From Rhynchobatus australiae (taxonomy: Eukaryota), in assembly GCA_034780895.1 (NCBI GenBank), contig JAUZTB010000057.1:13236267-13300266 (forward strand): a stretch of 64,000 nt of DNA. Direction: 5' to 3'. The notes beneath the pieces were generated by a model. That model ran no database searches and had not been told where the DNA came from. It saw only the letters and a list, made by a program, of their open reading frames with translations. Below, piece by piece: positions 1-64,000 of this stretch. How positions within the stretch are numbered: the first letter of the stretch is position 1; the number at the start of each line of letters is the position of its first letter. A program made the translations under genes and the position numbers.

Positions 1-1644
1 ATTTCAATTGTGGCAGCAGCATTCAAGTCTTGGACAGATTTGATGATAAACTAGAGAAATGCAGTGGAAGAAAATTCCACTGGCAAGTAAGTGGAAATTC
101 AACCATTTGGAGGCAGGTCCAGTAACTGACTACTTGTCTAATTTGGAGTCAGAGGAAGTTATGAGAACATGGATGTCATTAAATGAAGATAAAGTAACAT
201 TGCTTGTACATAAACTTTAAATTTTGTGAGAGCGCATGATATAATCTCTCAGAACGCAGCTTTAATGAATAGCTACTTTTGATATTAAACCATTTACTGT
301 GTCCAATGATATTGGAATAAAACCAATGAAGAAAATGAGAAATGTATTTTATTTTGCTGTTTTGGCATCTGTAGTGGGCACTACAGTAAAAATACATTAA
401 CTACATCAAAAAAGGATTGTTGTATATTGTATGTGGTAATGTAATATATGACAACCAGCCATTTGTAAGGACAGATACAATTTCAGCATTGTTTAATCAG
501 GTTAACTAAGTGCAGGCATAGGATTTTTAGTCATTAAAGTGCATTTATGTTCTTGACAATCAGACATTTACTTGGGGCAGTGAAGTATTGACAATACACA
601 GGAAGTTATGCCTCAGCTTTTAAGCATGTTATATAAATCAGGTTGTTGTATGCTTACACTGCTGTGTAAGTCATTTCTTTCTACTTAAAGACTTTGTAAC
701 ATGCATTATAAACTTAATTATTTAAAATTAGCATTCATGTTTTTTCCAAAGGTTGTTCCCAGCGGTGCTGCTTGTCCTTCTGTAGACTGAAGAATGGAAT
801 TGTCTGGACCACATACAGTATCTAACTATAGTTTGAAGGAGGTATGCTTGTCTTGGAGAGAGTTAACATCCTCTGTTGTTGCATGTCTCTTCAACAGTCG
901 TCAGATTATTCAAGATTGGTAATTGCTTTCCAAGCAGCCCCTTCAACCCTACTNNNNNNNNNNNNNNNNNNNNNNNNNNNNNNNNNNNNNNNNNNNNNNN
1001 NNNNNNNNNNNNNNNNNNNNNNNNNNNNNNNNNNNNNNNNNNNNNNNNNNNNNNNNNNNNNNNNNNNNNNNNNNNNNNNNNNNNNNNNNNNNNNNNNNNN
1101 NNNNNNNNNNNNNNNNNNNNNNNNNNNNNNNNNNNNNNNNNNNNNNNNNNNNNNNNNNNNNNNNNNNNNNNNNNNNNNNNNNNNNNNNNNNNNNNNNNNN
1201 NNNNNNNNNNNNNNNNNNNNNNNNNNNNNNNNNNNNNNNNNNNNNNNNNNNNNNNNNNNNNNNNNNNNNNNNNNNNNNNNNNNNNNNNNNNNNNNNNNNN
1301 NNNNNNNNNNNNNNNNNNNNNNNNNNNNNNNNNNNNNNNNNNNNNNNNNNNNNNNNNNNNNNNNNNNNNNNNNNNNNNNNNNNNNNNNNNNNNNNNNNNN
1401 NNNNNNNNNNNNNNNNNNNNNNNNNNNNNNNNNNNNNNNNNNNNNNNNNNNNNNNNNNNNNNNNNNNNNNNNNNNNNNNNNNNNNNNNNNNNNNNNNNNN
1501 NNNNNNNNNNNNNNNNNNNNNNNNNNNNNNNNNNNNNNNNNNNNNNNNNNNNNNNNNNNNNNNNNNNNNNNNNNNNNNNNNNNNNNNNNNNNNNNNNNNN
1601 NNNNNNNNNNNNNNNNNNNNNNNNNNNNNNNNNNNNNNNNNNNN

Positions 1645-2442
1645 ACCAAGGGATATTGGGGTGCAAGTCCATAGCTCCCTGAAAGTGTCGACACCAGTAG
1701 ATAGGGTGGGAAAGAAGGCATACAGCCTACTTACCTCGGTGATGTGAAATATAAAAGTCAGAAAATCCTATTTCAGTTGTATAAAACTATGGTCAGGCCA
1801 CATTTGGGGTGTTGTGTGCAGTTCGAGTAGCCACATTACAGAAAGGATGTGGAGACTTTGGAGAAGTTACAAAAGAGATTCACCAGGATGTTGCAAGTAT
1901 TAGCTTGAAGAGAAGTTGGATTGATTTCTCTGGAGCATTGGCGGCTAAGGGTCAACAAAATTAAAGTACATAAAATTATGAGAGGCATTGACAGGGTCGT
2001 CAGAGGATGGAAATGTCAAGTTCTGTTCTGTGGTCAAATGTCAATTTTGTTCCTGTTTTACCTGTGTAATACACTGTGTAATGGAATTGATCTGTATGAA
2101 CGGTGTGCAAGACAAGTTTTCACTTTACCTCGGTACATGTGACAATAATCCAATGCCAAATACTAGAGGACATAGCTTTAAGGTAAAAGGGGAAAAGTTT
2201 CAAGGACATGTTTGTGGCAGGGTTTTACACAGAGAGTGGTAGGTGCCTGGAACACCAGGGGAGGTGGTGAAAGCAGAAATGATGGTAACATTTAAGAGGC
2301 ATTTAAACAAGCACATGAACAGGCAGAGGACTGAGGGATATTGACCACATGCAGGCAGATGTACAGTTTAAAATGGGCATCATGGTCGGCACAGACATTG
2401 TGGGTTGAAGGGTCTGCTCCTGTGCTGAAGTGTTCAGTGTTC
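1645..2442 (+). mobile_element. CR1-type LINE 3' fragment
   Basis: Degenerate L.LYKT.VRPHL..CVQF..PHYRKDV..LE..Q.RFTRM segment plus the typical elasmobranch CR1 3'UTR (GGGCATCATGGTCGGCACAGAC..GGGTTGAAGGG..CTGTGCTG). Begins at a gap. Confidence 0.85.
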
Positions 2443-4039
2443 AACCTCAGCCAGTGAGTTGAGCAGATAACTTTTAATTGCCCACTAGTCCTACTGGCAC
2501 CTAACCAGTTGGGTTAAGCTCTCCTCGACCTTCAGTCTCCAATTCCAGTCTGATGAGTGTTGATCCATGTGTGAATGAAGAACTTTGACTATATACCAGA
2601 TGCACCATTTTGTATAATATGGTTAGAGGGGAAATGCAAGCTTGCGTAATTGATAAAAGAACTCAGGTGGGAGGCAGAGAAATCAATAAAAGGGATAAGC
2701 GCAAATGTGACTGCCATTTGGATATCTGTCATTCAATAAGGAGAGTAATTTTCACCTTCAGTATATTGTAAATCAAAGCCAAGTTGGCTCCAGAATGGGT
2801 AGGTAATCCCCTTTTCCAGTATACTTCCAAAAAATGTTGAATCAAACATTACAACTTCATATTGCAATCCAAATTGGGTGTTTTGAAAAAGATAGGCAAC
2901 TTTGTGAGACAGCTGAGTCTAACTAAACAGGTTTAAGTGCTACAATGAAATAAACGTTTCCAAGTGTGGGGGATAAAAAGACACATACTTTGATTATTCT
3001 TGTGTTTTCTATTAAAATTCAAATATATTGCCCTCCTCACTCTCACTCCTCTCCACAACACTGTACTGGAAACATTGTCGTGTCTTAACATAACCCAGAA
3101 CCTGAAAACTGTCCAAATTCTTACCATCTCTATATTTCCTTCCCATTGACAATGGATGTTTCATTTCACAAATCTAAGCTGGGCCTCTTCAAAAGTATTG
3201 AATGTTTCTTAATTTATCTCATCTTATTCTAACTCTTGGAGGTGTACAGGCCTAAGGGATGTGAGGATCCTTACTGAGTTTTCCTAATTAAGGTTTAAAA
3301 ATCATAAAGAATCAACATTGAGAAACGTCACCTCTGACCATAAAATGTTGATAATATTTGGAATATAGCCCACATTTTAGTGGATCTCATTAATTCTGAA
3401 GGGGCTAATTGTCAGTTTGAAAATTCCAAACTGAGTAGGAGTAAAAGTCAACTTGCCAGCTCTCTGCCCTCCTGTAAAAGTCTTGAGCTGTTTGGCAGCT
3501 TATGGAATTATTGTCTGGAATCGTGCGTTGGTGTGTGCTAGGCAGAAGGTCTGTTTCAAGTAGATGGGGATATGACCCATAGAGCAAGGCAGCCCTTACT
3601 GTCCTCTGTTGTCAGACACATTTTTCCACTGTATTGGCATGGAAATATAAAAGGAATCTATATGGCCCTTGCCAGAAATTTATTCCTTCTGAGACTTAAC
3701 GCTTTACTTGTCGTAGTACATCAACGTAGCCTAAATGAAGCTATACCTGCAATCAGGCTGAAACTATCCATTTAGATTTTCATTTTGAAAGACTGCACAT
3801 TCAAATCTTCCTCTGCTGTTGTTTGCGACAATATAAATATCTCTTTCCTTGTTGAGCTGAAGGCATCCTGCATGTTAATGTAACTTGAAGAAAGTTAACA
3901 TAGAAACTTGTCCTTTGTAAATTCACTGAACAATTGAGCATCCCAACTGGTAGCAGAGGTCTTTGTCACTGAGGTGACTTCAAAAGTCAAAGGAAGAGAG
4001 CTGCATGTCAAGATCGCTCCTCAATGATAAGAACAATCC

Positions 4040-4230
4040 CCAAAGAGGTGATCACTCCCATAAACAAGAACAACAGTCTCAGAGCACTGTTGAAAGTAAA
4101 GCATAACCCTTCTTTGATGCACTTCTCCCTCAACTAATGCCATCAACAAGCAGGCCAGCTTGTTACTTCATTTATTTGTGGAATCTTACAACAATGGCGG
4201 TCATATTTCTCTGTATAACTCCACTGCTCT
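4040..4230 (+). mobile_element. Deu-domain SINE fragment
   Basis: GCACTGTTGAA..CCCCTCAACTAATGCCATCAA..TTTGTGGAATCTT..ATGGCGG resembles the Deu core and tail. Confidence 0.4.
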
Positions 4231-4967
4231 TCTGATAGGTGGGTTATTAATTGTTTTTCTAATATAATTCTAAAAAGTGAGATAAATGTTTGCATCACAG
4301 AAATGTTCAACCATTTTTGATCTTCAAATCATACATTTTTTTCCTGCGTTTCTGTAATATTTGCCAATAATTTCAGAGTGTTGTGCTGTGGCTAAATTCA
4401 CAAATGGCCATATTTACCACTTTGCAATTCTGCAATGTGCTATAGAACAGTTTTCATCATCAAAGGCTCTGAGTAAATGCAAGTTGTTCATTGGGTCTAC
4501 TGGTTTAAAGGAATTTTCACTCATATTGAGGGGATTAGTTTTGACAATTCTGCCCACTTTCCTGAAAAGACATAGGTCAGTGATTTTGCACTTGCACTCA
4601 TTTCTGGATACAATTCAATGTTAACTTCAGTAAAACACATGCCAAAAAAATGGAAGAAAAATGAAAAGGTTATCAACAAGATAGTTCACAAGTTCATGAT
4701 GCATTCCAGCTTTTTGTCAGAGCAGGAGGTGTCAGAAAGTCTGGCCCCTGCTTCTATCAGCTCATGTCCCAGGTATTCAAGTGTAGGCGATAAAAAGGGA
4801 TCACAGGTTCAAATTAAAAGCATAAGCAGATAAACCTTCCAATGCCCAAAGGCTGATCATCCTCCCATGTGGGTGGGTGATTTACTTGGCACCTTTCTCA
4901 GCCCTGGAACTTTTTCCTGGTCACCAGCAGTTCCTGCTGAGTTCACACTCAGATGCAAATACAAAAT

Positions 4968-5325
4968 GGTTATAGAGTCATTGAGTTACGCAGCACTGAA
5001 ACAGGCCCTTCAGCCCAACTCGTCCATGTCGGCCAAGTTGCCTGCCTGAGCTCATCCCGTTTTCCTGCATTTGACCCATATCCACCTGAACCTTTCCTAT
5101 CCATGTGCCTGTCCAAATGTCTTTTAAGTGTTGTAATTGTAGCTGCCTCTGCCACTTCCTTTGGCAGGTTGTTCCACACACCCACCAATCTCTGTGTAAA
5201 AAAAATGTTGCCCCTCAGGTCCATTTATATCTTTCCCCTCCAACCTTAAATCTATGTCCTCTAGATTTAGACTCCCTATCTTGGGGAAAAAGACTGCGAC
5301 CACTCACTTTATCTATGTTCCTCAC
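4968..5325 (-). mobile_element. CR1-type LINE 3' end
   Basis: ORF 4970-5224 (FFTQRLVGVWNNLPKEVAEAATITTLKRHLDRHM) is the CR1 ORF2 C-terminus plus tail. Confidence 0.9.
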
Positions 5326-5690
5326 GAACATACAGAATCACCATGAAAACAGGCCCCTTGACCCACCATGTCCCTGCTAACTATCAGCCACTCATTTACA
5401 TTAGTCCTACATTAATCATATTTTTTATTCTGTCCACATCCTCATTAACTCCTCCCAGATTTTATCGCTCACCTGTGTACAAGGAGCAATTTACAGTGGC
5501 CACTTAAGCTACCAATGCTCATGTCTTTGGGATGTGGGAGGAAGCTGGAGCATCCGGAGGAAACCCACCTGGTCATAAGGAGAACGTGCAAACTCCACAC
5601 AGGCAGCACCTGAGGTCAGGATTGAACCTGAGTCTCTGGCACTGTGAGGGAGTGGCTCCACTGGCTATGCAATTGTGTTGCCCACACATA
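5326..5690 (-). mobile_element. HE1-like tRNA-derived V-SINE
   Basis: The reverse strand has a tRNA-like head with B box GGTTCAATCC, the V-domain TGTGTGGAGTTTGCACGTTCTCC..GGGTTTCCTCCGG, and a CR1-like tail. Confidence 0.8.
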
Positions 5691-5799
5691 TATACAGATG
5701 TTCTCTTATGTTTTAAAAAAAAGAGCAAATTGTAAATTTGACTTCAGGCATAACTGAGTTTTTGGAAAGATGTTTTTAAAAATATACTTCTGTGGAAAA

Positions 5800-5936
5800 A
5801 AAATGTTCTGATGAAAGATGATCTTCTTGAAAGCTTAACATTGTTTCTCTCACCACAGATGCTGCCTGACCTCCTGATTATCTCCGCCATTTGTTTTTAT
5901 TTCAGATTTGCAGCATCCACAATATATTGCTTCTGT
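5800..5936 (+). mobile_element. Penelope-like pseudo-LTR copy
   Basis: CTGATGA..GAAA followed by TGTTTCTCT..CCACAGATGCTGCCTGACC..TTTTTATTTCAGATTT..CAGCATC. The same unit recurs many times in the window and caps the GIY-YIG remnant at 57.2-58.0 kb. Confidence 0.75.
5802..5842 (+). ncRNA. Minimal type-I hammerhead ribozyme motif in a Penelope pseudo-LTR
   Basis: Stem I AATGTT (5802-07)/AACATT (5837-42); core CTGATGA (5808-14); stem II AAGA/TCTT with a 6-nt loop; GAAA (5829-32); palindromic stem III within AAGCTT; NUH = CTT (5834-36). Confidence 0.6.
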
Positions 5937-6757
5937 ATTCATGCAAATATTAGTTGCTTTCCACTGTGTGTGTTCTCTCAAGCTAGCCTTGAACAAAGAA
6001 ACAATTTATTTTGAGGAAGCTGTCCTCACATCTTATGATGTTACAAATCTAACCTACCATATTTAAATAAAGCTTCAATATTATACCCATAGAGGGATAA
6101 TTTACCAGCTTGGGGATTTATTAAAAAAATATTTTAAGTCTCATGCATAACACTGAATTAATATTTAAAAATTCCTTCAAGACCATGTAGAATTTTTCAA
6201 CAAAATATTGCCCTTAACTGAAATCACTCTTACCAGTAGCACGATTCCCTTCATTAATAATTGATTTGATAGCAGTATATGGGAAAATTACTATTAAACT
6301 AGATTTTCAGAATTTTCAGTTACTTTTTCTTATCTTTGCTGTTAAGTTAGCTGCTTGTAAATGCAGCATACTGTTTTTAAAAAAAGCATCAAATCAAAAA
6401 GTGAAGCAGAGGCAAATTTTACTTGGCATCTAATAGTGGGATGCCTCAATGGGAAAATCCCTGGGTCACTGAAGTAAGAGAACAGCCTTTAGCTCTCACT
6501 CTGTAAGAATAAGCTATTAACACATTCAGGAGCTTCTGTTCCATGACTGCTCACTGTTAGTGGGTAATTAATGGTGTTTGTTCAAAGCAGGACTAAAAGA
6601 TGCAGGGTTATTTTAGATCATTAGGCTACATTATAGCTGAAAGAAACATGTTCGCTTCATATTGCTTGGTCTCAGCTCCTTAAACCCTTGCCCCATTTTG
6701 TACATTAATTTTGCCCTGCCCTTTGTAGGTTCTCCAGTATTGCACATTTTCCTTGAC

Positions 6758-7060
6758 ATTAGAGTCCCTCAGGATCAAGGATGACATCTTCCACTCCAGT
6801 TTTGTGGCATCTGAGGTGACTAGTGAGGCCAATGTGGCTGCCACAGAGTCTTCCAAAGATGGAGCAAGAGGTGCCGAATGGACAGGTGAATGATAGTTTG
6901 TATGCTCCTTTCACCACTGGATTTCTGGACGTTCCCAGTGCATGGAATTGAGAAGCTCTCCACCTCCGCTTTGAGCGGTCATGGACAAGGAATTCCCAGG
7001 AGTCTGTAGTATCTTTCCCCAAGGAGATTTTAAGAACATTCCTGAAGATTTTCCTCTCAG
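6758..7060 (-). mobile_element. RTE-clade LINE 3' fragment
   Basis: Translation DSWEFLVHDRSKRR...CSIFGRLCGSHIGLTSHLRCHK matches the RTE/BovB-like C-terminal motif. Confidence 0.75.
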
Positions 7061-7081
7061 ATGGAAGAACTCAGTATATGA

Positions 7082-7242
7082 AAATCAAAAAAAAACTGCA
7101 GATGCCGGGAATTTGAAATAAAACAGAAAATGCTGAAAATACTCAGCTAGTCAGGCAGCATCTGTGGGAAGAGAAACAAAGTTAATATTTCAGCTTGATG
7201 ACCCTTCATCAGAATTGTATTTTCTGTTTTGATCTCAGATTG
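7082..7242 (-). mobile_element. Penelope-like pseudo-LTR copy with hammerhead core (7180-7216)
   Basis: The reverse complement reads AATT-CTGATGA-AGGGTCATCAAGCT-GAAA-TATT-AACT followed by the same tail as the 5800 copy. Confidence 0.75.
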
Positions 7243-8639
7243 AATATCTGATGTCCTCCGACTGACAGGGCAGAGAGGAAGCCTTTGCCTGAGCCCAGCT
7301 GATGATACAGTCATTTGGAGGGAAAGAGCAGATGCTCAGAAGAGATAAGAGTGGGGCTATGGAAATGAATGGAAATAAAACAAGCACAAGACCAAGCTTC
7401 TTTTCACCCCCATAGATATCAAAGGATCGCTGGTGTACTTCATTCGTCTGCAGATACTGGCCTGGTGCTATATCACCACATTAATCCAATTCTGAGAGCT
7501 ACTGTCACATGTCAAGCTGACTCTTCCACTTCTGGCTTTGTTTTCAGCAGGAGAAGGCTCTGATTTGATCAGGCCATTTGAAAACGTATTCTGATTCATG
7601 GCCTTTCCACCATATTCCTTTTGGAGCAAGGGAGAATAAACCAGAAGCCCTCTGAAGGTCATATTTAATTTTAAATATTGACTCCCTTTGGGAGCTGGAT
7701 AAAATGAGGCCTTAATTTAGTATTGAAAACCTGCATTTCCCCAGTATTGGGAAAATAAAGGCCAAATGGGTCTCATGAACATGTCATCCTACAGTCGTGT
7801 GCCATGATCCATTGCATCCGTGGTCCAGTTGCCATTTAGTCTTCGGAGTGAGACAAAAATAAAGGTAAATAAAAATCCAGGTCACTCTGGGGGAGGTTGT
7901 GTGGGTCGGGAGGGGAGGGTTGATGCTTGAGGCTGTTGCATGGACTGCAGAGGCAGTTCGTTGGGTGGGGAAAGGGTTGGGGTTATTAGTTAGCAAGGAG
8001 AAAACTGAGAAATTCCTATCTAACCTACTAAGATGATCAAAGCAAGTTTCAAGGATCAAAATGATTACAAGATGGGTGACAATATGATAGATGTCTCTAC
8101 ACCTCACATGTTAAATCAGTCGTAGACTGGATCTTGCCCATTTTGAATGCTTGCTGAGAATTTGCAGTCACTATATGAGAAGGCAATTTCATCCATTATT
8201 AAGTGACCATATGCAAAATGAAAAATCTCAAAACTTCCATCCTGGTTCTTAGTGTTTGTGATTTAGGTGCATGACCTCTGACTTTCCCAAACTTAATCAA
8301 CTGGAACAGTTATTGACACAGACACACAAACTGTTTCCACAACCATTTAAAAAATCTCAAACAAATTTCCATCCTCCTTTTTGTGGAGGACAGCTAACTG
8401 GCACTTAAATCCTTTCATAGTTACCAGATAACTTTAGGCTAAAAAGCATTCTAATGATATTCCTCCAAACCTTTTCCAATGTTTTCATATCTCCCTAGAT
8501 ATGAGAAGGCTACAACTGGCCTCTGTAAAATAGATGAGGTCTAACCAATGTCTTGCATATGGATATTTTATTCCCTTTAGTTTTGTACTGGATTATCCAA
8601 GTAATACATTCCAATACTATTGCTTTGGCTCTGTCTTTT

Positions 8640-8830
8640 CAGCACCGGACACAAGCATTTAAAGTTTTATTTACAATTACATGTGAATCATGGTTTCGCT
8701 CAACAGTTTTCAAGGTTGTAAACTTACATTGTATATGTGTGTTGATAACACCACCTCTATCTATATTGAATGTGACATTACTGTCTATCATCGGATCATT
8801 CCCCATCACATCCAAATCTGCTTGAAGTTT
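8640..8830 (-). mobile_element. Old CR1/L2 RT fragment
   Basis: LQADLDVMG....NVTFNIDR..VI resembles the LQxDLD..W...FNxxKCxV motif. Confidence 0.5.
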
Positions 8831-9510
8831 TTTTTCCTCGCAAAACTCTTCATCTTTTATTACAGTCAGTATATTAGGCCAACGGTGTGAATGATATTTT
8901 ACCAGCACAGAACATGACTTACCTGACTGAAACTTCAGAATATGGGAGGCACCAAAATGTCTTAATATTGTGCCTTTTATTCTCATTCCTGTCATAATAT
9001 TATGACATCATTATTTTTTTTAAGTCTCTTTCCATACACATCGCAGTAAAAAAAAATGCCTTTTTAAATGGCTCACTCAAGTGAACGTATTAAGGTAAAT
9101 CACTTTAAACATAAAGAGCCCAGCTGTCCCACTTGAGCTGCATAATCAGGATGGAGCTCAGCTGGTCACCACATGCAAGCTCTGCCTGCACACTCCTTCC
9201 CATTCTGGTTGTCTGTTTGTTAATCCCATGCTGCACATAACTTGGATGAAATGATCTGAAGTGAGCTCTGACTTGCTGATGACCCTTCCAAGTCTAAGCA
9301 AGGATGATCATGAAGTGTTGATGTGACAGCTTTGTTGTTTTCCTTCATCTTCTTCCTGTTTGAGAATGGGCTTCGACTTCCCAGACCAGAGTTGCCATTG
9401 GAAATACATTGTTATAATACTTCATGAATGGCATTAAGGTGTTCAGAAGCACAATGCCAGTTTTAACGTGACTGTTTCCTCCAGTTCCTGACAAAGCCTG
9501 CAAGTTGCAG

Positions 9511-9770
9511 CAACCAAGAATCTGCTAGAAGAACTCAATGGGTCTAGCAGTATCTGTAGGAGGAAAGGAATTGTCTATGTTTCAGGTCGAAACCCTAGGT
9601 GCTGAGATAGAAGTGAGATAAAAGGCTGAGATACAGGGTTGGGGCATTCATGATGCAGGGTTTTGATATGAAACATTGGCAATTCCTTTCCTCCCACAGA
9701 TGCTGCTCAACCCACTGAGTTCCTCCAGCAGATTGATTGTTGCTCCATATTCTTGTGTCTCTTGTGTCTC
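9511..9770. mobile_element. Palindromic Penelope pseudo-LTR pair with target-site duplication
   Basis: Arm 9511-9596 is the inverted copy of arm ~9657-9741. Flanks are CCTGCAAGTTGCAG (9497-9510) and CCTACAAGTTGTGG (9770-9783). Confidence 0.75.
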
Positions 9771-9951
9771 CTACAAGTTGTGGCCCAGATAAAAAGCAAG
9801 ACTGGCCCTTACAAGCTGCCTTTCACAGCCTGGGATTGCCAGTCCACACAACAAAATGCATTTTGAGTGTCCTCACTTATTACTTAGGAATCGTGGCAGT
9901 TAATGTGTGCAGAGTAAGATCCCTCAAACAATAATTAGATAATCTATTTTA

Positions 9952-10052
9952 CGGTTCTGACGAAGGGTCACAGACCCATAGCATTGGCTGTTTCTCTTTC
10001 CACAGACACTGCCTGACCTGCTGAGTCTTTTCAGAATTTTCTGTTCTTATTA
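9952..10052 (+). mobile_element. Penelope-like pseudo-LTR copy (hammerhead GAAA decayed)
   Basis: CGGTT-CTGACGA-AGGGTCACAGACCC-ATAG-CATT-GGCTG, then TTTCTCTTTCCACAGACACTGCCTGACCTGCTGAG. Confidence 0.7.
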
Positions 10053-11499
10053 TCCATTTCACAGGTTGTAAATCAGCCATTGTCAACAGTATTTAAAGGA
10101 ACTTTGTAATACCTGCAAGAAGGGGAAGATGGAAGCATTTTCACTGCCCTTGCTTTTGTGTTTCAGACCAGTATTTGATCTTTTTGTTGCTGCAATATTT
10201 TTGCTGCCACTACAAACCACCACTGACTTCTACTCCCAACTCCACCCCTCCCCCTTTAATGTTGTGGTTCAGACCCATTGCGATTTCTTGTCTTGCCAAC
10301 TTTCCCACCCTCCCAATGGCTGCCAGCCTGTAAGCAGCATGCTCAGTGCTGGCAGCTGCCCGTGTGATTGTCAAGAAAGCCTGAGCATTAAAATCCTTCA
10401 AAGGATCGCAGCGGGCAGGTGGAGTGAGGTGGTGGTGTGGGGAAGACATTGATGGACAGCCAGCCAAAGCGAATTCTTCCCTACTGTTCACTGATACTGA
10501 GCAACGGATGATTCATGAGAACTGCGAACATCAGTGCTCACACTTATACCAATCTGGTGAGATGATGTTTGATGTTTTTTAGGTCTACTTTTCAGAGGAC
10601 ATTTCTTTAGTGTGCTGTACTGCAATGGAACGATGTACAGTTCCAAGCCGGGGCAGTAGCATGCAGAGGCCCAAAGGAGAAACCTATTGTGACATGAGTG
10701 TAAACTGGAAATTCAAATTGTTGTCAGCAATTAATTCCAGATAATCTCCACTGGACAATGACAATTAAAATGGAAGTATCATGCACTGAATGATCCTCTA
10801 ATCTGATTGTTTTAATGTGGATATTCTATTATGCTGCAGTAAATCTTCATCGTTTTCTAAATCATATTTGATGGCTGTTGTCCCATGATTGGAATTTTCT
10901 GGGATCTTAGTTTCCAGCAGGAAACAACACTCAAAAATAAAACTGGGGGAGAAAAAGGAGTGATCTCTTATCACAAACGCTACCATCCAAAGTCCAGATG
11001 GAAATACAGGACCAGGGAATCAACATTTTTCTTCGTGCTGTGACATCATCAGTTTCTTCTCCAATGACATCAGGATTAGGGAGATTGATACCCAACCCAC
11101 TGTCTCCAGTTCATGGCTTCATTAAAGTAGATTTACAAATTCTTTTCTGCACTGAATGCCTAGTCTGAGATTATGGTCAACTAACAAATCATGGGCATAA
11201 ACTAGAGAGCAAAGAATCAGTGAGTACAGCTATATAGATTTCCCAATATAACCTCTAAAATATTCTTGCAATTGGTGGATTGTACTCCTATTTAAATTTT
11301 ATCTGAATATACATAAACTTTTGGTTAGATTGAAACAGATCAGCTTCCTAGTTATTAGCTGTATCGTGCAGTATTTCTTGTTTTTTTCAAAGCAAATAAT
11401 GAACTCTAGGCCTGAGATTTGGATTAAGTCACTCCAGTTGATATTCAAATGAGGAGATTCTGCCCCTTTGTTGTGGAATGCCATTTTATGTTGTCTCTT

Positions 11500-12850
11500 G
11501 AGATCAAGCATGACATTCAGGGTTTGTGTTTCCTGAGGTGACTGGTGAGGCCAATGTGGTTCTTCCACAGCTGAGGCCGGGGTGGGGTGGGTGTGGGAGA
11601 GGGGGTGAGGAGGGTGGGGTTGAGGCGGAGCAGGAGGGAGGGGGTGAAGAAGGTGGATGGGAGTTTGAGTTGGTCCACTCCTCTATCAATTATGCTGGGT
11701 TTCTGCATACTCCTGACACATGGATTCAGGGTTCAGAGTACAATCCTGAATGTCCTTTCTCCTCTTTGAGCAGTCACGGATCAGGGATTGCCAGGAGTCA
11801 GTGGGAACGTTCCTCTTTTTCAAGAAGGCTTTGACCGTGTCTATAAATCTTTTCCTCTCTATGCCCAGTAACCACTTCCCATTACAGAGCTTAGAATAGA
11901 ATGTCTGTTTCTGGAATCCGGTTCCGATATGCAAATGACGTGGCTTGACCAACAGAGCTGAGTGTAATTAAGATCTCAGTACTGTGGATGTTGGCTTGGG
12001 AGGGAACTCTAATGTTGCAGATTTTGCAGAGACCATTGAAGGTACCTTGAAGTACCTGTAGTAGGTAGCTCTTGTCTCAGAAGCACATAGGAAGGCAGGG
12101 ATTACTGCTGCCCAGCAGATCAGGGGTTTTGTGCTAGGTCACAGACCAGAGTCATAGAGTAATACAGCACAGAAACAGGCCCTTTGGCCCAACTTGTTCA
12201 TGCCAACCAAGTTGCTCATCTAAGCAAGTCCCATTGGCCGATGTTTGCCCCATGCCCCTCCACACCTTGCCTATCCATGTACCCATCCGAGTATCTTTTA
12301 AATGTTGTTATTGCAGCTGCCTCAACCACTTCCTTTGGCAGGTCCTTCCATATACGCACCACCCTCCGCATGAAGAAGTTGTGCCTCAGGTCCNNNNNNN
12401 NATCCTTCCCCTATCACCTTAAACCTATGCCCTCTAGTTCTTGATTCCCTTTCCCCGGGAAAAAGGCTGTGTGCATTCAGCCTATCTATGCCCCTCATGA
12501 TTTGATACACCTCGATAGTCATCCTTCCTGTGCTCCAAGCAATAAAGTCATAGTCTGCCTAACCTCTCCCTATAACTCAGGCCCTCAAGTTGTGGCTGCA
12601 TTCTTGTAAAGGTCTGGGGTCTTGAATTTCAAATAATTTTTTCCTCAGTTGATCAAAGGCTGTGTTGGTGCATTGAAGGTGGTAGTGAATTTCATTTTTG
12701 ATACCTCCCTTCGCTGAGAGGTGGCGTCTGAAATATGGGGTGTGATCCATGTTTTCCAGGGACTCAGGTGAACCATTATCATCAGAGGCTGCTGCTGTAT
12801 AGTGAGAGGTAGATTGTCAGGAACTTCGTTCAAAGCACTGGAGCATATGA
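11500..12850 (-). mobile_element. RTE-clade LINE fragment interrupted by a CR1
   Basis: QKQTFYSKLCNGK..G..RKRFIDTVKAFLKKRNVPTDSWQSL..D and HIGLTSHLRKH motifs; RTE sequence resumes at ~12610-12850. Confidence 0.75.
12141..12609 (-). mobile_element. CR1-type LINE 3' end nested in RTE
   Basis: IEVYQIMRGIDRLNAHSLFP...SRTRGHRFKV motif plus CR1 tail; AGGTC occurs at both junctions. Confidence 0.85.
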
Positions 12851-12892
12851 AAGAGAGACACCAGTGAATAGGTTAAAACATTCAGGAAATAA

Positions 12893-13345
12893 GTCAAAAG
12901 TCAAAGACGAGTTTATTGTCAAATGCACAAGTAAGTGTATGTACAGGTGCAATGAAAAACTTGCTTGCAGCTGCATCACAGGCACATAGTATCAGATAAT
13001 TAGCAATCACAAGAAAAAAGACGTAAAGTAAATATAAATTACACAATTTTTACAAGAAACAACATAATTAGAACCAAAAAACAAGTCCATTGTGGTGCAA
13101 AGTGATCAAAGTGGTCATAATGTTGTTATACTGAGGTAGCGATTGGGGTTGTGCAAGTTGGTTCAAGAAGAAAATGATTAAAGGGAAGTAGCTGTTGTTG
13201 AATCTGGGGTGTGGAACTTCAGGCTTCTGTACCTCCTGCCCGATGGTAGCTGCGAGAAGATGGTGTGGCCTGGATGATGGGGATCTTTGATGATAGATGT
13301 TGCCTTCTTGATCCAGTGTCTCATGTAGATTCTACCGATGGTGGT
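12893..13345 (-). mobile_element. Rex1/Babar-like LINE 3' end
   Basis: Reverse-complement homologue of the 59640-60020 tail (AGAAGCCTGAAGT.CCACACC.CCAG.TTCAA.AAC.G.TACTTCCC). Confidence 0.75.
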
Positions 13346-13560
13346 AGATGTAAAATGCCAGAAAATTTCAGCAAGGCAGGCAGTATCTGTGGAGAGAAAA
13401 ATGGGTTAACATTTGAGCTTGATAACCTTTTTATTAGAACGAGGAATGATTTAGAGGAGCAATAAAACTTAAATTGCAGTTTAAGTGGGGGGAAGATGGA
13501 GAGATAAAAGGAAGGTCTGTGACACAGTGGAGGTCAGGGGGGACAACATCACAGTGAAAG
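13346..13560 (-). mobile_element. Decayed Penelope-like pseudo-LTR and adjacent body
   Basis: CAGCAAGGCAGGCAGTATCTGTGGAGAGAAAAATGGGTTAACATTT matches the family in reverse. Confidence 0.6.
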
Positions 13561-13617
13561 AACGGTCAACATGTCAGGAACCTCACTGTTTAGACACCGA
13601 CATTCAAACAGAAGGCG

Positions 13618-13755
13618 TGGAATCATACAGCATGGAAACGGGCCCTTTAGCCCAACTGGTCCATGCCGACCAGGATTCCCATCTTAGATGGATCCATTTG
13701 CCCACATTTGGCCCATATTCTTCTAAACCTTTCCTACCCATGTACCTGTCCAACT
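13618..13755 (-). mobile_element. CR1 3'-tail fragment
   Basis: CATACAGCATGGAAACGGGCCCTTTAGCCCAACTGGTCCATGCCGACC, the same tail as at 4970 and 12150. Confidence 0.8.
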
Positions 13756-14599
13756 GCCACATCAGCAGCTTCCAACTGGAAGTCTGGCATTGGTTAAAGT
13801 TAAATGAAGAGGTGCAGTTAAAGGTGCCCAAACGTTACCCCTGGCCACACAATGAATTCAAATGGCTACATTTTAATGACTAAATTAAACACAAACATTC
13901 AGAATTAATTTTGTTAGCTGCAGTTGACAAGGAGTTCAGCCTGTCACTAAAAGCATCAAGGGAATTCATGCTGAAAAATGATGGTTCTGAGCACTTCTGG
14001 ATTGTAGAAGTTTCATCCCTTTGTTACTGATACTTAGCAGAATTTAGAGAACTTAACACTAAATCTGACACTGGAACAATGTTTTTTTGTTGCATCTCAC
14101 AGGTAATTGCTGAGTTTATACTGATGGTTTATATTGATAAGCTACTGTAATGTCAGATGCTGGACTAGTGCCAGACACCTAAATAATACAACAAAAATTT
14201 ATTAGCTTTCCAAAGTAATATTCCTGCCTGAGTTTCCTGCAGTTAAAAGGTTCTCTTTTCTCAGAAAAAGAGAGGTTTTTGACAAGCATATACTTAATTA
14301 AAGTATCAATCATTTGTCTCGTGCTGTGGAAACCTGTCAGTTGGCAACACAACAGAATGTACAGAAGCCCCTATTGGGCAACAGATTAGATGTGATTATA
14401 TTTCTGAAATCAGAAACAAACTCCTCCCATGAAATAAGTTTGTAAGCAATACCATGGGGAAAAAATTTAACTCTTTATTCAAGTTCTGTGTATTTTTAAC
14501 TGGTTGTGTTCATGCTTGTTTCAATTTACAGTGGTAGAAGTGTCACATACTGTTGCTTTGAAATGCAGATGTTCCTACATTCAGTTGGTGATTGTGAGC

Positions 14600-14738
14600 C
14601 TGTGTGTAACTGTGCATATGGGTTTGTATCTGTGCATGTCTCTGTGTGCACCTGTGAGTTTGTGTGTGTGTGTGCTTGTGTACGTGTGTGTGAGTTGTCG
14701 TGTGTGTGCGTGCGCGTGCATGTGCCCATGCATGTGTA
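14600..14738 (+). repeat. Degenerate (TG)n-rich tract
   Basis: Read directly from sequence. Confidence 0.8.
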
Positions 14739-14854
14739 AGAGGTTCTGCTCTTGAATTCTTTGTTTTTTTTGTTCACTGCACCTGTGTTACTTCAAACTG
14801 GTTGGACCTGATATTTAGCTCAGTGCTGACATTAAAACATTTTTGACATTCATT

Positions 14855-14932
14855 TCAGCAGAATGACAGCTTATCCAAATTAATTAGGACCAGGGGATGT
14901 TTGGATAATTGATTAGTTTCAATAATCAAACA
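14855..14932 (+). mobile_element. Possible Tigger/pogo-like DNA transposon end
   Basis: CAG..GAA..TTATCCAAATTAATT.GGACCAGGGG.TGTTTGGATAATTGA..ATAATCAAA internal-repeat pattern, with no partner end found. Confidence 0.3.
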
Positions 14933-15474
14933 CCAATTAGGAAAACATATATATGAGACATCAGTCTTCACTGTTTTATGCAGTGATGCAGAATATAACT
15001 GATCCATTTAACTGGGGAATTCATTTTGTTGTATCTTTGGTTTTTTTAGTAAATTCTAAGGTGGAAATTTTCAGTTTCTGTGGACTAGTTTACTTCCATC
15101 ATTGTACAATGACAGAGAACCCCTGCTATATCCACCTCACAACAAAGGAATTGAACCCCAAGGAAATAAAATGTATTGAATTAAAACGGAATACCTCTCA
15201 TTCAGTTTAGTTCAGGTCAGGCCATCAACATTCAGTTAAGTGGTATCCCACTGTCTACTTTCATTCTGCCACATTCCACCAGGACAGCTGTATTGAGTAA
15301 TTCCTGTTAGTTTTACTCTCCAGTGAAATGATAATTCCCTGCTTTGACTATTGCACCAATAACTCACTGTAGTGCAGCAGATGTATTATTTCCTTCAGTT
15401 GGTACTGTCTTTAGTGTTAGTGCCATGGGTTATCAAACACCACTGCATGATCTATGGTCTTCTATCTACAATGG

Positions 15475-15479
<5 letters not shown>

Positions 15480-15543
<64 letters not shown>

Positions 15544-15550
15544 TGTGTGT
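15480..15550 (+). repeat. (TG)n microsatellite, ~35 units
   Basis: Read directly from sequence. Confidence 0.97.
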
Positions 15551-15564
15551 AAATATCCCATCTT

Positions 15565-16005
15565 CTAACACCAGCATCCTCTGTCAGACCAACATCCCTA
15601 GCATGAAGCTCTAGTTACACTCAATCAGCCCATTTGTGTGAGCAATATCAGACTCCCAACACAGACCCTTGGTCGCAAGTTCTGTCATGGCTAGAGATTA
15701 CCAGGTGGAGGAAGGAAAAAAAATTCAAGGATCTTCTCAAAGCCTCCATGAGAAAATGCAATGTCCCCATTACTTATGGGGATCCCTAGCCCATGACTGC
15801 TCATTGTAGTGAAGGACATTTTGGGTAGGCACTGAGAACCTCAAGCCCATTGGTTGGAAGCACACAGAAGCCCAGCATAAACGGGGAAAAAGTGCACCAT
15901 TTCCCAAATTCCTGCCCCACATCTTATGGCAGAGCCCACTGGTCCCACATTGCCTTTACAAGCCACCTCGAATCCATGAAACTGGAACAGAATCAAGTCC
16001 CAAGT
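15565..16005 (+). mobile_element. RTE-clade LINE 3' fragment
   Basis: Homologous to the 11500-12100 and 6758-7060 copies (HIAFTSHLESMK at the C-terminus). Confidence 0.7.
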
Positions 16006-16264
16006 ATAAATATCTGCATTGATGCCTTTACTACAAAATGATAGAACAGAAATTTGTGTTGTGTAAACAACTGCCTCTGTTCCAAAAAGGCTATTTGTGG
16101 AGTTCACCAAATAAGGGATGAAAATAACTTGGATGTCTACGGCATCATCACAGTCACATACAGTTATAGTTCTTATTGCCTAATAGGTACAAAATATGCA
16201 TATCTCGATCACCCAAAGGCCTGTATATTAACTCGGTGATTTTGTTTCAGTGCTAATGGCTGAA

Positions 16265-16600
16265 GGTAAATTTACATTTACATAATGTAATTCACATCCT
16301 CAGAACATCTCAAAACAGTTCACACTCAATGAACTATTTCTCATTTAACCGACGTCAGAAGACATTGCAGCCAAAGTGTCGCACAGACAACCAGAGAGTT
16401 GAATAGAAGCACATCTGTTTTCAGGGCTTCAGCTGAGGCATGATTATTGGGTAGGACATTGAGTGAGGGATATGAACAAGCAAGGTGAAGGAAGGCACCA
16501 ACAATATCTCACAGTGTGCAGAACATGTACAAATCCTAGAGTGTGCCTTTATTCCACAACCTTCTGGCTCAGAGTCAACACTTACTCCTGAGCCAAGTTG
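16265..16600 (-). mobile_element. Old Deu-domain SINE (SacSINE1/AmnSINE-like)
   Basis: The reverse strand shows a tRNA-like head (TGGCTCAG..CTCTGAGCCAGAAGGTTGTGG) and a tail ending in ..GTAAATGTAAAT; heavily diverged. Confidence 0.55.
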
Positions 16601-19600
16601 CAAGGTATTTACCCTAATCCCCAATGTGGGATAATCACCCAAGCTACCTTTCAAGGCATTGCTTCTAAAGCAGCTAGTATAGTGACCTAACATTAAACGG
16701 TTTGCCTACCATCCTGAAAGGAACATATTCTTAGAGCAAGGAGTGGGTGGTGAGGAAGGAGCATGGGTAGAACATGAAGACAATGAACAAAAGAACATTC
16801 AATATGGGTATAAAAATGTACAACAACTTAACTCTGACCTCTCATTTAAACATGTACACCCTGACATAAATCCTTATTCAAAATGGACAAAGGTGCAAAA
16901 ATCTGTTTTATGTGGGTAGCGATCCTTTCACTAACAGGGGTGAAGAAAATCTCCTCTTTTGTGTGGTAGCATTAATATATTCTGGACAGGTCCATGTTGA
17001 AAACAAAGCCTGCCTGGAAAAGTGCAGATCTGATAACAATACATTAAAAGTTGCTGAAAATATATATTTGAACCTGAGATCAACCCAAGTTGATGGGATG
17101 GAATGAAGGATACATGGAGGAGATCAAATAACCTTTGCTCAATGAGCTCATCATTATAACTGGCAAATACTTTGAAAACATTAAACTCTCCAGGCAGATT
17201 GGATTTCAGGCATGTACATTGATGGGATGTGGATGCTGTTTGCAAGTCACAACCCCTTAACTAGAATTATTAGAGAAAGAAAATATAAGTTATATAACCA
17301 TGCAGCACTGTAACAGCTTGTCAATAGTGATAATAGGGTGGAGAATTTGGTCAGCTGTGTTAGGGTGGTACCCTGATAAAACCAATACTAAGAAATGAAA
17401 AATTTGATAGCAAAAACCTGAAACAGATACTGCACTTAGGATGAAAACAAAATGGATTGATTTCAGTCCATGGCAAAGACTTTTACATGTCTCAGATTGT
17501 TTCTGTCTCTTGCAAACACAAAACCACAGTTCCTGTACTCTCGTATCCCAGCACATGACTTCAATCATATCTCGTCACTAGCTGCCAAAAATGTACCATC
17601 CAACTTGTACACAATCCGATCACTACCACAGATATGTGTGACTCTTAATCACTCATGGTTCCTATTATGACAACAGCTGCTAATTCCTGCAATAGTAGTT
17701 CAATGACATTTTATATACAATTCAAACTTTGCTTATTTTAACTATGCTTAGAATGACCAAGAACTGCCAAAATAAATACAAATTTTCAGTTTTGCACTCC
17801 TGACAATGAGGTAACTTTTCAAGTTAATTCCTTGCTCAATAGACAAATTATTTTAAGCAATTGCCAGCACAGTAGTGGACTGATTGATCTGCAGTGAATC
17901 TTTTCAGGCTTCACTGAAGTGTCTTACTATTTAGAACTTGTACATAAGAGGTTTATTCTTAGCCTGCTTTTGAGTTTCAACTTACCTTGTTTTAACTTAC
18001 AATGAAAATGAGATCCTATGCAAAGGAGCAATATTATTGTAATTCTTGTTATTCATCGAGGGAGAAAAGATAGCTCTAGTCTCTAAAGAAGTACACTATT
18101 TATTCATCCAAGTGTTCCAAAGCATTAAATGTCCTTTTACTACAACTAGACCATGAGGAAAGTATATATTGCAAATTATTACAGTACTCTTGCCAAGTGT
18201 ACTGGTCTCCGGCCAGTCAAGCAAACCATTTGGGAATCCTGAATCCAACAGGAAATTCCAAGCATTTGCCTTGCCATTTGTTCTGTTTCCATTCCTAGAA
18301 CAAGTATAACAGTGGTTATTAGCTTGACTCATATAAATATTTAGAGGGTATTGAGAAGATTTATAAATATGTAAACTCTATTTTTATTACTACTTCTGAT
18401 AGGTTCAGATAATCAACAATAAGGCAATTGACACTCTAATATATTTTTTACTGCCAATATAAGCAACTCTTGGTTTAAACAGGGCTTTTAGCCAGTGACT
18501 TAATCTTGTGTATCAGATGCTGGAGTCAGGGCAGGAGTCTTGCAGAATGAACCTTTATCCGCTGGTCTGTTGGTATATAGAGGAATGGGTGCAATAGTAA
18601 AATCATCTGTTGTGTTAAATCATGAAGATATAGAATATTAACAGATTTGGTTTGAATTGCTTTATGGAATGTATGATTAATCCGATTGTGATGTTGGGAA
18701 TCTGTGTTTCAATCCTGTTTGAAGTCATTTTCATTGTTGAGCTAAATGTTATTTGACACTTCAGTTTGCTGCTTTATTTCAGTCACCAAATAAGCTCATT
18801 TGTTTAAATTCAATTGGAGTGCGAGAATTCCTTTAGATAGCTAGATGCAAATCTTCATTCCCTGTGTGCTGCCTTGGATCTAGTACTTACAGTGGATTGC
18901 ACTGTTATTACAAGAGACAAGATGAAACATGAATGCAGCAGTAGAGGAAAGCACTTGCTTCAGGGGCAAAGACAATTAACTTTCAGGGGACTGGGGCATG
19001 CCTTAAATCTATGGCAAACAGTATGCAGTGAACTGCCCACACTGACTAACCCCCCACTCCCACCCCTCCCACTACCACCCCCTATCTGTGCATGTATAGC
19101 CAGAGGATGTAAAAAAATAAATACTGTTTGAATAACGGCTGTTGCATACATCAGTGTTTTTCTCATCAGCAGTGTGGTTAACATATCACTAGCAGATGGA
19201 TGACAGCCAAACATCAATGAAAAAGAATTCATGTGGAATTCAAAACTGCATTATGATTTGATAATTATATTTCTGTTGGCATTTACACCACATTATTATA
19301 GCAAATTCATTTTTTTAGTGTTGNNNNNNNNNNNNNNNNNNNNNNNNNNNNNNNNNNNNNNNNNNNNNNNNNNNNNNNNNNNNNNNNNNNNNNNNNNNNN
19401 NNNNNNNNNNNNNNNNNNNNNNNCCACATTATTATAGCAAACTCATTTTTTTAGTGTTGAAACTTCAATGTTGTCGAAGAAATTGGACAACATTTTGAAA
19501 TGTTTGTATATATGTATGATTACGTTTGTATGTAGCTCTCCATGTACGACGATTCATGCTGTAAACTATGTGTACTGAAACCATGAGCACATTTTCCATA

Positions 19601-20483
19601 AACAGGTCTATGGTTTTGCTATACCTGCCCTCCCCTGTACAGATGGAAATTTTCCCAGAGGAAAACAGAAGTTTGTTCTCTTGGCTAAAGACAGCTGGAA
19701 CTTGAGCTATGTGAGTTTTGAAACCTTGTTAAATAATTGGTTCCTCCCCAAGACAGAATAATCACCCATTCTTCGATTGAAGACTGGCAAAGTACATCTC
19801 AAGATAAAATTTCACCAGAGATTTGATAACACCTGTCGAAAAGGTGCTTGAAGCCACAGTGAGCCTGATAAACAATTACTTAAAAACAGGTTTATCTTAG
19901 CTGCCTTTTTGAAAGCTGTCTGTATTTGATGAAATTTTGTTTACAACATCCTTTATATTCATTAAAATACGTTGCACATCTTCCAAAGCTAGTTCTGTTT
20001 TACCATAGGAAGAAAACACAGGTGTGTATATCAGCCATCTGAAATCTCAGGTAGGTTGAAGGAAAAGTTTTATTTTAAAATTGACAGCTTGGTTGTAAAC
20101 ATGGAATAAATCCACACGAGGTTCCTGAGTGGCAGTAAGATGTACACAGCTATAAAAACTCTTGTTTGCGGAAGATACTTAAATACATGCTGTGATTAAT
20201 CACACAGTCATGAAGCTAGCCTTGCTAATCATGTAGCAGTCAGAGGTGCTGTGTAAAAAGAAAGAACAATAAAACAGGTAGTCAAGCAGTGATGCATTTT
20301 CACTGCAAGATTCGTACATTATACTATTACGCTTTGGAGGTGATCAATCAGAGGATACATTTTGAGAAACCACTTTCACCAACAGGTTTTGTAAAAATGC
20401 ATGTCTAGGAATTGGATCATGCCGCACACATTTTACAGGTATAAAGAGGGGTCCAACATGGTAGATGGCATGTGAGCACACAA

Positions 20484-20960
20484 TTAGGAGCAGGAGGAGG
20501 CCACTCTGCTCTTCAAACCTGCTCTGCCATTCAATAAGGTCATGGGTGCCCTGACTGTGNNNNNNNNNNNNNNNNNNNNNNNNNNNNNNNNNNNNNNNNN
20601 NNNNNNNNNNNNNNNNNNNNNNNNNNNNNNNNNNNNNNNNNNNNNNNNNNNNNNNNNNNGTGATCTCAATAGAACATTCATGTCTCCCCCCCTTGCTTAT
20701 AAAGAATTGATTTCCTCCTGCCTTAAAAAAAAATCAAAGATTCTGCTTGCACTGCTTTTTGAGGAAGAGAGTTGCAAAGACTCACAACCCTCTAAAAGAA
20801 GAGAACTTCACCTCATCTCTGTCTTAAATGGGTGAATCTCGAATTGGGGATCACTTGAAAACTGAAGTGATCCCCAATTCTAGATTCTCCCACAAGAGGA
20901 AACATGCTTTCTACATCCACCCTGCAGAGACCCCACAGCATCTTATATGCTTCAACTGAA
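20484..20960 (-). mobile_element. CR1-type LINE 3' fragment (spans a gap)
   Basis: EAYKMLWGLCRVDVESMFPLVGESR motif and the TTAGGAGCAGGAG.AGGCCA tail. Confidence 0.75.
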
Positions 20961-22254
20961 TACACACTGGAAAGATACAGCGTGCAATTTGGAAAAGGCA
21001 TCAGCACAGGTGTCCAAGATCCCTGGCTGAAGAAGGGGTTGCAAACCTGTTTGAGATTTACTTTGTAAAATATATTTGCAACTGTCTACTGTCTGAGGTG
21101 TGTAATCTGTGGTTGGTATTGTTAGGTGCTTGGCGGACAAACTGCTGGTGCTCAAGGGATTGCTTAAGGCTCCCATCCAAAATCTCTAATTATTTGAGTT
21201 TGGAGCCAAGTGGAGTTCCTGGCCAACTCTCATCCTCTTCCTGGTTACCTCCCTTCCCCCGGACTTTCCATACACATCATGGGCAGAGCCCAAGTCAGTG
21301 GTTCCCAACACAAGGAAGCTGTTTCTAGGACCACAGCTGACACCTGCAATTTGACAATAACCAATAAGCAAGGCTGCCAAATAATTTCCACAGCCCTGTT
21401 ACAGGACTCCTTGAGTGTGTCAGGTTCTCTCCTGGATTTAAACAATATCCAAATTCTAAATTACAATATTCAATGCATAATAGCCCATAGATTACCTTCA
21501 TAGTTATATTCTCATGGCACATGGAAGGCATAAATCCATACTTATTTAAAATAGATAATAATATATCTATGTCAAGTCCCCATATTTTAAACCACTATGT
21601 ATCCTGTTGAATTTAGGTACGTCAAATTAGATTCATTTAATCCAAAGTTATGATCATTTTTCTAGTGACTGTGTATCATGATGGAGAACAGCATTAAGAA
21701 AATTACATCAAAAGGAAACTGAAATTTAAAATATTTACTCTCATTATGGTACAGGTGTATAATTTTTAACAAGATTTAGAGACCTGGCTCCTGGAGATGT
21801 TATTGTTTTGAAGAATTACCTTAGCTGGCTAAGGCAAGTTGCTGAACTTGCATGGTGACTGCTGGATGATGTTTGGTGGATAAGCCCAAAGTTGCATGCT
21901 CTAAAAATAGACCAAATGATTCAAAACTATAACATCTAATCTGTCCGGTGCCATGCTTAATCAAAGTGAGACTCATATGCAGTACAACTGTGTTGTGATC
22001 CCTCCAGATCTGTGAACTGGAATTGTGTGTTGGGAAATGGATCACAGGATCAATGAAATATTGCAGGGGCAGGTGAAGGCTGACTTAGGCTGGTTGGACC
22101 TGGTCCAGAAGGATCTTCTTGCAACAGGAGAAATAAGAATATTAATCAAAGACCTCTCTTGTTCGGCTCCATTTTGGTTACCTTTGGCCTTGTGATGTCC
22201 GTGAGATAAATATGAGGGAAGAAGTTTACATCTCAGGTCAATGCTGGTCAAAAA

Positions 22255-23020
22255 CAGTTCATCTCACTTCTCAGCTCATGGCCCAGATCTCTGCAGGTCA
22301 TGGCCCTCCAAATGTTGGTCCATGGTGAGGGTTTCTGCTCCACTACCCCTTCAGATGGTGAGTTCCAAATCTTCACCACACAGTGAGTGAAGAAAGTTAT
22401 CCCCAAATCCTTTGTAATCCATCAATCGTTTACTTTAAATCAATGCTCCATCAGCTATTGACTTATCTGGCAAGGAAAGTTTATCCTACCCACTCACCTC
22501 TTAATAACTTTGTACATCTAGGTTAAACCTCTCATCAGCCTCCAATGTTCAAATGAAAATAATCCCATTTTATCCAATATCTCCACATTACCATTATTAT
22601 CCAGCCCACTGATGAACCTCATCAGCATCCTCTCCGGTACTATTAACTCCTGTATTTGGCTATCAGAGTCCTAATGATATTGTTATATACAGTGTGGTAC
22701 ACAGTTCTAGCATGGCCCCACTGCTGTTATATTCTATGCCTTGGTCAATAAAGGCAGGTACCCTAAATGCCTTTCATTCACCTTGTCTACATGTCCTGCT
22801 ACTTCCAGGTATCTGTGGTCATGCACTCAAAAATCCCTCTGTTCCTCAACACTACTCAACACCCTACCACTTGTTGTGTATTCCCTAGTCTTGTCTACAA
22901 ATACTTAAGTTTACACTTCTCTGGGTTATATTCTATTTCCCACCCACTTAATCAGTCAATTGATATTTTACTGCAGTCTAAAACTTTTTCCTTGCCATCT
23001 ATGACTTTACTAATTCTAGT
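22255..23020 (-). mobile_element. Decayed CR1-type LINE fragment
   Basis: Reverse-strand CR1 3' ORF2 and tail pattern, colinear with the 54374-54900 copy. Confidence 0.65.
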
Positions 23021-24284
23021 TTCCCTTGCATGCAGGAAGAAATAGTCAAAGGATTAACAGACTGATTAACAGTCTGATGGACCATGATATTAAAAAGTCC
23101 TTGTGTGCTCCTATTATCCTAGCACTAATAGTCCTTTAGCAGCTTCTACAGCTCAGACAAAGAATTCATGGTGGGGGCAAAGAAGGCAATCCTACTCCTG
23201 CTTTCACTCATGCCTCCACTAACGAGATGTCAATCCAATACTCCTTGCCAAAGCTGCAATTTCCACTTGCCATAATGGCTTGAATGCTGAACTTCCTGGC
23301 TCAGAAGCAGGAGTGATGTCATTAGTCCAAAGGCTCACTTCTTGCATTCAGTCTGTCATGTGAAGTTGGAAATATGCTTTTAAAGAAAGACCTCGCAGAA
23401 GAAATTTTCACAAACACAGTTACCACACCACTACAGATCAGAACCAAAGAGATCCTTCCCCCACGGTGGTTACTGCGGCTACAGACAGTAAATCAGAAGT
23501 AACTTAGATGAATACACCTCCTTTGGTGTAATACTATCTCTTAAATTGGATGCCACTATTTTTAAATTGATTTTCTTTTGTCTTGGAGCTCCCAGTATAT
23601 ATTTTTGACAGAATTCTTATTTTGAAATATCTTGCAGCCATTGTGGTGAATATACAACAAAATCAAATTTTAAAACAAAACATAAAAAATGAATAATTTT
23701 TGCTACAATTTGATCAATTTTTTTGCATTTTAAATGAATTATAAAATTACGAAACTGGCTGATACATATTTCCTTGTATAGGGATGTGAAGTAAAGGATA
23801 TGCTCAACAATAGCAATTATAGAAATTGGGATATATTGTTTAAGAAAGCATGCCTAGTAGTTGGATTCATATGCACATGTTTTTATGCACACTTTGTGTG
23901 GTAAAACCATTTTCTGTGCATTAGATCATTCAAGTGATCACTTCCTGGCTTATTTGTGACCATAAGGAAATTGGCCTGGNNNNNNNNNNNNNNNNNNNNN
24001 NNNNNNNNNNNNNNNNNNNNNNNNNNNNNNNNNNNNNNNNNNNNNNNNNNNNNNNNNNNNNNNNNNNNNNNNNNNNNNNNNNNNNNNNNNNNNNNNNNNN
24101 NNNNNNNNNNNNNNNNNNNNNNNNNNNNNNNNNNNNNNNNNNNNNNNNNNNNNNNNNNNNNNNNNNNNNNNNNNNNNNNNNNNNNNNNNNNNNNNNNNNN
24201 NNNNNNNNNNNNNNNNNNNNNNNNNNNNNNNNNNNNNNNNNNNNNNNNNNNNNNNNNNNNNNNNNNNNNNNNNNNNNNNNNNNA

Positions 24285-25010
24285 CAGTTTCTCTTTCATA
24301 AAACCATGTGACACTGCTAGATTGTCTTATGATTTTTATATGTGTCATGCTAAAAGGAATCCATCCTTTTTAATTGATTCTAGCATTTTCCCATTGACAA
24401 ATGTTAGGCTAACTGACCTACAGTCTCCCTTCTTTCTTGAATAGTGGCATTACATTTGCAGTTTTTCTCTCCTCTGGGACCTCCCAAGAACCTAGCAAAC
24501 TTTTGCAGATTACAATCAACGCATCCATTATCTCTGCAGCCACTTCCTTTAAAACCCTAGGAGGTACTAATGATGGAAATTGTTTTAAGTTCCTCCCTCC
24601 CTCCAGTCCTTTGATTATCTGTTATTATCGGTTCTTTTTAGTTTCTTCTGTCATGAAGACTGGTCCAAAATAATTATTTAGTATCTTTGTGTCCCAGTCT
24701 TATCCTAGAAGGCCACAATGTTTACATCAGCTAGTCTCTTCATTTTTACATACCTGGAGAAACTCTTACTGCCTTTTTTAATATTATTTCCCATCTCATT
24801 CTCACACTCTATCTTCGCCTTCTTTATAATGTTTCTAGTTATCCTTTGCTTGTTCCTAAATATTTCTTAATCCTCTGATTTACCACCAGTTTTCCAGTAT
24901 TCTTTGCCTTTTCTTTCAATTTGATGCCATAACTTCCTCAGTTAAACATGGGTAGGGTATCCTTCCTGTAGCGCCTTTCTTTATCACCAGAATATACATT
25001 TGCTGAGGTT
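24285..25010 (-). mobile_element. CR1 ORF2 internal fragment(s)
   Basis: The reverse strand encodes D.RSVSLTFVNGKMLESI.K (YRPVSLT..VGK.LE motif) and SHGFMKEK. Confidence 0.7.
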
Positions 25011-25440
25011 AATGAAAGAGAAGTTTAAAGTTCAGATACCAGGTGCCCATTTCCTATTCCAAATGCAGGCCTGACCCTTCTTACTGTTCCCCCTTACTCT
25101 CCTCTATACCACAATTGTAAAAGGACAGACTTGGTTAAAGTGGACCAGGAAAATAGAGTAAGGTGGTAGATTAGCAAGGACATCTTTCATTAACCTCAGC
25201 AAATGTATATTCTGGTGAAAACCGCATAATAGGACACGGAGGGGTAGAGATTCGTATTCAGACAAGTGATCAGTTTTTCAGGGGATGATTTTGGAAACAC
25301 AATTATGTAGTGAGAGAAGGAATGGAGATATAATCAGTTTGTCTAAATGGCATTGGCAGTGAGAGTGGGGTGGGTTAGTGGGAGCAAATGTCAAGAAAAT
25401 TTCTTAAGGGAACCTATCTCGGAACTTTAATACCTTGACC

Positions 25441-25632
25441 AACACAAGAAGTGCTGGAGGAATTCAGTGGGTCAGGCAACATCGGTGGAGGGAGATGGAC
25501 AGTCAAGACCCTTCATCTGGACTGGAAACGTCAACCGTCCATTTCCCTCTACAGGTGCTGCCTGATCTGCTGAGTTCCTCCAGTGCCTTTTGTGTTGTTC
25601 CAGATTCCAGCATCTGCAGTCTCTTGTGTCTC
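25441..25632. mobile_element. Palindromic Penelope pseudo-LTR pair with target-site duplication
   Basis: 25441-25505 is inverted relative to ~25530-25596, and the centre retains GAAACGTC. Flanks are TAATACCTTGACC (25428-25440) and TACTACCTTGACT (25633-25645). Confidence 0.8.
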
Positions 25633-28600
25633 TACTACCTTGACTCCCAGCCACAAACCTGGTAAAATTGGTTTTCTTTAACGAAAGCAGAAATGGGCCT
25701 CAGACACACAAATGAATATTTTTCACGTAGTGTTAGAACATGAATTGTAGGCTATGCATGGAAGACCAGGAACAAATTTTGGAAACCAGGTGACTTGTGA
25801 ACAAAGGACCCAATCGTATGTAACAGTCAGGCTTCAAATTAAATTCTTTCTCTTTGTGCACTGAAATGTTTTCCTTTGCACAAGGGTTTCTAGTCATTGA
25901 TATTTTCTTTCCCCTGGCACACTTTGGAAACTTGGTTATCAAAATATACTTTTCCTTCCTTTAGATCTTGAATTTGAGGGATTTTTCACTTATGCACAGA
26001 CACTCTACTGAAGCTTATCTCATAGCAGCTACACTGTGTGCTTCAGTAGCATCTCATATTCTGGTGCTTTACATACAACTGCTGGTGCTGTATATATTAT
26101 TTCATTCTTGCAAATATTTGTAGTCACTGTGCAGGCATTGAGGCATTCCAGCTATGAGCAAAGTTATAATTTTAATGTCACTCACAGGTTGGCTATTTAC
26201 CTGATATCTTACTGCAGAATCGAAAGATATCTTAAATTGATAGTTCTGCTGCAGTAGTTCTTCATGCTGTCTTTGTCTTGATGAAACAGCCCCTATGATC
26301 TATAAAATGTAGTCTGGTGAAAGACGCCACAATTCCTACTAGTTCCAAATTTATCGTATCAGTAGTAGAAATCACCAATGCAAATCTACCATGCTGAAGT
26401 CATTTAAATACCACAGAGGACAAGCCATTTTAGACATCAGGAAATCAAATCCCATTTCTCAATTAAAATTGTTTATTCTCAGGATGAGTACAAGATTCAG
26501 ATTTGATCTATAACCCTGAAGGGTAATGGTAGGGCATTCTGACAAATGTTTGTAGATTCTTTTGTCTTCCAAGTGAGAGAGAGCACTATATTCACACAAG
26601 CAGTAGTGGTCTTTCTTGAAGTGAAGTGTTAAATACAAGAACGATCTTCCCTATGATTTTCACAAAAATTATGGCTTTCTCCTACACCCCTCAGGCAGAG
26701 AATTGCAAATTTACGTGACAATCATGCTTATTTCATACAGTCTTTACACATAATCCACTCTTAATTGCAACTATCAAGATGAAAACAAAGTATGTATTAT
26801 ATATTTAACTACTATTGGTCGGAATAGCTCTTTTTAGCTAAGGGCTCAGGTGATGTTATGGATCAAGAGAATAACTGGTTTATGGACATCATCCACATCC
26901 AAATCTAATCTTATTATTGACTTTTTAAAGCCTTTTATTTTGACATACAATATTGTTGTGCAATTCCTGTAAAATGGATGTATCCCTAATGAGAATTTAG
27001 AAAAGTGCTGACATTAGAGTGAATGAAGACTGCAAGAGGCCATTGTGATGGCACCATGACAGAATAATAATATGATGGGACATACAAGATGGCATTACAG
27101 AGGAATTAGGGATGGTCAGCAGTAAGAAATAGGACTATAATTTAACTGAGATAGTCAGATGACATCATAAACCACACTCCTTGGCTTGTTTACAGGTATT
27201 ATCTCCTCCAAGAGATTAAAGCAAGTTTGTAGTCACATTCAACTGTTGGGTTATAAGCAAGCAGTGGAAAATTCTTATTGCAAAAAACTTGTATGTGATA
27301 AATATTGGGAGCTGATTCAATGAATTTTACTGACCGACAGCTTGCTGTAATAAAGAAAGTATACAGCTTAGTTCAGGTATATGAGGAACAATCAGCCCAT
27401 TGTGGAAATTGCTGCATTTCTCCACTTTGTTTCAATGGTTCTAATGCAAAAAAGGTGTAGTATTCATTATTCCTTCAGATTGTGAGCCTGTAGGCTTGAC
27501 CTGAAACTGGCTGCATGTTGCACAGAAAGGACTGGGATCTTGAGACTGACTGTTTCCTGTAGCTGAACTCAGATGAATGTTTTGAAAGTGCAATTAAGAG
27601 AAACAATCTGTGTGCTGACAGGGATTAAGTGCTCTGTGACTGGAGGCATTGGTTTGCATTGATCTGTGAGGCACATTCCAATGCTCTTATGCCTGAACAA
27701 TGGAAGAATTGATGAGCATTCACTTTTTCACTTTAAGCAGATACTAATTTCACTATAAGAAGAGAACTGTTCTATTCATTTCATTCAAAATGATTGGAGA
27801 AATCAGAAATATTTCACTAATGGCATTTTGCCATATTCCATCTCACCAGTTTTAGTTGCAATGAAACTGGCAACTTCAGTTAATTGATTCAGTTGCTTCA
27901 ATTAAGTGATAATTTATCCTTCCAGGTTTTGACAGTTCGGTGACCATGGTGACATTCTTTGATATACTATGGCTCCATCTGAGAGCAAAAACATGTAGAA
28001 CACTATTTCTATTAAGCATACTTTACTACAAGCTTAAAGACTTTATTATTTGGGTATTTCTGCACTTAATAAATGAAATAAGGTTTCAACCTTATATTAA
28101 GACAGAATTAAGTATTTTATCATAACTTGAAACTTCAGCCATATCTTATGCCAACACTTTAGGTTTGCACATGAACTAGAACAAGAATTCTCAGCAGATC
28201 TGAACTATGGTAAGTTCAAGGGACATGCTGGTGGGTCGTAAGCAGGGATTTCAAGATGACCCTGTCCTTTTGAACATAAGTGGAAAGATCAAAGGTCCAA
28301 AGGTCCAGACTTGTATTGCACTCAAAAATGAACTTGAATGTATATTTATTACAACTTGCCCAGAGAAGATTAATCAGCAAACCCAGAGAACACTCTAATT
28401 GGCAAGTTTCATGAAATACATTTTCAGCGGTGTATATTAAAACTATTAAAATATTTCCAAGAAATCTCTTTAAACAGAAAGCTGAAGTCATGGAAATACA
28501 CAGGATTGTATAATCCACTTTGTTATTATGGTAATAAACCATATTCTCTTACAAATGCTTCTTTTAATATAAACTCACATCTCCATTGAAAAATAAGTCA

Positions 28601-30564
28601 ACATTTGGAAATAGCTATAAAATAAGATTAAATCTGGATCTGATATATTTCTTTAGCACGAAGGACAAACCATATAGGATTTTTTCAGCAAACTCAATGG
28701 CAAATCAATGCTGCCTTTTGTGAGCTTCTGAAAACTAATAATACCTACTACCTTATCTAGCGTTTACAAGGCATTTGCTTTTATCATGGCACTTAAAGAC
28801 AAACTTGCTCATGTTTTCTAATGACCTGGAAGATAATTATTGAAAAGGTGGTACTGCAAAATTTTTTCATACAACCTCACCACACTGAGCCGTACAGATG
28901 AAGGGGGTCTTGAGTTGAGCTTTGATCTGTGCTCAGTTAGATGATCTTGAGTTGACAGTGGATGGGGGGAAGGGGAAGTAATGGCTACAATTGGAAATGG
29001 TTTGGGTCTGAACTTAAGGCTGCTATAGATCTGAGAGTGGTGGCTGTAGATTGCAAAGCACAGCAAACAAATTGAAGCTTTCTCATTACCTGTCAGCAGG
29101 GAGGGGTTCATGTGAGCATATGAGCCAGTGTCTGCCTTCTTGGCTCATAACAAATGTTCTCAACAATTAAGCTCAGAAAATCCCAGAAAATACTACAGGG
29201 TGTCCCAGCTTCACACTGGATTGGAATTATACTCCAAAATTAATTTGCAAAAGTGATGAGTGACAGTGTTATGGAGTAAGCTTTGCACAGCTTGGGTTTA
29301 GTGCATGCACCCAGCAGGCAGGATAGGTTCAGACTCCCAAGTTATACAGTTACAATCCTGGTGCAACTAAATGGCATCTAGTACCCAGTATTGCAAAAGT
29401 AAGCGCTTTGCTGCAATCTATAGTGCTCTGCACCATGCACCATCATTGCCAGGGCTCAGTGTAGGTACTGATCCACAGATAAATGACTGGAAACATTTAG
29501 GCTGATTGGAGAGCATCTGGGCTGGATTTATGCTTTGAAGTAGCATTAATTTAAAGCAGAAAGTGACTTGCAACCAGTGAGTAATCCCACTATATAAACT
29601 CCATTTTCTAATATATGTAGATTTGTTTGCCTGATTTATACACGTGTAAGAAAAACTTTCACTGAAGTATTGGATGATGTCTCTATTATAACCAAAGAGG
29701 TAACACATCACAACTACACAACCTTCCTTCTAGTTCTATTCAGTCCACTTAGATCAGAACAGTCCCAAGACAGGTTAATATGCTGATTTAAAAACAAAGG
29801 ATGAATTAGAAGTTTTTCGAAAAAAGCTCTTACATACCTGATTAATACAGTAATAAATATAGGCAGACAAAATTGTGCATTTGTTTTCACAAAGATATTG
29901 CAACACATACACAAGTCAATACATCACAACTGTTTTTGTGCTGCAGAATGCAGCACAGTTTTAATGTGGTTGGTTGCTTTTATATTTTGTCCTTCAATAA
30001 TTGTCTTCTATATTTTTAAATGTATCCTATTAATTCTCAACTCATTCTCTAATCAATGACTAAAACCCTCCTTCAACCTTCATGAATCTGTGTCCGCTTT
30101 CATCTTATTTAACACTCTAGCTGCAACAAAAAATAACTGTTGAGATTTTGACGGAAAAGCATGTATGGTCCAGATTTGCTTTTCTTTAATGAACAGACTT
30201 TCCTGTCTGTAAATTCAGAATGCATTTTGGAATCCTACTTTAGAATGACCCGCACCAGCTTGAGTCTTACCAGACCACCATTTGGTACCCTACGAGCAAT
30301 CAATGAGAGATTCCCGTTTTAATCTCCTCTGTAATGTAAGAGAAGAAAGGTTGATGGCTGTAGGTGCTGCTGTTTTTTAATCAAATATGTCTACACATTG
30401 AATATTTAGGTCCAATGACTCTCTCAACAGATTACTTCTGGCATATTGGGGTTTACATCATTTTAGCCACAAAACTTCTGAACATTTAAAACTTTAAAAA
30501 TTGCTTTGTATGTGCCTAAACCATCATAAAGCACCACACAATTCATCTTTCCTTCTTTCCTTAC

Positions 30565-31000
30565 AACACAGAAAGAGGCCATCGTCCCACTGGGTCTGTG
30601 CCAGCTCTCAGACCAATCCCGTCAATCCTGTTCCCCCACTTTTCCCTGTAACCTATTCTCTCTCATGAGCTCATAAACTACATTCTGATTGTCCTACCTC
30701 CAAATAAGACGAGGAGTAATTTACAGTGAACATTTTGCTTTAAAATGTTCTCTTAAAATTGTCAATCTGNNNNNNNNNNNNNNNNNNNNNNNNNNNNNNN
30801 NNNNNNNNNNNNNNNNNNNNNNNNNNNNNNNNNNNNNNNNNNNNNNNNNNNNNNNNNNNNNNNNNNNNNTCTGTGGGATGTGGGAGGAGACCAGAAAGAA
30901 CATCCATGGAAATCCATGCAGTCACACAAGAATATGCAAACTTCATATAGATAGCACCAGAGGTCAGGGTTGATTGAACCAGCACCATTATGTTGCCATA
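30565..31000 (-). mobile_element. HE1-like V-SINE (decayed, spans a gap)
   Basis: Homologous to 5326-5690 (GGGATGTGGGAGGA..GAAA.CCA.GCAGTCAC..TGCAAACT..AGCACC.GAGGTCAGG). Confidence 0.7.
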
Positions 31001-31651
31001 ACCATAACCAACCCTCTCTCCAGCTGAGGCAGATTTGTGAAATCAATAACTTTCTCTTAAAATTTTTCCTTTGCCGCAGATCAATGCTGGAAAAGCTCAG
31101 AGGTTGTGGATGTGAAATTGAAGTACTCGAAAGATGAAGTGTGAATTATTTACCTTGTTTTATCACTGGAACTGTAAGAAGCAAATATCAATGTTAGGGG
31201 CTGATGGATGCCAGCACTTTGAGGAGATAAGCAAAACTTCCCACTGTGTAATAAGAAAGGGATTGGATGAAGACAGGAAACATAACCTGAAAATAGAAAT
31301 TAATCTAAAATGAACAAATGGAATTAGTTATATATCACTGTTATAATATTGAACAACTCTGTTTGACTGCCTTTGCAACAGAATTTGAGCAGATTAGTAA
31401 CATTAACAATGACAGTATGAGTGACTGTTCTGATTGTAATTACCTTCTGCTACTCATGGGTTCTGCTGACAGTGCATTACTTTGTCTTTCCAAAATTTAT
31501 TCTATCTCCAAAATATTTATCTGCTGATAAAAAGAATTAGTTTTTGAGGTGAAACAAATTCATTTGTAGGTAACAATGGACAAAATGGTTCCTAAATTTC
31601 CTGCCATTCATTCCAATACCGATGGTGAACATACTGAATAAACTGATTGTT

Positions 31652-31770
31652 ATAATAAAAGCAGAAAACATTTGAAAGAGTCAGCAGGTCAAGCAGCATC
31701 TGTGGAGAGAGAAACAAAGTTAATGGTTCAAGTCAAAGATTCTTAATCAGAATAGGGAAAGTGAGAAAAT
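31652..31770 (-). mobile_element. Decayed Penelope-like pseudo-LTR
   Basis: TCAGCAGGTCAAGCAGCATCTGTGGAGAGAGAAACAAAGTTAA matches the family in reverse. Confidence 0.7.
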
Positions 31771-32229
31771 CAATTGAAATTCTACCCTTGATTTTTTAGA
31801 TCCAAGCCAGGTTAGCTGTCGAAGTGGATTCCAAACTGATTGATGTGTTGGAAGGAGTGTCATCAGAAACTGAGAGTATTTAAACTGCCAAATAGAAGTA
31901 TCAAGAACAATCCCTTTTAAGTATTCGAGATCCTGAAGAATGTAGATGAGAAAAACCCCACAACATTTGATCTGGCCATAGAATCAATCACTTTGGGTTA
32001 AGTCCTTATTTAAATCTGAAAACCCATGTGCAAAATTAGTACCCAATAACATAAGATATGCCCCTGGAGTTACAATGTTGTTCTTCATCGGTTACCTGAT
32101 TTTTTAAGTATATTTCAGTTTCCCTGCATTTGATATGTAGAGATAAATCACATACAAAATACAGTGGTGTCTCTGCATATATTTTTCCAATTAGTTAGTT
32201 TAATGAAAAATAATATATTCTGGAACAGG

Positions 32230-32780
32230 TATTCAACATGTTGCAGAAGGATGAGAAGCTATGTGTGGTTAGCTTTATGAAACCAGGAGCACACTGTGTG
32301 GCAATGGTGAAGTGAACTAGTAGGATGTTGGGCTGTATAACCAGAGGATTCAAGCACAAATTTCAAGAAGTGATTGTAAATTTTAGCGACTTCAGTTGTA
32401 AGAAGTGGCAGCTGAAGCTGGAGAAAAGATTTATAACGGATGATCTTAGTGAAATATCCAAAACTCTGAAGAGTGTAGACAAAATAAACATTGATATGTT
32501 TAATGATATCACATGTGATGAAGTAGGGCTCAGCTTCAAACTTACATGGAGATTGTTTATGCAGTTTAGATGTAATTACTTAAAATGGTGAATATATAGA
32601 ATGGATGCCATGACTACTATGGATGCAGTGATTAAACAGGCAAATTCAAGGTAGTTGGAGAATGACCTGGAGGAAACTTCATTCTGGTACAAGAGATATC
32701 ATGGGATATGATATTTCCCAGAAACTTGTATCTGCTACAATAACTCAGTGGTCTTTGCTAACTACTATTTTCTTATGTTA
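32230..32780 (+). mobile_element. Old CR1-like fragment
   Basis: MLGCITRG.K.K..EVI and DL.E..K.LK.VDKIN motifs, ending in TTTCTTATGT. Confidence 0.55.
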
Positions 32781-33049
32781 AATCCTGAAAATGTAAATGA
32801 TTGTAATTTTACCCGAACGTACTCATTGGGAAACTGACAGTTTCTGATCAATGACCCTCCTGAGCCTTGATAAATTTTACATTTTTTGAAGTTTTTTTGT
32901 TGATTTGAAGGTATGATTGCAGATATTATGATGGATTGGGAGCATGAAAGTTACCTGGACAGCACACTGCAAAAGACACACCTTAGATGAGGTCACTTTC
33001 ATTTCAATAGTGGTCAAGGAAAGAAAGTTTTGACCACAAATGAAGCAGG

Positions 33050-33590
33050 CTTGTAAACCTGAGATGTTGTGACGGAGGTGGGAGTGTTTCCATGGGCCAG
33101 CTGTCCTTGGTAGCTGTGGTCATAGTTTTGCCAGATGCTGTTGCAATAGACTAGGCAAATGACAGCAGAGCATTTCTCACTGGAGGATGTAGTGAACGTT
33201 TAAGATGGTAACAGAGTTTCAATAAAGCAGGTTGCTATGTTCCGTATGGTGTTTCACCGATCCAACTAAATGGAGTTTAGTCCCACTCCTGACCTCTACT
33301 ATGTCGTTGGTGGAAAGGCATTGATATCTCAGGTGTGTGTGTGGTGGAGTTGCTTGACACTTGTTTTGGTTTTCTGGTTATCAGCCCATGCATCAATACC
33401 CTCTAAGTCCTGTTGCATCTGGGCATGAACTGCTTTACTTTCTAAGAAGTTGTCAATGGAATGAATGTTAAGCAATCATCAATAAACATATCCCACCCTA
33501 ACTTTATGATGGAAGAATGGTCATTGATGAAGCAGCTGAAAAGTTTTGGGTCAAGGACCTTGCCTCAAAGAAATCCAGATTAATGTCCAG
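33050..33590 (-). mobile_element. Non-LTR retrotransposon RT fragment
   Basis: Reverse translation GFL*GKVLDPKLFSCFINDHSSIIKLGWDMFIDDC is a decayed G.PQGSVLGP..F..FINDL...FADD motif. Confidence 0.7.
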
Positions 33591-34556
33591 TGGCCCAGTC
33601 AATGGCCCAGAGTTTGCAGTCAGTGGTGAGACATCCATATCAACCACTGAAAACTGCATAAAGTTCAAACTTACCTAATGCGGGAACTGGAAATCTGGAA
33701 CCTGCTCAAACTCTTATAGTAAGGCCCCGCATGTCAATAGGGCCTTTTATGGAATAAAGAGATTGTGTGGGGAAGTGGGGGTGGTGTGCAGAATGAGGTC
33801 TGTCCAAGAAACATGTCAGAATATCCAGGCAGTTTAGCCACACTGCTTTGGTTAGCTGCTTCTGATATTTCCACATTCATTAATGTCTAAAATATCCAAA
33901 AACTATAACAATCAAAACTATCAACTTTTATTTTACATTAAACTTTTAATTTAAATAATATATTAGAAAATTTTAAAATGCTTTAGAAATCTGTCTCTCA
34001 GCCAGTTCCCTCCAATAAAACCAATGGAGGAGTTCATATGCTGGACCCAACCTGCCACAAATGTTCATGTGGTTTCACCACCATAAGTCATGGGTACTTG
34101 CTGCAGCTTTGGGGTCCTCCTCTGGATTGCTTTGAGTAAAGGTCAAACTCCTGATAGAAATGAAATTAGAGCAACTTCTGCAGAAATCCTGGGTTAACTT
34201 TAGCTTCTACACAAGCTGAAACTGGTTAACATCGATGTTACAGCTGCACTGTTAATGCATCCTGGGAATAGCCATTACAGCTGAGGGCTCTTTTCCATTC
34301 ACTTTCCTTCGTTAATCTAATTCTTGACAAATAAATGTTAACAGTGGGCCAATGTTCAAGGATATGAAAATAAGTTACTACATTATGGTATTTAAAGATC
34401 TAATCACTTAAATTTGTACAATTATGTTCTTTTCATAGCAGTCTTGCATTCTCTTAACAAATCATACCTAGCTACAGCCTCAAAATAGTGCTGTGTGGGA
34501 GTTTCAAGCCAGATATGTTCAAAACCTGAGGAGAAAAATGCTCTTTTGCATAAGGA

Positions 34557-35088
34557 CGAGGGGTGAAAGTAACTAAAATTTCTTACTGATTTGATGCATT
34601 ACTAACATTATTGATTTAACCCATTTATATTGACTGCATCAGCCACTTCCTTACCTGTATACCATGCATGTCAGCACTGGCTTACAACAGCACTGCATGA
34701 GGCTCAAGGCCATTAGGAGTGGGAAAGAGCTGGGAGAGGATTGAACTGGGGTGGGGATGATCAGGCTGGAGTGAGACAGGGTGTCCGTGGATTGGTCAGA
34801 GATAGAACGGGGCCGGGGTGGCTTGGAAGGGGAATCAGCTCAGGCATAAGGGGATCACAAGTTTTGGTAGGGTCTAGGGCAATCAGAATAGCAGCTGGAT
34901 AGTCATAGAGTCACCCTACCCAATTCTCTCCCATTCCTAACACTCCTCATACAGTTGTGGTTGTAAGCCAGTGCTGACAGGCATGGTATACCGATAAGAA
35001 AGTGGCTGATGCATTCAATGCAAATGGGTTAAGTCAGCAATGTTAGTGATGTCAAATCAGTAAGAAATTTAAATTACTTTCACCCCTG
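34557..35088. mobile_element. Foldback/MITE-like non-autonomous DNA transposon, hAT-like ends
   Basis: 34559-34702 is an imperfect inverted copy of 34945-35087, with additional pairing of 34713-34734 to 34919-34940. The terminus reads CAGGGGTGAAAGTAA. The G-rich spacer has no ORF. Confidence 0.8.
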
Positions 35089-35095
35089 GTAAAGG

Positions 35096-35290
35096 AGTCA
35101 TAGAGCCATTCAGCATAGGAAGAGGACCTTCAGCCCATTGTGTCCAAGCCGACTATCAAGCACCCATCTGTATTGATTCCATTTACCAGCACATGGTCCA
35201 TAGCCTTCTATGCATTGGTAATTCAAGTGCTATTTGTTCTGAAAGTCTGCCTCCAGCACCCCCTCAGGAATCGAGATCCTGATGCCATCA
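35096..35290 (-). mobile_element. CR1 3'-tail fragment abutting the foldback element
   Basis: AGTCATAGAG..CAGCATAGGAA.AGGACCTTCAGCCCA tail. Confidence 0.7.
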
Positions 35291-38200
35291 GTAATGAGTG
35301 GAAACTGGATGTGAACACTATGAATAGCACCCAAAGGAAGAACTACCTGAAAGGCGATGGGCTCCCAGGCTGCAGGTTAATATTTGAAAAGCAAGCTTCA
35401 GCTCCCTAATTAAGGCCTGCTTTGGTGTGTTTGGCCTGCGTCATCTGCAGGCTTTGAATGCACAGAAAGAGTTTTGAGCATGTGATGGTGAAACGTGGTT
35501 TGTACACCAAGTGGGTATGCATGCCTGACAGCCTCTACGCCTGTGTCATATGCACAGAGGACCCAGAACAAACTTTCAGCCATGTTCCACCCATGCCTTG
35601 AGGACTGAATTATGTTCAGTGGTTGGGATTTTGATAAAATTTGAGCTTTGTTGCACATAAAATTGTTGTGCTATACAATAGAATTTCCAGTCACCTGTGT
35701 TTGCCATGATTACAATGCATATTTGCTGCAGGTAAAACATAGCTAGGGCATAAGTTATCAGTTTTTGCCACTAAAAAGTTGGGAAAAAGAATCCCAGAAA
35801 GCCTACCTGCACATAAGGCTTTCTTTTATTCTTTTAATCACTGTTGAAACCTGGTGCCAGCAATAAATGTTGACCATGCATGATGTACATTTTCATTCAC
35901 TTTGTTTCAATAAGGTGATTGTGGCTTTCAAATCTTCATATAGACCACTGGCCAACCTCATTTGCTCATGGTCAGCAGTGAATAAGGCAGCATAAGTGAA
36001 ACCGTGGGCGGAACAGGGACAACAAGCAAAAGAAGTTCACAATTACATGAAAGTGAATGAATATATTGAAGATATATTGAAGTTAAAGTCTGAAAGAGTC
36101 TGTAATCATTACTGGCCTTTTTAATTTTCTTGTGCTTTATGGAGACTGAAAGATGATGCATCTTTTGAGTAATGGTTTTTCAAAACATCCTGAATTTTCC
36201 TGAATACATGTAGAATGCAACAAAACTCCCTCAAATGAACCAAACGTAAAATTCAAAAGATTTAAGTCCAGTGTACATTTGATCCAACACAATGTCAACC
36301 CTCATTCATAATGGCATCTTTCTACAAAAAAGCCAGGCAGAAAATAATTAGCATTGAATCTGTTCCATTCAGTCTTGCAGCAAGCAAGCAATGTGAGCCT
36401 TAATATGCCCCAGCTCCCTGCAGCTCTGTAATTCTCCAATGTGGGAGAGGCAACAAAAAGTCTTTATTGATTTTAGAAGAAAATTCTTAAAGTGGTCAAA
36501 AACAAGTTCCAGGAAGATAACAGTGACAATGAAATACATACCTGCAAACTCGTCATACTTTTGTGTACACCACTCAGCCACTTCTGGCAACTTATGCAGC
36601 CTCCTTTAAATATTTGCAGTGAGCTGCACTCAGTACATGAACTGACAATGGTCAATGATTCTTGGTGAAAAGAGAAACCTCTTGACATCTAACCTAGATC
36701 CATGCTTCTGTAACTTAAAACATAAATATTGTATTCACACAGCATATTATTTACATTAGATATCTGCGGCATTATGTCTGAATTCGATCAAATTAAAACT
36801 GCACAAACCACAGAGACTGTAATAAAATGATTTAACTCAAAAAGGTCATCTTTAGCAAGTGACAATTTTGTAGGCTTTCCCATTACATTTGTCTGATAAA
36901 TTTATGAAAAGTTATGGATGAAAAATGACCATCCAAAACATCAAAGCTTATCCCTCTGGTACTTTACTGTCACTCCAATGTCATCTAGTTTCAATTTGTA
37001 GTCACAGACTGGTCTCCCCTTGACTGGGGAGACCACAGATTAGTGACCACAAAGCCAAACACCTTCATTCACTCCATAAATGACTCGGAGCACCTGGGGC
37101 CTGCTGATTTACCATGACTATCANNNNNNNNNNNNNNNNNNNNNNNNNNNNNNNNNNNNNNNNNNNNNNNNNNNNNNNNNNNNNNNNNNNNNNNNNNNNN
37201 NNNNNNNNNNNNNNNNNNNNNNNNNNNNNNNNNNNNNNNNNNNNNNNNNNNNNNNNNNNNNNNNNNNNNNNNNNNNNNNNNNNNNNNNNNNNNNNNNNNN
37301 NNNNNNNNNNNNNNNNNNNNNNNNNNNNNNNNNNNNNNNNNNNNNNNNNNNNNNNNNNNNNNNNNNNNNNNNNNNNNNNNNNNNNNNNNNNNNNNNNNNN
37401 NNNNNNNNNNNNNNNNNNNNNNNNNNNNNNNNNNNNNNNNNNNNNNNNNNNNNNNNNNNNNNNNNNNNNNNNNNNNNNNNNNNNNNNNNNNNNNNNNNNN
37501 NNNNNNNNNNNNNNNNNNNNNNNNNNNNNNNNNNNNNNNNNNNNNNNNNNNNNNNNNNNNNNNNNNNNNNNNNNNNNNNNNNNNNNNNNNNNNNNNNNNN
37601 NNNNNNNNNNNNNNNNNNNNNNNNNNNNNNNNNNNNNNNNNNNNNNNNNNNNNNNNNNNNNNNNNNNNNNNNNNNNNNNNNNNNNNNNNNNNNNNNNNNN
37701 NNNNNNNNNNNNNNNNNNNNNNNNNNNNNNNNNNNNNNNNNNNNNNNNNNNNNNNNNNNNNNNNNNNNNNNNNNNNNNNNNNNNNNNNNNNNNNNNNNNN
37801 NNNNNNNNNNNNNNNNNNNNNNNNNNNNNNNNNNNNNNNNNNNNNNNNNNNNNNNNNNNNNNNNNNNNNNNNNNNNNNNNNNNNNNNNNNNNNNNNNNNN
37901 NNNNNNNNNNNNNNNNNNNNNNNNNNNNNNNNNNNNNNNNNNNNNNNNNNNNNNNTAACCTAATCTAGCCTAAGATCACCCTTTGCGTGCCACAGGACTC
38001 AGATTTGTCCTGGGTGAAACATACCGGTGGCCTGCCTGCCAAATGGTTGGCTGCCATTAAAATCCAGTGCCCAAGGTCAAGTGTTAGTGGGTCAGTGACT
38101 GTTTCAGGCTCTGTGCACCACTTTAGGACTGAAGTGGAGGAGGAGAGAGGGCCAGCTGTCATTAGTCTAATCAGGGACTTAAAATGGTGATCTGTTAAGT

Positions 38201-41200
38201 AGCTAAGGAGGTGGGATCAGGACATATTTAAAACCTGGTCCTCCAAGGATCTCAAAGTGGGAGTTTGAGGGTCACTGGGCCAAGCGCAGGTTACAGGGTT
38301 GGGGTCTGGACCAAATAGATATTTGAGGTCATTGGGGGTTGGGGCCTTGGGGAATCTGAGGGTGCCTAGTGTCAGTGTATGAAGTGGTTTGGTGGTGGTC
38401 AGTACTGCTTGGGGAAGAGCAAGGAAGGTTTTGGTTCCCAAAGTGTAAAAAGTAAGTATAGGACTTGTCATAGTGGGATCCTGATAAGCTGTGAAGACTT
38501 TTTTGTTCCCGTTGTCCCAATGACCACCACTCCCAGGATAATTTTGTTCAATTTCTTTGCACATTTTCAAAAGGAGAGTTGCACAGATAATGCCATGGAA
38601 ACCACCCCCATTGTGCAGGCTTAACACATTCCAGGAAGTGCCTCATCGAATTTTGGGAGTAACACCAAATGATTGGCAATTGGCCATTAATGTATTTCAC
38701 TCCCTGATGAGTACGGCTTCAGTGGTGTGACATGGACATAAACAGCACTACCCAATCTTATTTCCAGACATTCATGTTTTATGTATTCAGGGTATCAAAT
38801 GACTTACAATTAAACTCATGTTTATAAACAATCTTGCAATGTGTGTTTTAGCTTGATGTTTGAACACCCTAAACCGTGATCGTTGATGAAATATCTGAAT
38901 CAAAGTTAAATATAGTGCAGTTTACTGAGGATATTATAAATGAAGAAATATTCTAAAATTAGATCAGAGTTTCCAATCCACTTTATAATATTCAATATTT
39001 GATATTTGTGTGTAACCTCGACATGGATCTTAATTTGATATTTAACATGCATTTTAAAGACTGAAAAGGACCGTCTCAATGACTGCATACATGTGCAAAA
39101 GATATAACTTTTAAATAGGTTTTGAGGAAGACATGCAAAAGAAATACCAGAATGGTAAAACTGGATTAGAAGAATGGGATCCTGTATTCTCCTCCACCTC
39201 ACTGATGCTGTGGCACGAAGTTCACTTTCATCTCTCTCAGGAGAAAACACAGAAACTTCATGATTTTTTATAAATTCTCATCTTTAGGTGTAAAGTTACA
39301 AAATGATTGCAAATATTTTCTGTTCTGTGAATCCACCTGCTGAAATTTAACTGAGATTTAGCCAACAGATTCTGTCATTTTGATAGAAAAATCCCTGTCT
39401 GTATCAGATGATCGGGTCAGTGTTCAGTCAGTAAGGTTATCAGAGTTAGGAGAAACATGCAGTCATGTAATGAAGTGGACACACGTCTCCAACGTGCAAT
39501 GGAAAAGGATTTGGATATATGTTTATTAAAATTGTTCTGTGCTCATTCCATATTTAGGAATATTTCAGATTACAGCAGTATTAATAGATTATTCATGTAA
39601 ATTCATGTCAAGTTATCAATTTTTTAAATTAACAACAAAGCTGCATTTTAAAATACAAAGTTTCTGTATAGTGTAAATAAAAGGAGCATTTTTTCAATTA
39701 TCTTCTTAAGGTAGTGTAAATGGACTAGTATGTCCAATCTTCCTCTCACCGACTTCTGTTCTTCCCTTCACCACCAATCCACACCCCACCCACCTCACCG
39801 CTGCTAGTGACTCTTACTTTCGAAATCCCTATCTAATGCTGGTCTTTGTTATGCTACGTTTCATATTATTTACATAACCTTACAATAAAGTTAAATTGCC
39901 ACAAGCAACGTGGTTAAGAATATTATGAAGAGTTTTACAGCAATGCTATTCCTGTCCAGGGCAATGTTTATAATGGTTTTTCTGGAATTTAAATTGAAGT
40001 ACGTTTTTTATACTTACACTTTAGAATGACCATTATTTTCAATTTGATGGGATGAAATACAATTGTTATGAATAAGTATCACCAAGTCAAGTATCGCTCA
40101 CTCAAATCTTCTTCAAAGATTTTGCATACTTGGAGAGGATCGGCTATTATCAATATCTGCAAACACTTGCATCTAAATGTGGTGTGCCATTGTAAAGAGC
40201 AATTGGACAAATTTATACAGTTATGTAACACTGAAAGTGGCAAAAAATAAATTATTGTATTGTTATTCAGTTATGATGGAGCTGTGTACTCAGAAGTCAA
40301 AGAAAGAGTCTATAGCAAAACCACTGAATAGAATTTGGCAAACTATCCCATTTATCTAAAGAGCAAAACTTATGTTCCTCCAATTAATAGAAAGAGTTAT
40401 TTTGACAGTCACAGTGGAGGTTTTTTGTTTGTGTACAACTAAACTGATTTTTCCTTAAAGCTGCTTCCCCTTACCTGAAAAATGATTATTAATTTCCAAA
40501 TGTGGTACTCCAATATATGTACTAAAATTTGTGGTTCTACTTTAGTCATGATTCACATTATAGGCTTTTAGGATCTGTGTAAGCATTTTCAATGATTGCT
40601 GAATAGATGAATTGACTTGAAGTATGTTTACAATGAAAATGATTTGTTGCGTGATTCATTTTGGCTCCATTTGGCTTTGTTTCATGTTGTGTAAAACCAT
40701 TGCGACATAGAACCCCTATTATACAATTTAAAGACATCAATAAAGCAGCATGCAAAGTATGCAAATATTTACAATTAATAAAGCACATGACTGCTAGTAC
40801 CAATAATTTGCAGTGTATGCATCATAGCTCTTTGAACAGTAATCCCTCTCAATTTTCTTAATATGCATAATATTTATTTTCTTACATATAGCATCTGCAA
40901 ACTTTTGCGATGAATTTTGCCTCAATATTATAAAGCAGTATTCTGTAGATCATAGAATTTTTTCCTGATTATTTTTTAAAATAAAGATCACCTTATATTA
41001 TTTATTGTACTGAAAAATACTAATGGACTCCTCAAATTATTAAACTACCATCATTTTTATCTATTGACAGTGATAAAGTACTGGGTATCAATAATGCCAA
41101 CATTTTCAAAATTAATCTAAAGAACTTTCTGACAAGGCCATCAGTAGAAATGTAGAACAGAAATATTAATACAGCAATCTTAAGTCCATGCAAGTGATAT

Positions 41201-43887
41201 GTCTAAAGTAGGCAATATTTTAAAATAAGTAATTTTAAAACGTAAATTTTATTTTCTGCTGTAGTTGGGGAAATGCTACACAAAAAGAAACTATGTGGCA
41301 CTTATCGGTTAATTATTCGCCTATAGTTATATTTTATTTAGTGGAATTAAACAACAGCCATTACTATCACTGCATGATNNNNNNNNNNNNNNNNNNNNNN
41401 NNNNNNNNNNNNNNNNNNNNNNNNNNNNNNNNNNNNNNNNNNNNNNNNNNNNNNNNNNNNNNNNGTAATTTGTATCCAAATAAAAAACTAGGAATGAAAA
41501 TACAATATTTCATTAAAAATAATTGATTTTGAAAGAAGCATTTCAACATGCATTGCTACACTCAGGAAAAACATAAACTGAAAAAAAATCTTGTTTTAAT
41601 ATTGTGCCTTTACTGTCAGGTGGCCTATCTTTAGATTAATTGTCAAATGGCAATAGCATCAGTAACAATTGAAGCAATATGCTGTGACTGATTACTAGTT
41701 TTATTATAGCTGTTGTTGAAAATATTTCTGGATGAGCAATCACAAATCCATTTTGAGAGAGCTGGAATATGTTGTTACAGATGTTTTTATTTAGCCTTAT
41801 CAATATGTGTCACTTAAGAAAACTTGGTTGTAGCATCATGCCTCAGTTTTAAATAGCACCTGAAGGGAATTGAACAACCTAAAAATTATCATGATAATAC
41901 TTTCCTGAAATAAATTGCTATAATTTGTCAGAGTCTCATGCCTACAAACCAAATGTGATCCTTTAATCTAGTTAAGTCCATTTGTGACATTAAACATCCA
42001 TTTTTAGACTCTGGGAAAAAAATGAATAGCTTTTATAGAATTTGGTTAAAGAATTTGTAACATGGTATAATTTGATTGAATGGCAGAAATGTTCACAATG
42101 CCAATATTAGGACTGCTTACAGGAGGGGCATGATAGGCTCAATGCAGAAATGGATTGTTAATTGTCCATGAATTTGTAAAATTTCATCAAGAAGCTGAAA
42201 TATTGCACACTGTATATTTGACCAAGTTCAAGGCTTTGATGAGCCCACAACTATTGCCTGTTTTTGTCATTATAAGGTTGATATTTTTATTTATGCAGAG
42301 TGAATGGAAGGTGCAAAGACATTTTCATAGACATGTGCAATAATGTGATTGTTAGGAACAGGGAAACAGCTGAGCTATATAATATTTACAAGCAGAAAAA
42401 AATTCCAAAGCCAGCAAAATAAGTTGTTACAGAAATAAGTACCATGGGAAAATAAGAATTCCATTCAGTACAGGCCACTGATAATCAGGACAACAGACAT
42501 TTTCTGTAGCCATCCCGTTTTTGTAAAATATGTTCAAAGATTAAATATAAATATATTTTCAGATGAGTATATGGATATCAATATATTATAACATTGGCAT
42601 CTATGCTAGCTCAGAATTTGGCAATAACCTAATGGCAAAAAGCAAAGGTCAGCACCATAATTATACAAAGTGTGTCTTTCTGAAATTAATTTCTGCTGTA
42701 AAGCTTAATATTATCATCACTTATGGGAAATACTTCAATTTAAAAAAATAAATTAAGAGATTTTTTTCATTTTAAAAGTAACCTTTCTTTTTTATAGATC
42801 TCCCTGCACCATACATTATTCCTGTGCTGAGAAATTTGGCAGTTTATCTTCTCCAAGCATCTGCCAGTGCCACTGTGTAAATGCCTGCTAAGAAGTGCAC
42901 GAAAGGAGGTTGGAGTGATTTTTCCTTTGATGTCATGCTCCTTGTTGAGGAAAATTGCCTAACCTCGATGCTGTTAGATTTACAAATTGTTTGAAATAAA
43001 TATTTACAGTTTCAAAATTCTCCCTTTAAAACTTCAAATATTTTGGGCTCAGAATAAACCAATAAATTATTTCATGAAAGATTACCTGGACTACTTGTTA
43101 TTTATTTTGCTAATCACTTTTAGGAATGATTTAGTTCCAAAAAAATATTAATAAACTAGGTCCCACCTCTGTAAAAGATGTTATTCATAAAGGTCTAGGA
43201 AGTTTAAACCTATTACTTTCAGCTAATTCAATTTTCTTGTTTGGTTTAAATTGATTGGAATAAATGTTAAGGACAGTACTTAGCTTTTCCCTGGAGTCAT
43301 CAAATATCAGGGAGTGTCCTCGTTAATATTTTGAATCGGAGAGNNNNNNNNNNNNNNNNNNNNNNNNNNNNNNNNNNNNNNNNNNNNNNNNNNNNNNNNN
43401 NNNNNGTTTATTTATTTAGTTCATTTCCACACAATCATCTGTGATCCCAAATATCATTATTTATGTTCAATTTCAATGCATCGGGCATCATCTATATTAG
43501 GTGATTTATAGAATATAATTAAAGACATAAAATAGATGTAAAATTCTGATAAACGCTGGAATATCTCACAGCAATCATTTTGAATGGTTTAAAAGTGAAA
43601 TAGAGCAAGATAAATGTGGAGTTAAAAGGAAAGATGCCCCTTGTTGACCTTCACATGGGAGACTTTCAACCAATTTACTGTTTTAATGGATGACAACCAT
43701 AATAGTGCAAACAAATAACAGCACATTGAATACTATTTTGGACAGTAATTAAATTTTGAAGGAGGACACTTTTTAATGAATTTATCAGATTATTACTGTG
43801 CATGGATTTAAACTGGTGGCAAGATTACTTCCGTCTTTGGGAAAAAAAATAAGAGGTGTAAACCTGCTGAGATAATAAAAAGTACAG

Positions 43888-44480
43888 CGTGCAGATAACC
43901 CAGGCCCCAGTGTTATTGGTTCATGGCTGTACGATCCGCGCCAACCAGCGCCACCAGCGGGTCAGGGGCGCCACAGCAGCCGAGGCGGCTGGTGCCCGAC
44001 GTTCGGCTGTAGGACACGCCCCCCCCCTTTCCCTTTACCAGCCCCTCTCCGCCGTCGGTGTTGGGGGGGGGGAGTGTGAGGGGGCGGGAAGGTGCGTCTG
44101 ACACGTGACGCGCGGGGAGCCAATCGTTGGCGGGGAAAAGGCGAGCGCCTCCTTGCTGTCGCCATTACGCTGTGTGTGTGTGTGTGTGTATCTGAGAGAG
44201 TGAGTGAGAGAGTATGTGAGTGAGAGAGAGAGAGAGAGAGCAGCAGCAGCAGCCTGCAACGGCGGCAGCGGCACCAAGAGCGGCGGCCGGCCGGCACCGA
44301 ATTCTCCTTTCTTTTTTTTATATATAACTTGGGTGGTGGACGCAGAAGACAACAACACTCTTGGGGGAGAGACAGAGACAGACAGAGAGAGGAAAAAAAA
44401 GAGAATTATAATTAAACCTTTTGGGAGCCTGCTGAATTAAAGCGGACAGTCTCTGGGCGGACGTCACTCCTTCCATCGCT
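43888..44480 (+). promoter_or_regulatory. CpG-island promoter of MED13L
   Basis: The only CpG-dense tract in the window. Motifs: KLF/SP-like CACGCCCCC ~44014, GC box GGGGCGGG 44081-44088, E-box CACGTGAC 44102-44109, NF-Y AGCCAATC (CCAAT 44120-44124), YY1-like CGCCATT 44160-44166, CRE-like GACGTCAC ~44460. No TATA box adjacent to these motifs. Confidence 0.85.
44171..44253 (+). repeat. Compound microsatellite (TG)n-(GA)n-(CAG)4 at the promoter/5'UTR boundary
   Basis: Read directly from sequence. Confidence 0.9.
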
Positions 44481-44689
44481 GTGGAGATTTTTAGTTCTAA
44501 TTTTTTAAAATATTTATTGCTTATTATTTTTGTGTGTGTGCGCGCGAGGAGGTGGTGGCGTTGGGGGTCTGATTTTTTTTTAAACTTATCCACATCCCCC
44601 CCCCCTCGCCACCCCTTTCCCCTCCCCTCCTCCCTGGATCTGTGTACATATTTATTATTTTTTTTTGCAAACCAAGACGGAATCTTTAA

Positions 44690-45839
<1,150 letters not shown>

Positions 45840-46077
45840 GCTGAATTAACCGGCATCAAATGGCGTAGGTACAGTTTCCAGGGACTTGGGGGCTGTGGTC
45901 CCATCATCTCAGCACCAGCTCAGGATGATCCTATTTTGCAGACATTTATTAGATGTCTACAGGCCAATCTGCTGTGTGTATGGCGACGAGATGTGAGACC
46001 TGAAGCCAAGGAATTGTGGATTTACTGGTGGGGAGAGGAACCGAATCTAGTTGATATAATTCATCATGAATTACGAG
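45840..46077 (+). CDS. MED13L: MED13L coding exon 2 ([79 protein letters not shown])
   Basis: Acceptor ...aaccaacAG at 45838-45839, then a 238-nt open exon in frame with exon 1 and a phase-1 donor G/GTGAGT at 46078. The translation closely matches the MED13L N-terminal domain ([32 protein letters not shown], ELWxxWWGxEPNL). Confidence 0.97.
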
Positions 46078-49000
46078 GTGAGTTGAATCTTTCTTCAATA
46101 AAACAGTTGAAGTGAAGGAAGAGTTCACATGTTTACTATTTTTAAGGCTTGCACTAATAATTTGAAGGTGTATGTATGATGTATCAAATCTTGGAGGATT
46201 TGTTCCCTTGCAAACCTGTCTTGAATGCTTTGTTTGATTTTGGGCTTGCCCCAGAAAATGGTTTTATGACCATTTATTGCAGAGATGTATTTGTTAGTAA
46301 TTTAAAAAGAGAATTCTTTGTGGGATTTTCATTTTGATTTTCCAGAACTGACAGGGACTTTCAAAAGATCTCAGGAACTGTTAGTTATGATATCAGAAAT
46401 TGACTTTGACTGTTCTTGTGTTGCCTTTTTAAAAAACAAATCATTGAAAGTATTTGTAGAAATCTTCCCCACTCACCTGCAGAAGCTCTTGTTGATTTGA
46501 GTGTGGTGGATGTTTTGGGTGCTTTGTGTTCAGATAGAAATGCATTGTTTTAAGTGGCTGGTGTTTTACAGCCTTTGGCCTCTGGAAAGCTCCAGAGGGG
46601 CCTTCTGCAAGGTAATTTGACTCTGTCAGCAGGATAGTTGTATACTATTTACTGCGAGAATTCTTAGAATTCCTAACTATTCTCTTCTACGTTTCAGATT
46701 GTCTTCCACTTTTAAAATGCTGATGCATTAATTGTTGGTGTAAATTTTGTTGCATATTCTTTTGTAGCATTTGCACACTAGATGTTATAGTATACATTGT
46801 GGAAAAAGTAATTTCTTATTTGCATATATAAGTGCAAACAAATTGAATAGAACTTGCTCTGCACAGTAAAGATTTTATGGATAGTGAATTTAGTGGCCTG
46901 GAAACACATTTCAGCTGTTGGGGAGCCCCCTTACTCAGAGATCAAACACTTAGCAAGAAACTTGTGCAGGATGATGTGGTCGACGACAGCTGTGAATTTT
47001 TTTGTTGAGGCATGCTATGGCTGTGGATTTAAGCCTTTTTTTTTGCACTTTTGGATGAAAAATAGTAAAGTGATGTAAAATCAAAATGCTATTTTGTTGA
47101 ATATCCATTATTGTTATAAATTGGTAAGCTATTCTGCCTTTCTTAAAGAGTATTATGGCACATGTTGAGCAGTTGCATGCCAACATTTAAGAAATGGTTT
47201 GGGAAAAGTTATTCGCCAAGAACCATGAAAACAGGTCTGTGAATGAAGGATTTGCATGTGTCATCTAGTTAATGAATTTTGGTAACTTGTTTGACTTTTG
47301 GCTTCTATTACTTTGCCTTTCTGTCATTACCTTGTACTTTGTTTAACATCTGTGAGCACAGATAACTAATCATTCTGTGGACATTAGTTGCAGATTGGTA
47401 GTTTAAAAAAAATGTTGGCTTAAGTGCAAAAGTAAATAGCAGTTTCCAGTTATAGTTCTGTCTGTGGTTAAATCTTTCTGGAACTTTCTTTAGAAGAATT
47501 ATAGATACTGTCCATCAAGGTTCTATATGAAATGTGAGTTGGCAGTGAATTGAAATTAAGCTGACAATTGATATATTAACATCTTTTGTATATCTTGGTT
47601 ACATAGTACCTATTGTGAAATTTCAGTAGAAAGGTTGAAATATTTTGAGACTTGAAGATCAGACTCTGCAGTGGTAACAGTTACAGTATTCTGCAATAGG
47701 AATTAAATAGAAATAGTAAAACCACAATTTGTTCTGGTGTGCACTGTTTGTCACTAGGGTGACGCTGATGTAAGCATTTTGTAGTTGAGGAATGTTTTTG
47801 CTGTCTTCTAATGTAGCTGAGCTAGGCTACATTAACCTGGGTATTTTTAAAATATTTAATTACTTTTTTAAACTGCAGCTTCTTCATTTGTGGGGATTTG
47901 ATACTAGCACAGGTTATAGGAAAAATCAAGCACTTTTTTTTAAGCTTCTAGGCTTTATTAATGAGCAATCAAGGCACACATTTTTGAAGTGAAAGCAGAA
48001 ATAATTTTTGATTTCTCAACCTGCACTTTGTGCTTCATAACTTTCTTATCTTTAAAAGATTAAATGTCAGTGACGTTGCATGTTGTACTTAATGAGGGAA
48101 ATTGTCAGTGTCATGTGTTGATCAGATTTAGTTATAGTATCTTGAAATCAGCTGTTGGAAATTTTTTGGCTACTTCAGTTTAGAAGAAGTTAGAATTGAC
48201 ATTTCTTTGAAAGGTCATTATTACTTTAAGCACTGAATTTTTTTGGTTAGTTAGACTGAGTCTTCTCTGTTGCTGATAGGTTTATTTTCCTGCTTGTTTC
48301 TTGGTTCCTTATTTTCAAGCAGTGAAAAATCATTACTATTCTGGAAGTTAATTAGAAAGTAGTTCACAAAATAGGTCTAAGTTTTTAGCTTTCTGTAAAC
48401 TATTAAACAGTAATATTTCATTAGTGAATTAATAATTTGTAGCTCTGGCCAGTTGCTATTTGTCAGACAGCTTCTCACATTGGATAGAGATTTGAAATAG
48501 TGTGAAAAATGATGTTTCGTATGCCTGAACTTGGCTTGGAGACACTTTGTAGTTGCTTCGAGGAGCTGAATTTAAATGCATGGCCATAATGAGATGCTAT
48601 TGTAGCTGCTCATTGTGGGTGGAGTTTGAAGGATGCAGAACTGTAAGTATATTGTCTGAATGTGCAGCCTGTTTCATTTCCATTCAGACCAAAAGCCATT
48701 TCAGAGGTCACAGGCATTCCTGAATTAGGGATAACTGCAGGTATTGCACATGGTCGTTTAAGTGAATCATGACCACTTCAGTTTTTAAATGTGCATATTG
48801 CACTAATGAAACTTTAAATTCAAGCATTGTTTAGTGAGTGTGGCTTTTAAACTTTGATGGAAAGTTTAAAATTAAACTGTGAGAGTCTTTATATTGAAGA
48901 TAAAGTAAGCTTAAATGCATTTGGGGATTTGCCCCACCCACTCTAGCAGTTGTAGAGATGTTATAAAGCGAGCCAAGAAACCCTTTTGAATAAAGGTTTT

Positions 49001-52000
49001 TGAATTGATGCAAGTTTGTTTGCCTTCATGTTGCATACAGCAGACTGTTACTGTTTGCTCCTTTCTCAGTGTTGATTCTGTATCCTTTTTCTCTTCCATT
49101 TGCATGTTGTGGTGTAGGAGGCAGCCACTAACTGCTGCAGTGGCCTTGCATGCTCTAACTTGTGGTTTCCCCTTTAATCCCTACTTTCTCAGCTGTTGTT
49201 TTACCCCTTTTGGTGTCCCACCATCCTGTTACCACTTCAGTTGGTGCTGCTGTCAGACAAAAGTTTCACAACTTTTTGATGAATTTGCAAACTCTTGTTC
49301 TTGCTCAACTGTTAGCTACCATATTTTTACTTTTGTTTTGGTCATCACTCTTGTTCACCTCTTCTGTTGTTCCAGATTGATCAAATTATTAAACTCTTCC
49401 TCTGGATTAATAAGCCTCAAATTTATAGAACATACAAGTTGCAACAAATAGGTTATTTGGCAAATGTCTTTATCCCACACACTGCTTTAAAAGATGTGTT
49501 GATTATAAACTTTGGTTAATGATCTCCAAACATTGATTTTGGATAGAAAGTATTTTGCCATTAGAATTAACATGATTATCCAAACGAGAAAATTCGTTAA
49601 TTTGTAGGTGTTCAGACTGCATAATCCAAACTTCACTTAGAGTCAGTACTGCAGACTAAAGTATGGATAAGCTCAGAATGTGGGGGAAAAGTTTTAATGC
49701 AGGCATAAGAAGGCCTAGTCATGCAGTTAATTATGTAATATCAACTTTATGAATTTTCAGCGTGTTTATTTTGGTTATTGTAATTTTATTTACTGAAGTG
49801 TGTGGTGGGGGTGCGGGGGGATGCTGGAGGGAACAAATTGGGTAACTGTGATTTGTGGCAACACTGACTAGATTCTGCAATCTGATGTTATGTCCTTACA
49901 GTAAGATAGCATCTGTTGTTTCACAGTGTGACACCTTACCTTTCAAAGTACTTTCATAGTGCCACCTGCAGGAATATCAAGTACTGCAGGTGTTTGAGTT
50001 TGCAATGAAGTCTCAAAAATTGATTTTTATAAAGTTTAGCTTGATTACTTTGCACCACTAATTTTCTATATCCATATACATTTTGGCAGCAATTTTATGT
50101 AGGTGAAACAGAAGTCAACCTCTATTTTATTATTTTTCCATTGGCTGTTTAAGACCTGGAATTGGACTGATGCTTTAGTCAAAATGTTAGAATCTGTTAT
50201 GCACTCCTATACATTATCTTTCTCCTGACATAATGTAGAGGAGGATTGGCATAAATTTCAGTGATTATGTAGTCAGAAGTTAATGGTGCCAATTTATATT
50301 TCTGTGGCCTCTATTAGAGAAAAACATCATCAGTGGTTACAGCATTATTGGATAAATGTAATGATGATAATTTTATCTGAACAGAACTTTAGCTAAATAG
50401 TTGGAATTTAAGGATTAACTTGAGGAAAAGCAGGCAGGAAGATTTAAGAAACATTTTCCAAAGCATAGGGCCTTGGCAGGTGATGGCAGGGTCATTAGTG
50501 ATGGAATGATTACATTTGGGGTATACATGGCCAGAAATGGAGGAGTGCACCTTTTGAGCATTATGTAACCAGAATGACTTGGCGATGAAGTGGGTCAAGG
50601 CCATAATTTTCTGTGTTACCAATGTCTGAAGATTACTTTCTAAAATGCTGATTCCAGTTTAAAAAATATATTGAATGCTTCTGAAACATTCAGAATAAAT
50701 TCTGTTTTGTAATTAATCGTAAAGCACTTGTGATAGAATGTCTAATGGTTATATTCTGATGGTTTGGTATTGCAGAAATTTATAATCTTGTTTCAATTTG
50801 TTCAGCAGCTGAAATGAAAGGGATTTTCCAGTGATGTGTTGCTGAAAATTGTTTTCTAAAGTGTATTTTGGTATTTCTAACTATTGGAAGCTGTGTTCCT
50901 TGGTTTAGACCTAATAGTTTTTTGGAAAGGTTTTACTTTGCAGGGTAGTAACTGACATTCATTTATACTTTTGAGCTTCACTCCAAATGACTGGAACAGA
51001 CTATGTTTGTGCAGTATTGTGGGAGTGTCAATTTATGTGATGTTGAGCACGTTGTTGCGTATTTCCAGATTCGTCTGCAGAACTGTCGTGCTTTTGGCTG
51101 AATTGCGTTGTAACTAATTCAGTAATTGATGTCATAGATTATACTGTCATTATTTTTCAGTTATTGGGGAGGATTTAATTCTCACCTAATAAAAACTCAT
51201 CTGACCTGTTGTGTCCATAATGTAACGTTTCTCCCAAAGCTCTACAAATACTTTGTTTGACACAGCACTAATGTGCCAAGTTGTGAAAAATGTTTTTTTT
51301 GCAGAGAGTTTGTATTCCTTCCCAGAAAAAGCAATGAAAACAGTTTGTGCAAAAATGTGATTGGTCCAAGTGGTGTGCATTATGTTGTGGTCACCTCTGT
51401 AATTTTTATTGTTGGGATTTGGACACTTTCAGAGAGAATGCATGTTATTTTTACCATCTAAATAATAGTGCAAAGCCATAGTTTCATGAATGACATTTAT
51501 TGCAAGTTTCAAGCATGTTTTTATTATTGTGGCGAACCATGAACATGATGACCTGATTGGTAGATAGTGTACTTTTCAAAATACATGTGCCCTTATGGCT
51601 AATGTTCTGCATTATAGTAAATCATGGGCTTAAAATCAGATAATGAGGTAGTGCATTATGTAGATCCAAAATATCTATCTTGACAAAACAAGTTTAAATA
51701 ATTATCCTTTACTTTTTGGCAACTTTAATTCAAAATCTTGGCACTTTTTTCCCTTTTGGCCCAAATATTTGTAACATCTTTTGACTGCAGGAATAGATAC
51801 ATCTTATAGAAATCACTTTATTCTTTTGATGGCTGACTCTTATTGTTAAATATTGAATGATGTTTTTGCAACTGCTTAAACAGCATTCACATCATTTAGT
51901 GGAAATGATTGTAGTTCTATTTAGAGGTGTATGCCCAAATTGAAGGTTTTTGAACGTGGAAAAAAAATGAACTTTGTGTATAGGCTACATTTTGGTGCAT

Positions 52001-53187
52001 TGGNNNNNNNNNNNNNNNNNNNNNNNNNNNNNNNNNNNCAGCTAAACAAGCTAACCTTGTACTTACAATGTGTTAACTAAAGTTTTTTTTAAAGATGTTA
52101 GATTGGGGGGGAGGGAGGAAGATTACGATGCTTTGAACAAAGGAGAAAAATTGCAAATACAAGTAAATGCTGAGCTACTTTCTCAAACCTTAATGTGCAG
52201 TTTCTTTGTCTTGCAGAATCAGTGTAATAGTGTTAGTTGCATCACGTTATGATTTGCCAGCCCACGCGTGAATTATACATGTCTTTTTTTTTATATATTT
52301 TGGTTGTATAGTTGCCATATGTAATGTGGCAATTGTTACTTTTCAGATTTTGTTTCATGCTTACTCTGGAATGCTAAAATGAGGATAACTTTAAATCTTC
52401 CCTTTTAGATTGTACAAATAACCTCCATTTCCTTAAATATAATTTTATCTACTATGTTAAATGTAGCTCGTATTGCTCAGTGAAGCTCATCTTATTTGTT
52501 TGAATTTGATAGGGAAATATTGCCCAGGGCATTGGGATTCAATGACTCCCTTTTCCAATGGGCAGCCCTTAAGTTTACTTAGCAAAAAAGTCACAAGATC
52601 TTAAATTTGTCTATTGTCTACCCTTCCCAACTCCAGACTGGTCTCCTTTGCATTGTTTCCCGAATTCCTAAGTTGCTTGTTACTGGTAATGGTTGCTGGA
52701 TGTGAATTTGACAAATCGTTTGGTTTGCAAGCCAATTTATTAGAGTGCTTAACATTTTATTTTTATTGAGGCAATGTGAAATCATCGGTGTAGGTAGCTT
52801 GCTAAACTCTCAATCATGGAAAAATCTAGTGGAATGTGGCTATAAATTTTTGTAACAGATTTTGAAATATTAGCAGTTAATAGTAGCTTGTTCTTGATAG
52901 TGTTGTGTGGCTTTGGTGTCCTTTTTTGTTTTTGAAAGATGTCATGCATCAAAGGCTTGTGCTATCAACTGTTGCTTGTCTAAATGCTCTTAAGTATGTA
53001 TATTTTGTTAATAAATAGAGTTTGGTTATAATCTGGCTAATAGATTCAGATTATTTTACAAGATTACTTTGTATTTATGAATTGCTTTAAAGTTCACTCC
53101 CAGATTTCTTTATAACCTCCAGAACAATATTTTCCTTGATGTATACAAATTGCATGTGGAAGGATTTTCTGCACATATTTATATGCA

Positions 53188-53580
53188 AGTTTGGCATTGG
53201 TTTATTATTGTCGCTTGTTCCAAGGTGCAGTGAAAAACTTGTCTTGCATACAGTTTGTACAAGTCAATTCATTACTCAGTGCAGATACATCGAGTTAGTA
53301 CAGAGTGCATTGAGGTAGTTCAGGTAAAAACAATAACAGGGTACATAATAAAGTGTTACAGCTACAGAGGAAGTGCAGTGCGTGTAGACAATCGGGTGCA
53401 AGGTCACAACAAAATAGATTGTGAAGTCAAGAGTCCATCTTCGTATAAGGGAACCATTCCGTAGTCTAAATACAGTGGGATGGAAGCTGTCCTTGAGCTT
53501 GATGGTATGTGCCCTCTGGCTCCTGTATCTTCTGATGGGAGAGGAGAGAAGAGAGAATGACCTGGGTGGGTGGAGTCTTT
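53188..53580 (-). mobile_element. Rex1/Babar-like LINE 3' end in intron 2
   Basis: TTGGCATTGGTTTATTATTGTC..GTGCAGTGAAAAACTT..GAAGCTGTCCTTGAGC.TG.TGGTA, related to the 12893 and 59700 tails. Confidence 0.7.
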
Positions 53581-54373
53581 GGTATATAGAGTAGGTAGAA
53601 GTGCAGCAAGTCTTGTGGCATGTTTTAATGTTTGTTTTGCTTAAAATTCTATATTTTTGATAAATTTAATTTTTCAAAATGGCCTTCAACATTTTTTCCA
53701 CAGATTGTTTGCCATAAGTTGTTTCTTAACGGACAGTTCTGGTGATCCAACTAAATACTAGAGCTAATGGACTGCAATTTCTTTAAAAAAAAATGATGTC
53801 ACTTCTGGTGGAATCATCCCAAAACCAACTGACAAAGGAAAAAAGACACTTAAAATCCCAATGAAGTTTTCCTAATTTTTTAATGCTAAATTAACAAAAT
53901 TGACCAAGGTTTCAGATGGAATTACTCAAGTGCCTCACTTTTATTGTGTTTGTGAAACTTGGGAGACAAGGTTTTCAATACAAGGGTACCAGTATTTCTC
54001 TTTTAATTTGCTGAAACCAATGCAGCCTTTAAATTGATCTGCATTTGAATTTAAAATAACAAATTTGGGTTGCGTATAGATGTTAGACTAGACACCTTGA
54101 TTAAAAGTTTTTTTGTCTGGCTTTCATCTCTCTAATTAAAGCTGATCCAGGTACCATACTTAATTTTGCATTAAAAATACTTAAGGAATACACTTGTGTT
54201 CAGTTATACATAAATGAATTTTAACCCAAGCTTGAAAAGATCTTGAGGTAAAAAGCTCGTATAATGTACGTTTAGTGTCAGACTCTGATAATCTTGCACC
54301 TGATTGTTTGGATATCCTGATAACCTGACATCTGGTTTGGTCATTGGTCTGGAATGTGAGCTGGGGGGGTTCA

Positions 54374-54900
54374 GAGTCATCGTCATACAGCATGGAAATA
54401 GCCCATTCAGCCCACTGTGTCCGTGCCAACCATCCATATTAATTCCATCTTCCAGCACTTGGATCCCTTGCCAGTTACCCTAAATCTTTGTCCTCCAGTT
54501 TTATTCACCTCTGATAATGAGCAAAGATTCCTGCAGTTTACCATGTCTACATTCATAATCTTATATGCCTCAATCATGTTCCCTCTTAGCCTCTTCTGCC
54601 CCAGAGAAAACAGACCTAGCTTTTCCAGTCTCTCCTCGTAACTAAAATGCAACATTCCAATGAATCTCTTCTGCATTCTCCAGTACCATTACACCCTTCC
54701 CATAGTGTGTTGACCAGAACTGCACACAGTACTCCAGCTGAGGTCTGATCAATGTTTTATAAAATTGGAGCATAGTTCTTGTATTCATTGCCCCGACCAA
54801 CGAAGGCCAGTATCCCATATGCTGCATTAATCATGTTATCCACCTGCACTGCCACCTTCAAGGATCTTTGGACTTGCACACCAAGGTCTCTCTGTTCCTA
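54374..54900 (-). mobile_element. CR1-type LINE 3' fragment in intron 2
   Basis: LQFYKTLIRPQLEYCVQFWSTHY and SYEERLEKLGLFSLGQKRLRGNMIEAYKIM motifs. Confidence 0.9.
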
Positions 54901-54999
54901 CCTTTTCAAATGAGATTTTGGGCTCAGATTCTTTCAGTGTGGCCAGGTGAATGTCAAGGATCCTAGGCTATGATTTTAAAGAAGTTAAAAGTAGTTGTA

Positions 55000-55175
55000 C
55001 TTTGGTTCAGTGTTTATCACTTGATCAACTTCATTAAAGGAACTGATTATCTGGCTATTATCATTATTGCTGTTTGTTCAAATTGGTGTTGCATTTTCTA
55101 AATTAAACTTTTATGTTTCAGAAGTACTTTGGTACATTCAAAAGTCCTGAAATGTGTGGTATAAATGTAGTTCTT
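55000..55175 (+). mobile_element. Deu-domain SINE 3' fragment in intron 2
   Basis: GATTATCTGG.TATTATCA..ATTGCTGTTTGT..AAATTGG..AAGTACTT..TATAAATG matches the SacSINE1/AmnSINE-type tail. Confidence 0.55.
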
Positions 55176-57189
55176 TGGGAAAAAAAAGTTGATTCACTTT
55201 AATTTGAATTAATATAAAAATCATTGTGCAAGATTGGAGAGTTCGGATCTGGATTTAATGATTTGAAGCTGTTGGATGAAAGGTTTTAGTCATTGGAATT
55301 TGCGTAAAGGAAAGTTTTTTGTGCAGGTGGGTAAAAAAAGTCGGCATGGATGTGGTGGGTTGAAAGGCCAGTTGCTGCAATGTATGAATCTTGGTACTCA
55401 AATGTTTGCATTTCTTAATTGTATGACGCAATCACGAGCTTATTTTGTCCCTCCAAATGTAAGGAAATTTTGCATTATGGATTAAGTAACAATGATTGAA
55501 CTATCAATCTGGGTTGCTAAGAATGAAGAATAGTAAGACCGTTGGCCTAATTTTGATTCCATGTTGTGCAAAGAAGCACAGTTTGTAATGCTGAACGCCA
55601 CTTGCAGAGAAATGTACTAAAGCACCTAAATACCTGTACCAAAAGAATGTTCTACTCCCAGCTGTAACCAAAACGCTTCGAAGGTGCAAATGCCAGAATT
55701 GGGTCTTGCAGCCGCTTGAGTCACACAATTGTTACTATGTGGAATATTACTCCAGTAAACATGAAGGAGTTTAAAATGTTTGGGGTTCTGTTTCATGTGC
55801 TTTTTGTAACAAACCATGAAATATTTGGAAAATATGTCCATAGCTTTGTTTGTGCTAACTTTTGTACTTTGAGCCACTGGACCTTGTAGTAAAATTTTTG
55901 TTCAACCCATCCAGTACAGAATAGTGTTTATGCTTGTAAATTTTGCAGCATCACAAAAGTGGAATAAATTAACAAAGTGTTATGTACTTTCTTTCACTGT
56001 TTTAACTTTGGTATCTGCCTTCCACACATCCTTCTCTCCTGTACTCACGTTCTTTTTAAGATGAGGTTTCTTTTGATGCTTTTTGCATGTCCAGCATTTA
56101 ACAAAATGAATAACATTTTTAGCTTGAGGGATAGGCAGAAAAGCATTGCCTTGGTTATGATAGCTTTTCCTGGTATTTTGGTGGGGTGGGGGGATGGTGG
56201 AATGTTTAATTTAACTTGGCAAGGAGAAAATGATCATATTGAAGCTCATTTTTTAAAATCGTGGAGGGCTGTGGGAATGTTTTTCTTTAGGCTTAGTGTT
56301 AACTGGGATGTATTCAGGTATAATTTTGATACTCCATTAAATTCTTCAATGGATGATGCCCATATTAATTATCTTAGTAATCATTCTTAAAATTGCTTTT
56401 TCTCAAATACTCTGGTACTTCACAGAATGCTAGTTTGTTATGGTGCTTTTGGACTTCCAATGCAAGCACTTGCCAATGGTATGCCCTTGTCTTATGAGAA
56501 AGGAATCAGCTCAGGCTGCACACTGCTGTGCTGGGAACTTGACATATATTCCTGCCCTCCACTAGTACTACTGCAGCAATGTATTGGACAATGGCTTGGT
56601 GAGGAAGGATGCCTGTGAGGATGGGTGTTGAGCAAGCTAGATGAACCCACTCATTGCAGAAATTTGGGGTTCAGGGCTGTACCCTGGCCAGCATGATGAG
56701 TGTGGGCTATTGCTGGGCATTGTCAGCGCCTGTTCCACATGTTGAGAGACTGACTGGATCTTGCAGTATCCTTCACCACAGCTCTCCCCAGCCTAGTGAG
56801 CTTACTACCTCAGAGAAAATCTTGTGAATCAGTTTTTGTTTTGTTTCTTAATTGTTATATTGCATTATGAAACTGATTGCATTTCTATTGCTGCTGTTAG
56901 CTTTCATCTCAGAATGTATGTTGATATAATTGGGCATGTATTGAAACTGCAGCATGGATACAGTCAAATTGTAATTTGAATTGCAGTTTAGTGAGTGTGC
57001 CTTTTCTTGAAGTAATTGGTTACAGCTGGTTTAACTCAAATTTTTTAAAGTTATGTAAGAAATATATAAGGAAGAAAGATATCCAAAGATAACTGTGGCT
57101 CAGTAAACAACCTCTGTATCTTGGATAATAGGAATTCTCCTAGGACTTTTAAATAAGTTGCTGACTTTGTGGTTTTAGAGTCACTTTGG

Positions 57190-57990
57190 TCAGAAAATGC
57201 TGGAAGCACTTACAGGACAGGCCTCATTTCTGGAAAGGGTAATGGTTAACATTTCAGGTTGAAGACTCTTGTTTCATAACTGGAGAAACCAGAGAAAACA
57301 ATTTAATTTCAAATTGCGGAAGGATAGATTGGGCAAAGGGAACATCTGTGATATGGTGAGGCTCGGTTGATTGGATGTTTACAGAGCTGTCTCATGGATT
57401 AACGAAGGTAGAAAACAAAACCTGTTATGTGAATCAGAGCTGTTGCTGCAACATGAAACCAAAAGGAGAATGCTAGAAGTGCCCAAGAAATAAGGTAGAA
57501 CCTGTGGAAAGAGAAAGTGAGTTAGCAATGGATGGATAACTGTACAGAATTGGCCAATTCTGACATGCACAAAAAAAGTGACTTATCTGATATTGTTCAT
57601 TTCACTGAGTCTCAAAGAATAAAATGTGCCTGCATGAAAGATAAGGTACTATTTATTCTTCAAGCTTATATTGGGCCTTGTTGGGAAAACTGCAGGAGGC
57701 CACAGACAGTAGTGTGGGAATGGGATGGAGAACTAATGTGTCAGGGATCTGGAAACTTGGGATTGCCCTTGCAGACTGAATGGAGTTGCTTTACAAAGTG
57801 GTCATCCAATCTGCATTTGTTTTCATCAATGTAAAAGAGACCAGGTTGTGAGCAGTTCGCCAGATTGGAAGAATGAATCATTGCTTCACCTGAAAGGAAT
57901 GTTCAAAATCTCTGGTGGGAAGAGATGAAGTAAAAGGGCAGGTATTTTATCTCCTGTGGTCGCATGAGAAACAGCTGTGAGAAGGAGTGT
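57190..57990 (-). mobile_element. Penelope-like retroelement 3' remnant: GIY-YIG endonuclease plus pseudo-LTR
   Basis: Minus-strand translation ~57854-57690 gives CSQPGLFYIDENKCRLDDHFVKQLHSVCKGNPKFPDP*HISSPSHSHTTVCGLLQ, resembling the PLE C..CGLLYIGETKRRL..RF.EH motif with stops. The pseudo-LTR is at 57190-57285. Confidence 0.8.
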
Positions 57991-58319
57991 ACAGGCAACC
58001 TGACAATGTATCGTGGGGGGGGTGGGAAGGTGTTGCGTTCCAAGGAAACAGTTTGTATTGAGATTTTCCGTAATGTAAAGGCCTGTCATCAGTGCGTGTG
58101 TGAAGAAATACATGCTGAAAAATAAATCTGGCATTTATTGTTTTTTCACTTAAATTCCCTGAGTGAATATTATTCTGTATCTCATTTTTATAGTGTGATT
58201 TGTGAATTCTGTAAGGTTGAATTTCCATTACCCAACTGGTTGTAATGCAGGGGTCGCCTGCAGTTGGAGGAGATGGAAAAGTAGTCCAGAATGATGCAAA
58301 GGGAAAAGTTCATTTGGAT

Positions 58320-60015
58320 TGCTGAAAGAAAAGGGGAAGATTTTTATGCATCCTTTGATAGGGAGAACTATGATGCCCCCACATCTCTGGATGATTCTGT
58401 AATCTCATTCTCTACGGCTGATGTCTGGACGTCCCTCGTGAGGGTGAATCCACGAAAGGCGTCTGGTTCAGACAGTGTACCTGGCTGAGTACTAATTATC
58501 TGTACAGTACAGCTGACTGGAGTATTTACAGATCTGCCGTCTGACGTTCCCACCTAATTCATAAAGGCTTCTGTTGTACCAGTGACCTGCCTGAATGACT
58601 ACTGTAGAGTAGTGCTTGCATCAACCACAATTAAGTGCTTGGAGTTTGGTTTTGGCGCGAATCAACTCCTGCTTCAGAGCTGACCAGGATCCACCTTTCA
58701 ATTTGTCCACTGCCACAACAAGTTGACAGTGTGTGTAATTTCTCTGACTCTTCACTCTACTCTGGACCACAGCAAAACTTGCCTTAGGCTGCTGTTCATT
58801 AACTACAGTTCAGTGTTCAACACAGTCATCCCATCCAAACTTATCAAGCTTCAAGACCTGGGCCTCTGTACCTCCCTCTGCAACTGGATCTTTGACTTCC
58901 ACATCAGCAGACCTCAATTCAGTGAAGATTGGTAACAACATCTCTTTGTTGACCATCAACTTCTAGGCTGCGTGCTTAGCCCCCTGCTCTACTCCCTATG
59001 CACACTTGATTGTATGGCTAAGCATAGCTCCAATGCCATATACAAATTCACCAACAACACCAGTGTTATTGGATGAATATCATGTGGTGATGAGTCTGCA
59101 TACAGGAACACCTGGTTGAGTAGTGCAGCAACAACAACCTTTTGCTCACTATAAGTAAAACTAAAGAACTGATTGACTTCAGGTAGGGGAAGGAGGACGA
59201 ATGTGCGCCAGTCTGCATTGGTGGTTCAGTTTTGAAGGTCAGCAGCTTTAAGTTCCTGGGTGTTAACATATCGGGTGACCTGTTTGAGGCCTCGCACATA
59301 GATGCAATCACAAGGAAGGTGTGCTAGTGTCTTAAAGAGTTAAGATGGTTTGGTCACCAAACACTAACGAACTTCTGCAGATGAACTGTTCAAAGTATCC
59401 TGACTGGTTGTGTCATTGCCTNNNNNNNNNNNNNNNNNNNNNNNNNNNNNNNNNNNNNNNNNNNNNNNNNNNNNNNNNNNNNNNNNNNNNNNNNNNNNNN
59501 NNNNNNNNNNNNNNNNNNNNNTGTCATTGCCTGGTAATGCAGTTCGAATGCACAGGAACATAAGAAGCTGCAGAGACTAGTGGACTCAGCCTAATGCATC
59601 AGGGGCACATCCCGCCCCACCACTGATTGTTTCCATGCGAGGTGCTGCCTCAAGAATGCAACAACCGTCATCAAAGATCCCCATCATCTGGGCCACACCA
59701 TCTTCTTGCAGCTATTATTGCGTAGAGAAAGTTCAGAAGCCTGAAGTCCTACACCACCAGGTTCAAGAACGGTTACTTCCCTTCAACCATCTGCTTCTTG
59801 AACCAACCTGAACAATCTGAATCACTACATCACTCTTGCAACACTGACTACTTTGCACAATAATGAACTTTTTATTTGTTCTGATTCTGTTTTTTTTGTA
59901 TAATTGTCTAACTGTATTTTTCTTGTGAATGTTATGTATCTGATGCTCTGTGCCTGTGATGCTGCCGCAAGGAAGTTTTTCAGTGCATCTATGCATACAT
60001 GTACTTGTGCATCTG
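58320..60015 (+). mobile_element. Rex1/Babar-clade LINE, 5'-truncated RT remnant
   Basis: VNPRKASGSDSVPG and LRLLFINYSSVFNTVIPSKL..LQDLGLCTSLCNWIFDF..RPQ, plus GCVLSPLLYSL; frameshifted, with the 3' tail ending ~60015. Confidence 0.85.
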
Positions 60016-60039
60016 ATTTGAGATCTGTAGTAGTGGGAT

Positions 60040-60670
60040 CTAGTTTGGGTTATTGGAAACTGGAAAAGATGATCCATTGAATTTGGAAGCTGGTGTGGTA
60101 ATGAATATCGGTTGCTGATGGAGACAAAACTAGGAAAGGTTGAGTCTGAGGTGGGTGTTTTGAAAATGAGAGCAGGTTAGAAATTGGCAGCAAAGTGATG
60201 GAATATTTTGTGTTAGTATGAGTGCAAGGAAAGCACTAATTATCTCAGTGTACTGGGGGAAAAAAAAATCCTCAGTTATTGGCATATCAGCTCCCATGAC
60301 TAGACTATCCAAATAGGTTCTTTTGTGATGTCTTTTTTCCTTAATAGTGACTTCCCCTCTACCAGGGTTGATTAGCCCTAATTGCATTTCACCTATTTCC
60401 TGCACCTCTTCTTGCCTCCTTTCCTTCTGCCCAGAGCAGAGAGAGAGTTTGTCCTTGCCTTCCATCCCAGCCTCTACTTTCGATTGATCATTCTTTGCGA
60501 TTTCTATCACCTTCAATGAGATGCACATTTTTACCTTCCCTTTCAACATTCAGAATAGAACATCCTCTTCAACTCCCTGGTCCTCCAGCAGATTGTAGTT
60601 GCTTCAGATGCTCATTTTAGTTCTGGGTTCCAGCATTTCGCAGCTTCAGTCTGTGTCTTTGTCTCTCTTG
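60040..60670. mobile_element. Penelope-like RT remnant with internal inversion
   Basis: 60060-60260 on the - strand resembles the PLE RT region following YIDD. 60400-60580 on the + strand resembles the LVLTFHP..RII..F..LQ.D segment, and a pseudo-LTR tail follows at 60583-60665. Confidence 0.55.
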
Positions 60671-62759
60671 TGAATGCTTCAGATTTTTACTTGGTACGTG
60701 CAGAGCTGAACATGCTTCCATTGGTATATTATTTTTATTTTGCATTTTCAATAAGAGTACCTATTATAGTCTGCTTGTAAAGGTTATTACTGCAACAACG
60801 ATAAACAGATTCTTAACGTGATGGTTGAATGTGGACTTTATACATAACCCTGTCCAAATGGAAGCTGAGTATTTGCATCGAGGCAGCTAAAAAAAACCTT
60901 TTGCACAATACTTTGACTCTGAAGAAATATTTGTAAACTCAGTTCTCATGGCACATGCTTAGCTTAGCATGCACTGTATTTGTTAACGATCTAACCATAA
61001 AGGTTAACACAGCTAGTTAGCATACAGTGTAAAATGCACTTCCACAGTATGCAGTAGTTGCTTCTTAACTGTGGATTAATGAGCCAAGAGGTAGCAATAT
61101 AAGAGCTATTTTGTGAGTGTTTCTTAATTGTTAAACTGTATAACAGTTATGCCTAGTAATATGGGTGCTGCCCAGTTTTCTCCTGAGCATTCCATATTAA
61201 CAAGATTAGTAAAGGATTATTAAATATCTAAAAGTAGTCAGCATAGCCTGGGCTGGAGCTATAAAATTTCATTTGGAAATACTGAATTATAATAGAATAA
61301 GTCATTGATATTGCACCATCTATAAATCTCATCAGTTTATACTGATGGAATGGCTACTGTTGTTTTAAAATTAAGGTATTTAACAACTTTGAAAAATTTG
61401 TGCAATTCACTATTTCATTGTTTCAAATATTGCTTCAATATTTCATACTTAAAATATTTTGCATTTGCTCCTGGGTCTCCATTAGGCAGCACCTTGCACT
61501 GAAAACCACTTGCAATTTATAGTTGCAGATGTCATGGTGAAACTGAAGAGCTAATTTATATCAGTTTTTTGTCATCACCAGGACATTTAAATTGAGGAAA
61601 ATTCCGCTTTCCCATGGATTATTAGAAGAAAACATGGCATAAATTTGAAATTTTGTCAGTTGTGAAAAGGGTTCATCTGTATTTATTGAGTAGCTTATGA
61701 AAGTGAAAACAGTAAGCATTGTAGGGCCAGGTTGTATGTGACCTCAACTGTTGCCTGTGGTCCCCCAATCCATACTTTCTGGATACAGACGGCTGAACAA
61801 GCTGGCTACTCTGCACNNNNNNNNNNNNNNCAACAACAATAAAAGGATATTGAATGGCTTTTAAATCTGTTAATCACATTTACATTTTTTCAAAATTGTT
61901 TTGAAAAACCATCTTTAATGAAGAAATTTATGTAAATTAAGTAAAATGCTTATCTAACCTTTTGTTCCGACAGAGTACAATGTCAGTGACCATGATTTAT
62001 GTTCCATTATGATTCAGCATATCTACATGAAGCTTTACAGCTCCAGTCCATATTGTGATGACTACCACTTCCAGCTGTTTGGATGTCCTTGACTAATCTT
62101 GCCCATGTGGAATACTTAAGAAAAGGATAATGTTGCCATTCCTTTTGCATGTCTTTCCTGGCACAATGCTGAGCGATGGATGTGAGTTTCCTCATCAGGG
62201 AATCATTGCTTTGCTTTGGGGTCTAACCATTGGGATGCTTCACTTCAGTGTGCAACTGCAAATCTGCAGAAATCTGAGGCCTCTCTGGACCAAAAGCAAT
62301 TTTGAAGCAATTGCTAAGCACAATTTGGCCCATCATTTTGAGCAGTGGATGTTTTTCAGCTTGAGGAGGAATTTACGCTTGGAGTAGTTACTGTAAAAAT
62401 AATTACACCAATATTGGCTTTTTTCAAAATTATTTTTTAAAATACTTTGATATCAGGATGCTATCTACTTAGCTGAGATGAGCATATGAAGTTTTTAACT
62501 TTTTTTCCTTGTTTTGTTAGGTGATCCCTCTCGTGCACAAGTCCAGGTTATTTGAAATTCATTGTTTTGGGGTGGAAAAAAGTCAAAGAAATAAGCTATT
62601 GAAGATTTGAAATTTGTATCAAACTGCTTTTTGTTTAGTCCATCAATTGCTTTTTCTTGTTCAGATTGACAAAGTTTTAAATATACATAAGAGAAGGCAC
62701 CCATATGGCCGATAGTGTTTGTGCTTGGCACTTAGTTCATCCTGAAGAACCAGTTCTGC

Positions 62760-62975
62760 TTGCCAAATAGTTCTTTTAGCACTGGGTATGTAGCCCTACA
62801 GACCACAAACTCGTAAGTGCATTTTCAAGTAATTTTTAAATGCGATGAGGGCTTTCGTCTCTCCAATACTTTTTGTGCAGTGAGTTCCAGACTGCTCACT
62901 ACTTTGAGTGAAAACATTCTTCCTTATCTCTCCTTTAATCTAGCAATGACTTGAAATTACTGGCCCTTATTATTA
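62760..62975 (-). mobile_element. Decayed CR1 3' fragment
   Basis: TTTTTAAATG..ATGAGGG.TT..GTCTCT..CAGTGAGTTCCAGAC..TCACTACT.TGAGTGAAAA pattern shared with other CR1 tails. Confidence 0.55.
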
Positions 62976-64000
62976 CTGGCCCTGGCAAGTATGNNNNNNN
63001 NNNNNNNNNNNNNNNNNNNNNNNNNNNNNNNNNNNNNNNNNNNNNNNNNNNNNNNNNNNNNNNNNNNNNNNNNNNNNNNNNNNNNNNNNNNNNTATTATT
63101 ACTGGCCCTGGCAATTATGGTCAGAAACTATTTGAAGCTCGGATTGCTAAAGTCTAGCACTATGATTTAAATGTGAATCTTAAAGGGCTGAATCTTGAAC
63201 TCTAGTTTTGTATTTTTATTTCCTGCATGAACTATTATGGTGTGTGATTCAGTGTGAGCTATTGTGCTTCTCTGCCTATGGCTAACAGGTTGGTACTGAT
63301 GTGTAGGACATCTGCAGCTGGATAACTGGGAATTTTCCATCTTGGGTTGCAGTCTGAGTACAAAGATAGGTTCTATTGATCCTGTGAGTCAGCAGAACTA
63401 CAGATATATATAGCCATATTTGTAATCTGATGCACACTGTACAAATGAAATTATACATTGTTTAAAAAAAAGTTGTTTGGGCAAATAGAAAAACAAGTTA
63501 AGATATGCACGGTGAAGGTTTTACTGTCTCTTGTGCAAAATATTTCTGAAGTTCAATGCAAATACTGATCCAAATTAAACATTAAGCTTTCTTAGCAGTT
63601 ATTGGAAAATTTTAAGCTTTATTTTGAAAAGGAGTATGTCTTTGGCTTTGTAAAATGTGAATTAGTTCATTTTGATATTGAAATCAAGATTATACCTTTA
63701 ATGACATTCCTGTGGAAAATCCATTTGGTTTTTGCTATGCCCACTGCCTGTTTACATTCTTTAATTTGATTGTGGAATGCTGGTGTCACAGATAAGGCCG
63801 GCACTTTTCTAAGGTGATAATGTGTAGATGCAAACTGTTAGATATTCTGACAGGCAGGGGGTTAGTTGAGATTAGTAAACTGGGATGCAGATTATGCTGC
63901 TGTTTTTGTGTGTATCCCGGAACATCTGTTAATCTGGATGAAATGGACCTCTTGAACACTTCATCAGAAAGAAGCCAAACTTATTTAAATTCAGAGAAGT

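Follow-up and report, generated by a model that had tools for sequence, protein, structure and literature searches.

A hammerhead-shaped motif upstream of a MED13L-like gene: head of a dispersed repeat whose helices may have been re-paired by self-copying

The hammerhead-shaped motif at positions 5802-5842 of the window (the whole 64,000-nt stretch of DNA analysed here) is real. It heads one copy of an abundant repeat, and the reading towards which we lean, with modest confidence, is that its helices were re-paired, for the most part, by mirror-image self-copying and not by selection at the locus. We regard it as an ordinary remnant with a curious mutational history. Minimal hammerheads in the end-pieces of Penelope elements are already published and present by the thousand, and the motif as such matters little. 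In these repeats, fold-back arms and template switches can yield stems that look compensated, so covariation seen in a single copy should not be taken as a sign of function.

The motif and its fold

An initial annotation of this DNA gave the letters and the coordinates of the motif, and on re-reading every element is found as it had been described: the 6-bp helix I, the CUGAUGA and GAAA boxes, the 4-bp helix II, the palindrome AAGCUU, and the CUU triplet with the predicted cut 3' of 5836. Helix I joins 5802-5807 to its 3' strand at 5837-5842 (forward strand) through six Watson-Crick pairs, which can be read directly from the sequence. The core CUGAUGA at 5808-5814 (forward strand) is intact by sequence and fold prediction, and helix II follows with 5815-5818 paired to 5825-5828, three of the four pairs being A-U. 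The segment 5829-5836 (forward strand), again by sequence and fold, holds the GAAA box (5829-5832), the palindromic helix III (AAGCUU, 5831-5836) and, at the end of the palindrome, the NUH triplet CUU with its predicted cleavage site. The palindromic pair 15.2-16.2 is G5833-C5834, where the family has C-G, and the predicted energy of the homoduplex is -6.3 kcal/mol.

In the fold prediction, helix II and the inner pairs of helix I have pair probabilities of 0.89-0.99, either alone or with 30-150 nt of context, while the outermost pair (5802-5842) has a probability of 0.53 alone and 0.81-0.84 in context. A strict descriptor (the core, helix I of at least 6 pairs, helix II of at least 4 pairs and the palindrome) matches one site in the window, 5802-5842, and none in 1,642 dinucleotide shuffles; a very loose descriptor adds only one window site, the sibling copy at 7212. 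The folding energy of the motif is unremarkable on its own (z -0.64). The search with Rfam hammerhead models that the initial annotation had proposed was run. It yields no match at gathering score anywhere in the window, and over 5600-7500 nothing matches at E<=10 either.

The repeat family

The motif is the head of a dispersed repeat of ~135 bp. Eight other copies served to build a profile, which detects 11 pieces within the 61,468 readable bases of the window; these make up nine insertions, two of which are head-to-head pairs. The copy that bears the motif is matched over 5826-5923 at E 6.8e-14 by this profile, made without it, and its tail (5843-5929, forward strand; profile match and contig pile-up) is common to thousands of copies. 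The nearest sibling (7094-7241, reverse strand; profile, fold and arm test) has an intact core, broken helices, and an inverted piece of the tail directly upstream of its head. A fold-back, head-to-head pair at 9485-9768 belongs to a related subfamily, and a fold-back copy at 25413-25645 is centred in its own hammerhead and carries a 9-nt direct repeat at 25431 and 25636 (both by profile and alignment).

Some further details of these copies are recorded here. The two halves of the 9485-9768 pair resemble each other at 82% over 91 nt, and a short spacer separates their heads; both tails of the 25413-25645 fold-back face outward; and in the 7212 copy the inverted piece, from the far tail, lies at 7219-7241, just upstream of the head. 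Two weak copies (57191-57275 and 57443-57522, both reverse strand) are placed ~250 nt apart on the same strand in an intron of the MED13L-like gene, and the copies at 13389 and 31702 (both reverse strand) have the same 11-nt word 35-60 nt after the tail anchor.

For relatives, 13 public runs from five organisms cover 3500-9500, and four runs (organisms B, D and E) are aligned to 5690-6330 at 88% likeness. All four contain matching contigs in large number (3,699, 5,067, 6,131 and 4,849 per run), piled on 5844-5887. The family head reconstructed with loose ends (58-96 contigs per run) consists of the core, a single unpaired A, a helix II of 5 bp whose loop has 3 nt, GAAA and a C-G helix III, and it agrees with the published minimal hammerhead consensus (PMC4209133, Fig S3).

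What kind of element does the repeat come from? The minimal hammerheads in the pLTRs of metazoan Penelope-like elements (Cervera and de la Pena 2014, PMC4209133) and the window copy have in common CUGANGA, GAAA, a loop-less palindromic helix III and a short helix I, and, like the window repeat, the published hammerheads occur mostly as solo copies, dispersed and in high number. The window copy differs from them in having no unpaired nucleotide before helix II in the register that pairs, an A-U pair in place of G10.1-C11.1, and no linked RT-GIY-YIG gene to be seen; among the rows of Fig S3 examined (PMC4209133), none is from a chondrichthyan. Some members of the published family lie in a pLTR beside an RT plus GIY-YIG ORF. 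In the window no RT or GIY-YIG gene could be linked to the repeat, and the 11 pieces have no upstream body in common, apart from their own fold-back partners and one unrelated repeat. Because no such gene is linked to the repeat, the Penelope assignment is made by motif and architecture. The repeat is probably what is left of one end of a Penelope-like retroelement, dead and 5'-truncated, and the descent from a Penelope-type minimal hammerhead, as first suggested, fits well.

The animal non-LTR retrozymes described in a recent preprint (bioRxiv 10.64898/2026.07.22.740005) are also Penelope-derived, hammerhead-bearing non-coding repeats, and they are reported from one chondrichthyan genome. They form tandem arrays with at least two complete hammerheads, however, whereas the window copy is solo: there is no tandem unit at the motif, and just one further core in the window is intact, at 7212 on the opposite strand. 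The supplements of the preprint may list chondrichthyan families. No published description of the present repeat was found in the open literature on hammerheads and Penelope elements in sharks and cartilaginous fish; since Repbase, Dfam and subscription journals lie outside that literature search, the repeat may well be catalogued already.

The tail motif has no match in viral contigs and none in metagenome contigs. The family-head pattern matches five loci in prokaryotic genomes (scores 12-19), none with the tail, and these are taken as chance. The translated repeat finds no proteins sharing words with it. Of the two representatives from the translated-repeat search, P0001 is the translation of another tail copy with a truncated head, and P0002 is an unrelated tick repeat protein. 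A search for the genomic locus of P0001 gives 596 pattern matches with none confirmed, and P0001, as a predicted protein, is likely spurious. A stop-free frame of 86 codons at 5754-6014 (forward strand) spans the whole repeat, with an ATG at 5811 inside the core; we take this frame as chance.

Helix II

The initial annotation had described the stems as apparently compensated. The pairing stands, in that the helices are predicted to form; the compensation is not confirmed, with helix II shifted by one and helix I probably lying over an inverted self-copy. The comparison is made with a family ancestor that is the majority of five copies, with three positions corrected, and two such ancestors are tested. 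The copy differs from the family at 5818, 5820, 5824, 5825, 5827, 5833, 5834 and 5840, and at 5816 too, depending on the ancestor. If helix II is held in the family register (5815 unpaired, 5816 with 5828), the fold check gives just two pairs, an A-U and a G-U, beyond which the bases mismatch. Four base pairs form at 5815-5828 (forward strand; family comparison and fold) in a register that has slipped to include 5815, the unpaired nucleotide of the family, and in this pairing register the unpaired nucleotide between 9 and 10.1 is absent. Judged by this comparison of sequences, the changes in helix II do not compensate one another at homologous positions, and the helix pairs only in the slipped register. 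Two rows of Fig S3 are likewise without an unpaired nucleotide between 9 and 10.1, and three have A-U at 10.1-11.1 (PMC4209133). In the window copy the 10.1-11.1 pair is A-U in either register, G10.1-C11.1 being absent, and the family majority at this pair is itself G-U or A-U.

The differences in helix II are consistent with a template switch. The putative tract at 5817-5825 (forward strand) is a perfect 9-nt reverse complement of the earlier 5815-5823, and this one tract covers three of the differences (5820, 5824 and 5825). Given an equal number of random changes, three differences over at least 8 nt are reached in 0.6% and 0.7% of 4,000 simulations for the two ancestors; under a looser rule, with three differences and a tract of at least 6 nt, the null rises to ~5%. 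This test and the arm test described below were picked after viewing the sequence, and their p-values (0.006-0.016) are modest. We propose that one local template switch would have inverted the helix II loop and rewritten 5820, 5824 and 5825, and that a single transition at 5827 would then have finished the shifted stem of 4 bp.

That template switching can make or mend stems, and can turn loops around, is already known (PMC8794818). In the stem-making switches of Monttinen and Loytynoja (2022, PMC8794818), as here, a single local reverse-complement copy, free of mismatches and with its loop inverted, accounts for the cluster of differences. The present case differs from theirs in that the switch is read from a family consensus and not from an orthologue tree, and in that the host is a repeat and not an RNA gene.

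Helix I and the insertion

The flank of helix I points to a fold-back arm. The likely arm at 5795-5807 (reverse strand; complementarity and flank tests) is a decayed inverted copy of 5837-5849, possibly extending out to 5789/5859. The two segments are 85% complementary over 13 nt, which extends the six pairs of helix I; 5789-5795 matches 5853-5859 in inverted orientation; and the inner 6 nt of the arm are the 5' strand of helix I itself. When the arm test is anchored and the six chosen pairs are omitted, 46 of 2,868 random flanks score as well, and when it is unanchored 1,286 of 19,117 do. Five of the next seven bases beyond helix I pair, which is equalled by 1,853 of 122,766 window 7-mers. 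Two post hoc tests give p ~0.015 for an inverted piece adjoining the element's 5' end. Inverted pieces at the head are also found in three of the eight other insertions (7212, 9.6 kb and 25.5 kb). Four other heads were put through the arm test: three lack an arm in the nearest 45 nt, and the remaining one is a half of the 9.6-kb pair whose arm begins further out.

Penelope insertions have been described with inverted 5' copies beside the element, and such arms are typical of them (PMC8557442, PMC3846280). In those insertion units, an inverted 5'-truncated copy is adjacent and a target-site duplication is optional, and here too the inverted piece abuts the 5' end. The siblings resemble such units, being clear fold-backs, one of them with the 9-nt flanking direct repeat. 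The window copy differs from the published units (PMC3846280, PMC8557442) in that its arm is only 13-19 nt long and decayed, and its duplication is weak: the candidate 7-nt target-site duplication, at 5787-5793 on the left and 5930-5936 on the right, is matched in length by 1,174 of 19,111 random flanks, or 6% by chance. As the candidate duplication overlaps the outer arm, the two cannot both be fully counted.

We propose that, at insertion, a short inverted piece of the 3' part of the element would have been fused to the head where helix I offers homology. The two strands of helix I would then derive from one template, and the T5804-A5840 pair would be a copy and not covariation, because the 5' strand would be the inverted arm. 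To judge from these alignments, helix I likely copies itself.

Helix III and the subfamily question

The change in helix III is a double transversion, CG to GC, at 5833-5834, and no single template switch accounts for it. Simulated copies reach a G-C helix III in 0.07-0.32% of cases, and the siblings show the usual CpG decay at this site. Since the swap is left unexplained, a small compensated subfamily stays a live rival, one that we hold possible and yet rather doubtful. It would be small and old; its master would have re-optimised the hammerhead (shifted helix II, G-C helix III) under transposition selection, with the template switch belonging to the master lineage, and the copy itself would be dead. 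The helix III swap finds its explanation there. Moreover, point decay from the main consensus, simulated over 6 million copies per setting, yields strictly complete heads with at least 8 changes in only 1.0-4.3 per million copies. Published Penelope hammerhead families are highly variable and rich in compensatory changes; at least five rows of Fig S3 have a G-C helix III, and the Marsupenaeus row has no insertion, an A-U-closed 4-bp helix II and a G-C helix III (PMC4209133).

Do other copies carry such a head? A non-orthologous contig in organism B aligns to 5808-5870, differing at 7 of 63 positions. Of an old subfamily with a pairwise distance of 22%, only ~2% of the members would be visible at the threshold used, and tens of copies are therefore possible. 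The other counts speak against the subfamily. Neither the G-C helix III nor the 4-bp slipped stem occurs in any of the eight aligned window siblings, and the protein-level searches returned no copy with a head of the 5802-5842 type. The summed depth at 5800-5821 is just 17-48, against 2.6e5-8.3e5 over the tail and 4.6-13.6 in the single-copy flank, where depth is not copy number. Among the 32 longest of 20,417 pieces, just two extend to the 5' core, namely the orthologue in organism B and the non-orthologous B contig named above. Because a single piece of these 32, apart from the orthologue, reaches the 5' core, a large or young subfamily is unlikely; the distinct subfamily raised in the initial annotation survives as a possibility in its small, old form.

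A further alternative is plain point-mutation decay combined with the reader's selection, with no template switch and no arm, in which one of several hundred thousand copies happens to pair. The numbers of copies are indeed large: the density in the window extrapolates, roughly, to ~3e5 pieces per 1.7 Gb, loosely complete heads with at least 8 changes arise in 1-4 per 10,000 simulated copies, and the heads of the siblings depart from the consensus at 6-18 of 39 sites (two of these values inflated by misalignment). The strict class, however, is reached in just 1-4 per million and its G-C type far more rarely, and the 9-nt perfect tract and the 13-nt arm would both have to be coincidences. We consider this alternative improbable.

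Under the self-copying reading that we prefer, about five point changes in 38 nt are left, net of the template switch and the arm, and the tail has 6 in 42. These remaining changes would be at the decay level of the tail, and the core, which stays intact in 4-24% of simulated copies, would have survived by chance. It is because the core survived, we propose, that the copy at 5802-5842 was singled out.

Predicted activity

An A10.1-U11.1 pair lowers hammerhead activity, and no measured rate for this pair was found in the hammerhead literature searched. Published minimal hammerheads show no cleavage as monomers and are poor as dimers (PMC4209133), and CUU is in the lowest NUH class, below the GUU of the family (PMC8879150). 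The caveats of the initial annotation on a weak CUU and an inactive lone monomer were right in this respect, and its suggestion of a possibly active RNA finds no positive support. A partner in trans is also hard to see: the only other intact core in the window (7212) is on the opposite strand, and its helix III does not match, with a predicted duplex energy of +2.4 kcal/mol against -6.3 kcal/mol for the homoduplex. The best predicted homodimer pairs through the inverted repeat of helix II at -18.8 kcal/mol, while the active-like form has -7.7 kcal/mol; these energies are weak evidence, as the model has no energy for core tertiary structure. In the Anolis Poseidon element, no RNA ends were detected at the hammerhead site, and catalytic mutants are without effect on insertion in vitro (PMC11167929).

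The motif is very probably dead under either of the leading readings, self-copying or hidden subfamily. It is predicted not to cleave as a monomer, to cleave little or not at all as a dimer, and to play no role for MED13L. We give little credence to a combined reading, in which the template switch rebuilt helix II and the ribozyme is still functional as an AAGCUU homodimer, either in a hidden subfamily or by cutting an upstream MED13L transcript here since before the split from organisms D and E. If that were true, it would be a natural case of ribozyme remodelling in one step and a source of Penelope hammerhead variability. If such switches commonly seed hammerhead subfamilies, this would bear on the variability within genomes, an open question of PMC4209133.

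The locus and its relatives

The motif had been placed ~38 kb upstream of MED13L, and the distance agrees with ours: the start near 44,723 is about 38.9 kb downstream of the motif. The gene at this position is taken to be MED13L from its peptide motifs. Its MED13L-like exons 1 and 2, at 44723-45960, fall in the sole CpG-rich bin of the window.

We now ask whether the motif has been kept at this locus. The orthologous contig of organism B spans 5690-5869 with four substitutions and one gap. Its listed differences are at 5766 and an extra A at 5795, with none from 5800 to about 5816; the three unplaced substitutions fall either in about 5817-5869 or close to 5690, where paralogue depth or the nearness of an end hides them. 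Because organism B is so close (97-99% identical in the region), its sameness says little. In organisms D and E, contigs join the tail to the right flank, and the insertion is older than the split from these organisms. All their orthologous contigs stop at 5848, and among the 24 pieces listed for three runs there is none of at least 50 nt over 5690-5822, a hole that is uninformative. By subtraction, their tail differs at 5-6 sites in about 84 nt, compared with 7 in 399 nt for the flank (Fisher p 0.014-0.041), and the word share over 6 kb (3500-9500) implies a divergence of about 5%; therefore the tail is not conserved. It likely diverges at about the regional rate.

These data bear on the idea that the locus was exapted upstream of MED13L as a transcribed RNA that cleaves itself and is held under structural constraint. 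Such a reading could point to the intact core and the helices robustly predicted in context, to the insertion that predates the D and E split, and to the stretch from 5800 to about 5816 where organism B has no listed difference. Set against it are the closeness of organism B with its three unplaced substitutions, the tail that is not conserved, a motif with a weak triplet and neither G10.1-C11.1, nor a monomer helix III, nor a partner, the homodimer whose best predicted form (weak evidence, as above) is not active-like, and the Poseidon result. We consider an exapted ribozyme very unlikely. The claim that the motif was kept under structural constraint gains no positive support: two of the three compensations would be mutational in origin, and the tail likely drifts at about the regional rate. 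The domesticated hammerheads in Clec2 and RECK (PMC6155905) also lie near a host gene; they differ, however, in being inside transcripts and drawn with tertiary contacts, whereas the window motif is ~39 kb upstream and minimal, and its tail is not conserved.

Several features of the surroundings may be noted. Runs of N, 2,532 bases in total, are at about 960-1640, 20560-20660, 23980-24280, 30770-30870 and 37120-37950 (approximate positions). Upstream of the motif are old repeats at 4974-5327 and 5524-5625, presumably the 3' end of a LINE and a SINE, with matches at 12148-12500, 13628-13756, 2158-2355 and 30870-30973. Downstream, organisms D and E depart from the single-copy flank at 5932-6330 at only ~7 of 399 sites, where ~5% is implied over 3500-9500, and this flank may be a conserved non-coding element upstream of MED13L.
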